This document shows, piece after piece, positions 1-64,000 of a stretch of DNA of 64,000 bases; the first letter of the stretch is position 1; each line of letters starts with the position of its first letter. The stretch lies in the NCBI RefSeq assembly GCF_016026235.1, contig NZ_CP065613.1; one strand, written 5' to 3'. The translations under genes and the position numbers were made by a program. The notes under the pieces were generated by a model. That model saw nothing but the letters and a program-made list of their open reading frames with translations. It had not been told where the DNA came from and searched no databases. Origin of the DNA: Escherichia coli. GTDB lineage: Bacteria > Pseudomonadota > Gammaproteobacteria > Enterobacterales > Enterobacteriaceae.

Positions 1-705
1 TCGCCGACGCCGGACGAACCGGGCCATACTCTGGGCGGCTACTCACAACAGATCGTCGTTCATGAGCGATATGTTCTGCGTATTCGTCACCCGCAAGAGC
101 AGCTGGCGGCGGTGGCTCCTTTGTTGTGTGCAGGGATCACCACGTATTCGCCGCTACGTCACTGGCAGGCCGGGCCGGGTAAAAAAGTGGGCGTGGTCGG
201 CATCGGCGGTCTGGGACATATGGGGATCAAGCTGGCCCACGCGATGGGGGCGCATGTGGTGGCATTTACCACTTCTGAGGCAAAACGCGAAGCGGCAAAA
301 GCCCTGGGGGCCGATGAAGTTGTTAACTCACGCAATGCCGATGAGATGGCGGCTCATCTGAAGAGTTTCGATTTCATTTTGAATACAGTAGCTGCGCCAC
401 ATAATCTCGACGATTTTACCACCTTGCTGAAGCGTGATGGCACCATGACGCTGGTTGGTGCGCCTGCGACACCGCATAAATCGCCGGAAGTTTTCAACCT
501 GATCATGAAACGCCGTGCGATAGCCGGTTCTATGATTGGCGGCATTCCAGAAACTCAGGAGATGCTCGATTTTTGCGCCGAACATGGCATCGTGGCTGAT
601 ATAGAGATGATTCGGGCCGATCAAATTAATGAAGCCTATGAGCGAATGCTGCGTGGTGATGTGAAATATCGTTTTGTTATCGATAATCGCACACTAACAG
701 ACTGA
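1..705 (+). CDS. yahK: Zn-dependent alcohol/aldehyde dehydrogenase (MDR family), C-terminal part; 5-prime end lies outside the window
   Basis: Frame is open from base 1 to the stop at 703-705; Rossmann motif GVVGIGGLGHMG; conserved position upstream of yahL. Confidence 0.85.
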   Translation, partial: SPTPDEPGHTLGGYSQQIVVHERYVLRIRHPQEQLAAVAPLLCAGITTYSPLRHWQAGPGKKVGVVGIGGLGHMGIKLAHAMGAHVVAFTTSEAKREAAKALGADEVVNSRNADEMAAHLKSFDFILNTVAAPHNLDDFTTLLKRDGTMTLVGAPATPHKSPEVFNLIMKRRAIAGSMIGGIPETQEMLDFCAEHGIVADIEMIRADQINEAYERMLRGDVKYRFVIDNRTLTD

Positions 706-947
706 AAAAATTAATAAATACGCTGTGGTTTAACATATTAACTTCGCTCTCCACTTAACTTTTTAGTTAAGGAGAGCGAAATAATATCAAAGTAGCAGTA
801 AAACCTATAACGTAAATTCAAATTGTTAAATTAACTCCCTCCAGTACACAATACTTCACACGTTAGTTATGAGCGATTTCTGATAGTGCCTGGTTTAATC
901 AGCGCTTTATTATCTGCGACGTTTATTTTTATTTAAGAGAGATCGCG

Positions 948-1763
948 ATGATATCATTAAAAGCTCCGCACAATAATTTGATGCCATATACGCAACAAAG
1001 CATACTTAATACGGTTAAAAACAATCAGTTACCAGAGGATATCAAAAGCTCCCTGGTTTCCTGTGTCGATATATTCAAGGTTTTGATTAAACAATATTAT
1101 GATTATCCTTATGATTGTCGTGATGATTTAGTCGATGACGACAAACTCATTCATCTCATGGCTGCCGTACGAGACTGTGAGTGGTCAGACGATAACGCAC
1201 TCACCATAAATGTGCAGTTTAATGATTTCCCAGGATTTTATGACTGGATGGATTACCCTGATCACCCGGTTAAGTTTGTTTTTCGCATACTTGAAAATCA
1301 AAAAGGGACAGTTTGGGTATATGACCAGGATGATGCGTTTCTTGATATTAAAGCAAATGTGCAGGCTGGACGCTTTACCGGGCTTAAGAAATTAGTGCAG
1401 TTTATCAATTCAGTGCGAACAGATTGCAAATGTATTCTTCTTGAACGCCATATGCCTTTGCTGAGACTTTTCCCTAAAGGGAAAGAGTGTATCCATGTGG
1501 AAAAATGGCTTCGCGAAATGTCGTCTATGCCGGAGACAGACGCGCCCATTAAGCAGGCGCTTGCGCATGGATTATTATTACACTTAAAAAATATCTACCC
1601 TGTTTTTCCTGAATCACTGGTGATGTTATTGCTCTCTGTTCTGGACGTAAAAACATACAGAGATGATGCGCGATTAAATCAATGGATAACTAATAGAGTG
1701 CAGGAATTAGGTGACAGATATTATCCTGTAAATAAGCACGTTAAAATCCGCTACACTCTTTAG
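948..1763 (+). CDS. yahL: Hypothetical protein YahL (271 aa), no recognisable domain
   Basis: 271-aa ORF in a markedly AT-rich segment, preceded by an AT-rich leader; size and position match yahL. Confidence 0.75.
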   Translation: MISLKAPHNNLMPYTQQSILNTVKNNQLPEDIKSSLVSCVDIFKVLIKQYYDYPYDCRDDLVDDDKLIHLMAAVRDCEWSDDNALTINVQFNDFPGFYDWMDYPDHPVKFVFRILENQKGTVWVYDQDDAFLDIKANVQAGRFTGLKKLVQFINSVRTDCKCILLERHMPLLRLFPKGKECIHVEKWLREMSSMPETDAPIKQALAHGLLLHLKNIYPVFPESLVMLLLSVLDVKTYRDDARLNQWITNRVQELGDRYYPVNKHVKIRYTL

Positions 1764-1989
1764 TTCAGAAAGGGTTCCACCTGCAAGTTGTTATTCCACC
1801 AGAGAGTGAATCGCAATGCAGGTAATCATTTCATCTGTATATCTGTATGCCAACTGGCATTCCATCTCTTTTTTCGCCGATATTTTGTTGTGATCGGCGA
1901 CACTTCGCTTAAAAAAACACCAGCAGTGGTTTCGCAGCTATGCGGTGTATAAAAAATGATCTTATGCAGATGTTTTGTGAATGTGTGGG

Positions 1990-2017
1990 TTGACATTCAT
2001 ATGAAAAAAATCATAAT
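1990..2017 (+). promoter_or_regulatory. Candidate sigma-70 promoter (TTGACA, 16-bp spacer, CATAAT) upstream of yahM
   Basis: TTGACA at 1990-1995 and CATAAT at 2012-2017 read directly from the sequence; not tested. Confidence 0.3.
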
Positions 2018-2175
2018 TCCATCATGTTTGTGTGGGGTCTTTTCTGTATCTTACGCATCGCACTCAAGCCTGACAGAAAATATGCTGTAAGGCTCATATC
2101 AAAAACCGCCATTAGCTCATCAGGAAGAGCAGACGACAACCAGGATTGTTGTATGGTACGGGGTTCGAGGCCTCG

Positions 2176-2421
2176 ATGGCGGTCCAACTTTTCAAAACTC
2201 TTCTGAATCAGATCCCCTTATTATCATCCCTGCAAAGTGGAACATTGCCATTGTTTGGCTATTCAGGACGGGTCAGACCAATGAAAAAAGCCCACACAGG
2301 GGAGAGTGGGCTGAAATGGGAAGCTAAAGACTCAAGTAAACTTATCGGAAATAAGGACCACGCATTACGGGGGCTATCATCGCCGATGGTCGGGATTCGG
2401 CAAATCAGGTTGATTACGTAG
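2176..2421 (+). CDS. yahM: Small hypothetical protein YahM (81 aa)
   Basis: ORF 2146-2421 with an internal ATG at 2176 giving the 81-aa product MAVQLFKTLLNQ...; start choice uncertain. Confidence 0.5.
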   Translation: MAVQLFKTLLNQIPLLSSLQSGTLPLFGYSGRVRPMKKAHTGESGLKWEAKDSSKLIGNKDHALRGLSSPMVGIRQIRLIT

Positions 2422-2437
2422 AGAGTAAATTATCTGC

Positions 2438-3109
2438 TCACCGCTGCGTCACCCCTTCGTAAATCAGGCGTAGCGCGAATACACCAATAATTGCACCAAT
2501 AACCCGACTGGCAACGCGTTGCATACGCCCATAAGCACGACGCACAGCGGGCAAAGAAAACGCCTGACTAAGAAAGACTCGCCAGATAATTGATGCGAGT
2601 ACAATCCCCGCCCAGGCCATTAAACGTGCCCATGTTGGTGTTTCGGCATTTAATGTTACTGAGAAAATACTAATAAAAAATAAAACGGTTTGCGGGTTAG
2701 AGAGATCGGTAATTAATCCGCGGCGAAAAAAGACATACCAGGGGGCGTTAATCGGTTGTTGTAGTGTGCTCATTTGCGGTGTTGACTGGCGGCGCATGCT
2801 GCACCACGCAAACCATAAGAGATAAGCGCCGCCGACGATTCTGATAAGCGAAAAAATCTCCTCACACTGCGTAATTAGTGTTGCAAGACCAAACAAACCC
2901 AACCCGGAATAAAATGCATCGCCCAGCGCCACGCCCAGCCCGGTCAGCACCCCTGCGCGTCGACCGGAAGCCAGGCTGGTTTGTACTACCACAAAGAGAT
3001 TGGCTCCCGGATTAAAAAAAGTAATCACGAACAGTCCTACGGTCAGGTAAACGGCGTGCAAAGGATCCATAGTGATTTCATCCATAAATAAGTGAACTAA
3101 CTTCATCAT
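2438..3109 (-). CDS. yahN: LysE/RhtB-family amino-acid exporter (223 aa)
   Basis: 223-aa hydrophobic multi-helix ORF; conserved position between yahM and yahO. Confidence 0.85.
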   Translation of the reverse strand: MMKLVHLFMDEITMDPLHAVYLTVGLFVITFFNPGANLFVVVQTSLASGRRAGVLTGLGVALGDAFYSGLGLFGLATLITQCEEIFSLIRIVGGAYLLWFAWCSMRRQSTPQMSTLQQPINAPWYVFFRRGLITDLSNPQTVLFFISIFSVTLNAETPTWARLMAWAGIVLASIIWRVFLSQAFSLPAVRRAYGRMQRVASRVIGAIIGVFALRLIYEGVTQR

Positions 3110-3255
3110 ATTTCTACCAAAAATAATCGGGTGCGAGAGAGATCACAAAGTGTCTTATTTCCGGTTACTGGCGTTTATGCCCTGACTGAACTAATTATTA
3201 ATCAACCCAATAATGTCGGTGGGTGATAGTGTGATAACAACTCTGGAGCCGTAAT

Positions 3256-3531
3256 ATGAAAATAATCTCTAAAATGTTAGTCGGTGCGTTAGCGTTTGCC
3301 GTTACCAATGTCTATGCCGCTGAATTGATGACCAAAGCGGAATTTGAAAAAGTTGAATCGCAGTATGAAAAAATAGGTGATATTTCAACCAGCAATGAAA
3401 TGTCGACTGCAGATGCAAAAGAAGATTTGATCAAAAAAGCGGATGAAAAAGGGGCTGATGTGTTGGTACTGACCTCCGGTCAAACTGACAATAAGATCCA
3501 CGGCACGGCAAATATTTATAAGAAGAAGTAA
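3256..3531 (+). CDS. yahO: Small periplasmic DUF1471-family protein (91 aa) with signal peptide
   Basis: N-terminal signal peptide [21 protein letters not shown]; 91 aa. Confidence 0.85.
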
Positions 3532-3628
3532 TTCTGAATCCTATGTAAACATCTCCGATGCGTAAGTTTATCGGTGATCATCTATTGAAATTTATGCCGG
3601 ATAAAGCGTTCGCGCTGCATTCGGCAGT

Positions 3629-5212
3629 TCAGCTTTTCAGCCGCCGCCAGAACGTCGTCCGGCTGATGCCTAAATAATTCGCCGCTGCTGTTTTATCGCC
3701 ATTAAATTTCTCCAGTGCCTGTTGTGGTGTCAGTAAGCGTGGAGCGGGAGTTTTCGCCGACTCGCGCGCCAGTTCCGGCAGTAGCAGCTGCAAAAATTGC
3801 GGCGTTAAATCCGGCGTCGGTTCCACACTTAAAAATAGCGCCAGTCGCTCCATCATATTGCGCAGTTCACGAATATTGCCCGGCCAGTCGTAGTGCACCA
3901 GCACGGTTTCGCTTGCCTGTAATCCCTGGCGTAATGCGGCAGAAAACGGGGCGGAGAGCGCCGCCAGAGACACTTTTAAAAAGCTTTCCGCCAGCGGCAG
4001 AATATCCGCCACCCGCTCGCGCAGTGGTGGCAATTGCAGACGCAAAATACTCAGCCGATAAAACAGATCACGGCGAAAACGTCCTTGCCGCATATCTTCT
4101 TCCAGATTGCAGTGAGTGGCGCTAATGACCCGTACATCTACCGGAACAGGCTGATGCCCGCCGACGCGGGTGACCTCTTTTTCTTCCAGCACCCGCAGCA
4201 GCCGGGTCTGCAACGGCAGCGGCATTTCGCCTATCTCGTCAAGAAACAGCGTGCCACCGTGGGCAATTTCGAACAGCCCGGCGCGACCTCCGCGTCGCGA
4301 GCCGGTAAACGCCCCTTCCTCATAGCCAAACAGTTCTGCTTCCAGCAGCGATTCGGCTATCGCCCCGCAGTTGACGGCAACAAACGGATGCGACTTTTTG
4401 CCCTGTCGCGCATCGTGGCGGGCAAAATATTCCCGATGAATCGCCTGGGCCGCCAGCTCTTTACCCGTCCCCGTTTCCCCCTCAATCAACACCGCTGCAC
4501 TGGAGCGGGCATACAGCAAAATAGTCTGCCGTACTTGTTGCATCTGTGGTGATTGACCGAGCATATCGCCCAGCACGTAACGAGTTCTCAGGGCGTTGCG
4601 GGTGGCATCGTGAGTGTTATGGCGTAACGACATGCGCGTCATATCCAGCGCATCGCTGAACGCCTGGCGCACGGTGGCGGCGGAATAGATAAAAATTCCG
4701 GTCATTCCGGCTTCTTCTGCCAAATCGGTAATCAGCCCTGCGCCGACCACCGCTTCGGTGCCGTTAGCTTTTAGCTCGTTAATCTGCCCGCGTGCGTCTT
4801 CCTCGGTAATGTAGCTACGTTGGTCGAGGCGCAAATTAAAGGTTTTTTGAAACGCCACCAGCGCTGGAATGGTTTCCTGATAGGTGACAACGCCGATAGA
4901 AGAGGTGAGTTTTCCGGCTTTTGCCAGTGCCTGTAACACATCGTAGCCGCTCGGTTTAATCAAAATAACTGGCACTGACAGGCGGCTTTTCAGGTACGCG
5001 CCGTTAGAGCCAGCAGCGATGATGGCGTCACAGCGTTCGTTTGCCAGTTTCTTGCGGATGTAGGTCACTGCTTTTTCAAAGCCAAGCTGAATAGGGGTAA
5101 TGTTCGCCAGGTGATCAAACTCGAGGCTGATATCGCGAAACAGCTCGAACAGGCGCGTTACAGATACCGTCCAGATAACCGGTTTGTCGTCATTAAGCCG
5201 TGGTGGATGTGC
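3629..5212 (-). CDS. prpR: Sigma-54-dependent transcriptional activator of propionate catabolism (528 aa)
   Basis: AAA+ sigma-54 activator motifs GETGTGKE and GAFTGS, C-terminal HTH; divergent from prpB; start taken at MAHPPRL (the ORF track extends 4 codons further upstream). Confidence 0.9.
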
Positions 5213-5391
5213 CATAGCGCACCGCAAAGTTAAGAAACCGAATATTGGGTTTAGTCTTGTTTCATAATTGTTGCAATGAAACGCGGTGAAACATTGCCTG
5301 AAACGTTAACTGAAACGCATATTTGCGGATTAGTTCATGACGTTATCTCTAACAAATTGAAATTAAACATTTAATTTTATTAAGGCAATTG

Positions 5392-5406
5392 TGGCACACC
5401 CCTTGC
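5392..5406 (+). promoter_or_regulatory. Sigma-54 (-24/-12) promoter for prpBCDE
   Basis: TGGCAC-N5-TTGC read at 5392-5406, about 45 bp upstream of the prpB start, facing prpR. Confidence 0.8.
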
Positions 5407-5452
5407 TTTGTTTTATTAACGAAAATAACAAGTTGATAACAAAGGATGGGCT

Positions 5453-6343
5453 ATGTCTCTACACTCTCCAGGTAAAGCGTTTCGCGCTGCACTGACTAAA
5501 GAAAATCCATTGCAGATTGTTGGCACCATCAACGCTAATCATGCGCTGTTGGCGCAGCGTGCCGGATATCAGGCAATTTATCTCTCCGGCGGTGGCGTGG
5601 CGGCAGGGTCGCTGGGGCTGCCCGATCTCGGTATTTCTACTCTTGATGACGTGCTGACAGATATTCGCCGTATCACCGACGTTTGTTCGCTGCCGCTGCT
5701 GGTGGATGCGGATATCGGTTTTGGTTCTTCTGCTTTTAACGTTGCGCGTACGGTGAAATCGATGATTAAAGCCGGTGCGGCGGGATTGCATATTGAAGAT
5801 CAGGTTGGTGCAAAACGCTGTGGTCATCGCCCGAACAAAGCGATCGTCTCGAAAGAGGAGATGGTGGATCGGATCCGCGCGGCGGTGGATGCGAAAACCG
5901 ATCCTGATTTTGTGATCATGGCGCGCACCGATGCGCTGGCGGTTGAAGGACTGGATGCGGCGATCGAGCGTGCGCAGGCCTATGTTGAAGCTGGTGCCGA
6001 GATGTTGTTCCCGGAGGCGATTACCGAACTCGCCATGTACCGCCAGTTTGCCGATGCGGTGCAGGTGCCGATCCTCGCCAATATTACCGAATTTGGCGCA
6101 ACGCCGCTGTTTACCACCGACGAATTACGCAGCGCCCATGTCGCAATGGCGCTGTACCCGCTTTCAGCGTTCCGCGCCATGAACCGCGCCGCTGAACATG
6201 TCTACAACGTCCTGCGTCAGGAAGGCACGCAGAAAAGTGTCATCGACACCATGCAGACCCGCAACGAGCTGTACGAAAGCATCAACTACTACCAGTACGA
6301 AGAGAAGCTCGACGATCTGTTTGCCCGTAGCCAGGTGAAATAA
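5453..6343 (+). CDS. prpB: 2-methylisocitrate lyase (296 aa)
   Basis: Isocitrate-lyase/PEP-mutase family sequence including KRCGH motif; first gene of the prp operon. Confidence 0.95.
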
Positions 6344-6384
6344 AAAACGCCCGTTGGTTGTATTCGACAACCGATGCCTGATGC

Positions 6385-6470
6385 GCCGCTGACGCGACTT
6401 ATCAGGCCTACGGGTGTACTGAACTGTAGGTCGGATAAGACGCATGGCGTCGCATCCGACAACAATCCCG
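6385..6470. repeat. BIME made of two inverted REP elements in the prpB-prpC spacer
   Basis: gcctgatgcg...cttatcaggcctac and gtaggtcggataag...gcatccgac palindromic units. Confidence 0.7.
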
Positions 6471-6502
6471 ACCCTACAAATGATAACAATGACGAGGACA
6501 AC

Positions 6503-7672
6503 ATGAGCGACACAACGATCCTGCAAAACAGTACCCATGTCATTAAACCGAAAAAATCTGTGGCGCTTTCTGGCGTTTCGGCGGGCAATACGGCGCTCTG
6601 CACCGTGGGTAAAAGTGGCAATGACTTGCATTACCGTAGTTACGATATTCTTGATCTGGCGGAACATTGCGAATTTGAAGAAGTGGCGCATCTGCTGATC
6701 CACGGCAAACTGCCGACCCGTGACGAACTCGCCGCTTACAAAACGAAACTGAAAGCCCTGCGCGGTTTACCGGCTAATGTGCGTACTGTGCTGGAAGCCT
6801 TACCGGCGGCGTCGCACCCGATGGATGTTATGCGCACCGGCGTTTCCGCGCTCGGCTGCACGCTGCCAGAAAAAGAGGGGCATACCGTCTCCGGCGCGCG
6901 GGATATTGCCGACAAACTGTTGGCGTCGCTGAGCTCGATTCTTCTCTACTGGTATCACTACAGCCATAACGGCGAACGCATCCAGCCGGAAACCGATGAC
7001 GACTCAATAGGCGGTCACTTCCTGCATCTGCTGCACGGCGAAAAGCCATCGCAAAGCTGGGAAAAGGCGATGCATATTTCGCTAGTGCTGTACGCCGAAC
7101 ACGAGTTTAACGCCTCCACCTTTACCAGTCGGGTGATTGCGGGCACCGGCTCTGATATGTATTCCGCGATTATTGGCGCGATTGGCGCACTGCGCGGGCC
7201 GAAGCACGGCGGGGCGAATGAAGTGTCGCTGGAGATCCAGCAACGCTACGAAACGCCAGACGAAGCCGAAGCCGATATCCGCAAGCGGGTGGAAAACAAA
7301 GAAGTGGTCATTGGTTTTGGTCATCCGGTTTATACCATCGCCGACCCGCGCCACCAGGTGATTAAACGTGTGGCGAAGCAGCTCTCGCAGGAAGGCGGCT
7401 CGCTGAAGATGTACAACATCGCCGATCGTCTGGAAACGGTGATGTGGGAGAGCAAAAAGATGTTCCCCAATCTCGACTGGTTCTCCGCTGTTTCCTACAA
7501 CATGATGGGCGTTCCCACCGAGATGTTCACACCACTGTTTGTTATCGCCCGCGTCACCGGCTGGGCGGCGCACATTATCGAACAACGTCAGGACAACAAA
7601 ATTATCCGTCCTTCCGCCAATTATGTTGGACCGGAAGACCGCCAGTTTGTCGCGCTGGATAAGCGCCAGTAA
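6503..7672 (+). CDS. prpC: 2-methylcitrate synthase (389 aa)
   Basis: Citrate-synthase family; start set at MSDTTILQN, because the longer ORF from 6374 reads through the REP element. Confidence 0.93.
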
Positions 7673-7705
7673 ACCTCTACGAATAACAATAAGGAAACGT
7701 ACCCA

Positions 7706-9157
7706 ATGTCAGCTCAAATCAACAACATCCGCCCGGAATTTGATCGTGAAATCGTTGATATCGTCGATTACGTGATGAACTACGAAATCAGCTCCAAAGT
7801 GGCCTACGACACCGCACATTACTGCCTGCTCGACACGCTCGGCTGCGGTCTTGAAGCTCTCGAATACCCAGCCTGTAAAAAACTGCTGGGGCCAATTGTC
7901 CCCGGCACCGTCGTACCAAACGGCGTGCGCGTCCCCGGAACTCAGTTCCAGCTCGACCCCGTCCAGGCGGCATTTAACATCGGCGCGATGATCCGTTGGC
8001 TCGATTTCAACGATACCTGGCTGGCGGCGGAGTGGGGCCATCCTTCCGACAACCTCGGCGGCATTCTGGCAACGGCAGACTGGCTTTCGCGCAACGCGGT
8101 CGCCAGCGGCAAAGCGCCGTTGACCATGAAACAGGTGCTGACCGCAATGATCAAAGCCCATGAAATTCAGGGCTGCATCGCGCTGGAAAACTCCTTTAAC
8201 CGCGTCGGCCTCGACCACGTTCTGTTAGTGAAAGTGGCTTCCACCGCCGTGGTCGCCGAAATGCTTGGCCTGACCCGCGAGGAAATTCTCAACGCTGTTT
8301 CGCTGGCGTGGGTGGACGGTCAGTCGCTGCGCACCTATCGCCATGCGCCGAACACCGGCACGCGTAAATCCTGGGCGGCGGGCGATGCCACTTCCCGCGC
8401 GGTACGTCTGGCACTGATGGCGAAAACGAGCGAAATGGGTTACCCGTCAGCCCTGACTGCGCCGGTGTGGGGCTTCTACGACGTCTCCTTTAAAGGTGAA
8501 TCGTTCCGCTTCCAGCGCCCGTACGGTTCCTACGTTATGGAAAATGTGCTGTTCAAAATCTCCTTCCCGGCGGAGTTCCACTCCCAGACGGCAGTTGAAG
8601 CAGCGATGACGCTCTATGAACAGATGCAGGCAGCAGGCAAAACGGCGGCGGATATCGAAAAAGTGACCATTCGCACCCACGAAGCCTGTATTCGCATCAT
8701 CGACAAAAAAGGGCCGCTCAATAACCCGGCAGACCGCGATCACTGCATTCAGTACATGGTGGCGATCCCGCTGCTATTCGGGCGCTTAACGGCGGCAGAT
8801 TATGAGGACAACGTTGCGCAAGATAAACGCATTGACGCCCTGCGCGAGAAGATCAATTGCTTTGAAGATCCGGCATTTACCGCTGACTACCACGACCCGG
8901 AAAAACGCGCCATCGCCAATGCCATTACCCTTGAGTTCACCGACGGCACACGATTTGAAGAAGTGGTGGTGGAGTACCCCATTGGTCATGCTCGCCGCCG
9001 TCAGGATGGTATTCCGAAACTGGTCGATAAATTCAAAATCAATCTCGCGCGCCAGTTCCCGACTCGCCAACAGCAGCGCATTCTGGAGGTTTCTCTCGAC
9101 AGAACTCGCCTGGAACAGATGCCGGTCAATGAGTATCTCGACCTGTACGTCATTTAA
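7706..9157 (+). CDS. prpD: 2-methylcitrate dehydratase (483 aa)
   Basis: MmgE/PrpD family, 483 aa, operon position. Confidence 0.95.
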
Positions 9158-9196
9158 GTAAACGGCGGTAAGGCGTAAGTTCAACAGGAGAGCATT

Positions 9197-11044
9197 ATGT
9201 CTTTTAGCGAATTTTATCAGCGTTCGATTAACGAACCGGAGCAGTTCTGGGCCGAGCAGGCCCGGCGTATTGACTGGCAGACGCCCTTTACGCAAACGCT
9301 CGACCACAGCAATCCGCCGTTTGCCCGTTGGTTTTGTGAAGGCCGAACCAATTTGTGCCACAACGCTATCGACCGCTGGCTGGAGAAACAGCCAGAGGCA
9401 CTGGCATTGATTGCCGTCTCTTCGGAAACAGAAGAAGAGCGCACCTTTACCTTTCGCCAGCTGCATGACGAAGTGAACGCGGTGGCCTCAATGTTGCGCT
9501 CACTGGGCGTGCAGCGCGGCGATCGGGTGCTGGTGTATATGCCGATGATTGCCGAAGTGCATATTACTCTGCTGGCCTGCGCGCGCATTGGTGCTATTCA
9601 TTCGGTGGTATTTGGTGGTTTTGCCTCGCACAGCGTGGCGGCGCGAATTGATGACGCTAAACCGGTGCTGATTGTCTCGGCTGATGCCGGAGCGCGCGGT
9701 GGCAAAATCATTCCCTATAAAAAATTGCTCGACGATGCGATAAGTCAGGCGCAGCACCAGCCACGCCATGTTTTGCTGGTGGATCGCGGGTTGGCGAAAA
9801 TGGCGCGCGTCAGCGGGCGGGATGTCGATTTCGCGTCGTTGCGCCATCAACACATCGGCGCGCGGGTACCGGTGGCGTGGCTGGAATCCAACGAAACCTC
9901 CTGCATTCTCTACACTTCCGGCACGACCGGCAAACCTAAAGGCGTGCAGCGTGACGTCGGCGGATATGCGGTGGCGCTGGCGACCTCGATGGACACCATT
10001 TTTGGCGGCAAAGCGGGCAGCGTGTTCTTTTGCGCATCGGATATCGGCTGGGTGGTGGGGCATTCGTATATCGTTTACGCGCCGCTGCTGGCGGGGATGG
10101 CGACTATCGTTTACGAAGGATTGCCGACCTGGCCGGACTGCGGCGTGTGGTGGAAAATCGTCGAGAAATATCAGGTTAGCCGGATGTTCTCAGCGCCGAC
10201 CGCCATTCGCGTGCTGAAAAAATTCCCTACCGCTGAAATTCGCAAACACGATCTCTCGTCGCTGGAAGTGCTCTATCTGGCTGGAGAACCGCTGGACGAG
10301 CCGACCGCCAGTTGGGTGAGCAATACGCTGGATGTGCCGGTCATCGACAACTACTGGCAGACCGAATCCGGCTGGCCGATTATGGCGATTGCTCGCGGTC
10401 TGGACGACAGGCCGACGCGTCTGGGAAGCCCCGGCGTGCCGATGTATGGCTATAACGTGCAGTTGCTTAATGAAGTCACCGGCGAACCGTGTGGCGTCAA
10501 CGAGAAAGGGATGCTGGTGGTGGAAGGGCCGCTGCCGCCGGGGTGTATTCAGACCATCTGGGGCGACGACGACCGCTTTGTGAAGACTTACTGGTCGCTG
10601 TTTTCCCGCCCGGTGTACGCCACCTTTGACTGGGGCATCCGTGACGCTGACGGTTATCACTTTATTCTCGGGCGCACTGACGATGTAATTAACGTTGCCG
10701 GGCATCGGCTGGGCACGCGCGAGATTGAAGAGAGTATCTCCAGTCATCCGGGCGTTGCCGAAGTGGCGGTGGCGTTTGTCATTCCGAAAGAGAGCGACAG
10801 TCTGGAAGATCGTGATGTGGCGCATTCGCAAGAGAAGGCGATTATGGCGCTGGTGGACAGCCAGATTGGCAACTTTGGCCGCCCGGCGCACGTCTGGTTT
10901 GTCTCGCAATTGCCAAAAACGCGATCCGGAAAAATGCTGCGGCGCACGATCCAGGCGATTTGCGAAGGACGCGATCCTGGGGATCTGACGACCATTGATG
11001 ATCCTGCGTCGTTGGATCAGATCCGCCAGGCGATGGAAGAGTAA
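9197..11044 (+). CDS. prpE: Propionyl-CoA synthetase (ANL-family acyl-CoA synthetase), 615 aa; appears to carry an in-frame internal deletion near the C-terminal domain
   Basis: AMP-binding motif YTSGTTGKPKG and C-terminal PKTRSGK; the protein reads ...HPGVAEVAVAFVIPKE..., lacking the expected VVGxxDxxKGQ segment. Confidence 0.9.
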   Translation: MSFSEFYQRSINEPEQFWAEQARRIDWQTPFTQTLDHSNPPFARWFCEGRTNLCHNAIDRWLEKQPEALALIAVSSETEEERTFTFRQLHDEVNAVASMLRSLGVQRGDRVLVYMPMIAEVHITLLACARIGAIHSVVFGGFASHSVAARIDDAKPVLIVSADAGARGGKIIPYKKLLDDAISQAQHQPRHVLLVDRGLAKMARVSGRDVDFASLRHQHIGARVPVAWLESNETSCILYTSGTTGKPKGVQRDVGGYAVALATSMDTIFGGKAGSVFFCASDIGWVVGHSYIVYAPLLAGMATIVYEGLPTWPDCGVWWKIVEKYQVSRMFSAPTAIRVLKKFPTAEIRKHDLSSLEVLYLAGEPLDEPTASWVSNTLDVPVIDNYWQTESGWPIMAIARGLDDRPTRLGSPGVPMYGYNVQLLNEVTGEPCGVNEKGMLVVEGPLPPGCIQTIWGDDDRFVKTYWSLFSRPVYATFDWGIRDADGYHFILGRTDDVINVAGHRLGTREIEESISSHPGVAEVAVAFVIPKESDSLEDRDVAHSQEKAIMALVDSQIGNFGRPAHVWFVSQLPKTRSGKMLRRTIQAICEGRDPGDLTTIDDPASLDQIRQAMEE

Positions 11045-11045
11045 G

Positions 11046-11693
11046 GTATTGTCGGATGCGTCGCGTGGCGCATCCGACACCATGCGCCGATGCCTGATGC
11101 GACGCAGACGCGTCTTATCATGCCTACAGGCCTGAACCGTAGGTCGGATAAGGCGCTCGCGTCGCATCCGACACCCCGCGCCGATGCCTGATGCGACGCT
11201 GGCGCGTCTTATCATGCCTACAGGTCTGAACCGTAGGTCGGATAAGGCGCTCGCGCCGCATCCGACACCGTGCGCCGATGCCTGATGCGACGCAGACGCG
11301 TCTTATCATGCCTACAGGTCTGAACCGTAGGTCGGATAAGGCGCTCGCGCCGCATCCGACACCATGCGCCGATGCCTGATGCGACGCAGGCGCGTCTTAT
11401 CATGCCTACAGGCCTGAACCGTAGGTCGGATAAGGCGCTCGCGCCGCATCCGACACCGTGTGCCGATGCCTGATGCGACGCTGATGCGTCTTATCATGCC
11501 TACAGGCCTGAACCGTAGGTCGGATAAGGCGCTCGCGCCGCATTCGACACCATGCGCCGATGCCTGATGCGACGCAGGCGCGTCTTATCATGCCTACAGG
11601 CCTGAACCGTAGGTCGGATAAGGCGCTCGCGCCGCATCCGACACCGTGCGCAGTTGCCTGATGCGACGCTTACCGCGTCTTATCATGCCTGCC
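11046..11693. repeat. Tandem BIME/REP array, about 7 copies of a 94-bp unit
   Basis: Unit cgcatccgacacc...gtaggtcggataaggcgctcgcg recurs at 11069, 11163 and then every 94 bp; this produces four spurious 61-aa ORFs. Confidence 0.85.
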
Positions 11694-11844
11694 CACTGTT
11701 TTTACACCGATAATTTTTCCCCCACCTTTTTGCACTCATTCATATAAAAAATATATTTCCCCACGAAAACGATTGCTTTTTATCTTCAGATGAATAGAAT
11801 GCGGCGGATTTTTTGGGTTTCAAACAGCAAAAAGGGGGAATTTC

Positions 11845-13104
11845 GTGTCGCAAGATAACAACTTTAGCCAGGGGCCAGTCCCGCAGTCGGCGCGGAAAGG
11901 GGTATTGGCATTGACGTTCGTCATGCTGGGATTAACCTTCTTTTCCGCCAGTATGTGGACCGGCGGCACTCTCGGAACCGGTCTTAGCTATCATGATTTC
12001 TTCCTCGCAGTTCTCATCGGTAATCTTCTCCTCGGTATTTACACTTCATTTCTCGGTTACATTGGCGCAAAAACCGGCCTGACCACTCATCTTCTTGCTC
12101 GCTTCTCGTTTGGTGTTAAAGGCTCATGGCTGCCTTCACTGCTACTGGGCGGAACTCAGGTTGGCTGGTTTGGCGTCGGTGTGGCGATGTTTGCCATTCC
12201 GGTGGGTAAGGCAACCGGGCTGGATATTAATTTGCTGATTGCCGTTTCCGGTTTACTGATGACCGTCACCGTCTTTTTTGGCATTTCGGCGCTGACGGTT
12301 CTTTCGGTGATTGCGGTTCCGGCTATCGCCTGCCTGGGCGGTTATTCCGTGTGGCTGGCTGTTAACGGCATGGGCGGCCTGGACGCATTAAAAGCGGTCG
12401 TTCCCGCACAACCGTTAGATTTCAATGTCGCGCTGGCGCTGGTTGTGGGGTCATTTATCAGTGCGGGTACGCTCACCGCTGACTTTGTCCGGTTTGGTCG
12501 CAATGCCAAACTGGCGGTGCTGGTGGCGATGGTGGCCTTTTTCCTCGGCAACTCGTTGATGTTTATTTTCGGTGCAGCGGGCGCTGCGGCACTGGGCATG
12601 GCGGATATCTCTGATGTGATGATTGCTCAGGGCCTGCTGCTGCCTGCGATTGTGGTGCTGGGGCTGAATATCTGGACCACCAACGATAACGCACTCTATG
12701 CGTCGGGTTTAGGTTTCGCCAACATTACCGGTATGTCGAGCAAAACCCTTTCGGTGATTAACGGTATTATCGGTACGGTCTGCGCATTATGGCTGTATAA
12801 CAATTTTGTCGGCTGGTTGACCTTCCTTTCGGCAGCTATTCCTCCGGTAGGTGGCGTGATCATTGCCGACTATCTGATGAACCGTCGCCGCTATGAGCAC
12901 TTTGCGACCACGCGTATGATGAGTGTCAATTGGGTGGCGATTCTGGCGGTCGCGCTGGGGATTGCCGCAGGCCACTGGTTACCGGGAATTGTTCCGGTCA
13001 ACGCGGTATTAGGTGGCGCGCTGAGCTATCTGATCCTTAACCCGATTTTGAATCGTAAAACGACAGCAGCAATGACGCATGTGGAGGTTAACAGTGTCGA
13101 ATAA
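11845..13104 (+). CDS. codB: Cytosine permease (NCS1 family), 419 aa, GTG start
   Basis: 12-TM transporter, 419 aa, immediately upstream of and overlapping codA. Confidence 0.9.
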
Positions 13105-14377
13105 CGCTTTACAAACAATTATTAACGCCCGGTTACCAGGCAAAGAGGGGCTGTGGCAGATTCATCTGCAGGACGGAAAAATCAGCGCCATTGATGCGCA
13201 ATCCGGCGTGATGCCCATAACTGAAAACAGCCTGGATGCCGAACAAGGTTTAGTTATACCGCCGTTTGTGGAGCCGCATATTCACCTGGACACCACGCAA
13301 ACCGCCGGACAACCGAACTGGAATCAGTCCGGCACGCTGTTTGAAGGCATTGAACGCTGGGCCGAGCGCAAAGCGTTATTAACCCATGACGATGTGAAAC
13401 AACGCGCCTGGCAAACGCTGAAATGGCAGATTGCCAACGGCATTCAGCATGTGCGTACCCATGTCGATGTTTCGGATGCAACGCTAACTGCGCTGAAAGC
13501 AATGCTGGAAGTGAAGCAGGAAGTCGCGCCGTGGATTGATCTGCAAATTGTCGCCTTCCCTCAGGAAGGGATTTTGTCGTATCCCAACGGTGAAGCGTTG
13601 CTGGAAGAGGCGTTACGCTTAGGGGCAGATGTAGTGGGGGCGATTCCGCATTTTGAATTTACCCGTGAATACGGCGTGGAGTCGCTGCATAAAACCTTCG
13701 CCCTGGCGCAAAAATACGACCGTCTCATCGACGTTCACTGTGATGAGAGCGATGACGAGCAGTCGCGCTTTGTCGAAACCGTTGCTGCCCTGGCGCACCG
13801 TGAAGGCATGGGCGCGCGAGTCACCGCCAGCCACACCACGGCAATGCACTCCTATAACGGGGCGTATACCTCACGCCTGTTCCGCTTGCTGAAAATGTCC
13901 GGTATTAACTTTGTCGCCAACCCGCTGGTCAATATTCATCTGCAAGGACGTTTCGATACGTATCCAAAACGTCGCGGCATCACGCGCGTTAAAGAGATGC
14001 TGGAGTCCGGCATTAACGTCTGCTTTGGTCACGATGATGTCTTCGATCCGTGGTATCCGCTGGGAGCGGCGAATATGCTGCAAGTGCTGCATATGGGGCT
14101 GCATGTTTGCCAGTTGATGGGCTACGGGCAGATTAACGATGGCCTGAATTTAATCACCCACCACAGCGCAAGGACGTTGAATTTGCAGGATTACGGCATT
14201 GCCGCCGGAAACAGCGCCAACCTGATTATCCTGCCGGCTGAAAATGGGTTTGATGCGCTGCGCCGTCAGGTTCCGGTACGTTATTCGGTACGTGGCGGCA
14301 AGGTGATTGCCAGCACACAACCAGCACAAACCACCGTATATCTGGAGCAGCCAGAAGCCATCGATTACAAACGGTGA
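13094..14377 (+). CDS. codA: Cytosine deaminase (amidohydrolase superfamily), 427 aa, GTG start
   Basis: Metal-binding HIHLD motif; start placed at VSNNALQ, overlapping the codB end by 11 nt. Confidence 0.9.
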
Positions 14378-14420
14378 TCGGCTGGGCTGTGTGTTGACAA
14401 AGCGAGCGTAGTTTATGCCG

Positions 14421-14496
14421 GATGCGGCGTGAACGCCTTATCCGGCCTACGTAGAGCACTGAACTCGTAGGCCTGATAAGCGTAGCGCATCAGGCA
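14421..14496. repeat. REP pair (BIME) downstream of codA
   Basis: gccggatgcggcgtgaacgccttatccggcctacg and its inverted partner. Confidence 0.7.
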
Positions 14497-14509
14497 ATTG
14501 TGTCAGTGG

Positions 14510-15409
14510 TTACCGCGATTCATTTCCGCCAACAACCGCGCATTTATCCAACGCCATGTGCAAAAATGCCTTCGCAGCGGCAGTCTGCCAGCTATTTTTC
14601 CGCCGCAACAAAACCGCCGTTCTCTCCAGTAGTGGCGGGGCAAGAGAAATAGCTTTAAGCCCGTCATGTTGTGTGGCAATCGCTGCTGGTAACAATGTGG
14701 AAAGGGAAGTGCGGCGAATCAGCTCCAGAACCGCGCTAATTGAGTTCGCCTCAATGACCACCTGTGGATGCAGCCCCGCTTTCTCGCAGTAGTGGTCAAT
14801 TTGCTCTCTGGTGGCAAATTCCGCGCTGAGCAGGACCAGTTTTTCATCATGCAAGCGACTCAACGCCACCTGTTCATGGGCGGCCAGCGGATGATGTTGC
14901 GCCACGACTAACGCTAAACTTTCTGTCAGTAAAGGAATTGCCTCCAGCTCCGGCGAATGCACAGGCGCGAAGGCAATCCCAACATCCAGCTCGTCGCGAC
15001 AAAGCATATCTTCGATTTTCTCCTGCGACATTTCCTGTAGCTGGAGCGTGATGCCGGGGTAGCGCGCATAGAAATCCGCCATTAAAGGGCCGATAAAGTA
15101 GCTTGTAAAGGTGGGGGTGACGGCGATACGCAGCGATCCTCGCGTCAGATCGGCAACATCATGAATCGCCCGTTTACCCGCTCCCAGTTCCTGTAACGCC
15201 CGGCTTGCGTACTGTCGCCAGACTTCTCCTGCATCGGTGAGACGAATCGTTCGCCCGCTACGGTCAAACAGCGGCACGCCTAAACTCTCCTCTAACTGGC
15301 GAATCTGCTGGGAAAGCGCAGGCTGAGAGACGTGCAACGCACTGGCGGCACGGGTGAAGCTGCCATGTTCAGCCACGGCAAGAAAATAATTGATATGTCG
15401 AGAGAGCAT
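14510..15409 (-). CDS. cynR: LysR-family regulator of the cyn operon (299 aa)
   Basis: LysR HTH ([23 protein letters not shown]); divergent from cynT. Confidence 0.9.
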
Positions 15410-15518
15410 TCGCCAACCTATAAGTAAATCCAATAGAACTAATCATAAATGAGACTTTTACCTTATGACAATCGGCGAGTAGTCTGCCTCTCATTCCAGA
15501 GACAGACAGAGGTTAACG

Positions 15519-16178
15519 GTGAAAGAGATTATTGATGGATTCCTTAAATTCCAGCGCGAGGCATTTCCGAAGCGGGAAGCCTTGTTTAAACAGCTGGCGA
15601 CACAGCAAAGCCCGCGCACACTTTTTATCTCCTGCTCCGACAGCCGTCTGGTCCCTGAGCTGGTGACGCAACGTGAGCCTGGCGATCTGTTCGTTATTCG
15701 CAACGCGGGCAATATCGTCCCTTCCTACGGGCCGGAACCCGGTGGCGTTTCTGCTTCGGTGGAGTATGCCGTCGCTGCGCTTCGGGTATCTGACATTGTG
15801 ATTTGTGGTCATTCCAACTGTGGCGCGATGACCGCCATTGCCAGCTGTCAGTGCATGGACCATATGCCTGCCGTCTCCCACTGGCTGCGTTATGCCGATT
15901 CAGCCCGCGTCGTTAATGAGGCGCGCCCGCATTCCGATTTACCGTCAAAAGCTGCGGCGATGGTACGTGAAAACGTCATTGCTCAGTTGGCTAATTTGCA
16001 AACTCATCCATCGGTGCGCCTGGCGCTCGAAGAGGGGCGGATCGCCCTGCACGGCTGGGTCTACGACATTGAAAGCGGCAGCATCGCAGCTTTTGACGGC
16101 GCAACCCGCCAGTTTGAGCCACTGGCCGCTAATCCTCGCGTTTGTGCCATACCGCTACGCCAACCTACCGCAGCGTAA
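15519..16178 (+). CDS. cynT: Beta-class carbonic anhydrase (219 aa)
   Basis: CSDSR and HSNCG zinc-ligand motifs. Confidence 0.93.
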
Positions 16179-16190
16179 CCTTATTTTTAA

Positions 16191-16679
<489 letters not shown>

Positions 16680-16711
16680 CAGCCATGCGCAATCATCAAA
16701 AGACGTTCACG

Positions 16712-17866
16712 ATGCTGCTGGTTCTGGTGCTGATTGGTCTTAATATGCGACCACTGCTCACCTCCGTCGGGCCACTGCTACCGCAATTGCGCCAGGCGAG
16801 CGGAATGAGCTTTAGCGTGGCTGCCCTGTTGACCGCTCTTCCGGTGGTCACCATGGGCGGGCTGGCGCTGGCCGGAAGCTGGCTTCATCAGCATGTCAGC
16901 GAACGTCGCAGTGTCGCCATCAGTCTGTTGCTGATTGCCGTCGGTGCATTGATGCGTGAGCTTTACCCCCAAAGTGCGCTGCTGCTTAGCAGCGCACTGC
17001 TTGGTGGGGTGGGGATCGGCATCATTCAGGCGGTGATGCCTTCGGTGATTAAACGGCGGTTTCAGCAGCGCACGCCACTGGTGATGGGGCTGTGGTCCGC
17101 GGCTCTGATGGGCGGCGGTGGACTTGGTGCCGCCATAACGCCCTGGTTAGTTCAACATAGCGAAACCTGGTATCAAACACTCGCCTGGTGGGCGCTGCCT
17201 GCCGTTGTTGCGCTCTTTGCCTGGTGGTGGCAAAGCACCCGCGAGGTCGCCTCTTCCCACAAGACAACAACCACTCCGGTTCGCGTGGTTTTCACTCCTC
17301 GCGCGTGGACGCTGGGTGTTTACTTTGGTCTGATTAACGGTGGTTACGCCAGCCTGATTGCCTGGTTACCCGCCTTCTATATTGAGATTGGTGCCAGCGC
17401 GCAGTACAGCGGTTCCTTGCTGGCATTGATGACGCTTGGGCAAGCCGCAGGAGCTTTGCTGATGCCTGCTATGGCTCGCCATCAGGATCGGCGCAAACTG
17501 TTAATGCTGGCGCTGGTGTTACAACTGGTGGGGTTCTGCGGCTTTATCTGGCTGCCGATGCAATTGCCGGTATTGTGGGCGATGGTGTGTGGATTAGGTC
17601 TGGGCGGCGCGTTTCCGCTCTGTTTGCTGCTGGCGCTCGATCACTCTGCGCAACCGGCTATTGCTGGCAAGCTGGTGGCGTTTATGCAGGGGATCGGTTT
17701 TATCATCGCCGGGCTTGCCCCGTGGTTTTCTGGCGTGCTGCGTAGTATCAGCGGCAATTACCTGATGGACTGGGCGTTTCATGCGCTGTGCGTCGTTGGG
17801 CTGATGATCATAACCCTGCGTTTTGCACCAGCACGTTTTCCGCAGCTGTGGGTCAAAGAGGCATGA
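16712..17866 (+). CDS. cynX: MFS cyanate transporter (384 aa)
   Basis: 12-TM MFS protein; start taken at MLLVLVLIG, 9 codons inside the ORF-track start. Confidence 0.85.
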   Translation: MLLVLVLIGLNMRPLLTSVGPLLPQLRQASGMSFSVAALLTALPVVTMGGLALAGSWLHQHVSERRSVAISLLLIAVGALMRELYPQSALLLSSALLGGVGIGIIQAVMPSVIKRRFQQRTPLVMGLWSAALMGGGGLGAAITPWLVQHSETWYQTLAWWALPAVVALFAWWWQSTREVASSHKTTTTPVRVVFTPRAWTLGVYFGLINGGYASLIAWLPAFYIEIGASAQYSGSLLALMTLGQAAGALLMPAMARHQDRRKLLMLALVLQLVGFCGFIWLPMQLPVLWAMVCGLGLGGAFPLCLLLALDHSAQPAIAGKLVAFMQGIGFIIAGLAPWFSGVLRSISGNYLMDWAFHALCVVGLMIITLRFAPARFPQLWVKEA

Positions 17867-17897
17867 TGCGACGCTTGTTCCTGCGCTTTGTTCATGC

Positions 17898-17962
17898 CGG
17901 ATGCGGCTAATGTAGATCGCTGAACTTGTAGGCCTGATAAGCGCAGCGTATCAGGCAATTTT
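17898..17962. repeat. REP element between cynX and lacA
   Basis: gccggatgcggc...gtaggcctgataagcgcagcgtatcaggc. Confidence 0.65.
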
Positions 17963-17968
17963 TATAAT

Positions 17969-18580
17969 TTAAACTGACGATTCAACTTTATAATCTTTGA
18001 AATAATATTGCTTATCCCGGTCGTTTATTTCGCGAATAACCCGACAAGGAACGCCAGCCGCCACGACGTTTGGTGGAATGTCTTTTGTGACGATACTACC
18101 CGCGCCAATAACAGAATTATCCCCGATGGTGACGCCTGGATTAATAACCACATGACTTCCGATCCAGACGTTATTGCCAATCGTTATCGGAAAAGAGTAC
18201 ATCTCGCCGTTTTTTCTCAATTCATGGTGTACAGGGTGTCCCGTAACAGAAAGAGTAACGTTGGGTGCAATCAGTACGTTATCACCGATTGTTACCGTGT
18301 AGTCATCGACAATGGTTAAATTGAAATTTGCATAAAAATTGCGGCCTATATGGATGTTGGAACCGTAAGAGAAATAGACAGGTGGTTCTATCCAGGCGTT
18401 TTCCCCTACCGTGGCAAACATTTCTTTAAGCAGGCTTTCCCTTTTTTCAACTTCTGATGGATGCGAGTGATTAAACTCATACATTAACGTTTTCCCACGA
18501 AGTCTTTTTTCAGGTAAGCCTTCGCACATATCGGTAAATAGCTTGCCTGCTTTTATTCTTTCTGTCATCGACATGTTCAT
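17969..18580 (-). CDS. lacA: Galactoside O-acetyltransferase (hexapeptide-repeat family), 203 aa
   Basis: Left-handed beta-helix hexapeptide repeats; start at MNMSMTERIK (the ORF track extends upstream into a REP). Confidence 0.9.
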   Translation of the reverse strand: MNMSMTERIKAGKLFTDMCEGLPEKRLRGKTLMYEFNHSHPSEVEKRESLLKEMFATVGENAWIEPPVYFSYGSNIHIGRNFYANFNLTIVDDYTVTIGDNVLIAPNVTLSVTGHPVHHELRKNGEMYSFPITIGNNVWIGSHVVINPGVTIGDNSVIGAGSIVTKDIPPNVVAAGVPCRVIREINDRDKQYYFKDYKVESSV

Positions 18581-18584
18581 TGCG

Positions 18585-18640
18585 ATCATTCCGTCCTGAT
18601 ATGTTGGTCGGATAAGGCGCTCGCGCCGCATCCGACATTG
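18585..18640. repeat. REP element in the lacY-lacA spacer
   Basis: gtcggataaggcgctcgcgccgcatccgac. Confidence 0.6.
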
Positions 18641-18645
18641 ATTGC

Positions 18646-19944
<1,299 letters not shown>

Positions 19945-19950
19945 TTATTA

Positions 19951-23063
<3,113 letters not shown>

Positions 23064-23069
23064 TCACAC

Positions 23070-23099
23070 AACATACGAGCCGGACGCATAAAGTGTAAA
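23070..23099 (-). promoter_or_regulatory. lac promoter: -10 TATGTT, 18-bp spacer, -35 TTTACA
   Basis: Reverse complements read at 23070-23075 and 23094-23099. Confidence 0.9.
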
Positions 23100-23112
23100 G
23101 CCTGGGGTGCCT

Positions 23113-23134
23113 AATGAGTGAGCTGACTCACATT
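23113..23134 (-). promoter_or_regulatory. CRP (CAP) binding site of the lac promoter
   Basis: TGTGA-N6-TCACT palindrome: AATGTGAGTCAGCTCACTCATT. Confidence 0.9.
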
Positions 23135-23147
23135 AATTGCGTTGCGC

Positions 23148-24230
23148 TCACTGCCCGCTTTCCAGTCGGGAAACTTGTCGTGCCAGCTGCATTAATGAAT
23201 CGGCCAACGCGCGGGGAGAGGCGGTTTGCGTCTTGGGCGCCAGGGTGGTTTTTCTTTTCACCAGAGAGACGGGCAAAAGCTGATTGCCCTTCACCGCCTG
23301 GCCCTGAGAGAGTTGCAGCAAGCGGTCCACGCTGGTTTGCCCCAGCAGGCGAAAATCCTGTTTGATGGTGGTTAACGGCGGGATATAACACGAGCTGTCT
23401 TCGGTATCGTCGTATCCCACTATCGAGATATCCGCACCAACGCGCAACCCGGACTCGGTAATGGCGCGCATTGCGCCCAGCGCCATCTGATCGTTGGCAA
23501 CCAGCATCGCAGTGGGAACGATGCCCTCATTTAGCATTTGCATGGTTTGTTGAAAACCGGACATGGCACTCCAGTCGCCCTCCCGTTCCGCTATCGGCTG
23601 AATTTGATTGCGAGTGAGATATTTATGCCAGCCCGCCAGACGCAGACGCGCCGAGACAGAACTTAATGGGCCCGCTAACAGCGCGATTTGCTGGTGACCC
23701 AATGCGACCAGATGCTCCACGCCCAGTCGCGTACCGTCTTCATGGGAGAAAATAATACTGTTGATGGGAGTCTGGTCAGAGACATCAAGAAATAACGCCG
23801 GAACATTAGCGCAGGCTGCTTCCACAGCAATGGCATCCTGGTCATCCAGCGGATAGTTAATGATCAGTCCACTGACGCGTTGCGCGAGAAGATTGTGCAC
23901 CGCCGCTTTACAGGCTTCGACGCCGCTTCGTTCTACCATCGACACCACCACGCTGGCACCCAGTTGATCGGCGCGAGATTTAATCGCCGCGACAATTTGC
24001 GACGGCGCGTGCAGGGCCAGACTGGAGGTGGCAACGCCAATCAGCAACGACTGTTTGCCCGCCAGTTGTTGTGCCACGCGGTTGGGAATGTAATTCAGCT
24101 CCGCCATTGCCGCTTCCACTTTTTCCCGCGTTTTCGCAGAAACGTGGCTGGCCTGGTTCACCACGCGGGAAACGGTCTGATAAGAGACACCGGCATACTC
24201 TGCGACATCGTATAGCGTTACTGGTTTCAC
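23148..24230 (-). CDS. lacI: Lactose repressor (LacI/GalR family), 360 aa, GTG start
   Basis: VKPVTLYDVAEYAGVSYQTVSRVVNQ HTH; ends ...RLESGQ immediately before the CAP site. Confidence 0.96.
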   Translation of the reverse strand: MKPVTLYDVAEYAGVSYQTVSRVVNQASHVSAKTREKVEAAMAELNYIPNRVAQQLAGKQSLLIGVATSSLALHAPSQIVAAIKSRADQLGASVVVSMVERSGVEACKAAVHNLLAQRVSGLIINYPLDDQDAIAVEAACANVPALFLDVSDQTPINSIIFSHEDGTRLGVEHLVALGHQQIALLAGPLSSVSARLRLAGWHKYLTRNQIQPIAEREGDWSAMSGFQQTMQMLNEGIVPTAMLVANDQMALGAMRAITESGLRVGADISIVGYDDTEDSSCYIPPLTTIKQDFRLLGQTSVDRLLQLSQGQAVKGNQLLPVSLVKRKTTLAPKTQTASPRALADSLMQLARQVSRLESGQ

Positions 24231-24265
24231 ATTCACCACCCTGAATTGACTCTCTTCCGAGCGCT

Positions 24266-24294
24266 ATCATGCCATACCGCGAAAGGTTTTGCGC
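24266..24294 (-). promoter_or_regulatory. lacI promoter (-35 GCGCAA, 17-bp spacer, -10 CATGAT), wild-type, not the Iq allele
   Basis: Reverse complement reads gcgcaaaacctttcgcggtatggcatgat; overlaps the stop codon of the upstream AraC-type gene. Confidence 0.8.
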
Positions 24295-25220
24295 CATTCG
24301 GCGGGGCTGACGCCGAAGTGAGATTTAAAATGCTGACGCCAGGTCACAGGTGAGAGAAAACCCACCTCAGCCGCTATCCGCTCAACGGGCAACTGACTGG
24401 ATCCCAACAGTTCCTGGCTACGGCGTAAGCGTTCAGTAATGAGCCATTCGGCGATACTCGAACCGGTCGCTTTCATAAAATGGCGAGTTAATGTGCGGCG
24501 ACTCATCATTACTCGCTGCGCCAGCGAGTCGAGATCATGCTGTTGCGCAATGTTTTGCCGCAGGTAATCCAGCAGGAGGTTTATGCGTTCATCATGGGTA
24601 TTTTTCGGCACCGGTTGCTCAATAAACTGCGCCTGACCGCCAGTGCGATATGGCGGTACGACCATCCGTCGGGCAATATGGTTAGCATAGTCGCTGCCAA
24701 AATGTTGCCGAACAATATACAAACAGCAATCCAGCGCCGCGGCAGTACCGGCAGAGGTAATAATGCCGTCATCGTCTACGTACAACGCGTTAATATCCAG
24801 ATGTGTTTGTGGAAAACGTGCCTGAAATTCACGCTCGAACTCCCAGTGTGTGGCGGCACGCTTATTTTTCAGTAAACCTGCATAGCCGAGCACAAACGTG
24901 CCCAGGCAAAGCCCGACAATCTGTGCGCCGTTATCCCGTGCGGTCGTTAAGGCTTCCAGCAGTTTTTGTGGCGGTTTTTGTGTAATGGTTCCCCAGTAAG
25001 GAATTATCACAATATCTGCCTGGATGACTGCGGTATAGTCATGGGGGGCGGTTACGGAAAACCCATCGGCAGAGTCCACGTTTCCCGGCTTTTCAGCGCA
25101 GATAATTACGTGAAAGTGTTTTTTCTCCGCCATTTTTTCGCTAAATACGATAAACGGTACGGAAAGGTGAAAAGGACTAAAACCGGCAACGGCGATAATG
25201 GCAACAGTTAGCGGGCGCAT
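24267..25220 (-). CDS. AraC-family transcriptional regulator with N-terminal DJ-1/PfpI (GlxA-like) domain, 317 aa
   Basis: C-terminal AraC HTH (RRTLTRHFMKATGSSIAEWLITERLRRSQELL ... WRQHFKSHFGVSPAEWRK); N-terminal class-I glutamine-amidotransferase-like fold. Confidence 0.75.
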   Translation of the reverse strand: MRPLTVAIIAVAGFSPFHLSVPFIVFSEKMAEKKHFHVIICAEKPGNVDSADGFSVTAPHDYTAVIQADIVIIPYWGTITQKPPQKLLEALTTARDNGAQIVGLCLGTFVLGYAGLLKNKRAATHWEFEREFQARFPQTHLDINALYVDDDGIITSAGTAAALDCCLYIVRQHFGSDYANHIARRMVVPPYRTGGQAQFIEQPVPKNTHDERINLLLDYLRQNIAQQHDLDSLAQRVMMSRRTLTRHFMKATGSSIAEWLITERLRRSQELLGSSQLPVERIAAEVGFLSPVTWRQHFKSHFGVSPAEWRKTFRGMA

Positions 25221-25239
25221 AACACTCTTTATCTCCGAA

Positions 25240-26028
25240 TTAGAATGTCAACGTTTCACCATCTTCTGGTACGTTCACAAATTCGATAATTTGATTATCT
25301 CTGGCGTATTCCTTGAGCGCATCACGCGTCAGCAAACAGTGGTTTACGGCCTCCATATGTGTCGCGACAATTTGCGCTTCTGGCAGGGTAAAATGTGTTT
25401 TGAGAATATCTTCTGCTCCCATAATTATCGCGCCATGCCCCAGAACATGCGCAAATCCGGCATTCAACACAACCACTTCTGGTTGGAAAGTTAGCATTGT
25501 AACCTCGACGTCGTCACGCCAGAGGGTATCGCCAGCCAGATAGAGCGTTTTCTCTGTCGGGTGCTGGAAAACAACGCCGCAGGCTGCGCCTAAACGCTTC
25601 GCCATAGCCGGGTCGGCATAGGTGCGATCGGAGCCGTGCTGCCCTGTCGTTTTATGCAGAGTAATATCGCCAAATTTAGTCTCGTCGGTAAGTACGGTAA
25701 GATGCGTAAATCCTTGTTTATTCAGTGATTCAGCATCTTGCTCATTTTGCACATAAATCAGTTTATCTTTAGGGACGACGCGGGAGGCTGTTTCGTCCCA
25801 GTGATCTTCATGCAAATGGGTCACGATTAGGGCGTCAACGTTGAGTAACGTTGTTAAATCGCACGGTAATTCTACCGTTGGATTGCGGATTTCTGCGCGT
25901 GCCGTTCCGGCAAAACCCGGATAACTTCCTTTAGGCGCGAGTAACGGGTCGATAAGAAATGTTTTGCCAGCGTATTGGATAATTTGGGTGGCATTACGAA
26001 TTTGCGTAATTTTCATGATTTGCTCCAC
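25240..26028 (-). CDS. MBL-fold (metallo-beta-lactamase superfamily) Zn-dependent hydrolase, 262 aa, substrate unknown
   Basis: HxHxDH motif (VTHLHEDHWDE) plus downstream His/Asp ligands; lies 19 bp upstream of the AraC-type gene on the same strand. Confidence 0.75.
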   Translation of the reverse strand: MEQIMKITQIRNATQIIQYAGKTFLIDPLLAPKGSYPGFAGTARAEIRNPTVELPCDLTTLLNVDALIVTHLHEDHWDETASRVVPKDKLIYVQNEQDAESLNKQGFTHLTVLTDETKFGDITLHKTTGQHGSDRTYADPAMAKRLGAACGVVFQHPTEKTLYLAGDTLWRDDVEVTMLTFQPEVVVLNAGFAHVLGHGAIIMGAEDILKTHFTLPEAQIVATHMEAVNHCLLTRDALKEYARDNQIIEFVNVPEDGETLTF

Positions 26029-26130
26029 ATCACAGTATTGATGTCATTAGCGTAGCGTGCAGCCCGTGCTGTGCATGTGGGCAAATGGGCGAATAACGAT
26101 GAGAATGGGCCAAATTACACATTGGCGTAA

Positions 26131-26964
26131 CTAGCGTAAATGCACGCCGCTTCGCCGTCCGGCCACCAGAATAGCCTGCGATTCAACCCCTTCTTCGATC
26201 TGTTTTGCTACCCGTTGTAGTGCCGGAAGATGCTTTTCCGCTGCCTGTTCGATGGTCATTGCGCTCGCCATATACACCAGATTCAGACAGCCAATCACCC
26301 GTTGTTCACTGCGCAGCGGTACGGCGATAGAGGTGATCTTCTCCTCCTGATCCCAGCCGCGGTAGTTCTGTCCGTAACCCTCTTTGCGCGCGCGCGCCAG
26401 AATGGCTTCCAGCTTTAACGGTTCTCGTGCCAGTTGATAGTCATCACCGGGGCGGGAGGCTAACATCTCGATTAATTCCTTGCGTTCTTGTTCCGGGCAA
26501 AAGGCCAGCCAGGTCAGGCCCGAGGCGGTTTTCAGAAGCGGTAAACGTCGCCCGACCATTGCCCAGTGAAAGGATAAGCGGCTGAAACGGTGAGTGGTTT
26601 CGCGTACCACCATTGCATCAACATCCAGCGTGGACACATCTGTCGGCCATACTACTTCGCGCAACAGATCGCCCAGCAGTGGGGCCGCCAGTGCAGAAAT
26701 CCACTGTTCGTCACGAAATCCTTCGCTTAATTGCCGCACTTTGATGGTCAGACGAAAACTATCATCGGAGGGACTACGCCGGACATATCCCTCTTCCTGC
26801 AGCGTCTCCAGCAGTCGCCGCACAGTGGTGCGATGCAGGCCGCTGAGTTCCGCCAGCAGCCCGACGCTGGCACCGCCGTCAAGTTTATTTAACATATTTA
26901 ATAACATTAGACCGCGGGTTAAGCCGCGCACGGTTTTGTATTCCGTCTGCTCATTGTTCTGCAT
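26131..26964 (-). CDS. mhpR: IclR-family activator of the mhp operon (277 aa)
   Basis: IclR HTH and effector domain; start at MQNNEQTEYK; divergent from mhpA. Confidence 0.9.
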   Translation of the reverse strand: MQNNEQTEYKTVRGLTRGLMLLNMLNKLDGGASVGLLAELSGLHRTTVRRLLETLQEEGYVRRSPSDDSFRLTIKVRQLSEGFRDEQWISALAAPLLGDLLREVVWPTDVSTLDVDAMVVRETTHRFSRLSFHWAMVGRRLPLLKTASGLTWLAFCPEQERKELIEMLASRPGDDYQLAREPLKLEAILARARKEGYGQNYRGWDQEEKITSIAVPLRSEQRVIGCLNLVYMASAMTIEQAAEKHLPALQRVAKQIEEGVESQAILVAGRRSGVHLR

Positions 26965-26996
26965 ATTAATTGACATTTCTATAGTTAAAACAACGT

Positions 26997-27013
26997 TGTG
27001 CACCTAGTGCACA
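26997..27013. promoter_or_regulatory. Candidate MhpR operator palindrome in the mhpR-mhpA intergenic region
   Basis: tgtgcac-cta-gtgcaca inverted repeat. Confidence 0.5.
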
Positions 27014-27154
27014 TTCGGGCATGTTTTGATTGTAGCCGAAAACACCCTTCCTATACTGAGCGCACAATAAAAAATCATTTACATGTTTTTAACAAAATAA
27101 GTTGCGCTGTACTGTGCGCGCAACGGCATTTTGTCCGAGTCGTGAGGTACTGAA

Positions 27155-28819
27155 ATGGCAATACAACACCCTGACATCCAGCCTGCTGTTAACCATAGCG
27201 TTCAGGTGGCGATCGCTGGTACCGGTCCGGTCGGGCTGATGATGGCGAACTATCTCGGCCAGATGGGCATTGACGTGCTGGTGGTGGAGAAACTCGATAA
27301 GTTGATCGACTACCCGCGTGCGATTGGTATTGATGACGAGGCGCTGCGCACCATGCAGTCGGTCGGCCTGGTCGATGATGTTCTGCCGCACACTACGCCG
27401 TGGCACGCGATGCGTTTTCTCACCCCGAAAGGCCGCTGTTTTGCTGATATTCAGCCAATGACCGATGAATTTGGCTGGCCGCGCCGTAACGCCTTTATTC
27501 AGCCTCAGGTCGATGCGGTGATGCTGGAAGGGTTGTCGCGTTTTCCGAATGTGCGCTGCTTGTTTTCCCGCGAGCTGGAGGCCTTCAGCCAGCAAAATGA
27601 CGAAGTGACCTTGCACCTGAAAACGGCAGAAGGGCAGCGGGAAACGGTCAAAGCCCAGTGGCTGGTAGCCTGTGACGGTGGAGCAAGTTTTGTCCGTCGC
27701 ACTCTGAATGTGCCGTTTGAAGGTAAAACTGCGCCAAATCAGTGGATTGTGGTAGATATCGCCAACGATCCGTTAAGTACGCCGCATATCTATTTGTGTT
27801 GCGATCCGGTGCGCCCGTATGTTTCTGCCGCGCTGCCTCATGCGGTACGTCGCTTTGAATTTATGGTGATGCCGGGAGAAACCGAAGAGCAGCTGCGTGA
27901 GCCGCAAAATATGCGCAAGCTGTTAAGCAAAGTGCTGCCTAATCCGGACAATGTTGAATTGATTCGCCAGCGTGTCTACACCCATAACGCGCGACTGGCG
28001 CAACGTTTCCGTATTGATCGCGTACTGCTGGCGGGCGATGCCGCGCACATCATGCCGGTGTGGCAGGGGCAGGGCTATAACAGTGGTATGCGCGACGCCT
28101 TTAACCTCGCCTGGAAACTGGCGTTGGTTATCCAGGGGAAAGCCCGCGATGCGCTGCTCGATACCTATCAACAAGAACGTCGCGATCACGCCAAAGCGAT
28201 GATTGACCTGTCCGTGACGGCGGGCAACGTGCTGGCTCCGCCGAAACGCTGGCAGGGTACGTTACGTGACGGCGTTTCCTGGCTGTTGAATTATCTGCCG
28301 CCAGTAAAACGCTATTTCCTCGAAATGCGCTTCAAGCCGATGCCGCAATATTACGGCGGTGCGCTGGTGCGTGAGGGCGAAGCGAAGCACTCTCCGGTCG
28401 GCAAGATGTTTATTCAGCCGAAAGTCACGCTGGAAAACGGTGACGTGACGCTGCTCGATAACGCGATTGGCGCGAACTTCGCGGTAATTGGCTGGGGATG
28501 CAATCCACTGTGGGGGATGAGCGACGAGCAAATCCAGCAGTGGCGCGCGTTGGGCACACGCTTCATTCAGGTGGTGCCGGAAGTGCAAATTCATACCGCA
28601 CAGGATAACCACGACGGCGTGCTACGCGTGGGCGATACGCAAGGTCGTCTGCGTAGCTGGTTCGCGCAACACAATGCTTCGCTGGTGGTGATGCGCCCGG
28701 ATCGCTTTGTTGCCGCCACCGCCATTCCGCAAACCCTGGGCAAGACCCTGAATAAACTGGCGTCGGTGATGACGCTGACCCGCCCTGATGCCGACGTTTC
28801 TGTCGAAAAGGTAGCCTGA
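27155..28819 (+). CDS. mhpA: 3-(3-hydroxyphenyl)propionate hydroxylase (FAD monooxygenase), 554 aa
   Basis: FAD-binding GxGxxG ([14 protein letters not shown]); first gene of mhpABCDFE. Confidence 0.95.
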
Positions 28820-28820
28820 T

Positions 28821-29765
28821 ATGCACGCTTATCTTCACTGTCTTTCCCACTCGCCGTTGGTGGGGTATGTCGACCCGGCGCAAGAGGTGCTCGATGAGGT
28901 CGATGGCGTGATTGCCAGCGCCCGCGAGCGTATTGCGGCTTTCTCCCCTGAACTGGTGGTGCTGTTTGCGCCAGATCACTACAACGGCTTTTTCTATGAC
29001 GTGATGCCACCGTTCTGTTTAGGCGTTGGAGCGACGGCAATTGGTGATTTCGGCAGTGCGGCAGGAGAGCTGCCCGTGCCTGTGGAGCTGGCGGAGGCCT
29101 GTGCGCATGCCGTCATGAAGAGCGGGATCGATCTTGCCGTTTCTTACTGTATGCAGGTGGACCACGGGTTCGCCCAGCCACTGGAGTTCCTGCTCGGCGG
29201 GCTGGATAAGGTGCCAGTTCTGCCTGTGTTCATCAACGGTGTCGCCACGCCGCTGCCCGGTTTCCAGCGTACCCGCATGTTGGGTGAAGCCATTGGACGT
29301 TTCACCAGCACTCTCAATAAACGCGTGCTGTTCCTGGGTTCCGGTGGGCTTTCCCATCAGCCGCCGGTGCCCGAACTGGCGAAAGCCGATGCCCATATGC
29401 GCGACCGTCTGTTGGGGAGCGGGAAAGATTTACCCGCCAGTGAGCGCGAATTGCGTCAGCAACGGGTGATTAGCGCCGCTGAGAAGTTTGTTGAGGATCA
29501 GAGAACTCTGCATCCGCTCAACCCGATTTGGGATAACCAGTTCATGACTTTGCTGGAGCAGGGACGCATACAGGAACTGGATGCCGTCAGTAACGAAGAG
29601 CTTTCCGCCATTGCCGGAAAGTCGACACATGAAATCAAAACCTGGGTCGCCGCTTTTGCCGCTATTTCTGCATTTGGCAACTGGCGTAGCGAAGGGCGTT
29701 ATTACCGCCCAATCCCGGAGTGGATTGCCGGATTTGGCTCGTTAAGCGCCAGAACAGAGAACTGA
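28821..29765 (+). CDS. mhpB: 2,3-dihydroxyphenylpropionate 1,2-dioxygenase (extradiol), 314 aa
   Basis: LigB-type extradiol dioxygenase sequence; operon position. Confidence 0.95.
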
Positions 29766-29782
29766 ATATGCAGGAGAAGATG

Positions 29783-30649
29783 ATGAGTTATCAGCCACAA
29801 ACCGAAGCCGCCACCAGCCGTTTTCTGAATGTAGAAGAAGCGGGTAAAACGCTGCGCATCCATTTTAATGACTGCGGACAAGGCGACGAAACCGTTGTCC
29901 TGCTGCATGGTTCCGGCCCGGGTGCTACTGGCTGGGCGAACTTCAGCCGCAATATCGATCCGCTGGTAGAGGCGGGCTATCGGGTGATCCTGCTGGATTG
30001 TCCGGGTTGGGGCAAGAGCGATTCGATCGTTAATAGTGGTTCGCGATCGGATCTTAATGCACGAATCCTGAAAAGCGTGGTGGATCAACTGGATATCGCC
30101 AAAATCCACCTGCTGGGCAACTCGATGGGGGGCCATAGTTCTGTGGCGTTCACCCTTAACTGGCCGGAGCGCGTCGGCAAACTGGTGCTGATGGGCGGCG
30201 GTACGGGCGGCATGAGTTTGTTTACGCCGATGCCAACCGAAGGTATTAAGCGACTGAATCAGCTTTATCGTCAGCCGACTATCGAAAACCTGAAGCTGAT
30301 GATGGATATCTTCGTTTTTGATACCAGCGATTTGACCGACGCCCTGTTTGAAGCGCGCCTGAATAATATGCTGTCGCGCCGCGATCACCTGGAAAATTTC
30401 GTTAAGAGCCTGGAAGCTAATCCGAAACAGTTCCCGGATTTTGGCCCACGTCTGGCGGAAATCAAAGCGCAAACCCTGATTGTCTGGGGGCGCAACGACC
30501 GCTTTGTGCCGATGGATGCGGGGCTGCGTCTACTGTCCGGCATTGCTGGTTCTGAACTGCATATCTTCCGCGACTGTGGTCACTGGGCGCAGTGGGAACA
30601 TGCCGACGCTTTCAATCAACTGGTGCTGAATTTCCTCGCACGTGCTTAA
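29783..30649 (+). CDS. mhpC: 2-hydroxy-6-ketonona-2,4-dienedioate hydrolase (alpha/beta hydrolase), 288 aa
   Basis: Nucleophile elbow GNSMGG; start taken at MSYQPQTE, with alternative in-frame starts upstream at 29768 and 29720. Confidence 0.88.
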
Positions 30650-32411
<1,762 letters not shown>

Positions 32412-32415
<4 letters not shown>

Positions 32416-33425
32416 ACGGTAAAAAACTTTATATCTCGGACGTCACATTGCGTGACGGTATGCACGCCATTCGTCATCAGTATTCGCTGGAAAACGTTCG
32501 CCAGATTGCCAAAGCACTGGACGATGCCCGCGTGGATTCGATTGAAGTGGCCCACGGCGACGGTTTGCAAGGTTCCAGCTTTAACTATGGTTTCGGCGCA
32601 CATAGCGACCTTGAATGGATTGAAGCGGCGGCGGATGTGGTGAAGCACGCCAAAATCGCGACGTTGTTGCTGCCAGGAATCGGCACTATTCACGATCTGA
32701 AAAATGCCTGGCAGGCTGGCGCGCGGGTGGTTCGTGTGGTAACGCACTGTACCGAAGCTGATGTTTCCGCCCAGCATATTCAGTATGCCCGCGAGCTCGG
32801 AATGGACACCGTTGGTTTTCTGATGATGAGCCATATGACCACGCCGGAGAATCTCGCCAAGCAGGCAAAGCTGATGGAAGGCTACGGTGCGACCTGTATT
32901 TATGTGGTGGATTCTGGCGGTGCGATGAACATGAGCGATATCCGTGACCGTTTCCGCGCCCTGAAAGCAGTGTTGAAACCAGAAACGCAAACCGGCATGC
33001 ACGCTCACCATAACCTGAGTCTTGGCGTGGCGAACTCTATCGCGGCGGTGGAAGAGGGCTGCGACCGAATCGACGCCAGCCTCGCGGGAATGGGCGCGGG
33101 CGCAGGTAACGCACCGCTGGAAGTGTTTATTGCCGCCGCGGATAAACTGGGCTGGCAGCATGGGACCGATCTCTATGCGTTAATGGATGCCGCCGACGAC
33201 CTGGTGCGTCCGTTGCAGGATCGTCCGGTACGAGTCGATCGCGAAACGCTGGCGCTGGGATACGCTGGTGTTTACTCGAGCTTCCTGCGTCACTGTGAAA
33301 CGGCGGCGGCGCATTATGGCTTAAGTGCGGTGGATATTCTCGTTGAGCTGGGCAAACGCCGGATGGTTGGCGGCCAGGAGGATATGATCGTCGACGTGGC
33401 GCTGGATCTGCGCAACAACAAATAA
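32412..33425 (+). CDS. mhpE: 4-hydroxy-2-oxovalerate aldolase, 337 aa
   Basis: HMGL-like TIM-barrel aldolase; 4-nt overlap with mhpF. Confidence 0.95.
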
Positions 33426-33470
33426 TGATGACTGCCGATAACGTGCATTTTGTATGCCCATCCCAGCACG

Positions 33471-33920
<450 letters not shown>

Positions 33921-34004
33921 GTAGGCAGTCATTAAATGGTTCTGATTACGCGGCTGGCAATGTATCAGTCGCGATTCACCTGCACTCGCAACGAGGTTCA
34001 TCTT

Positions 34005-35216
34005 ATGTCGACTCGTACCCCTTCATCATCTTCATCCCGCCTGATGCTGACCATCGGGCTTTGTTTTTTGGTCGCTCTGATGGAAGGGCTGGATCTTCAG
34101 GCGGCTGGCATTGCGGCGGGTGGCATCGCCCAGGCTTTCGCACTCGATAAAATGCAAATGGGCTGGATATTCAGCGCCGGAATACTCGGTTTGCTACCCG
34201 GCGCGTTGGTTGGCGGAATGCTGGCGGACCGTTATGGTCGCAAGCGCATTTTGATTGGCTCAGTTGCGCTGTTTGGTTTGTTCTCGCTGGCAACGGCGAT
34301 TGCCTGGGATTTCCCCTCACTGGTCTTTGCGCGGCTGATGACCGGTGTCGGGCTGGGGGCGGCGTTGCTGAATCTTATCGCCCTGACGTCTGAAGCCGCG
34401 GGTCCACGTTTTCGTGGGACGGCAGTGAGCCTGATGTATTGCGGTGTTCCCATTGGCGCGGCGCTGGCGGCGACACTGGGTTTCGCGGGGGCAAACTTAG
34501 CATGGCAAACGGTGTTTTGGGTAGGTGGTGTGGTGCCGTTGATTCTGGTGCCGCTATTAATGCGCTGGCTGCCGGAGTCGGCGGTTTTCGCTGGCGAAAA
34601 ACAGGCTGCGCCACCACTGCGTGCGTTATTTGCGCCAGAAACGGCAACCGCGACGCTGCTGCTGTGGTTGTGTTATTTCTTCACTCTGCTGGTGGTCTAC
34701 ATGTTGATCAACTGGCTACCGCTGCTTTTGGTGGAGCAAGGATTCCAGCCATCGCAGGCGGCAGGGGTGATGTTTGCACTGCAAATGGGTGCGGCGAGCG
34801 GGACGTTAATGTTGGGCGCATTGATGGATAAGCTGCGTCCAGTAACCATGTCGCTACTGATTTATAGCGGCATGTTAGCTTCGCTGCTGGCGCTGGGAAC
34901 GGTGTCGTCATTTAACGGTATGTTGCTGGCGGGATTTGTCGCGGGGTTGTTTGCGACAGGTGGGCAAAGCGTTTTGTATGCCCTGGCACCGTTGTTTTAC
35001 AGTTCGCAGATCCGCGCAACAGGTGTGGGAACAGCCGTGGCGGTAGGGCGTCTGGGGGCTATGAGCGGTCCGTTACTGGCCGGGAAAATGCTGGCATTAG
35101 GCACTGGCACGGTCGGCGTAATGGCCGCTTCTGCACCGGGTATTCTTGTTGCTGGGTTGGCGGTGTTTATTTTGATGAGTCGGAGATCAAGAATGCAGCC
35201 GTGTGCCGATGCCTGA
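34005..35216 (+). CDS. mhpT: MFS transporter for 3-hydroxyphenylpropionate, 403 aa
   Basis: 12-TM MFS; start at MSTRTPSSSSSRLML (the ORF-track start at 33936 lies inside the REP array). Confidence 0.85.
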   Translation: MSTRTPSSSSSRLMLTIGLCFLVALMEGLDLQAAGIAAGGIAQAFALDKMQMGWIFSAGILGLLPGALVGGMLADRYGRKRILIGSVALFGLFSLATAIAWDFPSLVFARLMTGVGLGAALLNLIALTSEAAGPRFRGTAVSLMYCGVPIGAALAATLGFAGANLAWQTVFWVGGVVPLILVPLLMRWLPESAVFAGEKQAAPPLRALFAPETATATLLLWLCYFFTLLVVYMLINWLPLLLVEQGFQPSQAAGVMFALQMGAASGTLMLGALMDKLRPVTMSLLIYSGMLASLLALGTVSSFNGMLLAGFVAGLFATGGQSVLYALAPLFYSSQIRATGVGTAVAVGRLGAMSGPLLAGKMLALGTGTVGVMAASAPGILVAGLAVFILMSRRSRMQPCADA

Positions 35217-35317
35217 CGCGCCTTATTAAGCAGGGGCGAAAGGGACTTGCCCCCAATACACCCACGGCGTTTACAGGTATACTCGCTAAAAATTATTCAG
35301 CGGGTTTGGAAACAAAG

Positions 35318-35857
35318 ATGGCAAAACTTACCTTACAAGAGCAGTTGCTCAAAGCAGGATTAGTCACCAGCAAAAAAGCGGCGAAGGTCGAGAGAACGGC
35401 GAAAAAATCGCGTGTTCAGGCGCGTGAAGCTCGGGCGGCGGTAGAAGAAAATAAAAAGGCACAGCTTGAGCGTGATAAACAGCTTAGCGAACAGCAAAAA
35501 CAAGCGGCGTTGGCGAAAGAATATAAAGCTCAGGTGAAGCAGCTTATTGAAATGAACCGGATCACCATTGCCAATGGCGATATTGGTTTTAACTTCACTG
35601 ACGGCAATCTGATTAAGAAGATTTTTGTCGATAAGCTCACACAGGCGCAGTTGATTAATGGTCGTCTGGCGATTGCCCGCTTGTTGGTCGATAACAATAG
35701 CGAAGGTGAATACGCAATTATTCCCGCCAGCGTTGCCGATAAAATTGCTCAGCGTGATGCCAGCAGTATTGTGTTGCACAGCGCGCTCAGTGCCGAAGAG
35801 CAGGATGAAGACGACCCGTATGCCGACTTCAAAGTGCCTGATGATTTGATGTGGTAA
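35318..35857 (+). CDS. yaiL: DUF2058-family protein, 179 aa
   Basis: Start at MAKLTLQEQLL; lysine/glutamate-rich N-terminal region. Confidence 0.8.
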   Translation: MAKLTLQEQLLKAGLVTSKKAAKVERTAKKSRVQAREARAAVEENKKAQLERDKQLSEQQKQAALAKEYKAQVKQLIEMNRITIANGDIGFNFTDGNLIKKIFVDKLTQAQLINGRLAIARLLVDNNSEGEYAIIPASVADKIAQRDASSIVLHSALSAEEQDEDDPYADFKVPDDLMW

Positions 35858-35877
35858 ACATAGATAAGTCGTGCGCA

Positions 35878-35970
35878 GATGCCTGATGCGACGCTTACGC
35901 GTCTTATCATGCCTACGGCTCATGGGCGAAATGTAGGCCGGATAAGGCGTTCACGCCGCATCCGGCAGTT
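35878..35970. repeat. REP pair (BIME) between yaiL and frmB
   Basis: gcctgatgcgacgc...cttatcatgcctac and gtaggccggataaggcg...gcatccggc. Confidence 0.7.
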
Positions 35971-35981
35971 GTGCACTATTA

Positions 35982-36815
35982 TCAACGCATATTCAGTTTA
36001 TTGGCGTGGTAGGCAATATGCTCGCCAATAAAACTGGAGACAAAATAATAGCTGTGGTCGTAACCCTCGTGATAACGGATTAACGTCTTGATATTCATCT
36101 CCTGGCAGATCTTTTCAAGATTTGGAGTCCGCAGCTGTTCCGCGTAAAAATCATCACTCAACCCCTGATCAACCATGATTTCCGCAACGCGTTGACCTTG
36201 TGAAATAAGACTCACCGGGTCGTAATACAACCAGGCATCTTTATTTTCACCAAGATATGCAGCAAAGGCTTGCTGTCCCCACGGTACTTGCGATGGGGAG
36301 ACAATGGGCGAAAACGCCGAGACGCTGGCATATTCATCTGGGTTACGTAACGCCAGCACCAGCGCGCCCAGCCCGCCCATAGAATGACCAGAGATAGACT
36401 TTTTGGCCGTTGCCGGAAAATGATGCATCACTAAATCCGGCAGCTCGTTGCGGATATAGTCATACATTTTGTAATGTTCATTCCACGGCGCTTGCGTCGC
36501 GTTCAGGTAAAACCCGGCACCTTGCCCGAGATCGTAACGGTCGGCATCTGCGACATGACTGCCTCGCGGACTGGTGTCCGGCGCAACAACAATAATGTTG
36601 TGCTCAGCCGCGTAACGCTGCATCCCCGATTTAGTAATGAAATTCTGCTCGTTGCAGGTCAGGCCTGAAAGCCAGTACAGCACCGGCAATTTTTCATTCG
36701 CGGCTTTTGGTGGGAGATAGACGCCGACATTCATTTCACATTTCAGTGATGCGGAATAATGCCGATACACATTTTGCCAGCCGCCAAAGCTGGCATGTTT
36801 TTCAATGAGTTCCAT
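35982..36815 (-). CDS. frmB: S-formylglutathione hydrolase (esterase D family), 277 aa
   Basis: GHSMGG nucleophile elbow; last gene of frmRAB. Confidence 0.95.
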   Translation of the reverse strand: MELIEKHASFGGWQNVYRHYSASLKCEMNVGVYLPPKAANEKLPVLYWLSGLTCNEQNFITKSGMQRYAAEHNIIVVAPDTSPRGSHVADADRYDLGQGAGFYLNATQAPWNEHYKMYDYIRNELPDLVMHHFPATAKKSISGHSMGGLGALVLALRNPDEYASVSAFSPIVSPSQVPWGQQAFAAYLGENKDAWLYYDPVSLISQGQRVAEIMVDQGLSDDFYAEQLRTPNLEKICQEMNIKTLIRYHEGYDHSYYFVSSFIGEHIAYHANKLNMR

Positions 36816-36907
36816 CAGTCATTATCTCACGGTTAATCCCCCGGACGGCTGCCCGGGGAGAGTATTAAGAACCCCGTCTGAAGTGGACGGGGTAAACCAG
36901 CGGGAAA

Positions 36908-38047
<1,140 letters not shown>

Positions 38048-38051
38048 TCAG

Positions 38052-38327
38052 CTATTTAAGATAGGCACGAACCAGTTCAATAGTGTCGTCAACGGATTGG
38101 CTGACTTCGCGGCTGTAGCAGTCATTTCGGTCAAACGTTTCCCGGATATGGCTTTCAAGCACTTCTGCCATCAGCCCATTAGCCGCGCCCCGAACGGCAG
38201 CGATCTGTTGGAGTATGGCACGGCATTCGGCATCACCCTCCAGCGACCGTTCCAGAGCATCAATCTGCCCTCGAATACGACGAACTCGAGTAAGGACCTT
38301 TTTCTTCTCTTCCGGAGTACTGGGCAT
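38052..38327 (-). CDS. frmR: Formaldehyde-responsive repressor (CsoR/RcnR family), 91 aa
   Basis: Start at [10 protein letters not shown]; small all-helical repressor. Confidence 0.9.
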
Positions 38328-38353
38328 TTCGCACCTCATCATCTGCACGCAAT

Positions 38354-38402
38354 ATACTATAGGGGGGTATGCTATATGTCAATACATACCCCCCTATAGT
38401 AT
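38354..38402. promoter_or_regulatory. Candidate FrmR operator: two perfect 17-bp inverted repeats with G6/C6 tracts
   Basis: ATACTATAGGGGGGTAT at 38354-38370 and ATACCCCCCTATAGTAT at 38386-38402, immediately upstream of frmR. Confidence 0.7.
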
Positions 38403-38445
38403 ATAACACTGGAGAATAATTGTTGTCCGAAGCCTAACCAGGTGA

Positions 38446-38473
38446 ACGGTCCCTCAAGACAGATGGGGACCGT
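38446..38473. other. Hairpin acggtccc/gggaccgt immediately downstream of afuC; possible transcriptional insulator between the afu cluster and the frmR promoter
   Basis: 8-bp stem with 12-nt loop; no clear U-tract on the afu strand. Confidence 0.3.
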
Positions 38474-38486
38474 TTATGTGCTATTT

Positions 38487-39533
38487 TTATGCCGCATCCG
38501 CTAAAACAAACATCCCGTAAGGATGGATTTCGAGGTAATAGTGCTCACCAATATCGGGCTGTAAACGGGTGGCGTTTACTTGTAATAAAATCTCCTGTCC
38601 ATGCCACTCTACGGTCACTTCGTACTGCGGCCCCATGTAGGCGACATGGCGAATAACACAACGCTGACTCTCTTCGCCGTGATTGCTTAAGGTGATGGCT
38701 TCCGGGCGAACGCCGACGGTGCCGCTACCTTGCGCCGGGAAATGCGCCGCGCGCGGCAGGCGATAACCGTAGATATCGACATACTCTTCGCTAAAGTTCG
38801 CCGGGAACAGGTTGGCGTCGCCCATAAAACTTGCCATAAAGCGGGAGGCTGGCTGACGATAGAGCTCCTGCGGTGAGCCAATCTGCATGATGTGACCTTT
38901 ATTCATCACCAGCACAGTGTCGGACACCGCGAAAGCTTCACTTTGATCGTGAGTGACGTAGAGCGACGTGATATTAAACTGCTTTTGCAGCTCGCGGATC
39001 TTATCGCGCATACTGCGGCGCAGGTTGGCATCGAGGTTACTTAACGGCTCATCAAACAGCAGCACCTTTGGCTTGAGGATCAACGCGCGGGCCAGTGCCA
39101 CTCGCTGTTGCTGACCACCGGAAATCTGATCGACATAGCGGTCCTCGAAGCCTTCCAGATCCACCATTGCCAGCGCCTCCTTCACCCGCTGTTTCACTTC
39201 GCTACGCGAGACGCCAAGCATCTTCAGCCCGTAGCCAACGTTTTCACCCAGCGACATATGCGGGAACAGAGCGTATGACTGAAACACCATGCAGATATCG
39301 CGCTGTTGAATGGAACGATGCGTGACATCTTCGCCATCAATAAAAATTTGCCCTTCGCTCGGTTTTTCCAGCCCGGCAACCAGACGCAAAATGGTGGTTT
39401 TGCCACAGCCGGAAGGACCGAGCAGCGTCACCATTTGCCCTTGTGGAATGGTGAGATTGATATTGTCGATAACCGTATTACTGCCGAATCGTTTAGTGAC
39501 GTTGCGCAGTTCAACAAAATTTTTCTGACTCAT
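38487..39533 (-). CDS. afuC: ABC transporter ATP-binding subunit (AfuC/FbpC-type), about 348 aa
   Basis: Walker [13 protein letters not shown] signature [12 protein letters not shown], Walker B LLFDEP; start at MSQKNF, with an alternative ATG at 39545 overlapping the afuB stop. Confidence 0.85.
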
Positions 39534-39544
39534 ATTGCGCTCCA

Positions 39545-41623
39545 TTACGCCTGGTTTTTGGCTTTAGAACGGGAGATACGAGCTTCTCCGATCAGCCAGT
39601 CAAAGAGGAAAATAATCGCCAGCATCACCACGATCAGAATCGAACCATAGGCGATGGCTACGCCATATTCGCCGTCTTCAACGCGGTTAAGAATGTAGGC
39701 GGTTGCCACGCGGGTGTCCGGCGTGACGAGAAAGACGATGGCGCTGACCGTCGTGATGGCCCGCACAAAGCTGTAGATCAGGGCCGAGAGAATGGCCGGA
39801 CGCAGCAGCGGCAGTAAAATGTGGGTTATGGTTCGCAAGGAACCCGCGCGCAGGCTGAGTGAGGCTTCATCCAGCGATTTGTCGATCTGCCCCAGACCCG
39901 CAATCCCGGCGCGAATACCCACCGGAACGTTACGCATCACCATCGAGATAATCACAATTGCCGCCGTTCCGGTGAGATAAACCGGAGCGCTGTTAAAGGC
40001 AAGAATATACGAAACGCCCGCCACCGTACCCGGTACGGCAAAGCACAGCATGGTGGTGAACTCGATGGTCTTTTTGCCTTTGAATTGTTGACGCACCACC
40101 ACCCAGGCGATGAGCAGGCCAAAGATAGCGGTAATGGGAGCGGCAATCCCGGCGTAGAGCAGGGTATCCAGCAGTGAAGGCCACGCGCCGTCGCTCATTC
40201 CCTGACCAAATAGCTTGATAAAGTTATCCAGCGTCAGGGTGTAGTCCACGCCCCAGTTCACCGTGAAGCTGCCGTAGAAAATGCTGCCGTAGAGCAGGGC
40301 GTTAAAGGCAATCCATATCGCAAGTATGGCGACCACGCTCCACACCAGGGTGACCGGTAGCGGCTGGACGTCGCCACGGTAGGATTTGCCGGAAACCGTG
40401 ACGTAAGAGCGTTTACCAATCCACATATACTGGATGCAGAACACCAGCAGCGAGAACAGCAGCAGGAAAGCGCCAAGGGTGCTGGCGGCCTGATAATCCA
40501 GCTGCGAGCCGGTAATATAGAAGTAAATTTGCGTCGCCAGTACGTCGAAGTTACCGCCAAGTACCAGCGGGTTACTGAAATCAGCCAGTGACTGTACCAC
40601 GACGATTAAAAAGGCATTGGCGAGTGCGGGCTTCAACAACGGCACAAACACGCCGTTAAAGGTTTGCCAGCGGCTGGCGCGCAGGGTGTAGGAGGCCTCT
40701 TCCAGCGAGGGATGAATGGTTTTAATGGCCCCGTCGAGGATCATAAATGCCATTGGCGTGAATGCCAGAACCTGTGCCAGCCAGATCCCGGTAAAACCGT
40801 ACAGCCAGTTGGTGTTGGTCAGCCCAAACCACTCCACCATAAATTCCGTAACATAGCCGGAGCGCCCCATCATGAGCGTCACGCCTAAGCCGACCACAAA
40901 CGGTGGCGTAACGATGGGCAAAATGGAAAAGATGCGACCAATAATGGCGCTGCGTTTAGCGATGCGCGTGGTATAAATCGCCAGCACCAGGCCGAAGAAA
41001 GTACAGCCTATCCCCACCGCTATCGACAAGACGATAGAGTTGACGATCACCTGAACAATATGTGCCTGCGAGAGCACGGTCATAAACGCCAGCGGGGCGA
41101 ACTCTCCCGCGTCGTTGGTGAACATCGGGATAAAAATGGCGATGCTCGGCCAGACGATAAAAATGCCAATCAGCGCCACAATCGCAATCAGTGAGCCGAT
41201 CACGAAGCGGTCGCCACCCAGCCATTCGAGGCGGGTTAAGGCCAGCGTCATAATCGCGCCTAGTTCGACAAACAGCACGATGGCGGCGTAGCCTAAACCG
41301 CGTCCAACCACGGTGGCGCTGATGACGATAAACGCCATACAGAGCAATGCCCAGCCGGCATCGAAATAATGACGGCTACGTTGTTCGCGCGTGGCCTCAC
41401 TAAACGGGCGGACCAGCAACAGGCTCGGGAGTAAATACCACAGCCAGCTGATATTAAAATGCGACCAGCCGTACGCCCCGAGGATCTCATCACTCGTGGA
41501 CTCCAGCAGGCCATAATCGAGGCTCCAGCTCGGCAACAGTATAAATGCCAGCCAGCCCAGCAAAACCCAAAGGAAAATCGCATCCCGCTTTTTCACGGGA
41601 TGGAGTGCAAGTGTCTGTGACAT
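39545..41623 (-). CDS. afuB: ABC transporter permease, fused two-domain type (AfuB/FbpB-like), 692 aa
   Basis: 692-aa polytopic membrane protein with duplicated permease domains; lies between afuA and afuC. Confidence 0.85.
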
Positions 41624-41691
41624 AGCAGTTCCGGTATGGTTGGCCGGGGCAGGCGTTTGTGCTGCACCCGGAAAATACGCCTAATGCGGGT

Positions 41692-42723
41692 TTATTTACC
41701 CATCTTCACTTCGCTGACCCATTTATTAATCAATGCCTTACGAACATCCGTGGAACCATATTTATCCATGTCGTAGTTGATTAATTTCAGGTCGTCGAGC
41801 TTCAGTGAATTTGGCGACGTTTCGGCGGTGGTATTGGTCAGGATCTGATAAGACTTCCCTTTCTTCCACGCCAGTTCCTGAGCTTCTTTTGATAATACCC
41901 AGTCCACAAACAGTTTGGCGTTGTCGAGGTTGCGCGCGCCTTTCAGAATGCTGACGCCGCCAATTTCGTAGCCTGTACCTTCACACGGGGAAATCAACTC
42001 CAGCGGCGCGCCCTGTTCTTTTTCCAGCGAGTAGTCATGCAGGAAGCCAATACCAATCGCCGTTTCGCCACGGGCGGCGTTACGTGCCGGGGCTATGCCT
42101 GATTTGGTGTACTGAGAGACGTTGGCGTTCAGTTGTTTTAGATAATCAAAGGCCTGATCTTCCCCCCACAGCTGCGCAAAAGTAGCCAGGGCGGTGTAGG
42201 CAGTACCGGAACTTTGCGGATCGGCAATTTGAATTTCGCCTTTATATTCCGGTTTGGTGAGATCTTTCCAGCACTTCGGCACCGGCAGGTTTTTCTCTTT
42301 CAGACGATCGGTGTTTACGCCAAAACCGAGGATCCCCACATAAACGGCAGAGGACAGATTCCCTTTCACTTTTGCCGGATCGCGGAATTTCTCCATGATC
42401 TGCTCAAGGTTAGGGGATTTATACGCCTGTAGCAGGCCCATCTCGCCAGCCTGCGATTGTGGGTCTAAAGTGCCGCCGTACCAGACGTCAGCCTGGGGGT
42501 TTTTCTTTTCAGCATCGACTTTTGCCAGGGTGCTTCCGGAACCGTTGCGGATAAACGAGGTTTTTACATCATATTTCTCGCCAAACGCTTTGGTTTCGGC
42601 CTCACACATTTCATTGGTGGCGCTGCAATAGACCACCAGCCGGCCTTTTGCCTGCGCGGCACCCGTTAAAGTCGCCAGCGCAACGGCAGAAGCAATCAGA
42701 GTAGAGGTAAAGGTCATTTTCAT
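41692..42723 (-). CDS. afuA: Periplasmic substrate-binding protein (AfuA/FbpA-like), 343 aa
   Basis: Signal peptide MKMTFTSTLIASAVALATLTGAAQA; start at 42723, overlapping the stop of the upstream MFS gene by 2 nt. Confidence 0.8.
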   Translation of the reverse strand: MKMTFTSTLIASAVALATLTGAAQAKGRLVVYCSATNEMCEAETKAFGEKYDVKTSFIRNGSGSTLAKVDAEKKNPQADVWYGGTLDPQSQAGEMGLLQAYKSPNLEQIMEKFRDPAKVKGNLSSAVYVGILGFGVNTDRLKEKNLPVPKCWKDLTKPEYKGEIQIADPQSSGTAYTALATFAQLWGEDQAFDYLKQLNANVSQYTKSGIAPARNAARGETAIGIGFLHDYSLEKEQGAPLELISPCEGTGYEIGGVSILKGARNLDNAKLFVDWVLSKEAQELAWKKGKSYQILTNTTAETSPNSLKLDDLKLINYDMDKYGSTDVRKALINKWVSEVKMGK

Positions 42724-44036
42724 TGTTTTATCCTTCGAGCGTGAGTGGTGGTGATGCCCGCCATCAGTAACGGCATCAGCAGTAAACCCATAAGTACTGC
42801 GGCGACCGAGAGTAAACTGAACATTCCCGGCCAGCCGTAGCGTTCGATGACCAGCGACAGCGGCCAGCCTGCCAGCGCTGCGCCAAGGTAAGCGAACAGG
42901 CCGAGAAATCCGGTGATTGAACCCGCCGCAGCTTTGTGCCCACACTCCACCGCCGCAAGTCCAATCAGCATTTGTGGGCCAAAGACGAAAAAGCCCACGG
43001 TAAAAAAGCACACTGCCAGCAGAGCGTAGTGATGAACCGGTGCCAGCCACAGTGCGGCGACTGACACCATCAACCCCAACGTGAACAGCAAAATCATTGG
43101 CGCTCGTTGCCCGCTAAACAGCAAATCCGATCCCCATCCGGCAAATAACGCGCCGAGTAAGCCGCCCACTTCAAACAGCATTACCGTGGCGTTGGCGCTG
43201 AGCAGGTTGACACCGTGGCTTTCCGTCAGCCAGATATTGCCCCAGTCGTTAAGCGCAATCCGGATCACATAAACCAGTACATAAGAGACGCCCAGTAGCC
43301 AGATCAGCGGATTTTGCAGCATGGTGGTGCGCAACATTTGCCACAGCCCCATCGGCGGACTTTGTTGTTCCTGACGTAACTCCAGCGGATCGTGACGCCA
43401 GTGACCAACTGTCGGTAATCCCTCTTCCTGGGGCGTGCCTTTGAGTTGTAGCGTTAACCAGATCCCTAATGCCATGCTGATTATCCCCGGTGTCAGCATC
43501 GCGGCCTGCCAGCCCCACCAGTGGGCGGCAAAGGCGCTAATCAGCGGAATAATCGCTCCGCCAATGTTGATCGACATATTCCAGCAGCCCCACCAGAAAC
43601 CGCGCTCATTGCGTGAGTACCAGTGGGTCAGCAAGCGGGCACACGGTGGCCATCCCCAGCCCTGAAAAAAACCGTTCAGTGTCCAGACCACAAGCAGAAG
43701 CGTAAGTGATTCGCCAAAGGCAAACACCACGTTCAATAACCCGGTGGCGAACAAGCCGACGCCCATAAAACCGCGTTGTCCGTGGCTGTCATGCCACAGT
43801 CCGGCGGTAAATTTCGACAATCCGTAGCTGAGATAAAACAGCGAACCCAGCAGGCCAATGTCGCCTTTATCCAGTCCGAGGTCGGTTTGTAGCGCCGGAA
43901 GGACGTAATTCACGCTTTTTCGCGTCAGATAAAATGCGGCGTAGCCAATAATCATGCACATCAGCAATCGCGGACGTAATGTCCGGTAGCATTGATCAAT
44001 TTCTCTCGCTGAACGCGCGTGCATGGTTGTCTCCAT
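42720..44036 (-). CDS. UhpC-like MFS sugar-phosphate sensor/transporter, 438 aa
   Basis: MFS organophosphate:phosphate antiporter family; UhpC-like blocks FFQGWGWPPCARLLTHWYSRNERGFWW and FFVFGPQMLIGLAAVECGHKAAAGSITGF. Confidence 0.8.
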   Translation of the reverse strand: METTMHARSAREIDQCYRTLRPRLLMCMIIGYAAFYLTRKSVNYVLPALQTDLGLDKGDIGLLGSLFYLSYGLSKFTAGLWHDSHGQRGFMGVGLFATGLLNVVFAFGESLTLLLVVWTLNGFFQGWGWPPCARLLTHWYSRNERGFWWGCWNMSINIGGAIIPLISAFAAHWWGWQAAMLTPGIISMALGIWLTLQLKGTPQEEGLPTVGHWRHDPLELRQEQQSPPMGLWQMLRTTMLQNPLIWLLGVSYVLVYVIRIALNDWGNIWLTESHGVNLLSANATVMLFEVGGLLGALFAGWGSDLLFSGQRAPMILLFTLGLMVSVAALWLAPVHHYALLAVCFFTVGFFVFGPQMLIGLAAVECGHKAAAGSITGFLGLFAYLGAALAGWPLSLVIERYGWPGMFSLLSVAAVLMGLLLMPLLMAGITTTHARRIKQ

Positions 44037-44108
44037 GTTGCTGACTATATGAAAATGAAAGTGAAAGGGGATGAGAGAAAATCCGGGATACCTAAGACTT
44101 TTTCCTGG

Positions 44109-45650
44109 TTATCCGGCGATTTGTTGCAAAAATGTGGGCAAGTTAACAATTACCCGCGTGCCGTGCTGTTTTTCGAGCGTTAAGTCGCCGCCCAGGGCGC
44201 TGACGCGCTCACGCATCCCCTGAATGCCAAATCCGGCCATTTTCCCGCTGGCGATCCCCACACCGTTGTCGCTGACTTCCAGATGCAATACCTCTCCCTG
44301 CTGGCGCAGGATAATCGTCACTTCGCTGGCTTCGGCGTGTTTACAGATGTTATTGAGCAACTCCTGCAATAACCGATACAAGGTAAAGCGCACCGTTTCG
44401 TTTTCTGGTGTGGAGTTCAGTTGATAGGCAAACTGGCAATGAATGCCGCGTTCACTAAAGGCAAATTCATTAATCAGATGCAGCAACGCTTCGCGAAATG
44501 TCAGTTCATCAAGCGCGGGAGGCCGCAACTGGCGCAGCAATTGGCGGGTGGAGAGATGAATGCGGCGGGCGAGCTCATTGATTTGGCTGGCTGCGGATTG
44601 AATTTGCGCCGGATCACGCGCCCGCTTCACCAGTTGCGACTGGATCTGAATGGCGGTGATGTTCTGACCGATTTCGTCGTGCAGCTCTCGCGCCAGGTTT
44701 TTTCGCGTGTCCTCCTCGGTGTGGATCAGCTTTTCCGCCAATGCCCGCCGCGCTGCCAGCTCGGCCTCCAGCCGTTGTCGGTAATGGTGCAGGTTTAGCG
44801 CCAGATGTTGCTGGCGACTGATGGCAATGCCCAGGCCAATTCCCAGCAAGGCCTGGGTCGCGAGGAAAATCTCCAGCTCCACCAGGTTACTAAAGCCCAC
44901 GCCAATCTGGCGGGCGATGGTGATCATCATGCTGCCCAAAAGCCCGGAGAGTACGCCACCTTGCCAGCCAAATTTCCACGCCATCACCACATTGGGCAAA
45001 AAGACCACGATCAACAGCAGACGTTCAATTTCAGGTGACAGCACCATCTGAGTGCCGATACCAATAATAAAAAACAGGCTACACCAGATGATTAAAGAGG
45101 TACGCAAGGGGGGATTATGCGTATCGAGTCCCAGGAGCTGGTAGCGATGCTGCTGGCGCAGAAACTCAAAGATAAGATAGACAAACGGCGTCAGTAATAC
45201 GCCGCCGGTAAATGAGGTCAAACCCGGCAGCATTATTGGGCCTGACATAAAAGGGGAGAGCAGGGCGGTATTCAACAATGAAGCTGCCGTGACAGTGGCT
45301 AACAGCAACGTCAGACGCTGCCAGTAAAGTGGAAAACGGTGCCAGAAGTTTTGCGCGAGGAGGACAGGAAACAGGCTAATAACCGGCGTTGCCAGCATGA
45401 GATAACCGTTCAATAGCTGTTCACTATGGAGCCAGAACATCATCAGCAAAGGGGGGAGCACCAACGCAGGCCAGTAGCGGCGAGAGAGCAAAATAACAAG
45501 GGCGAGATAAACTCCCTGCGGGAGAAACAACACCGCCTGTTGACCGTTATTGGTCAGATAAAAGCTGAGCGTCCACAGCATCAGCCAGCCGGTTCCCCAG
45601 GCCAGCACAATAAACAGCGAAATCACCCAATGACGAAGATTGCGCGACAT
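44109..45650 (-). CDS. UhpB-like sensor histidine kinase (polytopic N-terminal domain, HisKA_3, HATPase), 513 aa
   Basis: H-box LARELHDEIGQ, C-terminal ATPase (EVSDNGVGI ... GFGIQGMRERV), about 8 TM helices. Confidence 0.8.
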   Translation of the reverse strand: MSRNLRHWVISLFIVLAWGTGWLMLWTLSFYLTNNGQQAVLFLPQGVYLALVILLSRRYWPALVLPPLLMMFWLHSEQLLNGYLMLATPVISLFPVLLAQNFWHRFPLYWQRLTLLLATVTAASLLNTALLSPFMSGPIMLPGLTSFTGGVLLTPFVYLIFEFLRQQHRYQLLGLDTHNPPLRTSLIIWCSLFFIIGIGTQMVLSPEIERLLLIVVFLPNVVMAWKFGWQGGVLSGLLGSMMITIARQIGVGFSNLVELEIFLATQALLGIGLGIAISRQQHLALNLHHYRQRLEAELAARRALAEKLIHTEEDTRKNLARELHDEIGQNITAIQIQSQLVKRARDPAQIQSAASQINELARRIHLSTRQLLRQLRPPALDELTFREALLHLINEFAFSERGIHCQFAYQLNSTPENETVRFTLYRLLQELLNNICKHAEASEVTIILRQQGEVLHLEVSDNGVGIASGKMAGFGIQGMRERVSALGGDLTLEKQHGTRVIVNLPTFLQQIAG

Positions 45651-46279
45651 TAATGCCCCGCCAGCAGATGGTGGTCGAGCGCAAAATGTACCAGTTCAAT
45701 GGTGCTATGGCAGTTCAGTTTTCCCAGCACATTGGCGCGATGCACATGTACCGTTTTATGACTGAGTTCGAGTTTAAAGGCGATCTCTTTAACGCTGTCT
45801 CCTTTGACCAGTAAATCAAACACTTCACGTTCTCGTGGGGTGAGAATTTCCAGCGCCTGGGCGGGTTGCCCGCCGCCGCGTAAAGCCCGAATCGCATCGG
45901 CACAGAGATAATGCCCGCCCAGCCCGACCGAGCGCACCGCCTGCACTAACTCTTCCGGCCCACAGCGTTTGGTTAAATACCCGCTGGCACCGGCATCCAG
46001 CGCGCTTTGCACAAAGGTTGGCGCGTCATAAATGCTAAGAATAATGGCGCGAAATTGCGGTTTTTGTGCACGCAGGCGCTTAAGCAAACTGAGGCCGTTT
46101 TCGTCCGGCATGGCAATATCAATGACGGCAACATTGACGTCATCACGGATTAATGCCGACCATGCCTGCGCGGCACTACTGTACTGACCAATGACCTCCA
46201 GATCGTCTTCCAGAGAGAGTAATTGTGCGAAGCCAGAGCGCACCACCACATGGTCATCCACCAGCACTACCCGAATCAT
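45650..46279 (-). CDS. UhpA-like response regulator (NarL/FixJ family, LuxR-type HTH), 209 aa
   Basis: Receiver domain VVLVDDHVVVRSGF ... DIAMPDENG; C-terminal LTPREREVF ... SHKTVHVHRANVLGKL. Confidence 0.85.
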   Translation of the reverse strand: MIRVVLVDDHVVVRSGFAQLLSLEDDLEVIGQYSSAAQAWSALIRDDVNVAVIDIAMPDENGLSLLKRLRAQKPQFRAIILSIYDAPTFVQSALDAGASGYLTKRCGPEELVQAVRSVGLGGHYLCADAIRALRGGGQPAQALEILTPREREVFDLLVKGDSVKEIAFKLELSHKTVHVHRANVLGKLNCHSTIELVHFALDHHLLAGH

Positions 46280-46581
46280 ACTTTTCTTCTCTTATTATCT
46301 AATTCTCCTATCATGCATCACGGCGCGGCGCTGGCAATCAACCAGCGACAGATATGGAATGGATGTAACAAAATGGCAATAATTTGCCGGAGCGCGCACA
46401 TCTTATCTGGCTTGTGAACCGGCGGGATACGTTCGCCAAAACCGCAAAATGCGCAAACTCGCTAACCATTGCCGATTTTTTTCTAAAAACGCTTTGTTCT
46501 TAACAAGACCTTTTAATTCCTTTATCAAACTGACCCGCAACGAAATACTGCTCCCATAACAAGACAGGGGAGCAGACAATC

Positions 46582-47544
46582 ATGGCAATTTCATCGCGTA
46601 ACACACTTCTTGCCGCACTGGCATTCATCGCTTTTCAGGCACAGGCGGTGAACGTCACCGTGGCGTATCAAACCTCAGCCGAACCGGCGAAAGTGGCTCA
46701 GGCCGACAACACCTTTGCTAAAGAAAGCGGAGCAACCGTGGACTGGCGTAAGTTTGACAGCGGAGCCAGCATCGTGCGGGCGCTGGCTTCAGGCGACGTG
46801 CAAATCGGCAACCTCGGTTCCAGCCCGTTAGCGGTTGCAGCCAGCCAACAGGTGCCGATTGAAGTCTTCTTGCTGGCGTCAAAACTGGGTAACTCCGAAG
46901 CGCTGGTGGTAAAGAAAACTATCAGCAAACCGGAAGATCTGATTGGCAAACGCATCGCCGTACCGTTTATCTCCACCACCCACTACAGCCTGCTGGCGGC
47001 GCTGAAACACTGGGGCATTAAACCCGGGCAAGTGGAGATTGTGAACCTGCAGCCGCCCGCGATTATCGCTGCCTGGCAGCGGGGAGACATTGATGGTGCT
47101 TATGTCTGGGCACCGGCGGTTAACGCCCTGGAAAAAGACGGCAAGGTGCTGACCGATTCTGAACAGGTCGGGCAGTGGGGCGCGCCAACGCTGGACGTTT
47201 GGGTGGTGCGCAAAGATTTTGCCGAGAAACATCCTGAGGTCGTGAAAGCGTTCGCTAAAAGCGCCATCGATGCTCAGCAACCGTACATTGCTAACCCAGA
47301 CGTGTGGCTGAAACAGCCGGAAAACATCAGCAAACTGGCGCGTTTAAGCGGCGTGCCTGAAGGTGACGTTCCGGGGCTGGTGAAGGGGAATACCTATCTG
47401 ACGCCGCAGCAACAAACGGCAGAACTGACCGGACCGGTGAACAAAGCGATTATCGACACCGCGCAGTTTTTGAAAGAGCAGGGCAAGGTCCCGGCTGTAG
47501 CGAATGATTACAGCCAGTACGTTACCTCGCGCTTCGTGCAATAA
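46582..47544 (+). CDS. tauA: Taurine-binding periplasmic protein, 320 aa
   Basis: Signal peptide, NMT1/SsuA-like binding protein; first gene of tauABCD. Confidence 0.95.
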   Translation: MAISSRNTLLAALAFIAFQAQAVNVTVAYQTSAEPAKVAQADNTFAKESGATVDWRKFDSGASIVRALASGDVQIGNLGSSPLAVAASQQVPIEVFLLASKLGNSEALVVKKTISKPEDLIGKRIAVPFISTTHYSLLAALKHWGIKPGQVEIVNLQPPAIIAAWQRGDIDGAYVWAPAVNALEKDGKVLTDSEQVGQWGAPTLDVWVVRKDFAEKHPEVVKAFAKSAIDAQQPYIANPDVWLKQPENISKLARLSGVPEGDVPGLVKGNTYLTPQQQTAELTGPVNKAIIDTAQFLKEQGKVPAVANDYSQYVTSRFVQ

Positions 47545-47556
47545 AAGGAGGCGCAG

Positions 47557-48324
47557 ATGCTGCAAATCTCTCATCTTTACGCCGATTATGGCGGCAAACC
47601 GGCACTGGAAGATATCAACCTGACGCTGGAAAGCGGCGAACTACTGGTGGTGCTGGGGCCGTCCGGCTGCGGTAAAACCACCCTGCTGAATCTGATTGCC
47701 GGTTTTGTGCCTTATCAGCATGGCAGCATTCAACTGGCGGGTAAGCGTATTGAGGGACCGGGAGCAGAGCGTGGCGTAGTTTTTCAGAATGAAGGGCTAC
47801 TACCGTGGCGCAATGTACAGGACAACGTGGCGTTCGGCCTGCAATTGGCAGGTATAGAGAAAATGCAGCGACTGGAAATCGCGCACCAGATGCTGAAAAA
47901 AGTGGGGCTGGAAGGCGCAGAAAAACGCTACATCTGGCAGCTTTCCGGCGGTCAACGTCAGCGGGTGGGCATTGCCCGCGCGCTGGCGGCGAATCCCCAG
48001 CTGTTATTACTCGACGAACCGTTTGGTGCGCTGGACGCCTTCACCCGCGACCAGATGCAAACCCTGCTGCTGAAACTCTGGCAGGAGACGGGCAAGCAGG
48101 TGCTGTTGATTACCCACGATATAGAAGAAGCGGTGTTTATGGCGACTGAACTGGTTCTGCTTTCATCCGGCCCTGGACGTGTGCTGGAGCGGCTGCCGCT
48201 CAACTTTGCTCGCCGCTTTGTTGCGGGAGAGTCGAGCCGCAGCATCAAGTCCGATCCACAATTCATCGCCATGCGCGAATATGTTTTAAGCCGCGTATTT
48301 GAGCAACGGGAGGCGTTCTCATGA
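47557..48324 (+). CDS. tauB: Taurine ABC transporter ATP-binding protein, 255 aa
   Basis: Walker [10 protein letters not shown], signature LSGGQRQRV. Confidence 0.95.
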
Positions 48325-49148
48325 GTGTGCTCATTAATGAAAAACTGCATTCGCGGCGGCTGAAATGGCGCTGGCCGCTCTCGCGTCAGGTGACCTTAAG
48401 CATTGGCACGTTAGCGGTTTTACTCACTGTATGGTGGACGGTGGCGGCGCCGCAACTGATTAGCCCGCTGTTTTTGCCGCCGCCGCAACAAGTACTGGCA
48501 AAACTGCTCACCATTGCCGGACCGCAGGGATTTATGGACGCCACGCTGTGGCAGCATCTGGCAGCCAGCCTGACGCGCATTGTGCTGGCGCTACTCGCGG
48601 CGGTGTTGATCGGCATTCCGGTCGGGATCGCCATGGGGCTAAGCCCGACGGTGCGCGGCATTCTGGATCCGGTAATCGAACTTTATCGTCCGGTGCCGCC
48701 GCTGGCTTATTTACCACTGATGGTGATCTGGTTTGGTATTGGCGAAACCTCGAAGATCTTACTGATCTATTTAGCGATTTTTGCGCCGGTGGCGATGTCG
48801 GCGCTGGCAGGGGTGAAAAGCGCGCAGCAGGTTCGCATTCGTGCCGCCCAGTCGCTGGGTGCCAGCCGTGCGCAGGTGCTGTGGTTTGTCATTTTGCCCG
48901 GCGCGCTGCCGGAAATCCTCACCGGATTACGCATTGGTCTGGGGGTGGGCTGGTCTACCCTGGTAGCGGCGGAGCTGATTGCCGCGACGCGCGGTTTAGG
49001 ATTTATGGTTCAGTCAGCGGGTGAATTTCTCGCGACTGACGTGGTGCTGGCGGGGATCGCGGTGATTGCGATTATCGCCTTTCTTTTAGAACTGGGTTTG
49101 CGCGCGTTACAGCGCCGACTGACGCCCTGGCATGGAGAAGTACAATGA
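48321..49148 (+). CDS. tauC: Taurine ABC transporter permease, 275 aa
   Basis: 6-TM BPD permease; 4-nt overlap with tauB. Confidence 0.95.
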
Positions 49149-49996
49149 GTGAACGTCTGAGCATTACCCCGCTGGGGCCGTATATTGGCGCACAAATTTC
49201 GGGTGCCGACCTGACGCGCCCGTTAAGCGATAATCAGTTTGAACAGCTTTACCATGCGGTGCTGCGCCATCAGGTGGTGTTTCTGCGCGATCAAGCTATT
49301 ACACCGCTGCAGCAACGCGCGCTGGCCCAGCGTTTTGGCGAACTGCATATTCACCCTGTTTACCCTCATGCCGAAGGGGTTGACGAGATCATCGTGCTGG
49401 ATACCCATAACGATAATCCGCCAGATAACGACAACTGGCATACCGATGTGACATTTATTGAAACGCCACCCGCAGGGGCGATTCTGGCAGCGAAAGAGTT
49501 ACCTTCGACCGGCGGCGATACGCTCTGGACCAGCGGTATTGCGGCCTATGAGGCGCTCTCTGTTCCCTTCCGCCAACTGCTGAGCGGGCTGCGTGCGGAG
49601 CATGATTTTCGTAAATCGTTCCCGGAATACAAATACCGCAAAACAGAGGAGGAACATCAACCCTGGCGCGAGGCGGTCGCGAAAAACCCGCCGTTGCTAC
49701 ATCCGGTGGTGCGAACGCATCCGGTGAGCGGTAAACAGGCGCTGTTTGTGAATGAAGGCTTTACTACGCGAATTGTTGATGTGAGCGAGAAAGAGAGCGA
49801 AGCCTTGTTAAGTTTTTTGTTTGCCCATATCACCAAACCGGAGTTTCAGGTGCGCTGGCGCTGGCAACCAAATGATATTGCGATTTGGGATAACCGCGTG
49901 ACCCAGCACTATGCCAATGCCGATTACCTGCCACAGCGACGGATTATGCATCGGGCGACGATTCTTGGGGATAAACCGTTTTATCGGGCGGGGTAA
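49145..49996 (+). CDS. tauD: Taurine dioxygenase (Fe/2-oxoglutarate dependent), 283 aa
   Basis: TauD/TfdA family HxD...H triad (WHTDVTF). Confidence 0.95.
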
Positions 49997-50001
49997 TACG
50001 A

Positions 50002-50126
50002 GAGTGGACGGTCCCCTTGAGCGGCGAAAGAACGTTGATATAGATGAAGCGAGTGCGGACGGTCCACTCAAGCGGCGAAAGAACGGTGATATAGATGAAA
50101 CGAGTGCGGACGGTCCCCTCGCCCCC
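50002..50126. repeat. Tandem direct repeat, about 2.5 copies of a 49-51 bp unit, in the tauD-hemB convergent spacer
   Basis: gagtg(c)ggacggtcc..tcaagcggcgaaagaacg.tgatatagatgaa.c at 50002, 50051 and 50102. Confidence 0.8.
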
Positions 50127-50141
50127 TTGGGGTTAGGGTGA

Positions 50142-50180
50142 GGGGGAGTTCACTGTACTTTCAATAGGTTAACTCCCCCC
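50142..50180. terminator. GC-rich hairpin (GGGGGAGTT / AACTCCCCC) between convergent tauD and hemB; candidate bidirectional terminator
   Basis: 9-bp perfect stem with a 20-nt loop. Confidence 0.4.
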
Positions 50181-50199
50181 ATCGGAAGGCGTAAAAGTA

Positions 50200-51174
50200 T
50201 TAACGCAGAATCTTCTTCTCAGCCAGATCCAGCGCAAAGTAGCTGAAAATCAGATCCGCACCTGCACGCTTAATCGAACCTAAGCTTTCGAGCACCACTT
50301 TCTCTTCATCTATAGCACCCGCCAGCGCGGCGAACTTAATCATCGCGTACTCACCGCTCACCTGATACGCGCCAATCGGCAATTCAGTACGTTCACGCAG
50401 CTCACGCACGATGTCGAGGTACGCTCCAGCAGGTTTAACCATCAGGCAGTCTGCGCCCTGGGCTTCATCCAGCAGTGACTCACGAATCGCCTCACGACGG
50501 TTCATTGGGTTCATCTGATAGCTTTTGCGGTCGCCTTTTAATGCGCTTCCGGCAGCTTCACGGAACGGGCCATAAAAGGAGGAGGCGAACTTGGTCGAAT
50601 ACGACATAATCGCCGTATCTTTAAAGCCCGCAGCGTCCAGCGCCTGGCGAATTGCCTGTACCTGGCCGTCCATCGCGGCGGAAGGGGCGATGAAGTCTGC
50701 GCCTGCAGCAGCTGCAACCACGGCTTGCTTGCCTAAATTTTCCAGAGTCGCGTCGTTGTCGACGCCATGCTCGCACAGCACACCGCAGTGACCGTGAGAA
50801 GTGTATTCACAGAAACAAGTGTCTGACATGACGATCATTTCTGGCACAGTCTGCTTGCAGATGCGCGACATACGCGCCACCAGTCCATCTTCCCGCCAGG
50901 CGTCGCTGCCGGTTTCATCGGTATGGTGAGAGATGCCGAAAGTCATCACGGAACGAATACCGGCGTTGGCGATGCGTTCAATTTCGCGTGCCAGATGTTT
51001 CTCTGGAATGCGCATCACGCCTGGCATGGCTTCAACGGCTTTGTAGTCGTCAATTTCTTCTTCAACAAAGATCGGCAACACCAGGTCGTTAAGGCTAAGT
51101 GTTGTCTCTTCAAACATAGCGCGCAGCGCAGGAGATTTGCGCAGGCGACGAGGGCGTTGGATTAAGTCTGTCAT
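50200..51174 (-). CDS. hemB: Porphobilinogen synthase (delta-aminolevulinate dehydratase), 324 aa
   Basis: Start at [13 protein letters not shown]; ALAD family. Confidence 0.95.
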
Positions 51175-51699
51175 GGTCTGCCTGATGTTTGTGGAATTAA
51201 GGTGCACAGTATACCTGAAGCGGGGCAGGAGTGTTTTACGAAAGTTGTCGTGATGTTGACAAGAAGAGAATGAAAGAGAGACCAGGACATCTTTGTAATA
51301 GAAATAGCAATAATTTCATATTCACTGAAAATATTTTTAATTTTTATTTATAGCCATAGATTATTGTTTTTGGGGATTTGGTGACGTTTTCAAAAAGTGA
51401 ATAACTTAAAGTTCATTGCTTATTGATACATTATTTGTCTGTTTTAGTTGTTTTATATTTTCATGGTCTATGTTTTAAAATTAACGCTTTCATTAACGTA
51501 TTGAAATATTGTGTTTTTGTTATTTATTTCTGTGTGTGTGTTCACGTGCTTTATATATGTCCGCAATCGGACTTAGGGGAAAGAATAATTGAACCATTCC
51601 TCTATAACGCCGCATAATCGTCAACGCGAAACATAATATGTTTTCTATGCATTGATAATTGATGGATCAACTTATTACGTCCCTGAGGAGGGATGACAA

Positions 51700-54645
<2,946 letters not shown>

Positions 54646-54646
54646 A

Positions 54647-55335
<689 letters not shown>

Positions 55336-56493
55336 TCAGGATGCGGGGATAACCAACGGTTTATTCCCGCTTAGCTCGGTCACCAGGTCATTGATGCCAT
55401 CGCTCATATTTTTAAAGCGCGTCAACGGCGAACGAGTGACCACCACAAACGCGCCAATATTCTTCTGCGGGATCATCGCCATATAGGTAATGAAACCGCC
55501 ACCACCGCCTGTCTTCTGAATAATCCCCGGACGCCCCTCTTTCGGGGCCATATATACCCAGCCTAAACCAAGCGCATCCGCTTTGCCGGGGACATCCATA
55601 CCAATCACTTTCGTAAACTGCGCGCGCTGATAAATCAACGTCTGCATGCGATCAGCCTGGTTACTGCGCTGATAAAAATCAGATGACAAATACTGCTGCA
55701 TCCAGCGCATCATATCGCCAGGCGTGGAATAGACGCCGCCGCTGCCAATTGCCGCCAGCGTGTTATTGCATGGACTGGCACCGCGCTCTGCAACCATTAA
55801 ACGGCGGCACTGATCCGGTGAGGGGGTGTAGGTGGTGTCTTTCATCCCCAATGGACGGGTAATCTGCTCTTCAAACAACTGGGTATAAGGCTTGCCGGAC
55901 GCATTCGCCAGTGCATCTGCCAGCAGGTCGAACGCAAGGTTAGAGTACGCCGCCTGACTGCCTGGCGCGGCTTTCAGCTTCGCCGTAGAAAGGTATTTCC
56001 AGCGTTGCTCGCGCGTTGGCCAGACAAACACCGGACGATGTGCCGCGCCACCGGGCTGTTCACGGGGCAGGGCGCTGGTATGGGTTGCCAGATTGACCAG
56101 CGTAATGGGCGTCCCATTGTAGGTTGGCACGCGTGCGCCTGGCGGAGCATATTTACTTAGCGGATCGTTTAACTTCACGGTCCCCTGGTCGAGCAATTTC
56201 ACCAGCATCTCACTGGTCATTAGCTTGGTGAGGGAAGCAATACGCACGACCGAATCCAGTTGCGGGCGAACGTTATTACCAGGTCGCGTTTCGCCATAAC
56301 TGCGAAAGACGCGCTGGTTACCGTCGATAACAACCAGCGCCATCCCCGTGGCACCGCTGCCGTAAAAAATATGATCGGCATAACGATCGACAATATCAGA
56401 GGCAAACTCCGGTTCAGTGATCGGCTGCGCCGCATGGACGGAGGTCAATGACGCCGCACACAGCACGGCAGAAAAAAGCAGACTACGTTTCAA
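55336..56493 (-). CDS. ampH: Penicillin-binding protein AmpH (class C beta-lactamase-like DD-peptidase), 385 aa
   Basis: Signal peptide; SxxK active-site motif (ASLTK). Confidence 0.95.
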   Translation of the reverse strand: MKRSLLFSAVLCAASLTSVHAAQPITEPEFASDIVDRYADHIFYGSGATGMALVVIDGNQRVFRSYGETRPGNNVRPQLDSVVRIASLTKLMTSEMLVKLLDQGTVKLNDPLSKYAPPGARVPTYNGTPITLVNLATHTSALPREQPGGAAHRPVFVWPTREQRWKYLSTAKLKAAPGSQAAYSNLAFDLLADALANASGKPYTQLFEEQITRPLGMKDTTYTPSPDQCRRLMVAERGASPCNNTLAAIGSGGVYSTPGDMMRWMQQYLSSDFYQRSNQADRMQTLIYQRAQFTKVIGMDVPGKADALGLGWVYMAPKEGRPGIIQKTGGGGGFITYMAMIPQKNIGAFVVVTRSPLTRFKNMSDGINDLVTELSGNKPLVIPAS

Positions 56494-56844
56494 CGGTGGT
56501 GTCCATAAATTGAATGAAGGTAACTGAGCGTATTTATACTACTCATTGATGGATTGCAAAGGGCGAATTAGTGCAATAATAGTGTTAAAAACGTAACGGC
56601 GCGTAAACACGATCTTTTTCCTGCTCACCAATGCCTGCATTTGTGATCCTGCGCGTGTTAATCCGCTTATGTAAACAATCTTTGGTTTGTGAAATCCGTC
56701 GAAACAATTCTTATGGCCAGGCTGGCGAACTAAGCGCCTTGCTATGGGTCACAATGGGCGGTTTCATTTGGCTGACGCTTTGTAGCGGTCATGCGGTTAA
56801 TACACAGCAGTTGTTAAAACGATAAGAAGTTAGCAGGAGTGCAT

Positions 56845-58065
56845 ATGTTTAAGTCTTTTTTCCCAAAGCCGGGAGCGTTTTTTCTCTCGGCCTTTGTTTG
56901 GGCATTGATTGCCGTTATCTTCTGGCAAGCCGGTGGGGGTGACTGGGTGGCGCGTATCACCGGCGCTTCCGGGCAGATCCCGATTAGCGCCGCGCGTTTC
57001 TGGTCGTTGGATTTCCTGATTTTTTACGCTTACTACATTGTTTGCGTAGGACTTTTTGCATTGTTCTGGTTTATCTACAGCCCGCACCGTTGGCAATACT
57101 GGTCAATACTCGGTACTGCACTGATCATCTTCGTCACCTGGTTTTTGGTGGAAGTCGGGGTTGCCGTCAACGCCTGGTATGCACCGTTCTATGATCTGAT
57201 TCAAACCGCGCTAAGTTCGCCGCATAAAGTCACTATCGAACAATTTTACCGCGAAGTGGGCGTCTTTCTGGGGATTGCGCTGATCGCGGTAGTGATCAGT
57301 GTGCTGAATAACTTCTTTGTCAGTCACTACGTGTTCCGCTGGCGTACGGCGATGAACGAATATTACATGGCGAACTGGCAACAACTGCGTCATATCGAAG
57401 GCGCCGCACAGCGTGTGCAGGAAGACACCATGCGTTTTGCTTCAACGCTGGAGAATATGGGGGTCAGTTTTATCAACGCCATCATGACGTTGATCGCCTT
57501 CCTGCCGGTGCTGGTAACGCTCTCCGCGCATGTGCCGGAGCTGCCGATTATCGGGCACATTCCGTATGGTCTGGTGATTGCCGCTATCGTCTGGTCGCTG
57601 ATGGGGACCGGATTGCTGGCAGTGGTAGGGATCAAACTGCCGGGGCTGGAGTTTAAAAACCAGCGAGTAGAGGCTGCCTACCGTAAAGAGCTGGTTTATG
57701 GTGAAGACGATGCCACGCGCGCGACGCCGCCTACGGTACGCGAGCTGTTTAGCGCCGTACGGAAAAACTATTTCCGCCTCTATTTTCACTATATGTATTT
57801 CAACATCGCCCGCATTCTCTATTTGCAGGTCGATAACGTTTTCGGTTTGTTCTTGCTGTTTCCGTCAATTGTTGCCGGTACGATTACGCTCGGCCTGATG
57901 ACGCAGATTACCAACGTTTTTGGTCAGGTTCGCGGTGCTTTCCAGTACCTGATTAACTCATGGACCACACTGGTTGAGTTGATGTCTATCTACAAACGTC
58001 TGCGCAGCTTTGAACATGAGCTGGATGGTGACAAAATTCAGGAAGTAACCCATACCTTGAGCTAA
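56845..58065 (+). CDS. sbmA: Peptide antibiotic / microcin transporter SbmA, 406 aa
   Basis: Start at [13 protein letters not shown]; SbmA/BacA family membrane protein. Confidence 0.95.
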
Positions 58066-58077
58066 AAAGGAGAAGTA

Positions 58078-59172
58078 ATGTCGCGCGTCAATCCTCTATC
58101 TTCGCTGTCATTGTTGGCGGTTCTGGTTTTAGCGGGGTGCAGTAGTCAGGCTCCGCAACCGTTGAAAAAGGGCGAAAAAGCGATAGATGTAGCGAGCGTC
58201 GTGCGGCAGAAGATGCCTGCGAGCGTGAAAGACCGCGATGCCTGGGCGAAAGATCTCGCCACCACCTTTGAAAGTCAGGGGCTGGCACCGACGCTGGAAA
58301 ACGTCTGCTCGGTGCTGGCGGTGGCGCAGCAGGAGTCAAATTATCAGGCAGATCCGGCCGTTCCGGGCTTAAGCAAAATCGCCTGGCAAGAGATTGACCG
58401 TCGTGCTGAACGGATGCACATTCCTCCTTTTCTGGTTCATACCGCGCTAAAAATCAAATCGCCAAACGGCAAAAGTTATAGCGAACGGTTAGATTCGGTG
58501 CGTACAGAAAAGCAATTGAGCGCGATTTTTGACGATCTGATCAGCATGGTGCCAATGGGGCAGACGCTGTTTGGTTCGCTTAATCCGGTGCGCACCGGTG
58601 GGCCGATGCAGGTCAGCATTGCTTTTGCCGAACAGCATACCAAAGGGTATCCGTGGAAAATGGACGGTACAGTCCGTCAGGAAGTCTTTAGTCGCCGCGG
58701 CGGGTTGTGGTTTGGTACTTACCATTTACTGAATTATCCCGCCAGTTATAGCGCACCGATATACCGTTTTGCTGATTTTAACGCTGGCTGGTACGCCAGC
58801 CGTAATGCCGCGTTTCAGAACGCGGTCACTAAGGCCAGCGGCGTGAAGCTGGCACTGGACGGTGATTTAATTCGTTACGACAGTAAAGAACCCGGGAAAA
58901 CCGAACTGGCAACGCGCAAACTGGCGGCAAAACTGGGGATGAGCGACAGCGAAATTCGTCGTCAGCTAGAGAAAGGTGACAGCTTCTCTTTTGAGGAGAC
59001 GGCGCTGTACAAGAAAGTTTATCAACTTGCCGAAGCGAAAACGGGTAAATCACTCCCCCGCGAAATGTTGCCTGGCATTCAACTGGAAAGCCCGAAAATC
59101 ACCCGCAACCTGACTACGGCCTGGTTTGCGAAGCGCGTAGACGAACGGCGGGCGCGTTGTATGAAACAGTGA
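58078..59172 (+). CDS. yaiW: Outer-membrane lipoprotein YaiW, 364 aa
   Basis: Lipobox LAGCSS after the signal peptide; 13 bp downstream of sbmA. Confidence 0.9.
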   Translation: MSRVNPLSSLSLLAVLVLAGCSSQAPQPLKKGEKAIDVASVVRQKMPASVKDRDAWAKDLATTFESQGLAPTLENVCSVLAVAQQESNYQADPAVPGLSKIAWQEIDRRAERMHIPPFLVHTALKIKSPNGKSYSERLDSVRTEKQLSAIFDDLISMVPMGQTLFGSLNPVRTGGPMQVSIAFAEQHTKGYPWKMDGTVRQEVFSRRGGLWFGTYHLLNYPASYSAPIYRFADFNAGWYASRNAAFQNAVTKASGVKLALDGDLIRYDSKEPGKTELATRKLAAKLGMSDSEIRRQLEKGDSFSFEETALYKKVYQLAEAKTGKSLPREMLPGIQLESPKITRNLTTAWFAKRVDERRARCMKQ

Positions 59173-59230
59173 TCAAACAGGAATGTCATGCCAGATAAGG
59201 CGTTTTAGGCCGTATCTGGCAACGTAAATC

Positions 59231-59539
59231 TTACTGGCGGCGATGTCGCCAGTGCAGCCATAGCGCCACCACTGCAAAAATGAGGCAGCCTACTAAAAAC
59301 GGGATCAGCCCGAAAATGGTGCCGACACCTAAACCAATTTCCACCCGTGGGCGACCTGTTTCCTGGACCTGCATTAAACGCTCATAGACGCCGGGCGCAT
59401 GCACTAACAGGTTCAGCAATTGCGCCCCAGCCCAAAAGCAAAACAGCACAAACAACGCATAGGCAATGTTGCCAGGCGTTGAAGAGGCATTGCGATATTT
59501 TCCGCTAAACAGCGATTTTGACAGGGTGAAATCAGCCAT
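59231..59539 (-). CDS. yaiY: Small inner-membrane protein YaiY (DUF2755), 102 aa
   Basis: Two hydrophobic helices; conserved position. Confidence 0.85.
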
Positions 59540-59798
59540 AAAAACCTCCGGAAGTCATCTGCTTCTCTTCTGGTGTGATACCAGCGGCTTATGGCAAGTC
59601 TGACAGGTCATTTAGATTGTCAATATCAGAATCATGGTAAATTGATGTTGGGAATATTCCCGAAGCGTGAATCTTCGTTGCGAGTCACAAAATGGCAATC
59701 TTAAGTTAAATTTATTAACAATTATAAAAATGTTGTCTACACCACAGACGGTTGTTGCAGAATATGCAAGGATGTTGTTTTTCGTTAACGGAGCAGCC

Positions 59799-60011
59799 AT
59801 GAATCTGCCTGTAAAAATCCGCCGTGACTGGCACTACTATGCGTTCGCCATTGGCCTTATATTCATTCTTAATGGCGTGGTGGGGTTACTGGGATTTGAA
59901 GCAAAAGGTTGGCAGACCTATGCCGTCGGTCTGGTGACGTGGGTGATTAGTTTCTGGCTGGCGGGGTTGATTATTCGTCGTCGCGATGAAGAAACTGAAA
60001 ACGCCCAATAA
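59799..60011 (+). CDS. yaiZ: Small membrane protein YaiZ, 70 aa
   Basis: Start at MNLPVKIRRDWHYY; two predicted TM helices. Confidence 0.7.
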   Translation: MNLPVKIRRDWHYYAFAIGLIFILNGVVGLLGFEAKGWQTYAVGLVTWVISFWLAGLIIRRRDEETENAQ

Positions 60012-60034
60012 GAATATTATCGGGCGTTAAAATA

Positions 60035-61129
60035 TTACATTGTGGTTTTCAATGCGTTATCCGCAGCGTGACGCTCCAGCGCCAGCTCAATCAAACGTGT
60101 GATCAGATCGGTGTAACCCAGACCGCTGGCTTGCCACAGCTTCGGATACATACTGATGTTGGTGAAGCCAGGCAGTGTGTTGATCTCGTTGATCACCACT
60201 TCGTTCTCTGGGGTTAAAAACACGTCTACACGCGCCATGCCTGCGCATCCCAACGTCTGATAAGCCTGAACGGCAATCGCCCGGATCTTATCGTTGATTT
60301 CTGGCGCAATGGCTGCCGGAACTACCACTTTCGCGCCATCTTCGTCAATGTACTTGGTGTCGTAGGCATAGAAATCGCTGGTGAGTACGATCTCGCCACA
60401 GGTGCTGGCTTGCGGATTGTCGTTGCCCAGAACTGCGCATTCGATCTCACGACCTTTGATCCCTTGCTCAACGATCACTTTATGATCGAACTCGAACGCC
60501 AGATCGACGGCAATTGCGTACTGTTCTTCACTGGTTACTTTGCTGACACCAACAGAAGAGCCCTGATTAGCCGGTTTTACAAACAGTGGTAACCCCAGTT
60601 TAGACTCCACTTCGGCAAAACTGATGTTGTGACGATTAGCGCGCGTCAGGGTAATAAATGGCGCAATGTTCAGCCCGGCATCGCGCAGCAGACGTTTGGT
60701 GACATCTTTATCCATACAGGCTGCTGAAGCCAGAACATCAGAACCTACAAACGGTAAATTGGCGACCCGCAGCATTCCCTGCAAGGAACCATCTTCGCCC
60801 AGCGTACCGTGGACAATCGGGAAAATGACATCCACCGTCGGCAACGGCTGACCGTTTTGCGCGTCGATAAGCTGATGCTCATGTTTACCTGGCACCTGCG
60901 CAAGGCTGGTCGCCGAAGGGCGCAACGCAATATGGGCAGGATCGTCTGCATTTAGCAGATAATTGCTGGCATCGCTGACGTGCCATTGCCCTTGTTTATC
61001 AATGCCCAGCAGCACAACGTCGAAGCGACTTTTATCAATGGCATCGACAATGTTTTTTGCCGATTGCAGAGACACTTCATGTTCCGCTGATTTACCACCA
61101 AAAACGATTCCTACCCGCAGTTTTTCCAT
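60035..61129 (-). CDS. ddlA: D-alanine--D-alanine ligase A (ATP-grasp), 364 aa
   Basis: N-terminus [27 protein letters not shown]; ATP-grasp fold. Confidence 0.95.
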
Positions 61130-61592
61130 CTTAAAAACCTATCCCGTCTAACACAAAGTGCATACATTACCACGACAAAACGGGGGATTCGCGGCCTTCT
61201 GAAAGATTGTTGCAATCTTCTGCTGACAAAGCGTGCAACGTACTGGTGAAGAAAGTGCGTTATCTCAAAGATGTGCGCAAGATCACAAAAATGATGAACG
61301 GGAAGCTAATTTATTCCTGGCTTAAATGGCCATGCGGTGAGTTTTTTTTCTCTTAATTATAAGTTAACGAAGAGAATATATTTCATAACTTTTATTTATA
61401 ATAAAGGTTGATAATTAAAAGCCTATATTTTGTGTGGGTAATTATTTAAATAAGAGAAACGTTTCGCTGGTAATCAAACAAAAAATATTTGCGCAAAGTA
61501 TTTCCTTTGTCATAAAAATAATACTTCCAGACACTATGAAGTTGTGAAACATAATGTTAACTTCTCCATACTTTGGATAAGGAAATACAGAC

Positions 61593-61853
61593 ATGAAAAA
61601 TCTCATTGCTGAGTTGTTATTTAAGCTTGCCCAAAAAGAAGAAGAGTCGAAAGAACTGTGTGCGCAGGTAGAAGCTTTGGAGATTATCGTCACTGCAATG
61701 CTTCGCAATATGGCGCAAAATGACCAACAACGGTTGATTGATCAGGTAGAGGGGGCGCTGTACGCGGTAAAGCCCGATGCCAGCATTCCTGACGACGATA
61801 CGGAGCTGCTGCGCGATTACGTAAAGAAGTTATTGAAGCATCCTCGTCAGTAA
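61593..61853 (+). CDS. iraP: Anti-adaptor protein IraP, 86 aa
   Basis: 86-aa coiled-coil ORF upstream of phoA. Confidence 0.9.
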
Positions 61854-61873
61854 AAAGTTAATCTTTTCAACAG

Positions 61874-61908
61874 CTGTCATAAAGTTGTAACGGCCGAGAC
61901 TTATAGTC
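61874..61908 (+). promoter_or_regulatory. phoA promoter: Pho box (ctgtcataaagttgtaac) and -10 TATAGT
   Basis: PhoB-box-like direct repeats CTGTCATA.A.TTGT at 61874-61891; TATAGT at 61903-61908. Confidence 0.8.
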
Positions 61909-61953
61909 GCTTTGTTTTTATTTTTTTATGTATTTGTACATGGAGAAAATAAA

Positions 61954-63369
61954 GTGAAACAAAGCACTATTGCACTGGCACTCTTACCGTTACTGTTTAC
62001 CCCTGTGACAAAAGCCCGGACACCAGAAATGCCTGTTCTGGAAAACCGGGCTGCTCAGGGCGATATTACTGCACCCGGCGGTGCTCGCCGTTTAACGGGT
62101 GATCAGACCGCCGCTCTGCGTGATTCTCTTAGCGATAAACCTGCAAAAAATATTATTTTGCTGATTGGCGATGGGATGGGGGACTCGGAAATTACTGCCG
62201 CACGCAATTATGCCGAAGGTGCGGGCGGCTTTTTTAAAGGTATAGATGCCTTACCGCTTACCGGGCAATACACTCACTATGCGCTGAATAAAAAAACCGG
62301 CAAACCGGACTACGTCACCGATTCGGCTGCATCAGCAACCGCCTGGTCAACCGGTGTCAAAACCTATAACGGCGCGCTGGGCGTCGATATTCACGAAAAA
62401 GATCACCCAACGATTCTGGAAATGGCAAAAGCCGCAGGTCTGGCGACCGGTAACGTTTCTACCGCAGAGTTGCAGGATGCCACGCCCGCTGCGCTGGTGG
62501 CGCATGTGACCTCGCGCAAATGCTACGGTCCGGGCGCGACCAGTGAAAAATGTCCGGGTAACGCTCTGGAAAAAGGCGGAAAAGGATCGATTACCGAACA
62601 GCTGCTTAACGCTCGTGCCGACGTTACGCTTGGCGGCGGCGCAAAAACCTTTGCTGAAACGGCAACCGCTGGTGAATGGCAGGGAAAAACGCTGCGTGAA
62701 CAGGCACAGGCGCGTGGTTATCAGTTGGTGAGCGATGCTGCCTCACTGAATTCGGTGACGGAAGCGAATCAGCAAAAACCCCTGCTTGGCCTGTTTGCTG
62801 ACGGCAATATGCCAGTGCGCTGGCTAGGACCGAAAGCAACGTACCACGGTAATATCGATAAGCCCGCAGTCACCTGTACGCCTAATCCGCAACGTAATGA
62901 CAGTGTACCGACCCTGGCACAGATGACCGACAAAGCCATTGAATTGTTGAGTAAAAATGAGAAAGGCTTTTTCCTGCAAGTTGAAGGTGCGTCAATCGAT
63001 AAACAGGATCATGCTGCGAATCCTTGTGGGCAAATTGGCGAGACGGTCGATCTCGATGAAGCCGTACAACGGGCGCTGGAATTCGCCAAAAAGGATGGTA
63101 ACACGCTGGTCATAGTCACCGCTGATCACGCCCACGCCAGCCAGATTGTTGCGCCGGATACCAAAGCTCCGGGCCTCACCCAGGCGCTAAATACCAAAGA
63201 TGGCGCAGTGATGGTGATGAGTTACGGGAACTCCGAAGAGGATTCACAAGAACATACCGGCAGTCAGTTGCGTATTGCGGCGTATGGCCCGCATGCCGCC
63301 AATGTCGTTGGACTGACCGACCAGACCGATCTCTTCTACACCATGAAAGCCGCTCTGGGGCTGAAATAA
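61954..63369 (+). CDS. phoA: Alkaline phosphatase, 471 aa, GTG start
   Basis: Start at [21 protein letters not shown] (signal peptide); active-site DSAASATAW. Confidence 0.96.
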
Positions 63370-63373
63370 AACC

Positions 63374-63412
63374 GCGCCCGGCAGTGAATTTTCGCTGCCG
63401 GGTGGTTTTTTT
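63374..63412 (+). terminator. Rho-independent terminator after phoA
   Basis: Stem cccggcag/ctgccggg followed by a T7 tract. Confidence 0.8.
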
Positions 63413-63487
63413 GCTGTTAGCAACCAGACTTAATGGCAGATCACGGGCGCATACGCTCATGGTTAAAACATGAAGAGGGATGGTGCT

Positions 63488-63808
63488 ATGAAAATTACAT
63501 TACTGGTTACCTTGCTTTTCGGTCTGGTTTTTTTAACCACCGTCGGCGCTGCCGAGAGAACCTTAACCCCACAACAACAGCGTATGACCTCCTGTAATCA
63601 GCAGGCGACGGCACAGGCGTTGAAAGGGGATGCTCGTAAGACCTACATGAGTGATTGCCTGAAGAACAGCAAGTCTGCGCCTGGTGAAAAAAGTTTGACG
63701 CCACAGCAGCAAAAGATGCGCGAATGTAATAATCAAGCAACGCAACAATCACTGAAAGGTGATGATCGTAATAAGTTTATGAGCGCCTGCCTCAAGAAAG
63801 CCGCCTGA
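63488..63808 (+). CDS. psiF: Phosphate-starvation-inducible protein PsiF, 106 aa
   Basis: Signal peptide; internally duplicated TPQQQ.M..CN.QAT...LKGD.R motif. Confidence 0.9.
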   Translation: MKITLLVTLLFGLVFLTTVGAAERTLTPQQQRMTSCNQQATAQALKGDARKTYMSDCLKNSKSAPGEKSLTPQQQKMRECNNQATQQSLKGDDRNKFMSACLKKAA

Positions 63809-63824
63809 TACCTGATAGTGCTAA

Positions 63825-63860
63825 CGGGTGAGCTACTAAAATGGCTCACCCGAAATTTCA
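63825..63860 (+). terminator. Hairpin after psiF (cgggtgagc/gctcacccg) with a weak T-tract
   Basis: 9-bp perfect stem, 10-nt loop. Confidence 0.55.
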
Positions 63861-64000
63861 TACTTCTGCCTTTAGCCCCGTCTCTATAATTTGGGAAAAT
63901 TGTTTCTGAATGTTCCCAAAAATAATGAATGATGAAAACTTTTTCAAAAAAGCGGCGGCGCACGGGGAGGAACCTCCTTTAACTCCTCAAAACGAACATC

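Follow-up and report, generated by a model that had tools for sequence, protein, structure and literature searches.

The window analysed here is a stretch of 64,000 nucleotides from Escherichia coli. Between frmR and tauA, it carries six genes spanning 38487-46279, all on the minus strand and in the order fusR-fusK-z0461-afuA-afuB-afuC, together with the following features.

38420..46443, no strand: variable island, equivalent of O-island 20 (OI-20), delimited against an empty frmR-tauA site
45650..46279, minus: fusR (Z0463/ECs0418), UhpA-like NarL/GerE response regulator of 209 aa, 208/209 identical to Sakai ECs0418
44109..45650, minus: fusK (Z0462/ECs0417), UhpB-like membrane histidine kinase of 513 aa, 511/513 identical to ECs0417
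42720..44024, minus: z0461 (ECs0416), UhpC-type MFS protein of 434 aa, 433/434 identical to ECs0416
41692..42723, minus: afuA (Z0460/ECs0415), periplasmic sugar-phosphate binding protein of 343 aa, 343/343 identical to ECs0415
41624..41691, minus: afuA-afuB spacer with an AGGCGT...ACGCCT stem, read from the sequence
39545..41623, minus: afuB (Z0459/ECs0414), fused two-domain ABC permease of 692 aa, 686/692 identical to ECs0414
38487..39533, minus: afuC (Z0458/ECs0413), ABC ATPase of 348 aa, 346/348 identical to ECs0413
38447..38472, minus: possible operon-end stem-loop CGGTCCC-N12-GGGACCG just 3' of the afuC stop, read from the sequence

The corresponding open reading frames run at 45650-46279, 44109-45650, 42720-44036, 41692-42723, 39545-41623 and 38487-39545, in agreement with the coordinates given in an earlier note on this DNA, and they are real genes, all six being annotated in identical or near-identical RefSeq genomes. 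Two of them probably start downstream of the first possible codon: the z0461 frame is open to 44036, and RefSeq and a GGAG placed 6 nt before the ATG at 44024 favour the shorter start; the afuC frame is open to 39545, and RefSeq and a GGAG ribosome-binding site favour the start at 39533. Comparing by blastn the window with the empty site of E. coli AVS0543, where a 75-bp REP-like filler stands in place of the island, we found that the flanks stop at 38419 and resume at 46444, which leaves an island slightly narrower than the 38403-46581 proposed in that note. The K-12 content that it gave for the site (yaiO, yaiX split by IS2, yaiP and yaiS) was correct, as was its view of the island as lineage-variable: 519 of the 5426 complete E. 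coli genomes carry fusK, and in some others the site is empty, with frmR and tauA directly adjacent.

The locus is the published OI-20 of O157-type E. coli (afuABC, z0461 and fusK/fusR), because its six products are 99-100% identical to ECs0413-0418 of O157:H7 Sakai (Z0458-Z0463 in EDL933), with the same gene order and at the same site, the Sakai island being also flanked by frmR and tauA. It had been put forward as a fresh candidate, which it is not: OI-20, AfuABC and FusKR, the kinase and regulator of the locus, were already described in PMC4546632 and PMC11644481. The fusK allele of the window differs by about 0.4% from the O157:H7 allele and is identical to those of non-O157 strains, e.g., 88-3493 and FDAARGOS_943. 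The statement of a recent review that the system exists only in O157:H7 has to be corrected, since it is found in about 10% of the complete E. coli genomes and in many enterobacterial genera. What is added here is the fixed gene order, a conserved promoter upstream of z0461 resembling that of uhpT (PuhpT), and a helix shared by FusR and UhpA.

In Enterobacterales and Vibrio, these six genes form an old unit. The same order was found in all 80 Enterobacterales loci retrieved, wherever the flank was sufficient, and Vibrio has the identical six-gene order. In these loci, fusR and fusK overlap as they do in the window, the spacer between fusK and z0461 keeps to 84-90 bp in Enterobacterales, the z0461-afuA junction measures -4 to +15 bp in most cases and an afuA-afuB spacer of about 60-75 bp is retained in most. 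In the window, the start of afuA overlaps the stop of z0461 (ATGA) and, therefore, any control of z0461 very probably extends to afuABC. Neither the window nor the 80 related loci have a uhpT-like gene beside the cassette, and afuABC follows instead. The stem-loop after afuC has no T-run and was not called by the terminator scan.

A related system, VCA0682-VCA0687 of Vibrio cholerae, shares gene order and domain content with the island, with 42-76% identity between the proteins. Its regulator and kinase resemble FusR and FusK more closely than K-12 UhpA and UhpB, whereas its MFS protein is nearer to K-12 UhpC than to Z0461, and a gap of 112 bp separates the MFS gene from afuA where the island has an overlap. 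Moisi et al. (2013) reportedly showed that VCA0685-0687 takes up hexose-6-phosphate as an ABC system and that it is connected with UhpABC homologues; of this, a citing paper confirms the uptake function.

Protein searches placed the first three products closest to the UhpA, UhpB and UhpC models and the binding protein closest to the solved AfuA, which upholds the earlier reading of a UhpA/B/C-like triad joined to AfuABC and lacking uhpT. FusR has UhpA as best NCBIfam match (193.4 bits, under the 258 cut-off), is 48% identical to K-12 UhpA, conserves D54 and has in common with it the recognition helix KTVHVHRAN. FusK shows the UhpB-type architecture (Pfam domains MASE1 at 11-281, HisKA_3 at 316-380 and HATPase_c at 423-505) with the H-box HDEIGQ at residue 324; its best NCBIfam match is UhpB, with 381.7 bits for a cut-off of 408, and its full-length identity to K-12 UhpB is 35%. 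Z0461 reaches 589.4 bits on the NCBIfam UhpC receptor model NF008661 (cut-off 564), compared to only 214 bits on the UhpT model, and shares 53% identity with UhpC versus 29% with UhpT. Both phosphate-site arginines are kept, and the positions of UhpT D388 and K391 are occupied by T and L, as in UhpC. Within the triad, UhpC is thus the only model whose curated cut-off was exceeded, those of UhpA and UhpB not being reached. Judging from these comparisons, we take fusR, fusK and z0461 to be a copy of the three-component sensor UhpA/UhpB/UhpC that has diverged, FusK and FusR forming a diverged sister lineage and not orthologues of K-12 UhpB and UhpA. Because both fall below the model cut-offs, with 35% and 48% identity, respectively, their signal specificity may have changed.

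The region upstream of z0461 contains four elements.

44133..44148, minus: CRP-like site TGTTAACTTGCCCACA, lying within the 3'-terminal part of fusK and ca. 103 bp upstream of the predicted start of transcription
44092..44108, minus: UhpA-type box CCAGGAAAAAGTCTTAG, a quasi 7-3-7 inverted repeat and predicted FusR site
44067..44083, minus: second promoter element GGATTTTCTCTCATCCC, consensus GGACTTTCTCTCATCCC, overlapping the -35 region
44044..44049, minus: predicted -10 hexamer TATAGT of the z0461-afuABC promoter, conservation 0.91 in 79 loci

In PuhpT, the known layout consists of a strong and a weak UhpA site with CRP upstream (PMC4790336). Using MAFFT, Pz0461 and PuhpT could be aligned along their length: the CRP-like site falls on the CAP half-site region, the 17-bp box has its counterpart, the second element aligns with CCTGGACGCTATCTCAGGCC and TATAGT with TACAAT. 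The CRP-like site is one of only two matches with at most 2 mismatches to TGTGA-N6-TCACA in 8.4 kb, and its third-codon conservation is 0.98 (79 loci) versus 0.64 in the codons just upstream. The 17-bp box is unique in the window, has a mean conservation of 0.93 and is found once on the coding strand of the cassette in 65 of the 80 loci (two of which present an additional match on the opposite strand); in the other 15, no box with at most 3 mismatches was found. Over 11 kb around uhp in K-12, its only match at this threshold is located in the uhpC-uhpT intergenic (promoter) region, with 14/17 identical positions, a match obtained in 0 of 200 shuffles, and the Vibrio counterpart, the palindromic CTAGGAAATATTCCTAG, has the corresponding position ahead of the MFS gene. 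The second element has a mean conservation of 0.89, versus 0.61-0.65 in the neighbouring spacers. At the level of sequence, the z0461 promoter is therefore laid out like that of uhpT, with a UhpA-type site and a CRP-like site upstream; the transcription start, the binding of FusR and CRP and the co-transcription of z0461 with afuABC are predictions from the sequence.

Other searches for control sites gave negative results. Generic promoter and terminator scans called sites no more often than in shuffled controls and missed the conserved z0461 promoter, and hence carried no information. The Pho box CTGTCAT-N4-CTGTCAT, scanned across the island, had 3-4 mismatches at best and no occurrence in a promoter region, and control of the island by PhoB has no support. 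Upstream of fusR, no second, autoregulatory copy of the box was present within 3 mismatches. Compared by eye with the published 29-nt FusR site of the ler promoter (PMC11644481), the box had about 8/14 matches and was not judged similar.

The published work sees the locus differently. According to PMC11644481, FusKR of EHEC is a fucose-responsive repressor of the ler/LEE virulence genes, of z0461 and of the fuc genes, and Z0461 is reported as aiding fucose import. Taken whole, this model has FusK sensing free L-fucose, FusR~P acting as the repressor and afuABC being a mere neighbour without regulatory tie. Reviews and follow-ups report in its favour the fucose-dependent autophosphorylation of FusK, the binding of FusR to the ler promoter and the repression of z0461 and fuc, and a 2026 study adds that deleting fusKR abolishes the effect of fucose on LEE. 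Nevertheless, several observations made here fit it poorly. Z0461 passes the UhpC model with its phosphate arginines in place, something not expected of a neutral-sugar transporter. In about 80 species and in Vibrio, the cassette has stayed together, and most of these cassette-carrying species are not known to have LEE. The z0461-afuA overlap makes shared control very probable, and the conserved box is placed where the activator site sits in PuhpT. Finally, FusK is a MASE1 kinase like UhpB, and it is UhpC that detects the signal of the Uhp system (PMC4790336). Considering both sides, we find it rather unlikely that the fucose model accounts for the whole locus.

AfuABC was characterized as an importer of glucose-6-phosphate (G6P), fructose-6-phosphate (F6P) and sedoheptulose-7-phosphate (S7P), transport of sugar phosphates being demonstrated for the systems of Actinobacillus pleuropneumoniae and Citrobacter rodentium; the latter (more than 83% identical) takes them up according to ITC and growth assays (PMC4546632). 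AfuA of the window is 76% identical to the solved A. pleuropneumoniae chain 4R72 (PDB 4R72-75, E = 1.5e-169) and 79% to 8X1A (E = 1.7e-173), with scores of 567-580 bits to these two AfuA structures. The five ligand residues S62, T174, H229, D230 and E253, corresponding to the published S37, T150, H205, D206 and E229, are intact and invariant in the alignment with both chains. Two distinct stretches of AfuB are matched by several models of single-domain permeases, with the top matches covering residues 199-399 (ModB) and 485-674 (sulfate permease) approximately, and AfuC exceeds the cut-off of NCBIfam PRK11432 (699.5 bits for 496). The A. pleuropneumoniae system (PDB 4R72-4R75) also has the fused permease and the ATPase; in the single Pasteurellaceae locus that we inspected, that of Gallibacterium, afuABC occurs by itself, away from any Uhp-like gene. 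Because of the 76-79% identity to the solved AfuA chains and of the intact ligand motif, we infer that AfuABC of the window, a binding-protein-dependent ABC system, imports phosphates of hexoses and heptoses (G6P, F6P, S7P).

Two other substrate classes were considered and rejected on scores and ligand residues. Import of a different small phosphorylated compound, e.g., 2-aminoethylphosphonate or pyridoxal-5-phosphate (PLP), is suggested by the NCBIfam models that AfuA and AfuB match best, PhnS2 and PhnU2 (both named "putative 2-aminoethylphosphonate"), and by the homology of AfuA to the PLP-binding protein P5PA (PDB 6WCE, E = 1.5e-109). However, the Phn models are far under their cut-offs (238 versus 393 bits and 249 versus 593 bits), AfuA scores 567-580 bits with the AfuA structures versus 369 bits with P5PA, and the sugar-coordinating H, D and E are all intact, which makes this reading very improbable. 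The least credible reading of all is the ferric-iron ABC transporter still found in the annotation (RefSeq and Sakai names "ferric ABC transporter ATP-binding protein FbpC" and "periplasmic iron-binding protein", and a passing AfuC score on an NCBIfam model named "ferric ABC transporter ATP-binding protein"), since AfuA matches true ferric-binding proteins with E values of only about 1e-11 to 1e-12 versus about 1e-170 for sugar-phosphate AfuA, which sets it apart from the FbpABC/HitABC importers, since its sugar and phosphate contact residues are kept, and since experiments have overturned the iron annotation (PMC4546632).

The reading that we consider probable, with some reserve, is that in the OI-20 cassette a Uhp-like triad drives AfuABC as its sugar-phosphate importer; in EHEC, the kinase and regulator of this triad have been shown by other groups to be fucose-responsive in addition. 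In this scheme, Z0461, as a UhpC-type protein, would detect external sugar phosphate and signal to the MASE1 kinase FusK, which would phosphorylate FusR; FusR would then bind the UhpA-type box, some 55-71 bp upstream of the inferred start, and drive together with CRP one transcript spanning z0461 and afuABC. The island shares with the E. coli Uhp system the three sensor components, their order and the regulator-kinase overlap, but its output is an ATP-driven ABC importer in place of the UhpT antiporter, and its regulated promoter lies before the uhpC-like gene and not after uhpC, so that the importer would take the place of uhpT and the co-sensor gene would sit inside the regulated operon. The published signal of its kinase, fucose, also differs from that of the Uhp system.

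The earlier note had seen in the locus a candidate for a self-contained system for sensing and importing a phosphorylated substrate. The invariant gene order, the AfuA contact residues, the UhpC-type MFS protein, the z0461-afuA overlap and the PuhpT-like promoter argue for it, and the published fucose signal and repression argue against it. The fucose signal and the repression of z0461 conflict with a simple model of activation by G6P. Beyond PMC4546632, we found in the papers available to us no link of FusK with glucose-6-phosphate or with afuABC regulation, and no G6P test of the full triad. A broader proposal, which we advance tentatively and hold for somewhat less than an even chance, is that in all Enterobacterales carriers the triad is primarily a sugar-phosphate sensor activating z0461-afuABC from a promoter homologous to PuhpT, that the fucose/LEE repression of EHEC is a lineage-specific addition or an indirect effect, and that the island and the core Uhp system regulate each other's targets. 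Such cross-regulation would follow from the recognition helix that FusR and UhpA share and from their nearly identical box.

The locus matters for gut colonisation by EHEC and Citrobacter, as is already in the literature: AfuA is required for transmission and FusKR tunes LEE expression. Together, the sequence, the synteny and the promoter point to a Uhp-type sugar-phosphate sensor driving an ABC importer, whereas the literature describes a fucose signal and repression. Resolving this discrepancy would clarify what the "fucose sensor" detects, the role of Z0461 as a co-receptor and the place of afuABC in the FusR regulon.

The earlier note read six minus-strand genes as one unit between frmR and tauA. 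All six are present, with frmR on one flank and the divergent tauA on the other:

Genes of the cassette (window coordinates)
45650-46279, minus strand, response regulator (fusR), 209 aa
44109-45650, minus strand, histidine kinase (fusK), 513 aa
42720-44036, minus strand, MFS protein (z0461), longest ORF, 438 aa
41692-42723, minus strand, periplasmic binding protein (afuA), 343 aa
39545-41623, minus strand, fused permease (afuB), 692 aa
38487-39545, minus strand, ATPase (afuC), longest ORF, 352 aa

The RefSeq annotation, together with a GGAG located 6 nt before the start codon, argues for ATG 44024 as the start of the MFS gene and 39533 as that of the ATPase gene. From ATG 44024, where the GGAG is conserved, z0461 encodes 434 aa; a start at ATG 44036 would leave it almost leaderless because the predicted -10 lies so close. 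G+C content along the island (about 0.50-0.60) is slightly uneven, not striking.

The products are nearly identical to those of O157:H7 Sakai ECs0418-ECs0413, likewise located between frmR and tauA (fusR to afuC: 208/209, 511/513, 433/434, 343/343, 686/692 and 346/348 residues), and the EDL933 equivalents are Z0463-Z0458, i.e., O-island 20 (OI-20). The fusK of strain 88-3493 is 100% identical to that of the window. Sit et al. 2015 (PMC4546632) placed afuABC in OI-20, beside FusKR, the two-component system of Pacheco et al. 2012, while reviews and a transcriptome paper named Z0462/Z0463 fusK/fusR and called z0461 a fucose-import-related MFS gene. What the earlier note found is thus a locus that had already been characterised.

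The likeness to UhpA/UhpB/UhpC proposed in the earlier note was borne out by protein comparison. The best NCBIfam matches of the regulator, the kinase and the MFS protein are UhpA (193 bits, below the 258 cut-off), UhpB (382 bits, below 408) and UhpC (589 bits, above 564), respectively. FusR is 48% identical to K-12 UhpA, FusK is 35% identical to K-12 UhpB over its full length, and Z0461 shares 53% identity with K-12 UhpC versus just 29% with UhpT. FusK has MASE1, HisKA_3 and HATPase_c domains, FusR retains D54, and its KTVHVHRAN recognition segment (residues 174-182, window ~45736-45762) is identical to that of K-12 UhpA. Z0461 keeps both arginines equivalent to UhpT R46/R275 and has Thr/Leu at the positions of UhpT D388/K391, exactly like UhpC and the Vibrio protein. 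The triad thus forms a sister lineage that has diverged from UhpABC, and its genes are not orthologous to those of K-12.

For the binding protein of the importer, A. pleuropneumoniae AfuA, which binds sugar phosphates (PDB 4R72-75), gives E = 1.5e-169 and 8X1A gives E = 1.7e-173, versus only ~1e-11 for true ferric-binding proteins; the ferric, phosphonate and PLP readings of AfuABC were rejected on scores. In the A. pleuropneumoniae protein, glucose-6-phosphate (G6P) is contacted by S37, T150, H205, D206 and E229, and mutation of the last three abolishes binding (Sit et al., PMC4546632). All five are invariant, corresponding to S62, T174, H229, D230 and E253 of the window protein. ITC and growth assays in that paper showed uptake of sugar phosphates by the C. 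rodentium system, whose identity exceeds 83%, and afuA was found to matter for transmission (PMC4546632).

An AfuA-alignment scan of one genome per species was positive in 281 species. The best 80 of these 281 loci are all from Enterobacterales (Citrobacter, Klebsiella, Raoultella, Enterobacter, Serratia, Buttiauxella, Rahnella, Erwinia, Pantoea and Yersinia among the genera), and every one with enough flank has the order fusR-fusK-MFS-afuA-afuB-afuC and no uhpT beside it, as in the window. The fusR and fusK genes overlap or abut (-4 to +3 bp) in all 75 loci measured, 84-90 bp separate fusK from the MFS gene in 72 of 78, and the MFS gene lies -4 to +15 bp from afuA in most; given the z0461-afuA overlap, afuA has no space for a promoter of its own. 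Divergent tauA-tauB adjoins the cassette in many Enterobacteriaceae genera too; conservation does not extend to the frm side. A locus of the Vibrio cholerae/metoecus cluster has the same six genes and domains, with a regulator and a kinase that resemble FusR/FusK (62%/42%) more than K-12 UhpA/UhpB (51%/39%). The one Pasteurellaceae locus examined (Gallibacterium) has afuABC alone.

The one new element of the analysis is the promoter predicted in the fusK-z0461 spacer (Pz0461). Aligned from 79 loci, this otherwise variable spacer contains near-invariant blocks, with a conservation of 0.61-0.65 between them:

Predicted elements of Pz0461 (window coordinates)
44092-44108, minus strand, UhpA-type box CCAGGAAAAAGTCTTAG, conservation 0.93
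44067-44083, minus strand, second element GGA(C/T)TTTCTCTCATCCC, conservation 0.89
44044-44049, minus strand, predicted -10 TATAGT, conservation 0.91

The box, a 17-mer unique in the 64-kb window, is a perfect palindrome in some genera (CCAGGAA-AAA-TTCCTGG), and Vibrio has CTAGGAA-ATA-TTCCTAG at the corresponding position. Within 11 kb around K-12 uhpABCT a single sequence matches it at up to 3 mismatches: CCTGGAAAATTTCTTAG, which lies between uhpC and uhpT, in the promoter region; shuffled controls gave 0/200 matches. A CRP-like site, TGTTAACTTGCCCACA, lies within the 3' end of fusK; the third-codon positions of this site are 0.98 conserved versus 0.64 in the codons just upstream. The K-12 uhpT promoter (PuhpT) has strong and weak UhpA sites and one CRP site upstream (PMC4790336). 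Using MAFFT, Pz0461, PuhpT, one Citrobacter promoter and the Vibrio promoter align without rearrangement in the common order CRP-type site, box, CCnGGA element, TCTCA and -10, with spacings that differ by merely 1-2 bp (hand count). Papers of the Kadner laboratory reportedly place the PuhpT UhpA sites at -80 to -32 and the CRP site at -103.5. We infer that FusR, and perhaps UhpA as well, would recognise a promoter that is homologous to PuhpT, depends on an activator and drives z0461-afuABC, with a predicted transcription start near 44037. Because the recognition segments are identical and the predicted FusR and UhpA boxes differ at 3 of 17 positions, cross-talk at the DNA level between the island and the core Uhp system is plausible.

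By comparison with the empty-site genome AVS0543, the island spans window 38420-46443. In that genome a 75 bp REP-like sequence, GGCCCCAGTATTTGTAGGCATGATAAGAGGCGTGAGCGTCACATCAGGC (locus 1621-1695), replaces it between frmR and tauA, and the yaiO-yaiS block is missing as well. K-12 has yaiO, yaiX::IS2, yaiP, ykiC and yaiS there, in agreement with the content given in the earlier note (yaiO, IS2, yaiX, yaiP, yaiS). With the island, the yaiO-yaiS block and the short REP-like filler, the frmR-tauA site therefore has at least three states in E. coli. The island showed neither mobility genes nor repeats at its flanks. The frmR promoter region (window 38354-38405) contains a long near-perfect inverted repeat, ATACTATAGGGGGGTAT ... 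ATACCCCCCTATAGTAT, around a TTGACA hexamer, presumably the FrmR operator, which is also present in AVS0543. On the other side, tauA (46582-47544) is an intact 320-aa ORF; in the RefSeq record of FDAARGOS_943, a 100% match to the island, it is flagged as a pseudogene with an internal stop (locus 11283-12245).

The whole 8.4 kb was recovered by megablast from 518 of 5426 complete E. coli genomes. Of the same 5426, 519 have fusK, O157:H7, O55:H7, O145:H28, avian and commensal strains included, and a few of them have it twice (522 places, at most two per genome). A ~92%-identical fusK allele occurs in 68 genomes, also at the frmR-tauA site in the one examined (AST85). This pattern resembles a long-standing, recombining presence/absence polymorphism, not one recent acquisition by O157:H7. 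Island-less genomes still hold an afuC/partial afuB pair, ~85.6% identical to window 38487-39893, with one copy chromosomal, in a K-12-like strain, and another carried by a 99.6-kb plasmid; it looks like a second, degraded afu locus, which we take to be the CP4-6 prophage afuBC remnant of K-12. The presence of fusK in several serotypes and sources stands against a 2024 review that confines FusKR to EHEC O157:H7. An earlier review suggested acquisition from E. faecalis; the closest relatives of fusK (72-97% identical) are from Citrobacter, Klebsiella, Enterobacter and Serratia, among others.

The earlier note saw here a self-contained system for sensing and importing an extracellular phosphorylated substrate, a reading that the analysis supports in part. 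The UhpABC-like triad, the sugar-phosphate residues of AfuABC, the fixed six-gene order and the PuhpT-like promoter speak for it; the published fucose signal and repression speak against it, and the locus was already known. In published work, FusK autophosphorylates on fucose, and ler, z0461 and the fuc genes are under repression by FusR~P; a 2026 study found fusKR needed for the fucose effect on LEE. Nothing in our analysis contradicts these data. Nevertheless, three features point towards a sugar phosphate as the input and activation as the output: a MASE1 kinase, a UhpC-type partner with its phosphate site retained, and a promoter of the activator type. A reading of FusKR by fucose only seems rather unlikely to us. 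In the literature searched, no paper tested the complete triad with G6P or followed the expression of afuABC when fusKR is mutated. On balance, we lean towards a Uhp-like sense-and-import mechanism for the cassette, and both this mechanism and the fucose reading may be true. Two modest additions are made here, namely that the promoter is homologous to PuhpT and that the six-gene synteny is broad; they sharpen the question of what FusKR senses.

Follow-up and report, generated by a model that had tools for sequence, protein, structure and literature searches.

ATP-driven importers of the AfuABC type were characterised by Sit et al. as sugar-phosphate transporters: the periplasmic AfuA of Actinobacillus was crystallised with glucose-6-phosphate (G6P), fructose-6-phosphate (F6P) and sedoheptulose-7-phosphate (S7P) (PDB 4R72-75), binds F6P, G6P and S7P with Kd values of 8-57 nM, and does not bind glucose, G1P, R5P or Pi; the Actinobacillus afuABC genes restore growth on G6P or F6P to E. 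coli lacking uhpT; and ITC together with growth assays confirmed the AfuABC of Citrobacter rodentium, whose genes lie on an equivalent island (PMC4546632). According to the same authors, a sugar-coordinating motif, His205/Asp206/Glu229, defines the AfuA family (PMC4546632). Three other described systems bear on any locus of this kind. The FbpABC/HitABC/SfuABC ferric-iron importers share with AfuABC the fold class of the binding protein (cluster D, type II), a fused double permease, a TOBE-domain ATPase and the vocabulary of annotation. The P5PAB system of Pasteurellaceae has a related binding protein, in which the phosphate-clamp residues are unchanged (PMC8427247). Finally, UhpABC-UhpT of E. 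coli transports the same class of substrates as AfuABC, the transporter being the Pi antiporter UhpT in the former as against an ATP-driven ABC system in the latter. Here we compare with these systems an afuABC locus in a 64,000-nucleotide stretch of Escherichia coli DNA (contig NZ_CP065613.1), which as a whole is termed the window below.

The six-gene island and its setting

A blastn comparison of the window with E. coli K-12 shows that homology stops at 38419 and restarts at 46544. The intervening island is bounded by frmR and tauA, with frmRAB and tauABCD as its flanks, and carries six genes, all on the minus strand, in the order fusR-fusK-uhpC-like-afuA-afuB-afuC (Table 1). It is O-island 20 (OI-20) of EHEC O157:H7: the proteins of the source strain differ from those of O157:H7 by 0-6 residues each, with AfuA 100% identical (WP_000784324.1), AfuB 99.1% identical, and FusK and FusR 99.6% and 99.5% identical to Z0462 and Z0463, respectively, amid like flanking genes. 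The final three genes are the co-oriented ORFs which a first-pass annotation, made from the letters alone, had delimited at 38487-42723, and its boundaries are reproduced here. The locus shares with the AfuABC systems of A. pleuropneumoniae, C. rodentium and EHEC OI-20 the system itself, the ligand contacts, the gene order and the frmR/tauA site, and we find no difference of substance between the published systems and that of the window. Among 80 related loci, which come from dozens of Enterobacterales genera, the six-gene order is intact in every one with sufficient flanking sequence. The FusKR/Z0461/AfuABC module is not confined to O157:H7: about 10% of complete E. coli genomes carry it, as do many Enterobacterales genera.

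Table 1. Features of the island and of the predicted promoter region, in window coordinates
Feature	Coordinates	Strand	Details
Island (OI-20 equivalent)	38420..46543		8124 bp; stands where K-12 has yaiO-yaiX-yaiP-ykiC-yaiS (blastn vs K-12)
afuC, ABC ATPase with TOBE domain	38487..39545	-	352 aa; ABC_tran + TOBE_2
afuB, fused two-domain ABC permease	39545..41623	-	692 aa; two BPD_transp_1 domains
afuA, periplasmic sugar-phosphate binding protein (by homology)	41692..42723	-	343 aa; signal peptide residues 1-25
uhpC-like MFS receptor (Z0461 of EHEC)	42720..44024	-	434 aa
Core promoter (predicted)	44044..44075	-	CTCAT 44075-44071 (CTCA -38..-35); poor -35; -10-like TATAGT 44049-44044
Predicted FusR (UhpA-type) site	44092..44108	-	17-bp element CCAGGAAAAAGTCTTAG; centre ~-63
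CRP-like site	44133..44148	-	TGTTAACTTGCCCACA; within fusK 3' end; centre -103.5; 8/10 to TGTGA-N6-TCACA
fusK, UhpB-like MASE1 histidine kinase (Z0462/Z0463 pair with fusR)	44109..45650	-	MASE1, HisKA_3, HATPase_c
fusR, UhpA-like NarL-family response regulator	45650..46279	-	REC, GerE

Pfam and NCBIfam place the three afuABC products in families of binding proteins (SBP_bac_6/8/11), permeases and 'ferric ABC ATPase', respectively. The Sec signal peptide of AfuA ends in AQA, before K, and RefSeq starts afuC at 39533, which gives a protein of 348 aa. Neither the afuA-afuB spacer nor the sequence 3' of afuC showed significant RNA structure (z-scores of -0.23 and -1.03, respectively), and generic searches of the island for promoters and terminators gave counts no higher than in shuffles. 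A hairpin 3' of afuC is a weak terminator candidate.

The substrate of AfuABC

We propose, with a probability of roughly 0.9, that the three genes at 38487-42723 encode AfuABC and that this system, driven by ATP and dependent on a binding protein, imports hexose and heptose phosphates rather than iron. AfuA shares 76.5% identity with the Actinobacillus orthologue crystallised as PDB 4R72-75 (E 1.5e-169), the binder of G6P, F6P and S7P, and retains all 17 of the 17 published ligand-contact residues along with all five residues that are mutationally essential or important, with S62, T174, H229, D230 and E253 corresponding to S37, T150, H205, D206 and E229 of Actinobacillus. The conservation extends well beyond the window: the five key and 17 contact residues are kept in 80/80 related loci save for one Ile-to-Val change, and the sugar-coordinating triad H229/D230/E253 is invariant in all 80. 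Such an importer would take up glucose-6-P, fructose-6-P, sedoheptulose-7-P and, weakly, mannose-6-P: AfuA would grip the sugar ring via His229, Asp230 and Glu253 and the phosphate via Ser62 and Thr174, and then dock onto the fused two-domain permease AfuB, with ATP hydrolysis by AfuC powering the uptake. The published binding and transport assays concern the Actinobacillus and Citrobacter proteins, the E. coli AfuABC being assigned by sequence. The sugar-phosphate reading is already known from Sit et al. 2015 (PLoS Pathog, PMC4546632); the first-pass annotation had stated correctly that AfuABC homologues in enteric pathogens were reported to import hexose and heptose phosphates. Its proposal that the locus is a sugar-phosphate importer for which an iron label would mislead is borne out by the identity with O157:H7, the similarity to the G6P/F6P/S7P binder, the 17 contacts, and the lack of both Tyr-Tyr/Glu iron ligands and a Fur box.

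The last two of these features speak against an alternative suggested by the family names and by the RefSeq name 'fbpC', namely ferric-iron uptake as by FbpABC/HitABC/SfuABC. The resemblance to FbpABC-type systems noted in the first pass is present and remote: PDB entries that do bind Fe(III) match AfuA weakly (E 1e-12 to 1e-5), whereas the AfuA structures match at E 1e-170. In the inspection of the binding cleft that had been suggested, the iron ligands proved to be replaced: in an alignment whose coverage is the Glu and Tyr-Tyr ligands, the Tyr-Tyr pair of HitA aligns with Leu228-His229 of AfuA, and its Glu ('YTEE') with a Gly ('YGGT'). For the His ligand, the N-terminal fragment of AfuA gave no canonical FbpA alignment in a comparison with the PDB. 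Thus, in comparison with FbpABC/HitABC/SfuABC, AfuA is without these iron ligands, its locus is without a Fur box, and the similarity of the binding proteins reaches only E~1e-12.

As regards regulation, older work is cited as reporting that the Actinobacillus afuABC genes are Fur-regulated and rescue siderophore-deficient E. coli. Against this, the Actinobacillus orthologue has nanomolar affinity for sugar phosphates, the older findings on iron having since been reinterpreted (PMC4546632), and a 2025 study saw lowered, not raised, afuA and afuC in iron-starved A. pleuropneumoniae. In the island itself, a scan of 38350-46600 with the 19-bp Fur consensus gave matches of at most 13/19, which lie within coding sequence, and the two promoter-bearing intergenic regions reach 12/19 and 11/19. 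Scores of 12-13 are routine when this 8.25 kb is shuffled, and Fur regulation of the island was rejected as not above this shuffled background, in keeping with the first-pass remark that no Fur-box-like signal was visible. Equally, as that annotation had stated, siderophore or iron genes are absent from the island, the neighbours of which are the frmRAB and tauABCD genes. An iron-importing function is hence scarcely credible and has already been largely refuted. Over the window as a whole, the highest-scoring Fur match (15/19, at 1095) falls inside an unrelated ORF. A structure 79% identical to AfuA (PDB 8X1A) carries an iron-binding label; our literature search found no paper on it.

The practical point here is one of annotation hygiene: with afuC named 'fbpC, ferric ABC transporter' in RefSeq, pipelines count the locus as an iron-uptake/virulence gene, whereas afuABC would be a means of carbon and phosphate uptake that helps gut colonisation and transmission.

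Import of some other phosphorylated compound, e.g., pyridoxal-5-phosphate, as by P5PA, or 2-aminoethylphosphonate, is likewise very improbable. AfuA is 50% identical to the PLP binder P5PA (PDB 6WCE), and the top NCBIfam models for AfuA and AfuB are PhnS2 and PhnU2. However, both models fall far short of their cut-offs (238 against 393 for PhnS2 and 249 against 593 for PhnU2), and P5PA has Thr, Ala and Ala at the sites where AfuA has Ser62, Asp230 and Glu253. A P5PA protein would have Thr37, Ala at both 206 and 229, and an identity to the P5PA seed sequences above 65%; with 50% identity, AfuA-type pocket residues and the G6P contacts as in AfuA at 17/17 positions, the window protein is none. 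Since P5PA differs at S37 (Thr), D206 (Ala) and E229 (Ala) (PMC8427247), the window protein, with the AfuA residues at these positions, is of the AfuA type.

The Uhp-like sensor module and its predicted promoter

Upstream of afuABC lie a regulator, a kinase and an MFS receptor that are paralogous to their UhpABC counterparts (50, 38 and 53% identity, respectively); the gene order, too, is shared. FusR and FusK have the domain architecture of UhpA and UhpB, whereas FusR scores 193.4 with the UhpA equivalog model (cut-off 258) and FusK 381.7 with that of UhpB (cut-off 408), and we take the two for paralogues, not orthologues, of UhpA and UhpB of K-12; the recognition helix of FusR, KTVHVHRAN, is nonetheless identical to that of UhpA. 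The uhpC-like protein, in contrast, exceeds the cut-off of the NCBIfam UhpC model (NF008661; 589 bits against 564) and is 52.7% identical to K-12 UhpC. It retains the equivalents of UhpT R46, K82 and R275, including both phosphate-binding arginines, and has Thr/Leu at the positions of UhpT D388/K391, close to the Thr/Val of UhpC. On these similarities, Z0461 is assigned to the organophosphate:phosphate antiporter family, as a protein of the UhpC type. Its start is marked by a conserved CGGAG-N7-ATG; the first ATG of the ORF, at 44036, overlaps this Shine-Dalgarno sequence and is probably not used as a start.

The chaining of the transporter to a sensor module that the first pass had described is tight: an ATGA (window 42723-42720) holds both the start codon of afuA and, overlapping it, the uhpC-like stop codon, with the UhpB-like kinase and UhpA-like regulator genes further upstream. 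In most of 31 aligned related loci, the gap between the two genes is short. That alignment has no conserved promoter elements between uhpC-like and afuA; a Shine-Dalgarno sequence, AAGGA, is all that is conserved, and an internal promoter at this point was rejected on these grounds.

A different picture emerges just downstream of fusK. Here, a 17-bp element (Table 1) is identical at 14 of 17 positions to the reverse complement of the inverted-repeat core of the uhpT promoter, GGCAAAAC-N15-GTTTTGCC, centred at -64, which we take to be the strong UhpA site. The element has one exact match in the window, where 0.14 would be expected at one mismatch or fewer, and the exact degenerate pattern recurs at the same place in 75/80 related loci; a looser pattern combined with a -10-like hexamer is found in 74/80, or, with the window, in 75/81 sequences. 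The spacing is nearly rigid: 42 nt separate the element from the -10 hexamer in 71 sequences and 43 nt in four, and the offset of the CTCAT is fixed. Further upstream, the CRP-like site occupies the position of the CRP site of the uhpT promoter, and its gap of 24 nt to the 17-bp element is fixed in 74/74 loci; because the site lies within coding sequence, its conservation may partly reflect protein constraint. The CTCA, too, is at the same position in the uhpT promoter. Taken together, the layout resembles that of the uhpT promoter in the CRP site at -103.5, the activator box at -63/-64, the CTCA at -35 and the -10 element. The two arrangements differ in the place of the regulated promoter, which follows uhpC in Uhp but precedes the uhpC-like gene here, so that the receptor would be autoregulated. 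We found no description of this promoter in the searchable literature.

A shared regulon or a separate fucose module

The published account of the module is of another kind. According to reviews, FusK responds to fucose, FusR represses the LEE, z0461 and the fuc genes, and deletion of z0461 hampers growth on fucose, with Z0461 published as a fucose importer; work from 2026 found again that fucose-dependent repression of the LEE is lost when fusKR is deleted. The published signal of the kinase is fucose, as against G6P for Uhp. This bears on the first-pass argument that the context points to a sugar-phosphate substrate, which is weaker than it had seemed: the neighbours are indeed Uhp-like by homology, but the module to which they belong has been published as the fucose sensor FusKR together with the fucose importer Z0461. 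Context alone would therefore not settle the substrate; the binding-site residues do.

The same reports favour the view that FusKR and Z0461 form a fucose sensor and fucose importer functionally separate from afuABC, their adjacency being uninformative on either substrate or regulation. We regard this as unlikely: Z0461 is of the UhpC type with both phosphate-binding arginines in place; its translation is coupled to that of afuA; all related loci with sufficient flanking sequence keep the six genes together; the promoter ahead of Z0461 copies that of uhpT; and the z0461 deletion could be polar on afuABC. As part of our main reading, we predict that afuABC is co-transcribed with the uhpC-like gene from an activator-dependent, CRP-assisted promoter of the uhpT type just downstream of fusK, and that FusR, as a UhpA paralogue, binds this promoter; in favour stand the ATGA overlap, the short junction devoid of a conserved promoter, the intact gene order, the conserved promoter geometry, the identical recognition helix and the joint up-regulation of afuB and Z0461-Z0463 mentioned below. 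A wider reading, which we put forward at somewhat short of even odds, is that the six genes constitute one conserved Uhp-like regulon, with afuABC in the place of uhpT. Under such a regulon, Z0461 would sense external organophosphate, FusK/FusR would relay the signal, and FusR~P together with CRP would activate the uhpT-type promoter and thereby expression of the uhpC-like gene and afuABC.

If the regulon is real, the published assignment of FusKR and Z0461 as fucose sensor and importer would be incomplete or secondary, and polar effects on afuABC might account for part of what is seen in z0461 mutants. The searchable literature yielded no paper that makes the link between the promoter and such a regulon. 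The breadth of the module and the uhpT-like promoter thus provide a testable hypothesis on the control of afuABC and on the primary target of the 'fucose' two-component system.

Two further observations concern the expression of these genes. In published work, FusKR is reported to repress z0461, where a uhpT-like activating promoter would naively predict otherwise. In bovine gut contents, afuB (Z0459) is up-regulated along with Z0461-Z0463.

Genes, borders and distribution of the island

The first-pass annotation, in its coordinates for an iron-transporter-like ABC system, had captured precisely the final three of six minus-strand genes flanked by frmR (38052-38348) and the divergent tauA (46582). 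The window comes from the E. coli chromosome; within it, 38400-46400 matches strain FDAARGOS_943 at 100% and O157:H7 strains at 99.1% identity, with the individual island proteins at 99.1-100% identity to their O157:H7 equivalents and AfuA identical. Comparison with K-12, which has yaiO-yaiX::IS2-yaiP-ykiC-yaiS in its place, sets the borders of the island at 38420-46543 (8124 bp). In EHEC the same region is O-island 20, the carrier of afuABC and fusKR (PMC4546632). The right junction (46544-46581) leaves just 38 nt before the start codon of tauA; thus, the entire K-12 tauA upstream regulatory region has been replaced by island sequence, and faint similarity is all that remains of it here.

Genes of the island and elements of the predicted promoter before the uhpC-like gene (44020-44150), numbered with TATAGT set as -12 to -7
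Feature	Description	Coordinates	Strand	Promoter position
fusR	NarL-family response regulator	46279-45650	minus	
fusK	MASE1 histidine kinase	45650-44109	minus	
uhpC-like	MFS protein	44036 or 44024 to 42720	minus	
afuA	periplasmic binding protein	42723-41692	minus	
afuB	692-aa fused double permease	41623-39545	minus	
afuC	ABC ATPase with TOBE domain	39545-38487	minus	
CRP-like site	TGTTAACTTGCCCACA, 8/10 match	in fusK 3' end	minus	centre -103.5
predicted UhpA-type box	17-bp CCAGGAAAAAGTCTTAG	44108-44092	minus	centre -63
CTCA box	CTCA		minus	-38 to -35
-10 hexamer	TATAGT	44049-44044	minus	-12 to -7

With each species represented by one genome, a scan recovered 348 loci encoding AfuA relatives. 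The best 80 of these span dozens of Enterobacterales genera, including Citrobacter, Klebsiella, Raoultella, Serratia, Enterobacter, Buttiauxella, Rahnella, Erwinia, Pantoea, Yersinia and Brenneria, and all share the order fusR-fusK-uhpC-like-afuA-afuB-afuC where there is enough flank to judge. Within E. coli, 518 of 5426 complete genomes carry the island, among them O145:H28, O169:H41 and animal isolates. This distribution is at odds with two statements made in reviews, namely that O157:H7 alone has FusKR and that the system was possibly acquired from Enterococcus.

The suspicion that an iron annotation would mislead proved real: RefSeq names afuC (38487-39545) fbpC, with generic names only for AfuA and AfuB. 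This iron label spreads automatically. In about 450 island-less E. coli genomes, of K-12 type (e.g., NC_017625; hits H37-H54), there is a separate fragment that covers afuC and the 3' end of afuB (query 88-1494) at 85.6% identity and is annotated as fbpC and a permease subunit. The fragment is the remnant of a second afu locus, and a few copies of it are found on plasmids. Separately, a ~108-bp repeat between yaiL and frmB (fghA) in the window (35867-35974) is 85-87% identical to four tandem copies in the K-12 mhpE/mhpT interval (K-12 374922-375374).

The substrate of AfuABC

In PDB searches, AfuA matches the Actinobacillus pleuropneumoniae AfuA (4R72-75; E = 1.5e-169, 76.5% identity), which was solved with G6P, F6P and S7P bound, whereas the ferric-binding HitA, FbpA, YfuA and SfuA are recovered only at E = 1e-12 to 1e-5. 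In the Actinobacillus protein, H205A, D206A and E229A abolish G6P binding and altering S37 or T150 weakens it (Sit et al., PMC4546632); the corresponding H229, D230, E253, S62 and T174 are all present in the window AfuA. More broadly, all 17 contact residues listed in the P5PA paper (PMC8427247) are identical in the window protein, and they are invariant across the 80 related loci, one Ile-to-Val change excepted. The same positions bear on whether the protein might instead be of the type of the PLP-binding paralogue P5PA: the latter carries Thr in place of S37 and Ala in place of both D206 and E229, and the window protein has the AfuA residues; hence, a P5PA-type identity is rejected.

The iron reading is contradicted at the Tyr-Tyr and Glu ligand positions. 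In the HMMER alignment, the di-tyrosine of the HitA motif NNYYWY lies opposite GFLHDY, with Tyr-Tyr replaced by Leu228-His229, and the Glu of YTEE faces the Gly of YGGT. Nor did a scan for the Fur consensus point to iron control: the best island match was 13/19, in coding sequence, with promoter regions at 12/19 or less, and shuffles of the island region routinely score 12-13, in keeping with the first-pass impression that a Fur box is absent. The site that scores highest across the entire window (15/19, TATTATGATTATCCTTATG, 1095-1113) is inside a 271-aa AT-rich ORF (948-1763), outside promoters, and is probably due to base composition.

At the level of sequence, both the transporter's identity and its binding pocket are shown, and its assignment as a sugar-phosphate importer is as secure as such evidence allows. 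The assignment itself is already known, as it restates Sit et al. 2015 (PMC4546632), the work behind the first-pass remark on sugar-phosphate import. There, in assays of the Actinobacillus and Citrobacter proteins, AfuA bound F6P, G6P and S7P with Kd values of 8-57 nM and left glucose, G1P, R5P and Pi unbound; Actinobacillus afuABC rescued an E. coli uhpT deletion mutant; and ITC and growth assays gave confirmation for the system of the equivalent island in C. rodentium.

The sensor module and a predicted uhpT-like promoter

The uhpC-like protein passes the UhpC model at 589 bits (cut-off 564). Five UhpT residues, R46, R275, K82, D388 and K391, are functionally important in the organophosphate:phosphate antiporter family; the uhpC-like protein retains equivalents of the phosphate-binding arginines R46 and R275 and the lysine K82, and has Thr/Leu at D388/K391, close to the Thr/Val of UhpC. 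FusK and FusR share the architecture of UhpB and UhpA (38% and 50% identity, respectively), with scores under the equivalog cut-offs, and the FusR recognition helix, KTVHVHRAN, is the same as that of UhpA. Thus, the hexose-phosphate-type context initially proposed is Uhp-like by homology, which makes the argument from it reasonable, but the module has been published as a fucose system, so that context alone is insufficient to decide the AfuABC substrate. In those reports, FusK/FusR are fucose-responsive and repress LEE, the fuc genes and z0461, and Z0461 is described as a helper of fucose import; a 2026 study reproduced the LEE repression dependent on fucose and FusKR. In published RNA-seq profiles, EDL933 in the contents of the bovine gut shows afuB (Z0459) up along with Z0461-Z0463.

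Even in loci with FusK identity as low as 55%, the 72-nt spacer between fusK and the uhpC-like gene shows striking conservation. Its 17-bp element has a single exact match across the 64-kb window, is a perfect palindrome (CCAGGAATTATTCCTGG) in some genera, and in degenerate form occurs once per locus, at the same place, in 75 of the 80 related loci. Its spacing to the -10 measures 42 nt (71 sequences) or 43 nt (4 sequences), and its gap to the CRP-like site is 24 nt in 74/74 loci. The arrangement parallels the K-12 uhpT promoter, where the inverted repeat GGCAAAAC-N15-GTTTTGCC is centred at -64 as against -63 in the island, the CRP site and CTCA occupy the same positions, and the -10 is TACAAT rather than TATAGT; the core of the repeat agrees with the island element, reverse-complemented, at 14/17 positions. 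The UhpA site of uhpT presumably extends from -80 to -50. Published work places the uhpT CRP site near -103, with UhpA sites ~30 bp downstream (PMC5352689, PMC4790336). In Raoultella planticola (6440-6690 of its locus), and in this species only, a ~190-bp insertion separates the promoter elements from the uhpC-like start, with the -10 and Shine-Dalgarno region apparently duplicated downstream of it.

We propose that the island would constitute a Uhp-like regulon with the ABC importer occupying the uhpT slot, in which a CRP-assisted, FusR-dependent promoter would drive the transporter and the receptor gene alike. Its physiological signal may be a sugar phosphate perceived by way of the UhpC-like protein, the published fucose, or both. 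The published repression of z0461 by FusKR counts against FusR acting as a simple activator here. We found no description of the uhpT-like promoter or the regulon link in the searchable literature, where the observation appears to be undescribed, and we offer this reading as new, with moderate probability, somewhat below even.

The uhpC-like gene and afuA are likely to be co-transcribed, judging from the ATGA overlap of stop codon and afuA ATG in the window, the short gaps in most of 31 aligned related loci, and the Shine-Dalgarno sequence as the sole conserved element in those gaps. As for the uhpC-like start, CGGAG-N7-ATG is conserved at the second ATG (44024), which is therefore probably the true one rather than 44036; the first ATG overlaps the conserved Shine-Dalgarno sequence (ATGGAG in E. 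coli, ACGGAG in other genera). RefSeq uses 44024 for FDAARGOS_943 and a longer, 438-aa form in O157:H7 records.

Follow-up and report, generated by a model that had tools for sequence, protein, structure and literature searches.

Does a Uhp-like sensing cassette that stands directly upstream of a sugar-phosphate importer form one operon with it, chained by stop/start overlaps, or does the importer have a promoter system of its own? The question is raised by six genes in a 64,000-nt stretch of Escherichia coli DNA (contig NZ_CP065613.1; the window). The six genes and all features listed here are on the minus strand of the window. In the order of transcription, the genes are:

45650 to 46279, minus strand: response regulator (REC and GerE/LuxR HTH domains; Pfam, NCBIfam), UhpA paralogue, FusR (Z0463/ECs_0418)
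44109 to 45650, minus strand: sensor histidine kinase (MASE1, HisKA_3 and HATPase_c), UhpB paralogue, FusK (Z0462/ECs_0417)
42720 to 44024, minus strand: UhpC-like MFS protein of the OPA family (NCBIfam NF008661, UhpC), Z0461/ECs_0416
41692 to 42723, minus strand: afuA, periplasmic hexose/heptose-phosphate-binding protein, Shine-Dalgarno (SD) sequence AAGGA at 42735-42731
39545 to 41623, minus strand: afuB, fused double permease
38487 to 39533, minus strand: afuC (annotated fbpC), ABC ATPase, start at the second ATG, SD GGAG at 39543-39540

The window proteins are 99-100% identical to ECs_0413-0418 of O157 Sakai, the FusKR/Z0461/AfuABC locus of island OI-20. Orthology and synteny with Z0458-Z0463/ECs_0413-0418 are seen in Sakai and EDL933, where the genes have the same lengths and follow each other in the same way, and the locus lies between frmR and tauA as in both of these genomes. 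The genes are thus those of the FusKR/Z0461 system of EHEC O-island 20, with the regulator, kinase and MFS proteins ~100% identical to ECs_0418, ECs_0417 and ECs_0416. The regulator (PF00072 and PF00196, NarL/FixJ-type) shares 48% identity with K-12 UhpA and has an identical recognition helix, KTVHVHRAN. The kinase (PF05231, PF07730 and PF02518) is 35% identical to UhpB. Both score below the curated equivalog cut-offs, the regulator with 193 bits vs 258 for UhpA and the kinase with 382 vs 408 for UhpB, and they are therefore paralogues of UhpA and UhpB, not orthologues. The MFS protein reaches the cut-off of the UhpC model (589 bits, cut-off 564), with 53% identity to K-12 UhpC and 29% to UhpT. 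The gene order of regulator, kinase and MFS sensor and the domain architectures equal those of UhpABC. No uhpT is found within the cluster; the MFS stop codon overlaps afuA instead, so that the UhpC-like gene is accompanied by an ABC importer in the place of the UhpT antiporter. The afuA, afuB and afuC genes stand in the order described by Sit et al. 2015 (PMC4546632), where AfuABC of C. rodentium and its EHEC orthologues were characterised as a hexose/heptose-phosphate ABC importer; the regulation of these genes and a promoter in common with a UhpC-like gene were outside the scope of that paper.

The FusKR genes are widespread and not O157-specific. Among 80 loci from more than 20 Enterobacterales genera, the 71 that are long enough to show it all have the six-gene order, which is also found in Vibrio and Proteus, for a total of more than 80 loci. 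The full locus is present in 518 of 5426 complete E. coli genomes. The cluster and its promoter occur in plant-, insect-, soil- and water-associated genera without LEE.

The first-pass annotation of this DNA had described a chain of overlaps linking all six genes. The codons in question are:

45652 to 45648, minus strand: regulator/kinase junction, stop TAA at 45652-45650 and kinase ATG at 45650-45648, one base in common (TAATG)
42723 to 42720, minus strand: MFS/afuA junction, afuA ATG at 42723-42721 and MFS stop TGA at 42722-42720, a 4-nt overlap (ATGA)
39547 to 39543, minus strand: afuB/afuC junction, afuB stop TAA at 39547-39545 with one base in common with an ATG at 39545-39543
39533 to 39531, minus strand: second in-frame afuC ATG, 12 nt downstream of the first, with GGAG ahead at 39543-39540

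All of its codon coordinates and overlaps were found correct on re-reading the sequence. The overlaps are genuine yet ordinary, not beyond chance expectation, and represent routine operon packing. Overlaps of 4 nt occur in four further gene pairs in the adjacent 40 kb of the Sakai annotation (mhpD/F, mhpF/E, tauB/C and tauC/D), and the canonical uhpA/uhpB overlap is also a single base. The regulator|kinase overlap, present in 62 of 73 loci, is the only junction overlap that is conserved. At the afuB/afuC junction, the overlapping ATG is a by-product of the SD sequence, being TAATGGAG here and TAACGGAG or TAAGGGAG in other genera. The downstream ATG at 39533, which the first-pass annotation had offered as an SD-backed candidate, is the conserved start: in the alignment to NF008513, the first residue of AfuC falls on the first model position, the PGAP and Sakai annotations share this start, and the junction alignment agrees. 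When measured to it, the afuB|afuC junction is always a gap, of 4-59 nt.

The gap of 68 bp between the afuA stop (41692) and the afuB ATG (41623) was also confirmed. The 72 bp reported between the kinase stop (44109) and the MFS gene hold for the first ATG (44036), but this in-frame ATG is missing in other genera, and the mRNA 5' end described below was measured at its A. Conservation instead marks the second ATG, at 44024 with SD GGAG at 44034-44031, as the MFS start, and the true kinase|MFS gap is therefore 84 bp.

Co-translation of the sensor with the transporter, as proposed earlier, is borne out in part. In 72 of 76 related loci, afuA follows the MFS gene closely (37 overlaps, 25 gaps of 0-25 nt and 10 gaps of 26-60 nt), with the afuA ATG at a homologous position. 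However, the exact overlap is lineage-specific: Escherichia, Citrobacter, Klebsiella and Serratia have a spacing of -4 or -1, and the other genera show gaps from +4 up to +60 or more, with 138-231 bp in some of them, giving a full range of -4 to +231. Obligatory translational coupling would go with a conserved overlap and a downstream gene that has no SD of its own; the MFS|afuA and afuB|afuC spacings vary, and the SDs AAGGA and GGAG are present. Because the MFS/afuA overlap is lineage-specific and afuA has its own SD (AAGGA), obligatory coupling from the MFS gene to afuA appears unlikely on these sequence grounds.

The chain is broken at the kinase|MFS gap, where a conserved promoter, here termed P2, and a measured transcription start site (TSS) are found. 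Its elements are:

44133 to 44148, minus strand: CRP-like box TGTTAACTTGCCCACA inside the kinase 3' end, centre about -104.5 from the TSS at 44036
44091 to 44108, minus strand: imperfect palindrome CCAGGAAAAAGTCTTAGG directly after the kinase stop, centre about -63.5
44069 to 44083, minus strand: conserved block GATTTTCTCTCATCC, -47 to -33 region
44036 to 44049, minus strand: -10 element TATAGT (44049-44044) and TSS (44036), promoter of the MFS-afuABC unit

The CRP-like box fits the consensus at just 8 of 10 positions, with a weak left half (GTTA vs GTGA). It is the same in 27 of 27 representative loci save for spacer positions, and Vibrio and Proteus also have it with one further spacer change. 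Synonymous constraint in the cluster is strongest at this box, on which lie the five lowest of 1951 synonymous-diversity windows over all six genes. The palindrome, a candidate binding site for a regulator dimer judging from its sequence, is retained by 74 of 77 related loci, with a perfect form (CTAGGAATTATTCCTAG) in Pectobacterium; within the window alone, its pattern is at chance level (5 hits vs 4.6 expected). In the third element, TCTCATCC is near-invariant and stands at a fixed 64 nt from the centre of the CRP-like box. The -10 hexamer has T1, A2 and T6 conserved in all genera. P2 has no -35 hexamer and was therefore missed by a sigma-70 consensus scan, in which promoter and terminator counts for the window were not above those of shuffles. 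The kinase|MFS gap measures 61-100 bp in 68 of 75 loci, typically ~84 bp, as compared to 9 bp for uhpB|uhpC in K-12.

Element by element, P2 resembles the K-12 uhpT promoter, PuhpT. In each, a CRP-type box is followed by a palindrome, a TCTCA block and a -10 element, and a -35 is missing. The spacing is 32/64/91 nt in P2, rigid in 66 of 77 loci, and 31/64/91 nt in PuhpT; the 91 nt from the CRP-like box to the -10 element is the same as that from the CAP site to the -10 element in PuhpT, where CRP binds at -103. The palindrome, read on the opposite strand, matches CTAAGAAATTTTCCAGG at the equivalent PuhpT position in 14 of 17 bp, and the TCTCATCC block aligns ungapped with TCTCAGGCC of PuhpT. 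P2 can thus be described, from sequence, as having the layout of a PuhpT-type target promoter, with a distal CRP site, a palindrome at about -64, no -35 and a -10 element. The position differs: P2 lies between the kinase and MFS genes, whereas PuhpT follows uhpC. The first-pass annotation had contrasted this locus with uhp, in the belief that the transporter here lacks a separate promoter such as the UhpA-dependent one of uhp; a promoter of the PuhpT type does exist, upstream of the UhpC-like gene.

Transcription starts were taken from published Cappable-seq data for EDL933 in 8 conditions, with an offset of +399652 from window to EDL933 coordinates. The P2 start at 44036 (gTSS 443688) is found in 7 of 8 conditions. 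Its mean read scores are 11.8 in exponential LB, 61.7 in exponential minimal medium, 72.8 in stationary LB and 422.9 in stationary minimal medium, where it is strongest, and no sugar phosphate had to be supplied for this activity. Upstream of the regulator gene there are two starts:

46303 to 46370, minus strand: P1, conserved regulator-gene promoter (consensus scan, 27 loci, Cappable-seq), with box TGTTACATCCATTCCA (46370-46355), -35 TTGCCA (46337-46332), -10 CATGAT (46315-46310) and TSS 46303
46393 to 46405, minus strand: P1', upstream regulator-gene promoter, with -10-like TAAGAT (46405-46400) and TSS 46393

The starts of P1 (gTSS 445955) and P1' (gTSS 446045) are present in 8 of 8 conditions. 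The mapping of starts suggested by the first-pass annotation thus places one within the kinase|MFS gap and two upstream of the regulator gene. P1 is conserved across 27 representative loci from more than 20 genera, while P1' is not conserved beyond Escherichia, the upstream alignment diverging there. The P1 box is CRP-like at 8 of 10 positions, and having a conserved box of this kind at the regulator gene is a further difference from UhpABC. It should be mentioned that its assignment as a class I CRP site is uncertain, with a centre at about -59.5, 2 nt off the usual -61.5.

No convincing terminator was identified in the 84-bp or the 68-bp gap, terminator-like matches being at or below shuffle expectation, and Rfam gave nothing above threshold for 38000-47000 of the window. 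Weak terminator-like stems over the CRP-like box of P2 were dropped, as their T-run is not conserved. The 68-bp gap contains one structural feature:

41644 to 41671, minus strand: GC-rich hairpin (degenerate REP-like) in the afuA|afuB gap, from the centroid fold

Shuffled sequences fold as well as this gap does (z = -0.23), and since this score is non-significant, the case for the hairpin is a comparative one. A hairpin is predicted after afuA in 23 of 23 representative loci with unrelated sequences; it is REP-like in Citrobacter and Klebsiella and has a T-rich tail in several more distant genera. In malEFG and hisJQMP, an intergenic REP element or hairpin follows the first gene of a binding-protein operon. 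The arrangement here is similar, with a GC-rich hairpin right after the binding-protein gene and ahead of the permease gene, but the hairpin in the window is degenerate, its fold energy does not exceed that of shuffles, and differential decay is a prediction. It is probably an mRNA stabiliser or a partial terminator that favours afuA expression.

We propose, with a probability of about 70%, that the cluster consists of two transcription units and not one chained operon: a Uhp-type sensing cassette, and the AfuABC importer transcribed together with the UhpC-like gene from the PuhpT-type promoter P2. The proposal is built on what was observed directly: which genes these are, how they join, how widely the locus is conserved, and where the promoter elements and TSSs stand. 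The first unit would comprise the regulator (FusR) and kinase (FusK) genes with their 1-nt overlap, transcribed from P1 (46303) and the upstream start at 46393. The second would comprise the MFS gene, afuA, afuB and afuC, transcribed from P2. Co-transcription of these four genes is very likely, because of the tight MFS|afuA linkage, the lack of any listed afuA start and the ordinary MFS 3' end described below. Since P2 has the architecture of the uhpT promoter, it is probably switched on by the phosphorylated regulator together with cAMP-CRP; by analogy with Uhp, P2 would depend on both proteins, the regulator would activate and not repress it, and sugar phosphate would be the signal. Induction of the importer would then extend to the UhpC-like co-sensor that reports on it, and, if the regulator activates P2, the positive feedback foreseen earlier would involve the UhpC-like component only. 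The close MFS|afuA and afuB|afuC junctions could permit ribosome hand-over, each downstream gene having its own SD, and the hairpin after afuA probably lifts the output of the binding protein over that of the membrane subunits. Read-through from P1 probably contributes as well, given that there is no terminator between the kinase and MFS genes. The activity of P2 when no sugar phosphate is supplied, the imperfect fit of its CRP-like box and the chance-level palindrome pattern count against the proposal.

Such read-through would also suit a single operon of all six genes that starts ahead of the regulator gene, in which the real overlaps couple sensor to transporter and the latter lacks a separate promoter. 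We consider this improbable. The signal of the start at 44036 changes by a factor of more than 35 across conditions, whereas both starts of the regulator gene appear in all 8; the P2 footprint is conserved and the MFS|afuA and afuB|afuC overlaps are not. In the excerpted arrays of Sakai at glucose exhaustion, ECs0416 and afuA rise together, and ECs0417/0418 are not in that excerpt. Another arrangement would give afuABC or afuBC an independent promoter, in the 3' portion of the MFS coding sequence or else within or close to the 68-bp gap, making the overlap a packing artefact. The wide MFS|afuA gaps of some genera would fit it, as would a weak internal start inside afuA at 41885 (read scores 1.5-7), which might feed afuB and afuC, and a promoter-like match on the minus strand at 40768-40740 inside afuB. 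We give this little credence. Among the starts listed for the 8 conditions, none is specific to afuA, afuB, afuC or the kinase gene and none falls in the final 500 nt of the MFS gene; two signals internal to the MFS gene are flagged as degradation, and internal starts in the cluster are all either weak or so flagged. A promoter between the MFS gene and afuA, which would have spoken against the earlier reading, is thus not seen among these starts. The MFS 3' end shows no excess nucleotide conservation, with a synonymous diversity of 0.35 vs a gene mean of 0.32, and on this value and the TSS data a conserved promoter embedded there was rejected. The MFS|afuA spacing of at most 60 nt in nearly all loci also argues against independence, and the 68-bp gap holds a hairpin without promoter-like conservation.

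A different account of the same genes comes from the FusKR literature. As relayed by citing works, Pacheco et al. 2012 described FusKR as a fucose-sensing, O157:H7-restricted system that represses ler and z0461, and Segura 2018 cites that work for the repression of z0461 by FusKR and its response to fucose. This sign and this signal are opposed to, and other than, those of the Uhp analogy. The kinase would sense L-fucose directly, the MFS protein would be a fucose importer, and the linkage to afuABC would be incidental to the island. These experimental claims, as quoted in reviews and in a transcriptome paper, and the co-induction of z0461 with fuc genes in bovine intestinal contents, as given in the latter, speak for this account. 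We nevertheless regard it as unlikely: the MFS protein passes NCBI's curated UhpC model, the kinase and regulator have the domain architecture of UhpB and UhpA with an identical recognition helix, the cluster and promoter are conserved in genera without LEE, and P2, lacking a -35, mirrors the activator-dependent PuhpT. The sequence features of this locus, which occurs in more than 20 genera, indicate a Uhp-like circuit of the activator type that is tied to AfuABC. Tentatively, and at slightly less than even odds, FusKR may in origin, and perhaps in physiology, be a second Uhp-type sugar-phosphate sensor, with Z0461 and AfuABC co-induced from a PuhpT-homologous, CRP-assisted promoter and with the co-sensor inside the regulated unit allowing an autoamplification that canonical Uhp lacks. 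If this is true, the signal and the regulatory sign of FusKR need re-examination, and the question arises whether fucose or sugar phosphates are its ancestral signal.

The two-unit model provides a concrete, testable scheme for AfuABC, in which a promoter of PuhpT layout, conserved from Vibrio to Escherichia, drives a sugar-phosphate importer linked to virulence together with a UhpC-like sensor gene. The literature searched did not address AfuABC regulation, and no link of afuABC to Uhp-like regulation was found in it. The second unit may end at a further hairpin:

38445 to 38474, minus strand: hairpin 13 nt past the afuC stop, without a T-run (fold of -18.9 kcal/mol over a 66-nt stretch)

From its sequence, this hairpin is a possible transcript 3' end. 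The promoter of frmR comes next after it.

The six ORFs of the cluster all lie on the minus strand, and their products were assigned by protein family searches with NCBI model cut-offs. The regulator is a REC+GerE response regulator with UhpA as top match (193 bits, below the cut-off of 258), the kinase (MASE1+HisKA_3+HATPase_c) has UhpB as top match (382 bits versus a cut-off of 408), and the MFS protein, of the OPA family, passes the NCBI UhpC model (589 bits versus 564). afuA encodes an SBP, afuB a fused double permease and afuC an ATPase of AfuABC/FbpC type. Over 8.1 kb, the locus matches E. coli FDAARGOS_943 at 100% identity, and of 5426 complete E. coli genomes, 518 carry the full-length six-gene locus. 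The locus is O-island 20: it is flanked by frmR and tauA, the same as ECs_0413-0418 (Sakai) and RS02110-02135 (EDL933), with protein identities of 99-100% to the Sakai counterparts. AfuABC imports glucose-6-P, fructose-6-P and sedoheptulose-7-P (PMC4546632); the two-component pair corresponds to FusKR (Z0462/Z0463), published as a fucose sensor, with Z0461 as the MFS gene. The tauA ORF is intact in the window (46582-47544, 320 aa) and is flagged as a pseudogene with an internal stop in L001 (1957-2919), a record 100% identical over the afu locus.

The first-pass annotation had claimed that stop/start overlaps couple the sensor genes to the transporter genes. The junctions, overlaps and both gap sizes that it described agree with our reading of the sequence:

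45652-45648 (-), TAATG: regulator stop and kinase start
44108-44037 (-): kinase/MFS gap of 72 bp, counted to the first MFS ATG
42723-42720 (-), ATGA: MFS stop and afuA start
41691-41624 (-): afuA/afuB gap of 68 bp
39547-39543 (-), TAATG: afuB stop and a candidate afuC ATG
39533 (-): second afuC ATG, preceded by GGAG

Such overlaps are ordinary: four further 4-nt overlaps (mhpD/F, mhpF/E, tauB/C and tauC/D) are present in the flanking 40 kb by the O157 Sakai annotation and uhpA/uhpB of K-12 also overlap, by one base. Among related loci, the afuC ATG overlapping the afuB stop is present only where the Shine-Dalgarno sequence happens to read TAATGGAG.

Related loci were found by scanning species-representative genomes with a UhpC-like protein alignment, which yielded 80 loci from more than 20 Enterobacterales genera. 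The order regulator-kinase-MFS-afuA-afuB-afuC is kept in all 71 of the 80 that are long enough to show six genes, and also in Vibrio and Proteus. The regulator and kinase genes overlap in 62 of 73 loci and are 0-3 nt apart in the remainder. In 68 of 75 loci, 61-100 bp separate the kinase and MFS genes, with 84-89 bp typical; the uhpB/uhpC gap of K-12 is 9 bp. The MFS and afuA genes overlap in 37 loci and are separated by 0-25 nt in 25, 26-60 nt in 10 and >100 nt in 4; based on this spread, the overlap is lineage-specific, while close MFS/afuA linkage is general. The afuA/afuB spacing is mostly 61-100 bp, and afuB/afuC spacing is 4-59 nt when measured to the conserved start.

The overlap chain is broken at the kinase/MFS gap, which is a promoter (P2). 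Alignment of this gap from 27 diverse loci reveals a footprint with no -35 element; its elements, together with an upstream CRP-like box, are:

directly 3' of the kinase stop (-): palindrome, CCAGGAAAAAGTCTTAGG in the window and perfect CTAGGAATTATTCCTAG in Pectobacterium
within the gap (-): block GAyTTTsTCTCATCC
within the gap (-): -10 of the form TAnnnT, TATAGT in the window
40 nt before the kinase gene end (-): CRP-like box TGTTAACyTGCCCACA, 8/10 match

Differences in the CRP-like box are confined to spacer positions in 27/27 loci, and the box is also found in Vibrio and Proteus. A scan of synonymous diversity in 1951 windows of 8 codons, along codon alignments of the six genes with 60-76 sequences per gene, has its five lowest windows on this box, at 0.049 versus a gene mean of 0.32; the next-lowest site elsewhere has 0.088. 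The layout is rigid: in 66 of 77 loci the palindrome, the block and the -10 lie 32, 64 and 91 nt from the centre of the box, and in Vibrio and Proteus each distance is one nucleotide shorter (31, 63 and 90 nt). A good CRP-type palindrome outside the cluster, TGTGATCTTGCGCACA (61272-61287, minus strand), matches the P2 box with 3 mismatches.

Cappable-seq of EDL933 under eight conditions (PMC10469882, Tables S5-S7; EDL933 coordinate = window coordinate + 399652) places a gene-specific MFS TSS at 443688, window 44036, 8 nt past TATAGT, in 7 of 8 conditions. Mean read scores for LB, MM, acid and salt are 11.8, 61.7, 0 and 5.1 in exponential phase and 72.8, 422.9, 65.7 and 83.6 in stationary phase. 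In the same data the regulator gene has starts at 46303 and 46393, each in 8/8 conditions, the former 7 nt past the CATGAT of a conserved promoter, TTGCCA-16-CATGAT. Among the TSSs listed for these conditions, none is gene-specific to afuA, afuB, afuC or the kinase, and none falls within the final 500 nt of the MFS gene. The MFS gene has two internal signals, both flagged as degradation, and kinase- and afuC-internal signals are weak. A weak afuA-internal TSS at window 41885 (-) (EDL933 441537, read scores 1.5-7) precedes the afuB ATG by 262 nt and might provide low constitutive afuBC expression. The joint rise of ECs0416 and afuA (the latter 37-fold) at glucose exhaustion in Sakai arrays and the ordinary synonymous diversity of the MFS 3' end both agree with the TSS map.

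The MFS ATG at 44036 is not conserved, whereas the ATG at 44024, after GGAG, is part of the footprint in the 27 loci. RefSeq starts the EDL933 gene at 44036; in Sakai, and in other strains annotated by PGAP, the start is set at 44024. The A of the ATG at 44036, the first in frame, is the measured mRNA 5' end; translation from it could occur only on leaderless mRNA. An antisense TSS inside the gap (window 44063 (+), EDL933 443715(+), 8/8 conditions) diverges from P2 and runs into the kinase gene. Four more antisense TSSs lie at 44441, 40525, 38983 and 38494. All genera keep a box at 46355-46370 that precedes the -35 of the regulator gene and looks like a direct repeat, TGTTACATCC(A/G)TT(C/A)CA. 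It matches the CRP consensus at 8/10, but with its centre at -59.5, 2 nt away from where class I sites usually lie, it is only a tentative CRP site.

In PuhpT, the uhpT promoter in the K-12 uhpC-uhpT intergenic region, the CAP site CGTGATGCATCTCACC overlaps the uhpC stop, and its centre is 31, 64 and 91 nt from the element CTAAGAAATTTTCCAGG, the block TCTCAGGCC and the -10 TACAAT, respectively. The strong UhpA site is presumably centred near -64. The window palindrome matches the PuhpT element on the opposite strand at 14 of 17 positions, and the recognition helix KTVHVHRAN is identical in the regulator and UhpA. CRP has been reported to bind PuhpT at -103, with UhpA at adjacent strong and weak sites. 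The similar spacing, the palindrome and the identical helix argue at the sequence level that P2 is a PuhpT-type promoter, one gene further upstream. The suggestion that the transporter has no Uhp-type promoter of its own is contradicted by the P2 footprint and the TSS at 44036.

We propose two units, in which P1 and P1' (TSSs 46303 and 46393) would drive regulator-kinase and P2 would drive MFS-afuA-afuB-afuC. We infer that afuABC is co-transcribed with the MFS gene, that P2 depends on the regulator and CRP, and that a sugar phosphate is the inducer. Unlike in canonical uhp, the UhpC-like co-sensor gene would lie inside the regulated unit, and if the regulator activates P2, co-sensor and importer would be amplified together. 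Read-through from P1 into the MFS-afuABC genes is likely, since there is no convincing terminator between the units. Secondary literature describes FusKR as repressing z0461 and sensing fucose. Published work already covers the genes, what the transporter does and the raw TSSs; our literature search found no paper that connects a PuhpT-like promoter, or the Uhp-like character of FusKR, with how AfuABC is regulated. The architecture behind the overlaps is a modest new variation on a known system.

A GC-rich hairpin is predicted directly 3' of afuA in every representative locus examined. Citrobacter and Klebsiella have REP-like copies. Distant genera, Buttiauxella and Rahnella among them, have hairpins of unrelated sequence, several with a T-rich tail. 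The case for the window copy (41671-41644) rests on these comparative data, because it folds no better than shuffles.

A 2024 review places FusKR in EHEC O157:H7. Besides the 518 E. coli genomes counted above, the complete six-gene locus is present in Citrobacter, Klebsiella, Raoultella, Serratia, Enterobacter, Buttiauxella, Rahnella, Pectobacterium, Edwardsiella, Proteus and Vibrio. The Raoultella planticola locus L017 has a 278-bp kinase/MFS gap, in which the TCTCATCC block is split away from the -10, and loci L010, L045, L050 and L061 carry insertions or disruptions, broken kinase or afuB genes among them; these five suggest occasional decay of the cluster. In the betaproteobacterial Iodobacter (L089 7870-8001; L090 2183-2313), the regulator-kinase-MFS trio is found without afuABC downstream, and its 130-bp kinase/MFS gap contains a palindrome, CTAAGACTTTTTCTTAG, with the half-site type of the window P2.

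Follow-up and report, generated by a model that had tools for sequence, protein, structure and literature searches.

BoxC is a G/C-rich repeat that is dispersed through the intergenic regions of E. coli, has been on record as a family since the 1990s, and can adopt hairpin, intrastrand triplex or G-quadruplex folds in vitro. Several catalogues have described the family under different names. BoxC and the PIT element are the same as TMECO (Holder et al., 2015, NAR, PMC4666352), for which the core motif CCCTCNCCC-N3-6-GGGNGAGGG-N3-GGGNGAGGG was published (Holder et al., 2015). One member lies between the convergent genes tauD and hemB of K-12, where the spacer carries the 36-mer CCCTCGCCCCCTTGGGGAGAGGGTTAGGGTGAGGGG at 388664-388699; Holder et al. 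(2015) list this 36-mer in their Table 1 as TMECO no. 5, and the same tauD>>>/<<<hemB site is HPGQ no. 13, group 1, in a second catalogue, which lists it as a putative G-quadruplex/hairpin/duplex switch (Kaplan et al., 2016, NAR, PMC5100583). TMECO loci were found to be far more rearranged among E. coli strains than control intergenic sites (Holder et al., 2015). The same authors state that no stable triplex of BoxC was detected in vivo, and the link between structure and instability therefore stays correlative. As regards activity, the Maher laboratory work cited in Holder et al. (2015) is summarized there as having found neither promoter nor terminator activity in PIT elements.

Here, we describe the tauD-hemB spacer in a 64,000-nt stretch of E. 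coli DNA, hereafter referred to as the window. The spacer is very likely a composite of a decayed BoxC, a 51-bp minisatellite derived in part from the BoxC flank and a locus-specific hairpin, which together would constitute an unstable and probably neutral polymorphism. We found neither the 51-bp array nor the tripling of the BoxC left arm described in Holder et al. (2015) or Kaplan et al. (2016), both of which catalogue this locus.

Layout of the tauD-hemB spacer

The first-pass annotation of this DNA had placed a tandem repeat followed by a hairpin in the convergent tauD-hemB spacer, and this placement is borne out by the list of open reading frames (ORFs) and by the annotation of matching E. 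coli records (Table 1). The overall order of the array is A1-B1-A2-B2-A3, and A3 continues straight into the BoxC core. In terms of RNA, the spacer amounts to no more than the 3' UTRs of two convergent genes, which overlap there. The corresponding spacer of K-12 MG1655 is 106 bp long, reads TAA-TACGAGAGTGGACGGTC-CCCTCGCCCCCTTGGGGAGAGGGTTAGGGTGAGGGG-... and contains no full 51-bp unit.

Table 1. Features of the tauD-hemB spacer and its neighbours, in window coordinates.
Feature	Position	Strand	Sequence, source and remarks
tauD (taurine dioxygenase) CDS	49145-49996	+	stop TAA at 49994-49996; ORF list and annotation in matching E. coli records
A1, 20-nt segment resembling the BoxC left arm	49998-50017	+	ACGAGAGTGGACGGTCCCCT; identical to the sole A copy of K-12
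B1, 31-nt locus-specific segment	50018-50048	+	TGAGCGGCGAAAGAACGTTGATATAGATGAA; Tandem Repeats Finder and repeat search
A2, second segment resembling the BoxC left arm	50049-50068	+	GCGAGTGCGGACGGTCCACT; repeat search and weight matrix
B2, second 31-nt segment	50069-50099	+	CAAGCGGCGAAAGAACGGTGATATAGATGAA; identical to B2 of Escherichia sp. E1V33
BoxC (PIT/TMECO/HPGQ), degenerate copy	50100-50146	+	orthologous to K-12 388664-388699
BoxC left arm, A3	50100-50119	+	
BoxC core	50116-50146	+	CCCTCGCCCCCTTGGGG(6 nt missing)TTAGGGTGAGGGGG
BoxC remnant hairpin	50115-50124 / 50136-50145		CCCCTCGCCC/GGGTGAGGGG; inverted-repeat search
Locus-specific (G5/C5) hairpin	50142-50179	both	GGGGGAGTTCAC / GTTAACTCCCCC, 14-nt loop; inverted-repeat search and folding
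hemB (porphobilinogen synthase) CDS	50200-51174	-	stop is the complement of 50200-50202; ORF 50200-51207; the 975-nt hemB annotated in FDAARGOS_943 maps here

A 51-bp tandem repeat that includes the BoxC left arm

Tandem Repeats Finder (TRF) returns a single array at 49998-50120, with a period of 51, 2.4 copies, 87% matches, 0 indels and a score of 197. In agreement with this result, a repeat search places the starts of the 20-nt unit at 49998, 50049 and 50100, exactly 51 nt apart, and a 30-nt core of the unit is present at two places in the window, whereas 100 shuffles gave an expectation of 0. Thus, the tandem array first reported as two and a half copies stands, and its period, initially given as a range of 49-51 bp, is exactly 51. 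Each unit consists of segment A (20 nt, ACGAGTGCGGACGGTCCCCT) followed by segment B (31 nt, CAAGCGGCGAAAGAACGGTGATATAGATGAA). The units of one array differ at 7-8 of their 51 positions (84-86% identical), and the two units of the window at 8.

Segment A was compared with the 14 other type-A BoxC copies of K-12, lined up on the core, in which the 24 nt preceding CCCTCGCCCC are conserved with the consensus atncAAAAacGnGCnCGaaCGGTC (..AAAAacGnGCnCGaaCGGTC). When the window was scored with a weight matrix built from these copies, the 24-mers ending in A1, A2 and A3 ranked 12th, 62nd and 16th among 127,952; this identifies A as the BoxC left arm, of which A3 occupies the usual position and A1 and A2 are two extra copies. 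As in other type-A copies, the conserved left arm (..GnGCnCGaaCGGTC) stands directly before the C-rich stem in the window.

The array is itself a minisatellite (VNTR), a class of repeats that varies by slipped-strand mispairing: its unit is repeated head to tail and falls within the 10-100-bp size class of such repeats, it changes by whole units between related genomes, with 0, 1 or 2 copies among close relatives, and its breakpoints lie within the repeated segment. It differs from others of this class in having very few copies, whose divergence gives it the look of an old and decaying array rather than an actively expanding one, and in that the unit is partly borrowed from a dispersed repeat.

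A possible origin of B as a decayed BoxC core was rejected: in global alignments under two scoring schemes, with 2,000 shuffles and four B variants, z ranged from -2.0 to +0.07, i.e., no similarity beyond that of shuffled sequence. B resembles neither the BoxC core nor anything else. A coding role of the repeat is unsupported. The frame +1 to that of tauD has no stop codon within the units of any of the five alleles, yet this is likely a chance result because 51 nt correspond to 17 codons. Read in this frame, the units differ mostly by nonsynonymous changes (e.g., V/G/D at one codon), and the ORF list contains no independent start codon for it outside tauD.

The BoxC copy and its relation to known repeat classes

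Between the array and the G5/C5 hairpin lies a BoxC copy, including the hairpin CCCCTCGCCC/GGGTGAGGGG, which the first-pass annotation had not recognized. The possibility that the unit would prove to belong to a known class turned out to be half correct, in that its first 20 nt and the sequence after the array are BoxC. The copy is orthologous to the catalogued BoxC/PIT/TMECO member of K-12, and the window aligns with K-12 on either side of the element. The distribution of the family is dispersed, multi-copy and intergenic: of the 5,426 complete E. coli genomes, 5,425 contain matches to a 57-nt K-12 query, at a median of 18 and a maximum of 34 places each, and all 14 of the K-12 BoxC loci that were compared are intergenic.

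The window copy shares with the described elements its chromosomal position (that of TMECO no. 5 and HPGQ no. 13), the left arm, the C-rich stem, the first loop and the last G block, as well as its intergenic setting, its membership in a dispersed multi-copy family and a locus that is rearranged between strains. Unlike them, it carries its left arm three times, within a minisatellite, and lacks 6 nt (AGAGGG) between the G runs, retaining three G tracts and one GGGNGAGGG block against two in the consensus. A pattern search with the published core motif, which the K-12 ortholog satisfies, gave 0 matches in the window. The window BoxC is therefore a decayed member of the family by descent rather than one that conforms to the motif. 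Lacking the middle G block, it is predicted to have lost triplex folding and four-tract G-quadruplex folding, an intramolecular G-quadruplex is not expected, and the hairpin alone would remain (-22.2 kcal/mol, z -1.7).

The AGAGGG deletion is common to the window and its nearest complete genome, FDAARGOS_943. A different 6-nt deletion, TGAGGG, is present in the BoxC core of Escherichia sp. E1V33, and the microhomology deletions in the BoxC G-blocks of these two lineages arose independently of each other. They speak for the same kind of slippage or recombination as the 51-bp steps described below.

Other intergenic repeat classes were also considered. REP elements and the BIMEs resemble the feature in being intergenic, located between convergent genes, palindromic and able to form tandem arrays, but the spacer has no similarity to the REP consensus. 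A search with this consensus (GCCGGATGCGGCG...CTTATCCGGCCTAC) yielded 7 full and 29 partial matches in the window and 0 between 49900 and 50300; BIME arrays occupy 11.1-11.6 kb and 33.5-33.9 kb. The original description of the repeat as non-REP therefore holds, even though REPs are abundant elsewhere in the window. For the ERIC/IRU central consensus, a search of the window that tolerated as many as 3 mismatches gave 0 matches. As to the RSA element (consensus of about 152 bp), a dispersed copy would be expected to recur, and the unit has no second location in the complete E. coli genomes.

Allele series across genomes

Three alleles account for 5,424 of the 5,426 complete E. coli genomes. The spacer is 39 bp long, with a small hairpin of its own and no BoxC, in 1,819 genomes; it contains BoxC only, as in K-12, in 3,367; and it contains one B unit in 238. 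Two B units were found in 0 of the complete genomes. About 96% of the complete genomes thus have no B, and about a third of all complete genomes have no BoxC at this locus altogether; where B is present, it is always single and always in the tauD-hemB spacer. Among 100,044 species representatives (one genome each), the sole match to B was Escherichia sp. E1V33, which has two units. Additionally, B occurs in one copy each in 12 metagenome contigs, 11 of which gave a tauD-hemB spacer with one unit; contig L022, in which the match lies 53 nt from the sequence end, was left out of the spacer set. Plasmid and phage collections contained no match to B. Hence, in the search of other genomes that had been suggested at the outset, B proved to be confined to the tauD-hemB spacer in all collections, and within these collections no genome other than Escherichia sp. 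E1V33 shares the two-unit allele of the window. Including the two stop codons, the spacer measures 112 nt with 0 B units, 158-164 nt with 1 and 209 nt with 2.

This distribution bears on the idea that B and one A represent a small MITE-like insertion, with the 20-nt A copies as its target-site duplications. Direct repeats do flank B, and B is carried by a minority of genomes, as might be anticipated for such an insertion. However, B occurs nowhere else in the complete E. coli genomes, the species representatives, the metagenome contigs, the plasmids or the phages; terminal inverted repeats were not found; the flanking A copies have diverged (6 of 20 positions between A1 and the last A of GE3); and target-site duplications are not known to reach 20 nt. 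An insertion of this kind is very unlikely.

The second unit of the window could instead be an artefact of assembly, i.e., a repeat that was mis-collapsed or mis-expanded, a suspicion raised by the closest complete genome, FDAARGOS_943, which has exactly one unit fewer. Against this, the units differ at 8 of 51 positions and so do not represent a duplicated read, and the independent assembly of E1V33, from a different species, also contains two diverged units. An assembly error of this sort is extremely unlikely.

When the alleles are put in register, the breakpoints of the 51-bp steps fall inside A, at points that differ from allele to allele. In PE164, the order is A1-B1-A2 followed by the core, and its A2 is identical to that of the window. 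In FDAARGOS_943, whose flanks are 99.6-99.9% identical to those of the window, A1-B1 is followed by a hybrid of the 5' end of A2 and the 3' end of A3, and then by the core. K-12 has A1 and then the core, and ET245 has an A1/A3 hybrid and then the core. Since the breakpoints inside A differ, several independent 51-bp events are needed to account for the series, and crossovers within A bear what appears to be the signature of slipped-strand mispairing or of unequal recombination between short direct repeats.

Regarding the age of the array, the flanking genes diverge by 3-5% between lineages, in comparison with the 7-8 differences per 51 positions between units of one array. The units have diverged more than the flanking genes, which argues for an old duplication and against a recent slip. 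We infer from this that at least part of the genus descends from a two-unit state, which is now being lost, i.e., that the direction of change is one of loss rather than gain.

In the composite explanation, A and B form a 51-bp minisatellite, A-B-A-B-A, upstream of the BoxC core, and the length of this array would shift in 51-bp steps through replication slippage or through unequal recombination between A copies. The adjoining structure-forming BoxC core probably promotes this slippage. In most E. coli, the array would have shrunk to A-B-A or to a single A, and the window would retain the rare two-unit allele. The BoxC copy itself has lost AGAGGG between its G runs and would now form the Watson-Crick hairpin only, and the locus-specific hairpin downstream of BoxC is the third part of the composite.

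The G5/C5 hairpin and transcription termination

The hairpin reported after the repeats is real and was recovered both by an inverted-repeat search and by folding. Its 12-nt arms (50142-50153 and 50168-50179; 92% complementarity) include GGGGGAGTT/AACTCCCCC, and the 5' arm begins within the last G run of BoxC. As RNA, it folds with -18.9 kcal/mol on the + strand and -19.1 kcal/mol on the - strand (z -3.3 and -3.1, respectively). The hairpin is kept in both right-hand haplotypes that contain BoxC (K-12 type and window type), and the differences between them are one-sided, a C to A change repairing a mismatch and a C to U change keeping a G-U pair.

In K-12, BoxC is paired with an inverted type-B partner at five loci, and the G5/C5 hairpin was considered as a vestige of such a partner; this could not be confirmed. 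The 28-nt linker is equal in length and not similar in sequence. The K-12 right flank CTCCCCCTTTCTGAGAGG weakly resembles the BoxC hairpin part (p ~0.005 before correction for 8 tests), and the right-hand haplotype of the window shows no resemblance to it.

As a stable hairpin located midway between convergent stop codons and folding equally well on both strands, the element recalls bidirectional intrinsic terminators. In contrast to these, no U tract follows the hairpin of the window allele on either strand, the next bases being CAUCGG (+) and UCACCC (-), and K-12 has just UUUCU on the tauD side. A scan found neither an intrinsic terminator, i.e., a stem-loop followed by a U tract, nor anything resembling one in the spacer, in line with the initial impression that this is not a simple terminator; a promoter consensus was likewise absent from the spacer when scanned. 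A further difference is that K-12 data indicate a Rho-dependent stop of the transcript running in the hemB direction. Specifically, a Rho termination region antisense to tauD was reported at K-12 388499 (minus strand), with a Rho score of 3.8 and a p value of 2e-9, mapped at a window resolution of ~800 nt in a strain devoid of B units (Adams et al., 2021, PMC7815308, Supplementary file 2), and neither hemB nor tauD has an entry in the curated 3'-end tables of the same study (Adams et al., 2021). In the direction of transcription, this region lies ~250 nt beyond the hemB stop codon. Thus, minus-strand transcripts, presumably starting at hemB, run through the spacer and are ended by Rho and not by the G5/C5 hairpin.

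In the minus-strand RNA downstream of hemB, the C/G ratio is 1.1-2.3 over ~290 nt in the window and over ~180 nt in K-12, whereas the background has a median of 1.0 and reaches 2.15 at its 99th percentile. Such a C-rich hemB-sense tract is compatible with Rho loading and may have been lengthened incidentally by the repeats. In the hemB-sense RNA, the hairpin is followed by the C-rich BoxC complement and then by the unstructured, pyrimidine-rich repeat; since K-12 has Rho-dependent termination of minus-strand transcription here, this tract would act as a Rho loading region.

If the lengthening were not incidental, the array would be functional in extending a C-rich unstructured tract for Rho loading, and the number of units would tune how far transcription from hemB runs antisense into tauD, a form of interference between convergent transcripts. 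The Rho termination region at 388499 (-) is in line with this proposal, as are the absence of an intrinsic terminator consensus, a minus-strand C/G ratio that rises to 2.1-2.3 over the repeats (close to or beyond the window's 99th percentile), the extension of the C>G tract from ~180 to ~290 nt, and the lack of structure in the units on the minus strand (z +0.83). Nevertheless, K-12 terminates by Rho with zero B units, B is missing in 96% of complete E. coli and BoxC in a third, a C>G skew predicts Rho loading sites poorly, and the termination data come from K-12, which does not carry the units. Overall, a function of this kind is unlikely. The narrower claim that unit number (0, 1 or 2) sets the efficiency or position of Rho-dependent termination between hemB and tauD is decidedly improbable. 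If it were true, each unit would add ~50 nt of unstructured, C-rich and G-poor RNA after the BoxC complement, and the alleles would amount to a natural copy-number "dial" of transcriptional interference created by BoxC-driven slippage.

Structured RNA and protein binding

Besides termination, two further roles had been put forward for the units, the first of them being a structured RNA, either a small RNA or a cis-regulatory element in the 3' UTR of tauD. Small RNAs commonly arise from 3' UTRs, of which the spacer is one, and as a whole the spacer folds somewhat better than shuffled sequences (z -2.8 and -2.6 on the + and - strands, respectively). However, this excess of stability stems from the two terminal hairpins, and structure prediction on both strands revealed no excess in single 51-nt units, which fold like shuffles (z -0.03 to +0.88). 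No Rfam 15 family reached its gathering threshold in the spacer; the best matches were at chance level (E 0.32-9.5, 11-20 bits against thresholds of 40-71). Moreover, the curated K-12 record annotates no non-coding RNA in the spacer, no promoter consensus is present, the substitutions between units are not compensatory, and the unit is missing from ~96% of complete E. coli. Taken together, these observations speak against the small-RNA proposal, and a structured RNA encoded or formed by the units is highly unlikely.

The second role is that of an iteron-like array of binding sites for a DNA-binding protein, with GGAC-G-GTCC providing the half-sites. The short inverted symmetry that had been noticed in each unit (cggacggtcc) does exist, as a palindrome in each A copy, and the regular 51-bp spacing would also suit such an array. 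Yet the palindrome is part of the BoxC left arm, and homologous arms at other loci have not retained it, reading, e.g., cacaatccgtc, gcgatcggtc or ctcggtcggtc. Furthermore, no gene is linked to the units, whose number varies from 0 to 2, and no regulatory target is evident between the convergent 3' ends. The protein-binding proposal is therefore not supported, and such an array is exceedingly unlikely.

Weight and use of the allele series

The composite of a decayed BoxC, a minisatellite and a hairpin carries little functional weight, as a known repeat family and an ordinary minisatellite account for the feature. The array is probably neutral, as argued from the absence of signal, and a 51-bp array of this sort is an ordinary kind of polymorphism beside a known repeat family. 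Its value lies rather in a clean natural series of alleles at one BoxC locus, from none to BoxC, to one unit and to two units. Including as it does two independent 6-nt deletions in the G-blocks, the series offers an example at the nucleotide level of the instability that Holder et al. (2015) linked statistically to the family, and suggests that the left arm of BoxC can itself be the repeat that recombines. The alleles constitute a ready-made set of constructs with which to ask whether BoxC promotes slippage. Additionally, they could be used to type rare Escherichia lineages.

Alternative spacers and spacer ends at tauD-hemB

The polymorphism between tauD and hemB is an either/or for the entire spacer and extends beyond the tandem repeat alone. 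A third of the complete E. coli genomes (1,819 of 5,426) carry a wholly different spacer of 39 bp, GGGGGAAATGCCGGGTTGGATAACCCGGCATAATGATCA, which contains a perfect 10-bp hairpin and from which BoxC is absent. The final ~20 nt of the spacer, to the right of the hairpin and up to the hemB stop codon, likewise occur as two haplotypes, compared here between window 50180-50199 and positions 2236-2253 of the K-12 tauD-hemB region (L001). The K-12-type haplotype reads TTTCTGAGAGGAAACAAAA, and that of the window, PE164 and E1V33 reads CATCGGAAGGCGTAAAAGTA; the two are apparently unrelated to each other. Only the K-12-type haplotype supplies a short U run 3' of the hairpin.

BoxC decay and possible further duplications

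Escherichia sp. E1V33 and the window are the sole two genomes found in which two repeat units are kept. The BoxC copy of E1V33 (L013 3480-3720) carries a 6-nt deletion, TGAGGG, in the last G block, and this deletion differs from that of the window. Therefore, judging from the two sequences, the triplex/G-quadruplex-capable core is predicted to have been disabled independently in each.

The BoxC left arm may also have been duplicated at loci other than tauD-hemB. The K-12 yjdP-phnP spacer (L010, 4314085-4314520) holds an extra left-arm-like segment, ACGAGCGCAAT (compare TCGAGCACAATCGGTC), together with a degenerate BoxC-like stretch, CGCCCCTCACCCCAATGGGGAGAGGG. An intact BoxC follows closely, its core about 70 nt downstream of these two segments.

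In K-12, the right flank of the tauD-hemB hairpin, CTCCCCCTTTCTGAGAGG (L001 2226-2243), has a weak similarity to CTCGCCCCTTTGGGGAGAGG, the C-stem/loop/G-stem part of BoxC (p about 0.005, uncorrected, with 8 tests made); this flank may be what is left of a second BoxC. The same comparison revealed no BoxC resemblance to the right of the hairpin in the window haplotype.

Wider differences and REP elements in the window

Upstream of the tau operon, the alignment shows that ~8 kb of the window (38420-46443) has no counterpart in the E1V33 contig. This contig is otherwise colinear with the window, with L013 1232-7256 corresponding to window 52466-46444 and, in a second block, L013 7332-9886 to window 38419-35867. 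On this alignment, the segment is best described as an indel or island relative to E1V33.

Two large arrays of REP pairs (BIMEs) are present elsewhere in the window, in addition to isolated REPs.

Coordinates of the 39-bp spacer example and of REP elements in the window
Feature	Location	Description	Source
39-bp tauD-hemB spacer, example	L032 1998-2036	E. coli M24	
BIME tandem array, REP pairs	window 11114-11622	six pairs, 94-bp period	REP consensus search
BIME tandem array, REP pairs	window 33474-33911	five copies, 101-bp period	REP consensus search
Scattered single REPs	window 6398-6439, 14417-14480, 17928-17941, 35903-35966		REP consensus search

Follow-up and report, generated by a model that had tools for sequence, protein, structure and literature searches.

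The 525-bp intergenic region between hemB and yaiT in the Escherichia coli DNA analysed here (a stretch of 64,000 nucleotides, hereafter the window) is, with a probability of about 0.8, a regulatory region shared by the two genes, which contains an H-NS-silenced AT-rich core, a σ70 promoter of yaiT and an incidental (TG)5 tract. The region is already known as the H-NS-silenced upstream DNA of ehaB/upaC and is an ordinary regulatory spacer; for yaiT of this strain, we infer H-NS silencing by transfer from its orthologs. We propose that yaiT is most likely transcribed from a σ70 promoter at 51589-51618 with a leader of ~75 nt, that the AT-rich core of ~270 bp, rich in A/T tracts, would serve as a binding platform for H-NS upstream of this promoter, and that H-NS on the core would keep adhesin expression off in the laboratory. 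The (TG)5 tract would be an incidental microsatellite in the unconstrained part of the core, without a switching role, which probably arose by point substitution in one allele family and would occasionally lose a unit through slippage.

Genomic context and base composition of the hemB-yaiT spacer

The initial annotation had described about 520 bp of AT-rich DNA between divergent hemB and yaiT. The start codon of hemB (minus strand) ends at 51174 and the ATG of yaiT lies at 51700, and the intergenic region is therefore exactly 51175-51699, or 525 bp, with no strand assigned. Its G+C content is 33.1%, compared with 52.5% for the window, 54.4% for hemB, 46.8% for yaiT and 24% for the core at 51290-51560, so that the described AT-richness was borne out together with the boundaries. 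A scan of the whole 64-kb window placed the start of its lowest-GC 270-bp stretch (23.7%) at 51289, inside the spacer, and only 0.26% of the 525-bp stretches in the window are as AT-rich as the spacer. The AT-richness of the spacer is far beyond chance. The window has only two other places with 525-bp stretches of G+C ≤36%, at ~566-1305 and ~61023-61872.

Gene names used here were taken from the RefSeq annotation of homologous loci. The divergent neighbour hemB (50200-51174, minus strand), assigned from its ORF and this annotation, encodes porphobilinogen synthase, and the hemB protein has the same accession, WP_001295337.1, in most of the E. coli loci fetched. On the plus strand, an intact yaiT/ehaB/upaC autotransporter adhesin gene (51700-54624), identified by its ORF and domains, encodes a 974-aa protein with an EhaB-type passenger, an autotransporter beta-barrel and an autochaperone domain. 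Downstream lies iprA (formerly yaiV; 54712-55335, plus strand), a winged-helix regulator gene recognized by annotation, synteny and an HTH_46 domain (E = 6e-31). In the RefSeq annotation of homologous loci, the order of the locus is tauABCD, hemB (divergent), the autotransporter gene, iprA and convergent ampH. The autotransporter gene is called yaiT in K-12, where it is split by IS3, and is annotated as "autotransporter adhesin EhaB" in O157 and other strains, while CFT073 carries a 995-aa autotransporter, UpaC, in the same chromosomal position (hemB<>autotransporter-iprA-ampH). The passenger encoded by the window shares 81-91% identity with the proteins of O157, NY1601 and STEC1588, and 39% with CFT073 UpaC.

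The hemB<>yaiT spacer was found in 5,418 of the 5,426 complete E. coli genomes. In loci of other genera and species, iprA is located downstream of yaiT in all 14 that have enough downstream DNA, and the order yaiT-iprA-ampH is kept in all retrieved loci with enough downstream DNA; Buttiauxella also keeps this order, though hemB was not found upstream. At the other end of the spacer, the hemB-proximal block at 51175-51254 (minus strand) shows a conservation of 0.67-0.89 per column among 21 sequences from several genera, and from this column conservation it is presumed to hold the promoter and leader of hemB.

Several rearrangements were observed around the locus. The yaiT gene, intact in the window, carries a disrupting IS3 insertion in K-12 and strain EC14, and in FDAARGOS_943 the disrupting element is IS2. 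Among the genomes listed, the spacer of FDAARGOS_943 is 100% identical to that of the window, and eight genomes have spacers of at least 99% identity. TUM10008 lacks yaiT, iprA and most of the spacer, and has an IS1 in their place. Between tauD and hemB, a 51-bp unit is repeated 2.4 times in tandem (49998-50120, 87% matches). The two genes are 203 bp apart here and 152 bp apart in FDAARGOS_943; in most other strains the distance is 39 bp or ~105 bp.

A predicted σ70 promoter upstream of yaiT

A consensus scan and hexamer conservation point to a σ70 promoter of yaiT/ehaB, TTGAAC-18-CATAAT, at 51589-51618 on the plus strand. Both hexamers, TTGAAC and CATAAT, are invariant in 21 of 21 aligned sequences from about eight genera (Escherichia, Citrobacter, Pseudocitrobacter, Phytobacter, Kosakonia, Kluyvera and Enterobacter-like genomes), while the 18 bp between them vary freely, and Buttiauxella displays the same pattern of conserved hexamers. 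The -35 and -10 elements are hence conserved by selection at a distance of 18 bp, which falls within the 16-18 bp spacing of σ70 promoters. The position of the promoter places the transcription start near 51624-51626 and sets the leader at ~75 nt. Promoter and start site are thus predicted from phylogenetic footprinting; a search of the literature found no experimental transcription start-site data for the yaiT promoter. The whole spacer had been termed a long AT-rich leader in the initial annotation, and this wording needs correction: most of the 525 bp would be upstream regulatory DNA, with a predicted 5' UTR of only ~75 nt (51624-51699, plus strand), whereas the AT-richness stands.

The consensus promoter scan yielded 2 sites, compared with 2.9 expected. 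A promoter-like site at 51452-51481 was rejected: its sequence, within the hypervariable core, shows no conservation, and it is probably a spurious match of the sort common in AT-rich DNA.

The AT-rich core as a presumed H-NS binding platform

Within the spacer, a core at 51290-51558 (no strand assigned) was delimited by its G+C content, diversity and A/T tracts. It has a G+C content of 24% and a hypervariable sequence of constant composition, and its A/T tracts of at least 4 occur at 26.7 per kb, compared with 9.7 per kb in the window, a 2.7-fold difference. We presume this core to be a binding platform for H-NS.

Composition of this kind had been regarded in the initial annotation as typical of surface-protein promoters silenced by nucleoid proteins, a reading that gains support, by orthology and composition, from published work on related loci. 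A paper from the UPEC field names UpaC as one of the autotransporters repressed by H-NS, citing Allsopp et al. 2012 (Infect Immun 80:321). In Salmonella, yaiU is one of four model H-NS targets and is repressed by H-NS, and the yaiU promoter was bound by H-NS in EMSA and ITC (Kd 0.29-0.46 μM) and occupied in ChIP-qPCR. Our literature search found nothing on H-NS at yaiT or on H-NS ChIP-seq at hemB. Between the spacer of the window and that of CFT073 upaC, only 20 of 525 positions differ, 14 of them in the hemB-proximal 110 bp and 6 in the 410 bp nearest yaiT. Therefore, the H-NS result from CFT073 should transfer to the spacer of the window.

Loci of other species were retrieved with a degenerate signal-peptide pattern, which gave a set of 39 loci, Salmonella not being captured, and hemB could be located upstream in 29 of them. 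In these 29 loci of other genera and species, the spacer is 452-626 bp long with 31-36% G+C. Citrobacter, Kluyvera, Phytobacter, Kosakonia and others retain both length and G+C, while the core sequence is essentially unalignable between genera. Moreover, the core has a G+C content of 24-28% in 11 of 11 E. coli alleles compared despite ~35% sequence divergence. The conservation of composition and length, but not of sequence, would fit selection by a composition-reading silencer such as H-NS.

The variability of the core could also be explained by a lack of function, in which case the core would be a spacer drifting to an AT-biased mutational equilibrium and silencing, if any, would be incidental. 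Indeed, the core is hypervariable, with a nucleotide diversity (π) of 0.265 over 51350-51550 compared with 0.074 at hemB 4-fold sites (~3.6-fold), and the failure to align it between genera points in the same direction. The high-affinity H-NS motif TCGATAAATT is likewise absent from the spacer, with two matches only (51423 and 51657), each with 2 mismatches, and no local enrichment. However, H-NS reads AT-rich DNA by composition and shape without a strict motif, and the high-affinity nucleation motif is not obligatory for its binding. In addition, drift does not account for a length and a low G+C maintained across genera and in all E. coli alleles, nor for the published H-NS binding and repression at orthologous promoters. 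A core devoid of function is accordingly improbable, and the 24% G+C could partly reflect mutational bias in unconstrained DNA.

Diversity is unevenly distributed along the locus. The 150 bp adjoining yaiT have a π of 0.038; values rise to 0.3-0.6 across the passenger domain and fall to 0.032 at the 4-fold sites of the beta-barrel. The core (51350-51550) and the passenger (51800-53700) thus form separate hypervariable modules with a conserved segment of ~250 bp between them, and their alleles are uncorrelated (Spearman -0.02). We therefore rejected hitch-hiking with the passenger as a source of the divergence of the core. Correspondingly, in the window a core of the CFT073 type (98% identical) is combined with a passenger of the EhaB type, which shares 39% of its amino acids with UpaC and 81-91% with O157-type proteins. 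The core allele of O157 shares 90% identity with its counterpart in Escherichia sp. E1V33, compared with 67-74% for the other E. coli alleles. This closer relationship to E1V33 suggests that such alleles are old or introgressed.

The (TG)5 tract is nearly fixed in length

The (TG)5 tract lies on the plus strand at exactly 51531-51540, as first annotated. The probability of a dinucleotide run of at least five units is 0.0066 per 525 bp of the spacer's composition. With two such runs in the window and about one expected per 64 kb, the presence of the tract does not exceed chance expectation over the length scanned. Relative to the predicted start it spans about -94 to -85, with 48 bp separating it from the -35 hexamer downstream, and the spacer is least conserved in this part. 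In the same columns, other E. coli allele families carry TTTGTGTGTG (CFT073 and PA45B), TTTGTGCGTA (O157) and TTTGTGTGTT or GATGCGTGTT (K-12), all of unchanged length and with point substitutions only, and (TG)5 is absent from all other genera compared. Since the other alleles differ there without a change in length, the tract appears to be made and unmade by point substitutions.

To survey the tract in the population, 100-nt queries were compared with all 5,426 complete E. coli genomes, a design that counts one-unit changes and in which changes of two or more units are not separable. The (TG)5 context was found at ≥99% identity in 870 genomes. An otherwise identical (TG)6 query gave no match above 98% among the 5,426 genomes, and every (TG)6 match therefore requires a 2-nt gap. 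The (TG)4 query identified six genomes (four exact, two with one mismatch), which fall on at least three haplotype backgrounds. One-unit loss thus affects ~0.7% of carriers, unit gains were not found in the survey, and ~99.3% have the same length. The comparison of tract length between isolates, proposed along with the initial annotation, accordingly reveals a near-fixed length (870 genomes with five units, six with one fewer and none with one more); strict invariance does not hold, as rare one-unit losses occur. Two Swedish strains, 4/0 from a UTI and 4/1-1 from faeces, differ at this locus by a single TG unit in 7.7 kb of otherwise identical sequence. Their names suggest that they came from the same patient, and the difference may represent within-host slippage or a difference between assemblies. 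Slippage at the tract is real but rare, which is ordinary for a short microsatellite and unlike a contingency locus.

As a slipped-strand switch, the tract would gain or lose TG units and thereby alter the phasing or spacing of promoter elements and toggle adhesin expression. Polymorphism in unit number does exist, both as the (TG)4 variant, seen in six genomes of at least three haplotype backgrounds, and between 4/0 and 4/1-1, and yaiT encodes a surface adhesin, a class that is often phase-varied. However, the tract has only 5 units, compared with ~7 or more typical of a hypermutable dinucleotide tract, and is positioned outside both the -35/-10 spacer (51589-51618) and the reading frame (ATG at 51700), 48 bp from the nearer promoter hexamer. 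Frequent variation in unit number among related isolates was not observed, with ~99.3% of the genomes that have the context sharing one length and none carrying an extra unit. In addition, the tract occupies the least conserved part of the spacer and is removed by point substitutions in other E. coli families, CFT073 included, and in all other genera. These data largely refute a slipped-strand switch, which we consider highly improbable. Phase variation had already been judged unlikely from the shortness of the tract, and this judgement is strengthened by its position outside the conserved promoter, its loss in other allele families and its almost fixed length. As one-unit losses do occur, an effect of the tract on expression is formally possible.

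Least credible of all is an unannotated small RNA or small protein gene hidden in the spacer, which is long for an E. coli intergenic region, contains mechanical ORFs of 32-64 codons and was flagged for a terminator-like hairpin at 51532-51549, whereas an Rfam scan of 49900-52200 with E up to 1 returned two chance-level matches, both outside the spacer, no feature is annotated inside it in MG1655 and the other annotated genomes examined, its ORFs fall in the hypervariable core, and the hairpin was rejected because its stem, which is not conserved, depends on G-T pairing contributed by the TG tract.

A conserved palindrome and leader

Between the core and the promoter, a palindrome, GTCCG-N4-CGGAC (GTCCGCAATCGGAC), occupies 51559-51572 (no strand assigned), 16 bp upstream of the -35 hexamer, with its centre at ~-59 relative to the predicted start. 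No other such site occurs in the window, and the conservation of the palindrome in about eight genera makes it a candidate transcription-factor site. Variants of the palindrome break one half only, which fits a protein site and not an RNA stem. IprA is a speculative candidate for its regulator. IprA has been reported to influence fimbrial expression in Salmonella. It is also a fast-evolving protein, with 39-76% identity between genera compared with 80-92% for ampH.

In the predicted 5' UTR, the block at 51680-51702 (TCCCTGAGGAGGGATGACAAATG) varies little or not at all between genera. Two hairpins are predicted in the leader. One, CGUCCCU/AGGGAUG (stems at 51678-51684 and 51689-51695), can hold the Shine-Dalgarno sequence, which is overlapped by AGGGAUGA at 51689-51696 with its GGA motif (51691-51693); the other, smaller one (51659-51670) would present GGA (51664-51666) in the loop of a UUGA/UCAA stem. 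Both GGA motifs of the leader are conserved across genera. The minimum free energy of the leader is -22.1 kcal/mol (z = -1.74, single sequence), and RNAalifold predicts a structure of 16 pairs with 0 compensatory changes, in the pairs around the GGA motifs as elsewhere. As RNAalifold offers no compensatory support, the RNA structure of the leader is put forward as a prediction. The two GGA motifs resemble a pair of CsrA sites, which we mention as an idea only, and the leader could be a target of CsrA or of an sRNA. The leader also turned up in a 2-kb contig binned as a Veillonella MAG, which begins with an enterobacterial yaiT leader and start codon and is probably a binning contaminant.

A broader proposal would be that the palindrome with its regulator and the invariant leader form a conserved, specific layer of control atop H-NS for EhaB/UpaC/SeaB across Enterobacteriaceae, and that the core alleles are ancient, shared between species and recombine independently of the passenger alleles. 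We offer this proposal tentatively and regard it as possible, though rather doubtful.

Discussion

Our results uphold the view that the long AT-rich DNA preceding this surface adhesin gene is probably a silenced promoter region, and in this respect add little beyond a tidy annotation. They also indicate that a dinucleotide run of 5 units should not be taken for a phase-variation switch. For the regulation of EhaB/UpaC/SeaB, the leads are the footprinted promoter, the conserved palindrome, the invariant leader and the independent shuffling of upstream and passenger alleles. Modest as they are, these by-products offer those who study adhesin regulation concrete sites for mutation and a reason to consider IprA and CsrA.

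The upaC region of CFT073 is the closest known counterpart. It lies at the same chromosomal locus and has a spacer of the same length (525 bp), and UpaC is reported to be repressed by H-NS. In contrast, TTTGTGTGTG replaces (TG)5 in CFT073, with a G-to-T change at 51532, and the gene in the window has an EhaB-type passenger with 39% identity to UpaC. In Salmonella Typhimurium, yaiU (seaB) is the positional ortholog, which likewise has a divergent hemB and is both bound and repressed by H-NS; the correspondence considered here is one of position.

The diversity of the core finds a parallel in the regulatory switching of E. coli intergenic alleles through homologous recombination, reportedly described by Oren and colleagues in 2014. 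Unlike in that system, the allele shuffling at the locus in the window is known from sequence and is descriptive only, but deeply divergent promoter-upstream alleles are here, too, shuffled independently of the alleles of the flanking gene. For the (TG)5 tract, the comparison is with the hifA/hifB switch of Haemophilus influenzae, in which a (TA)n repeat of ~9-11 units lies between the -35 and -10 elements and varies freely between isolates. Both systems have a dinucleotide repeat upstream of an adhesin gene. In contrast to the repeat of hifA/hifB, the tract in the window has 5 units and hardly varies in length, and 48 bp separate it from the -35 hexamer downstream.
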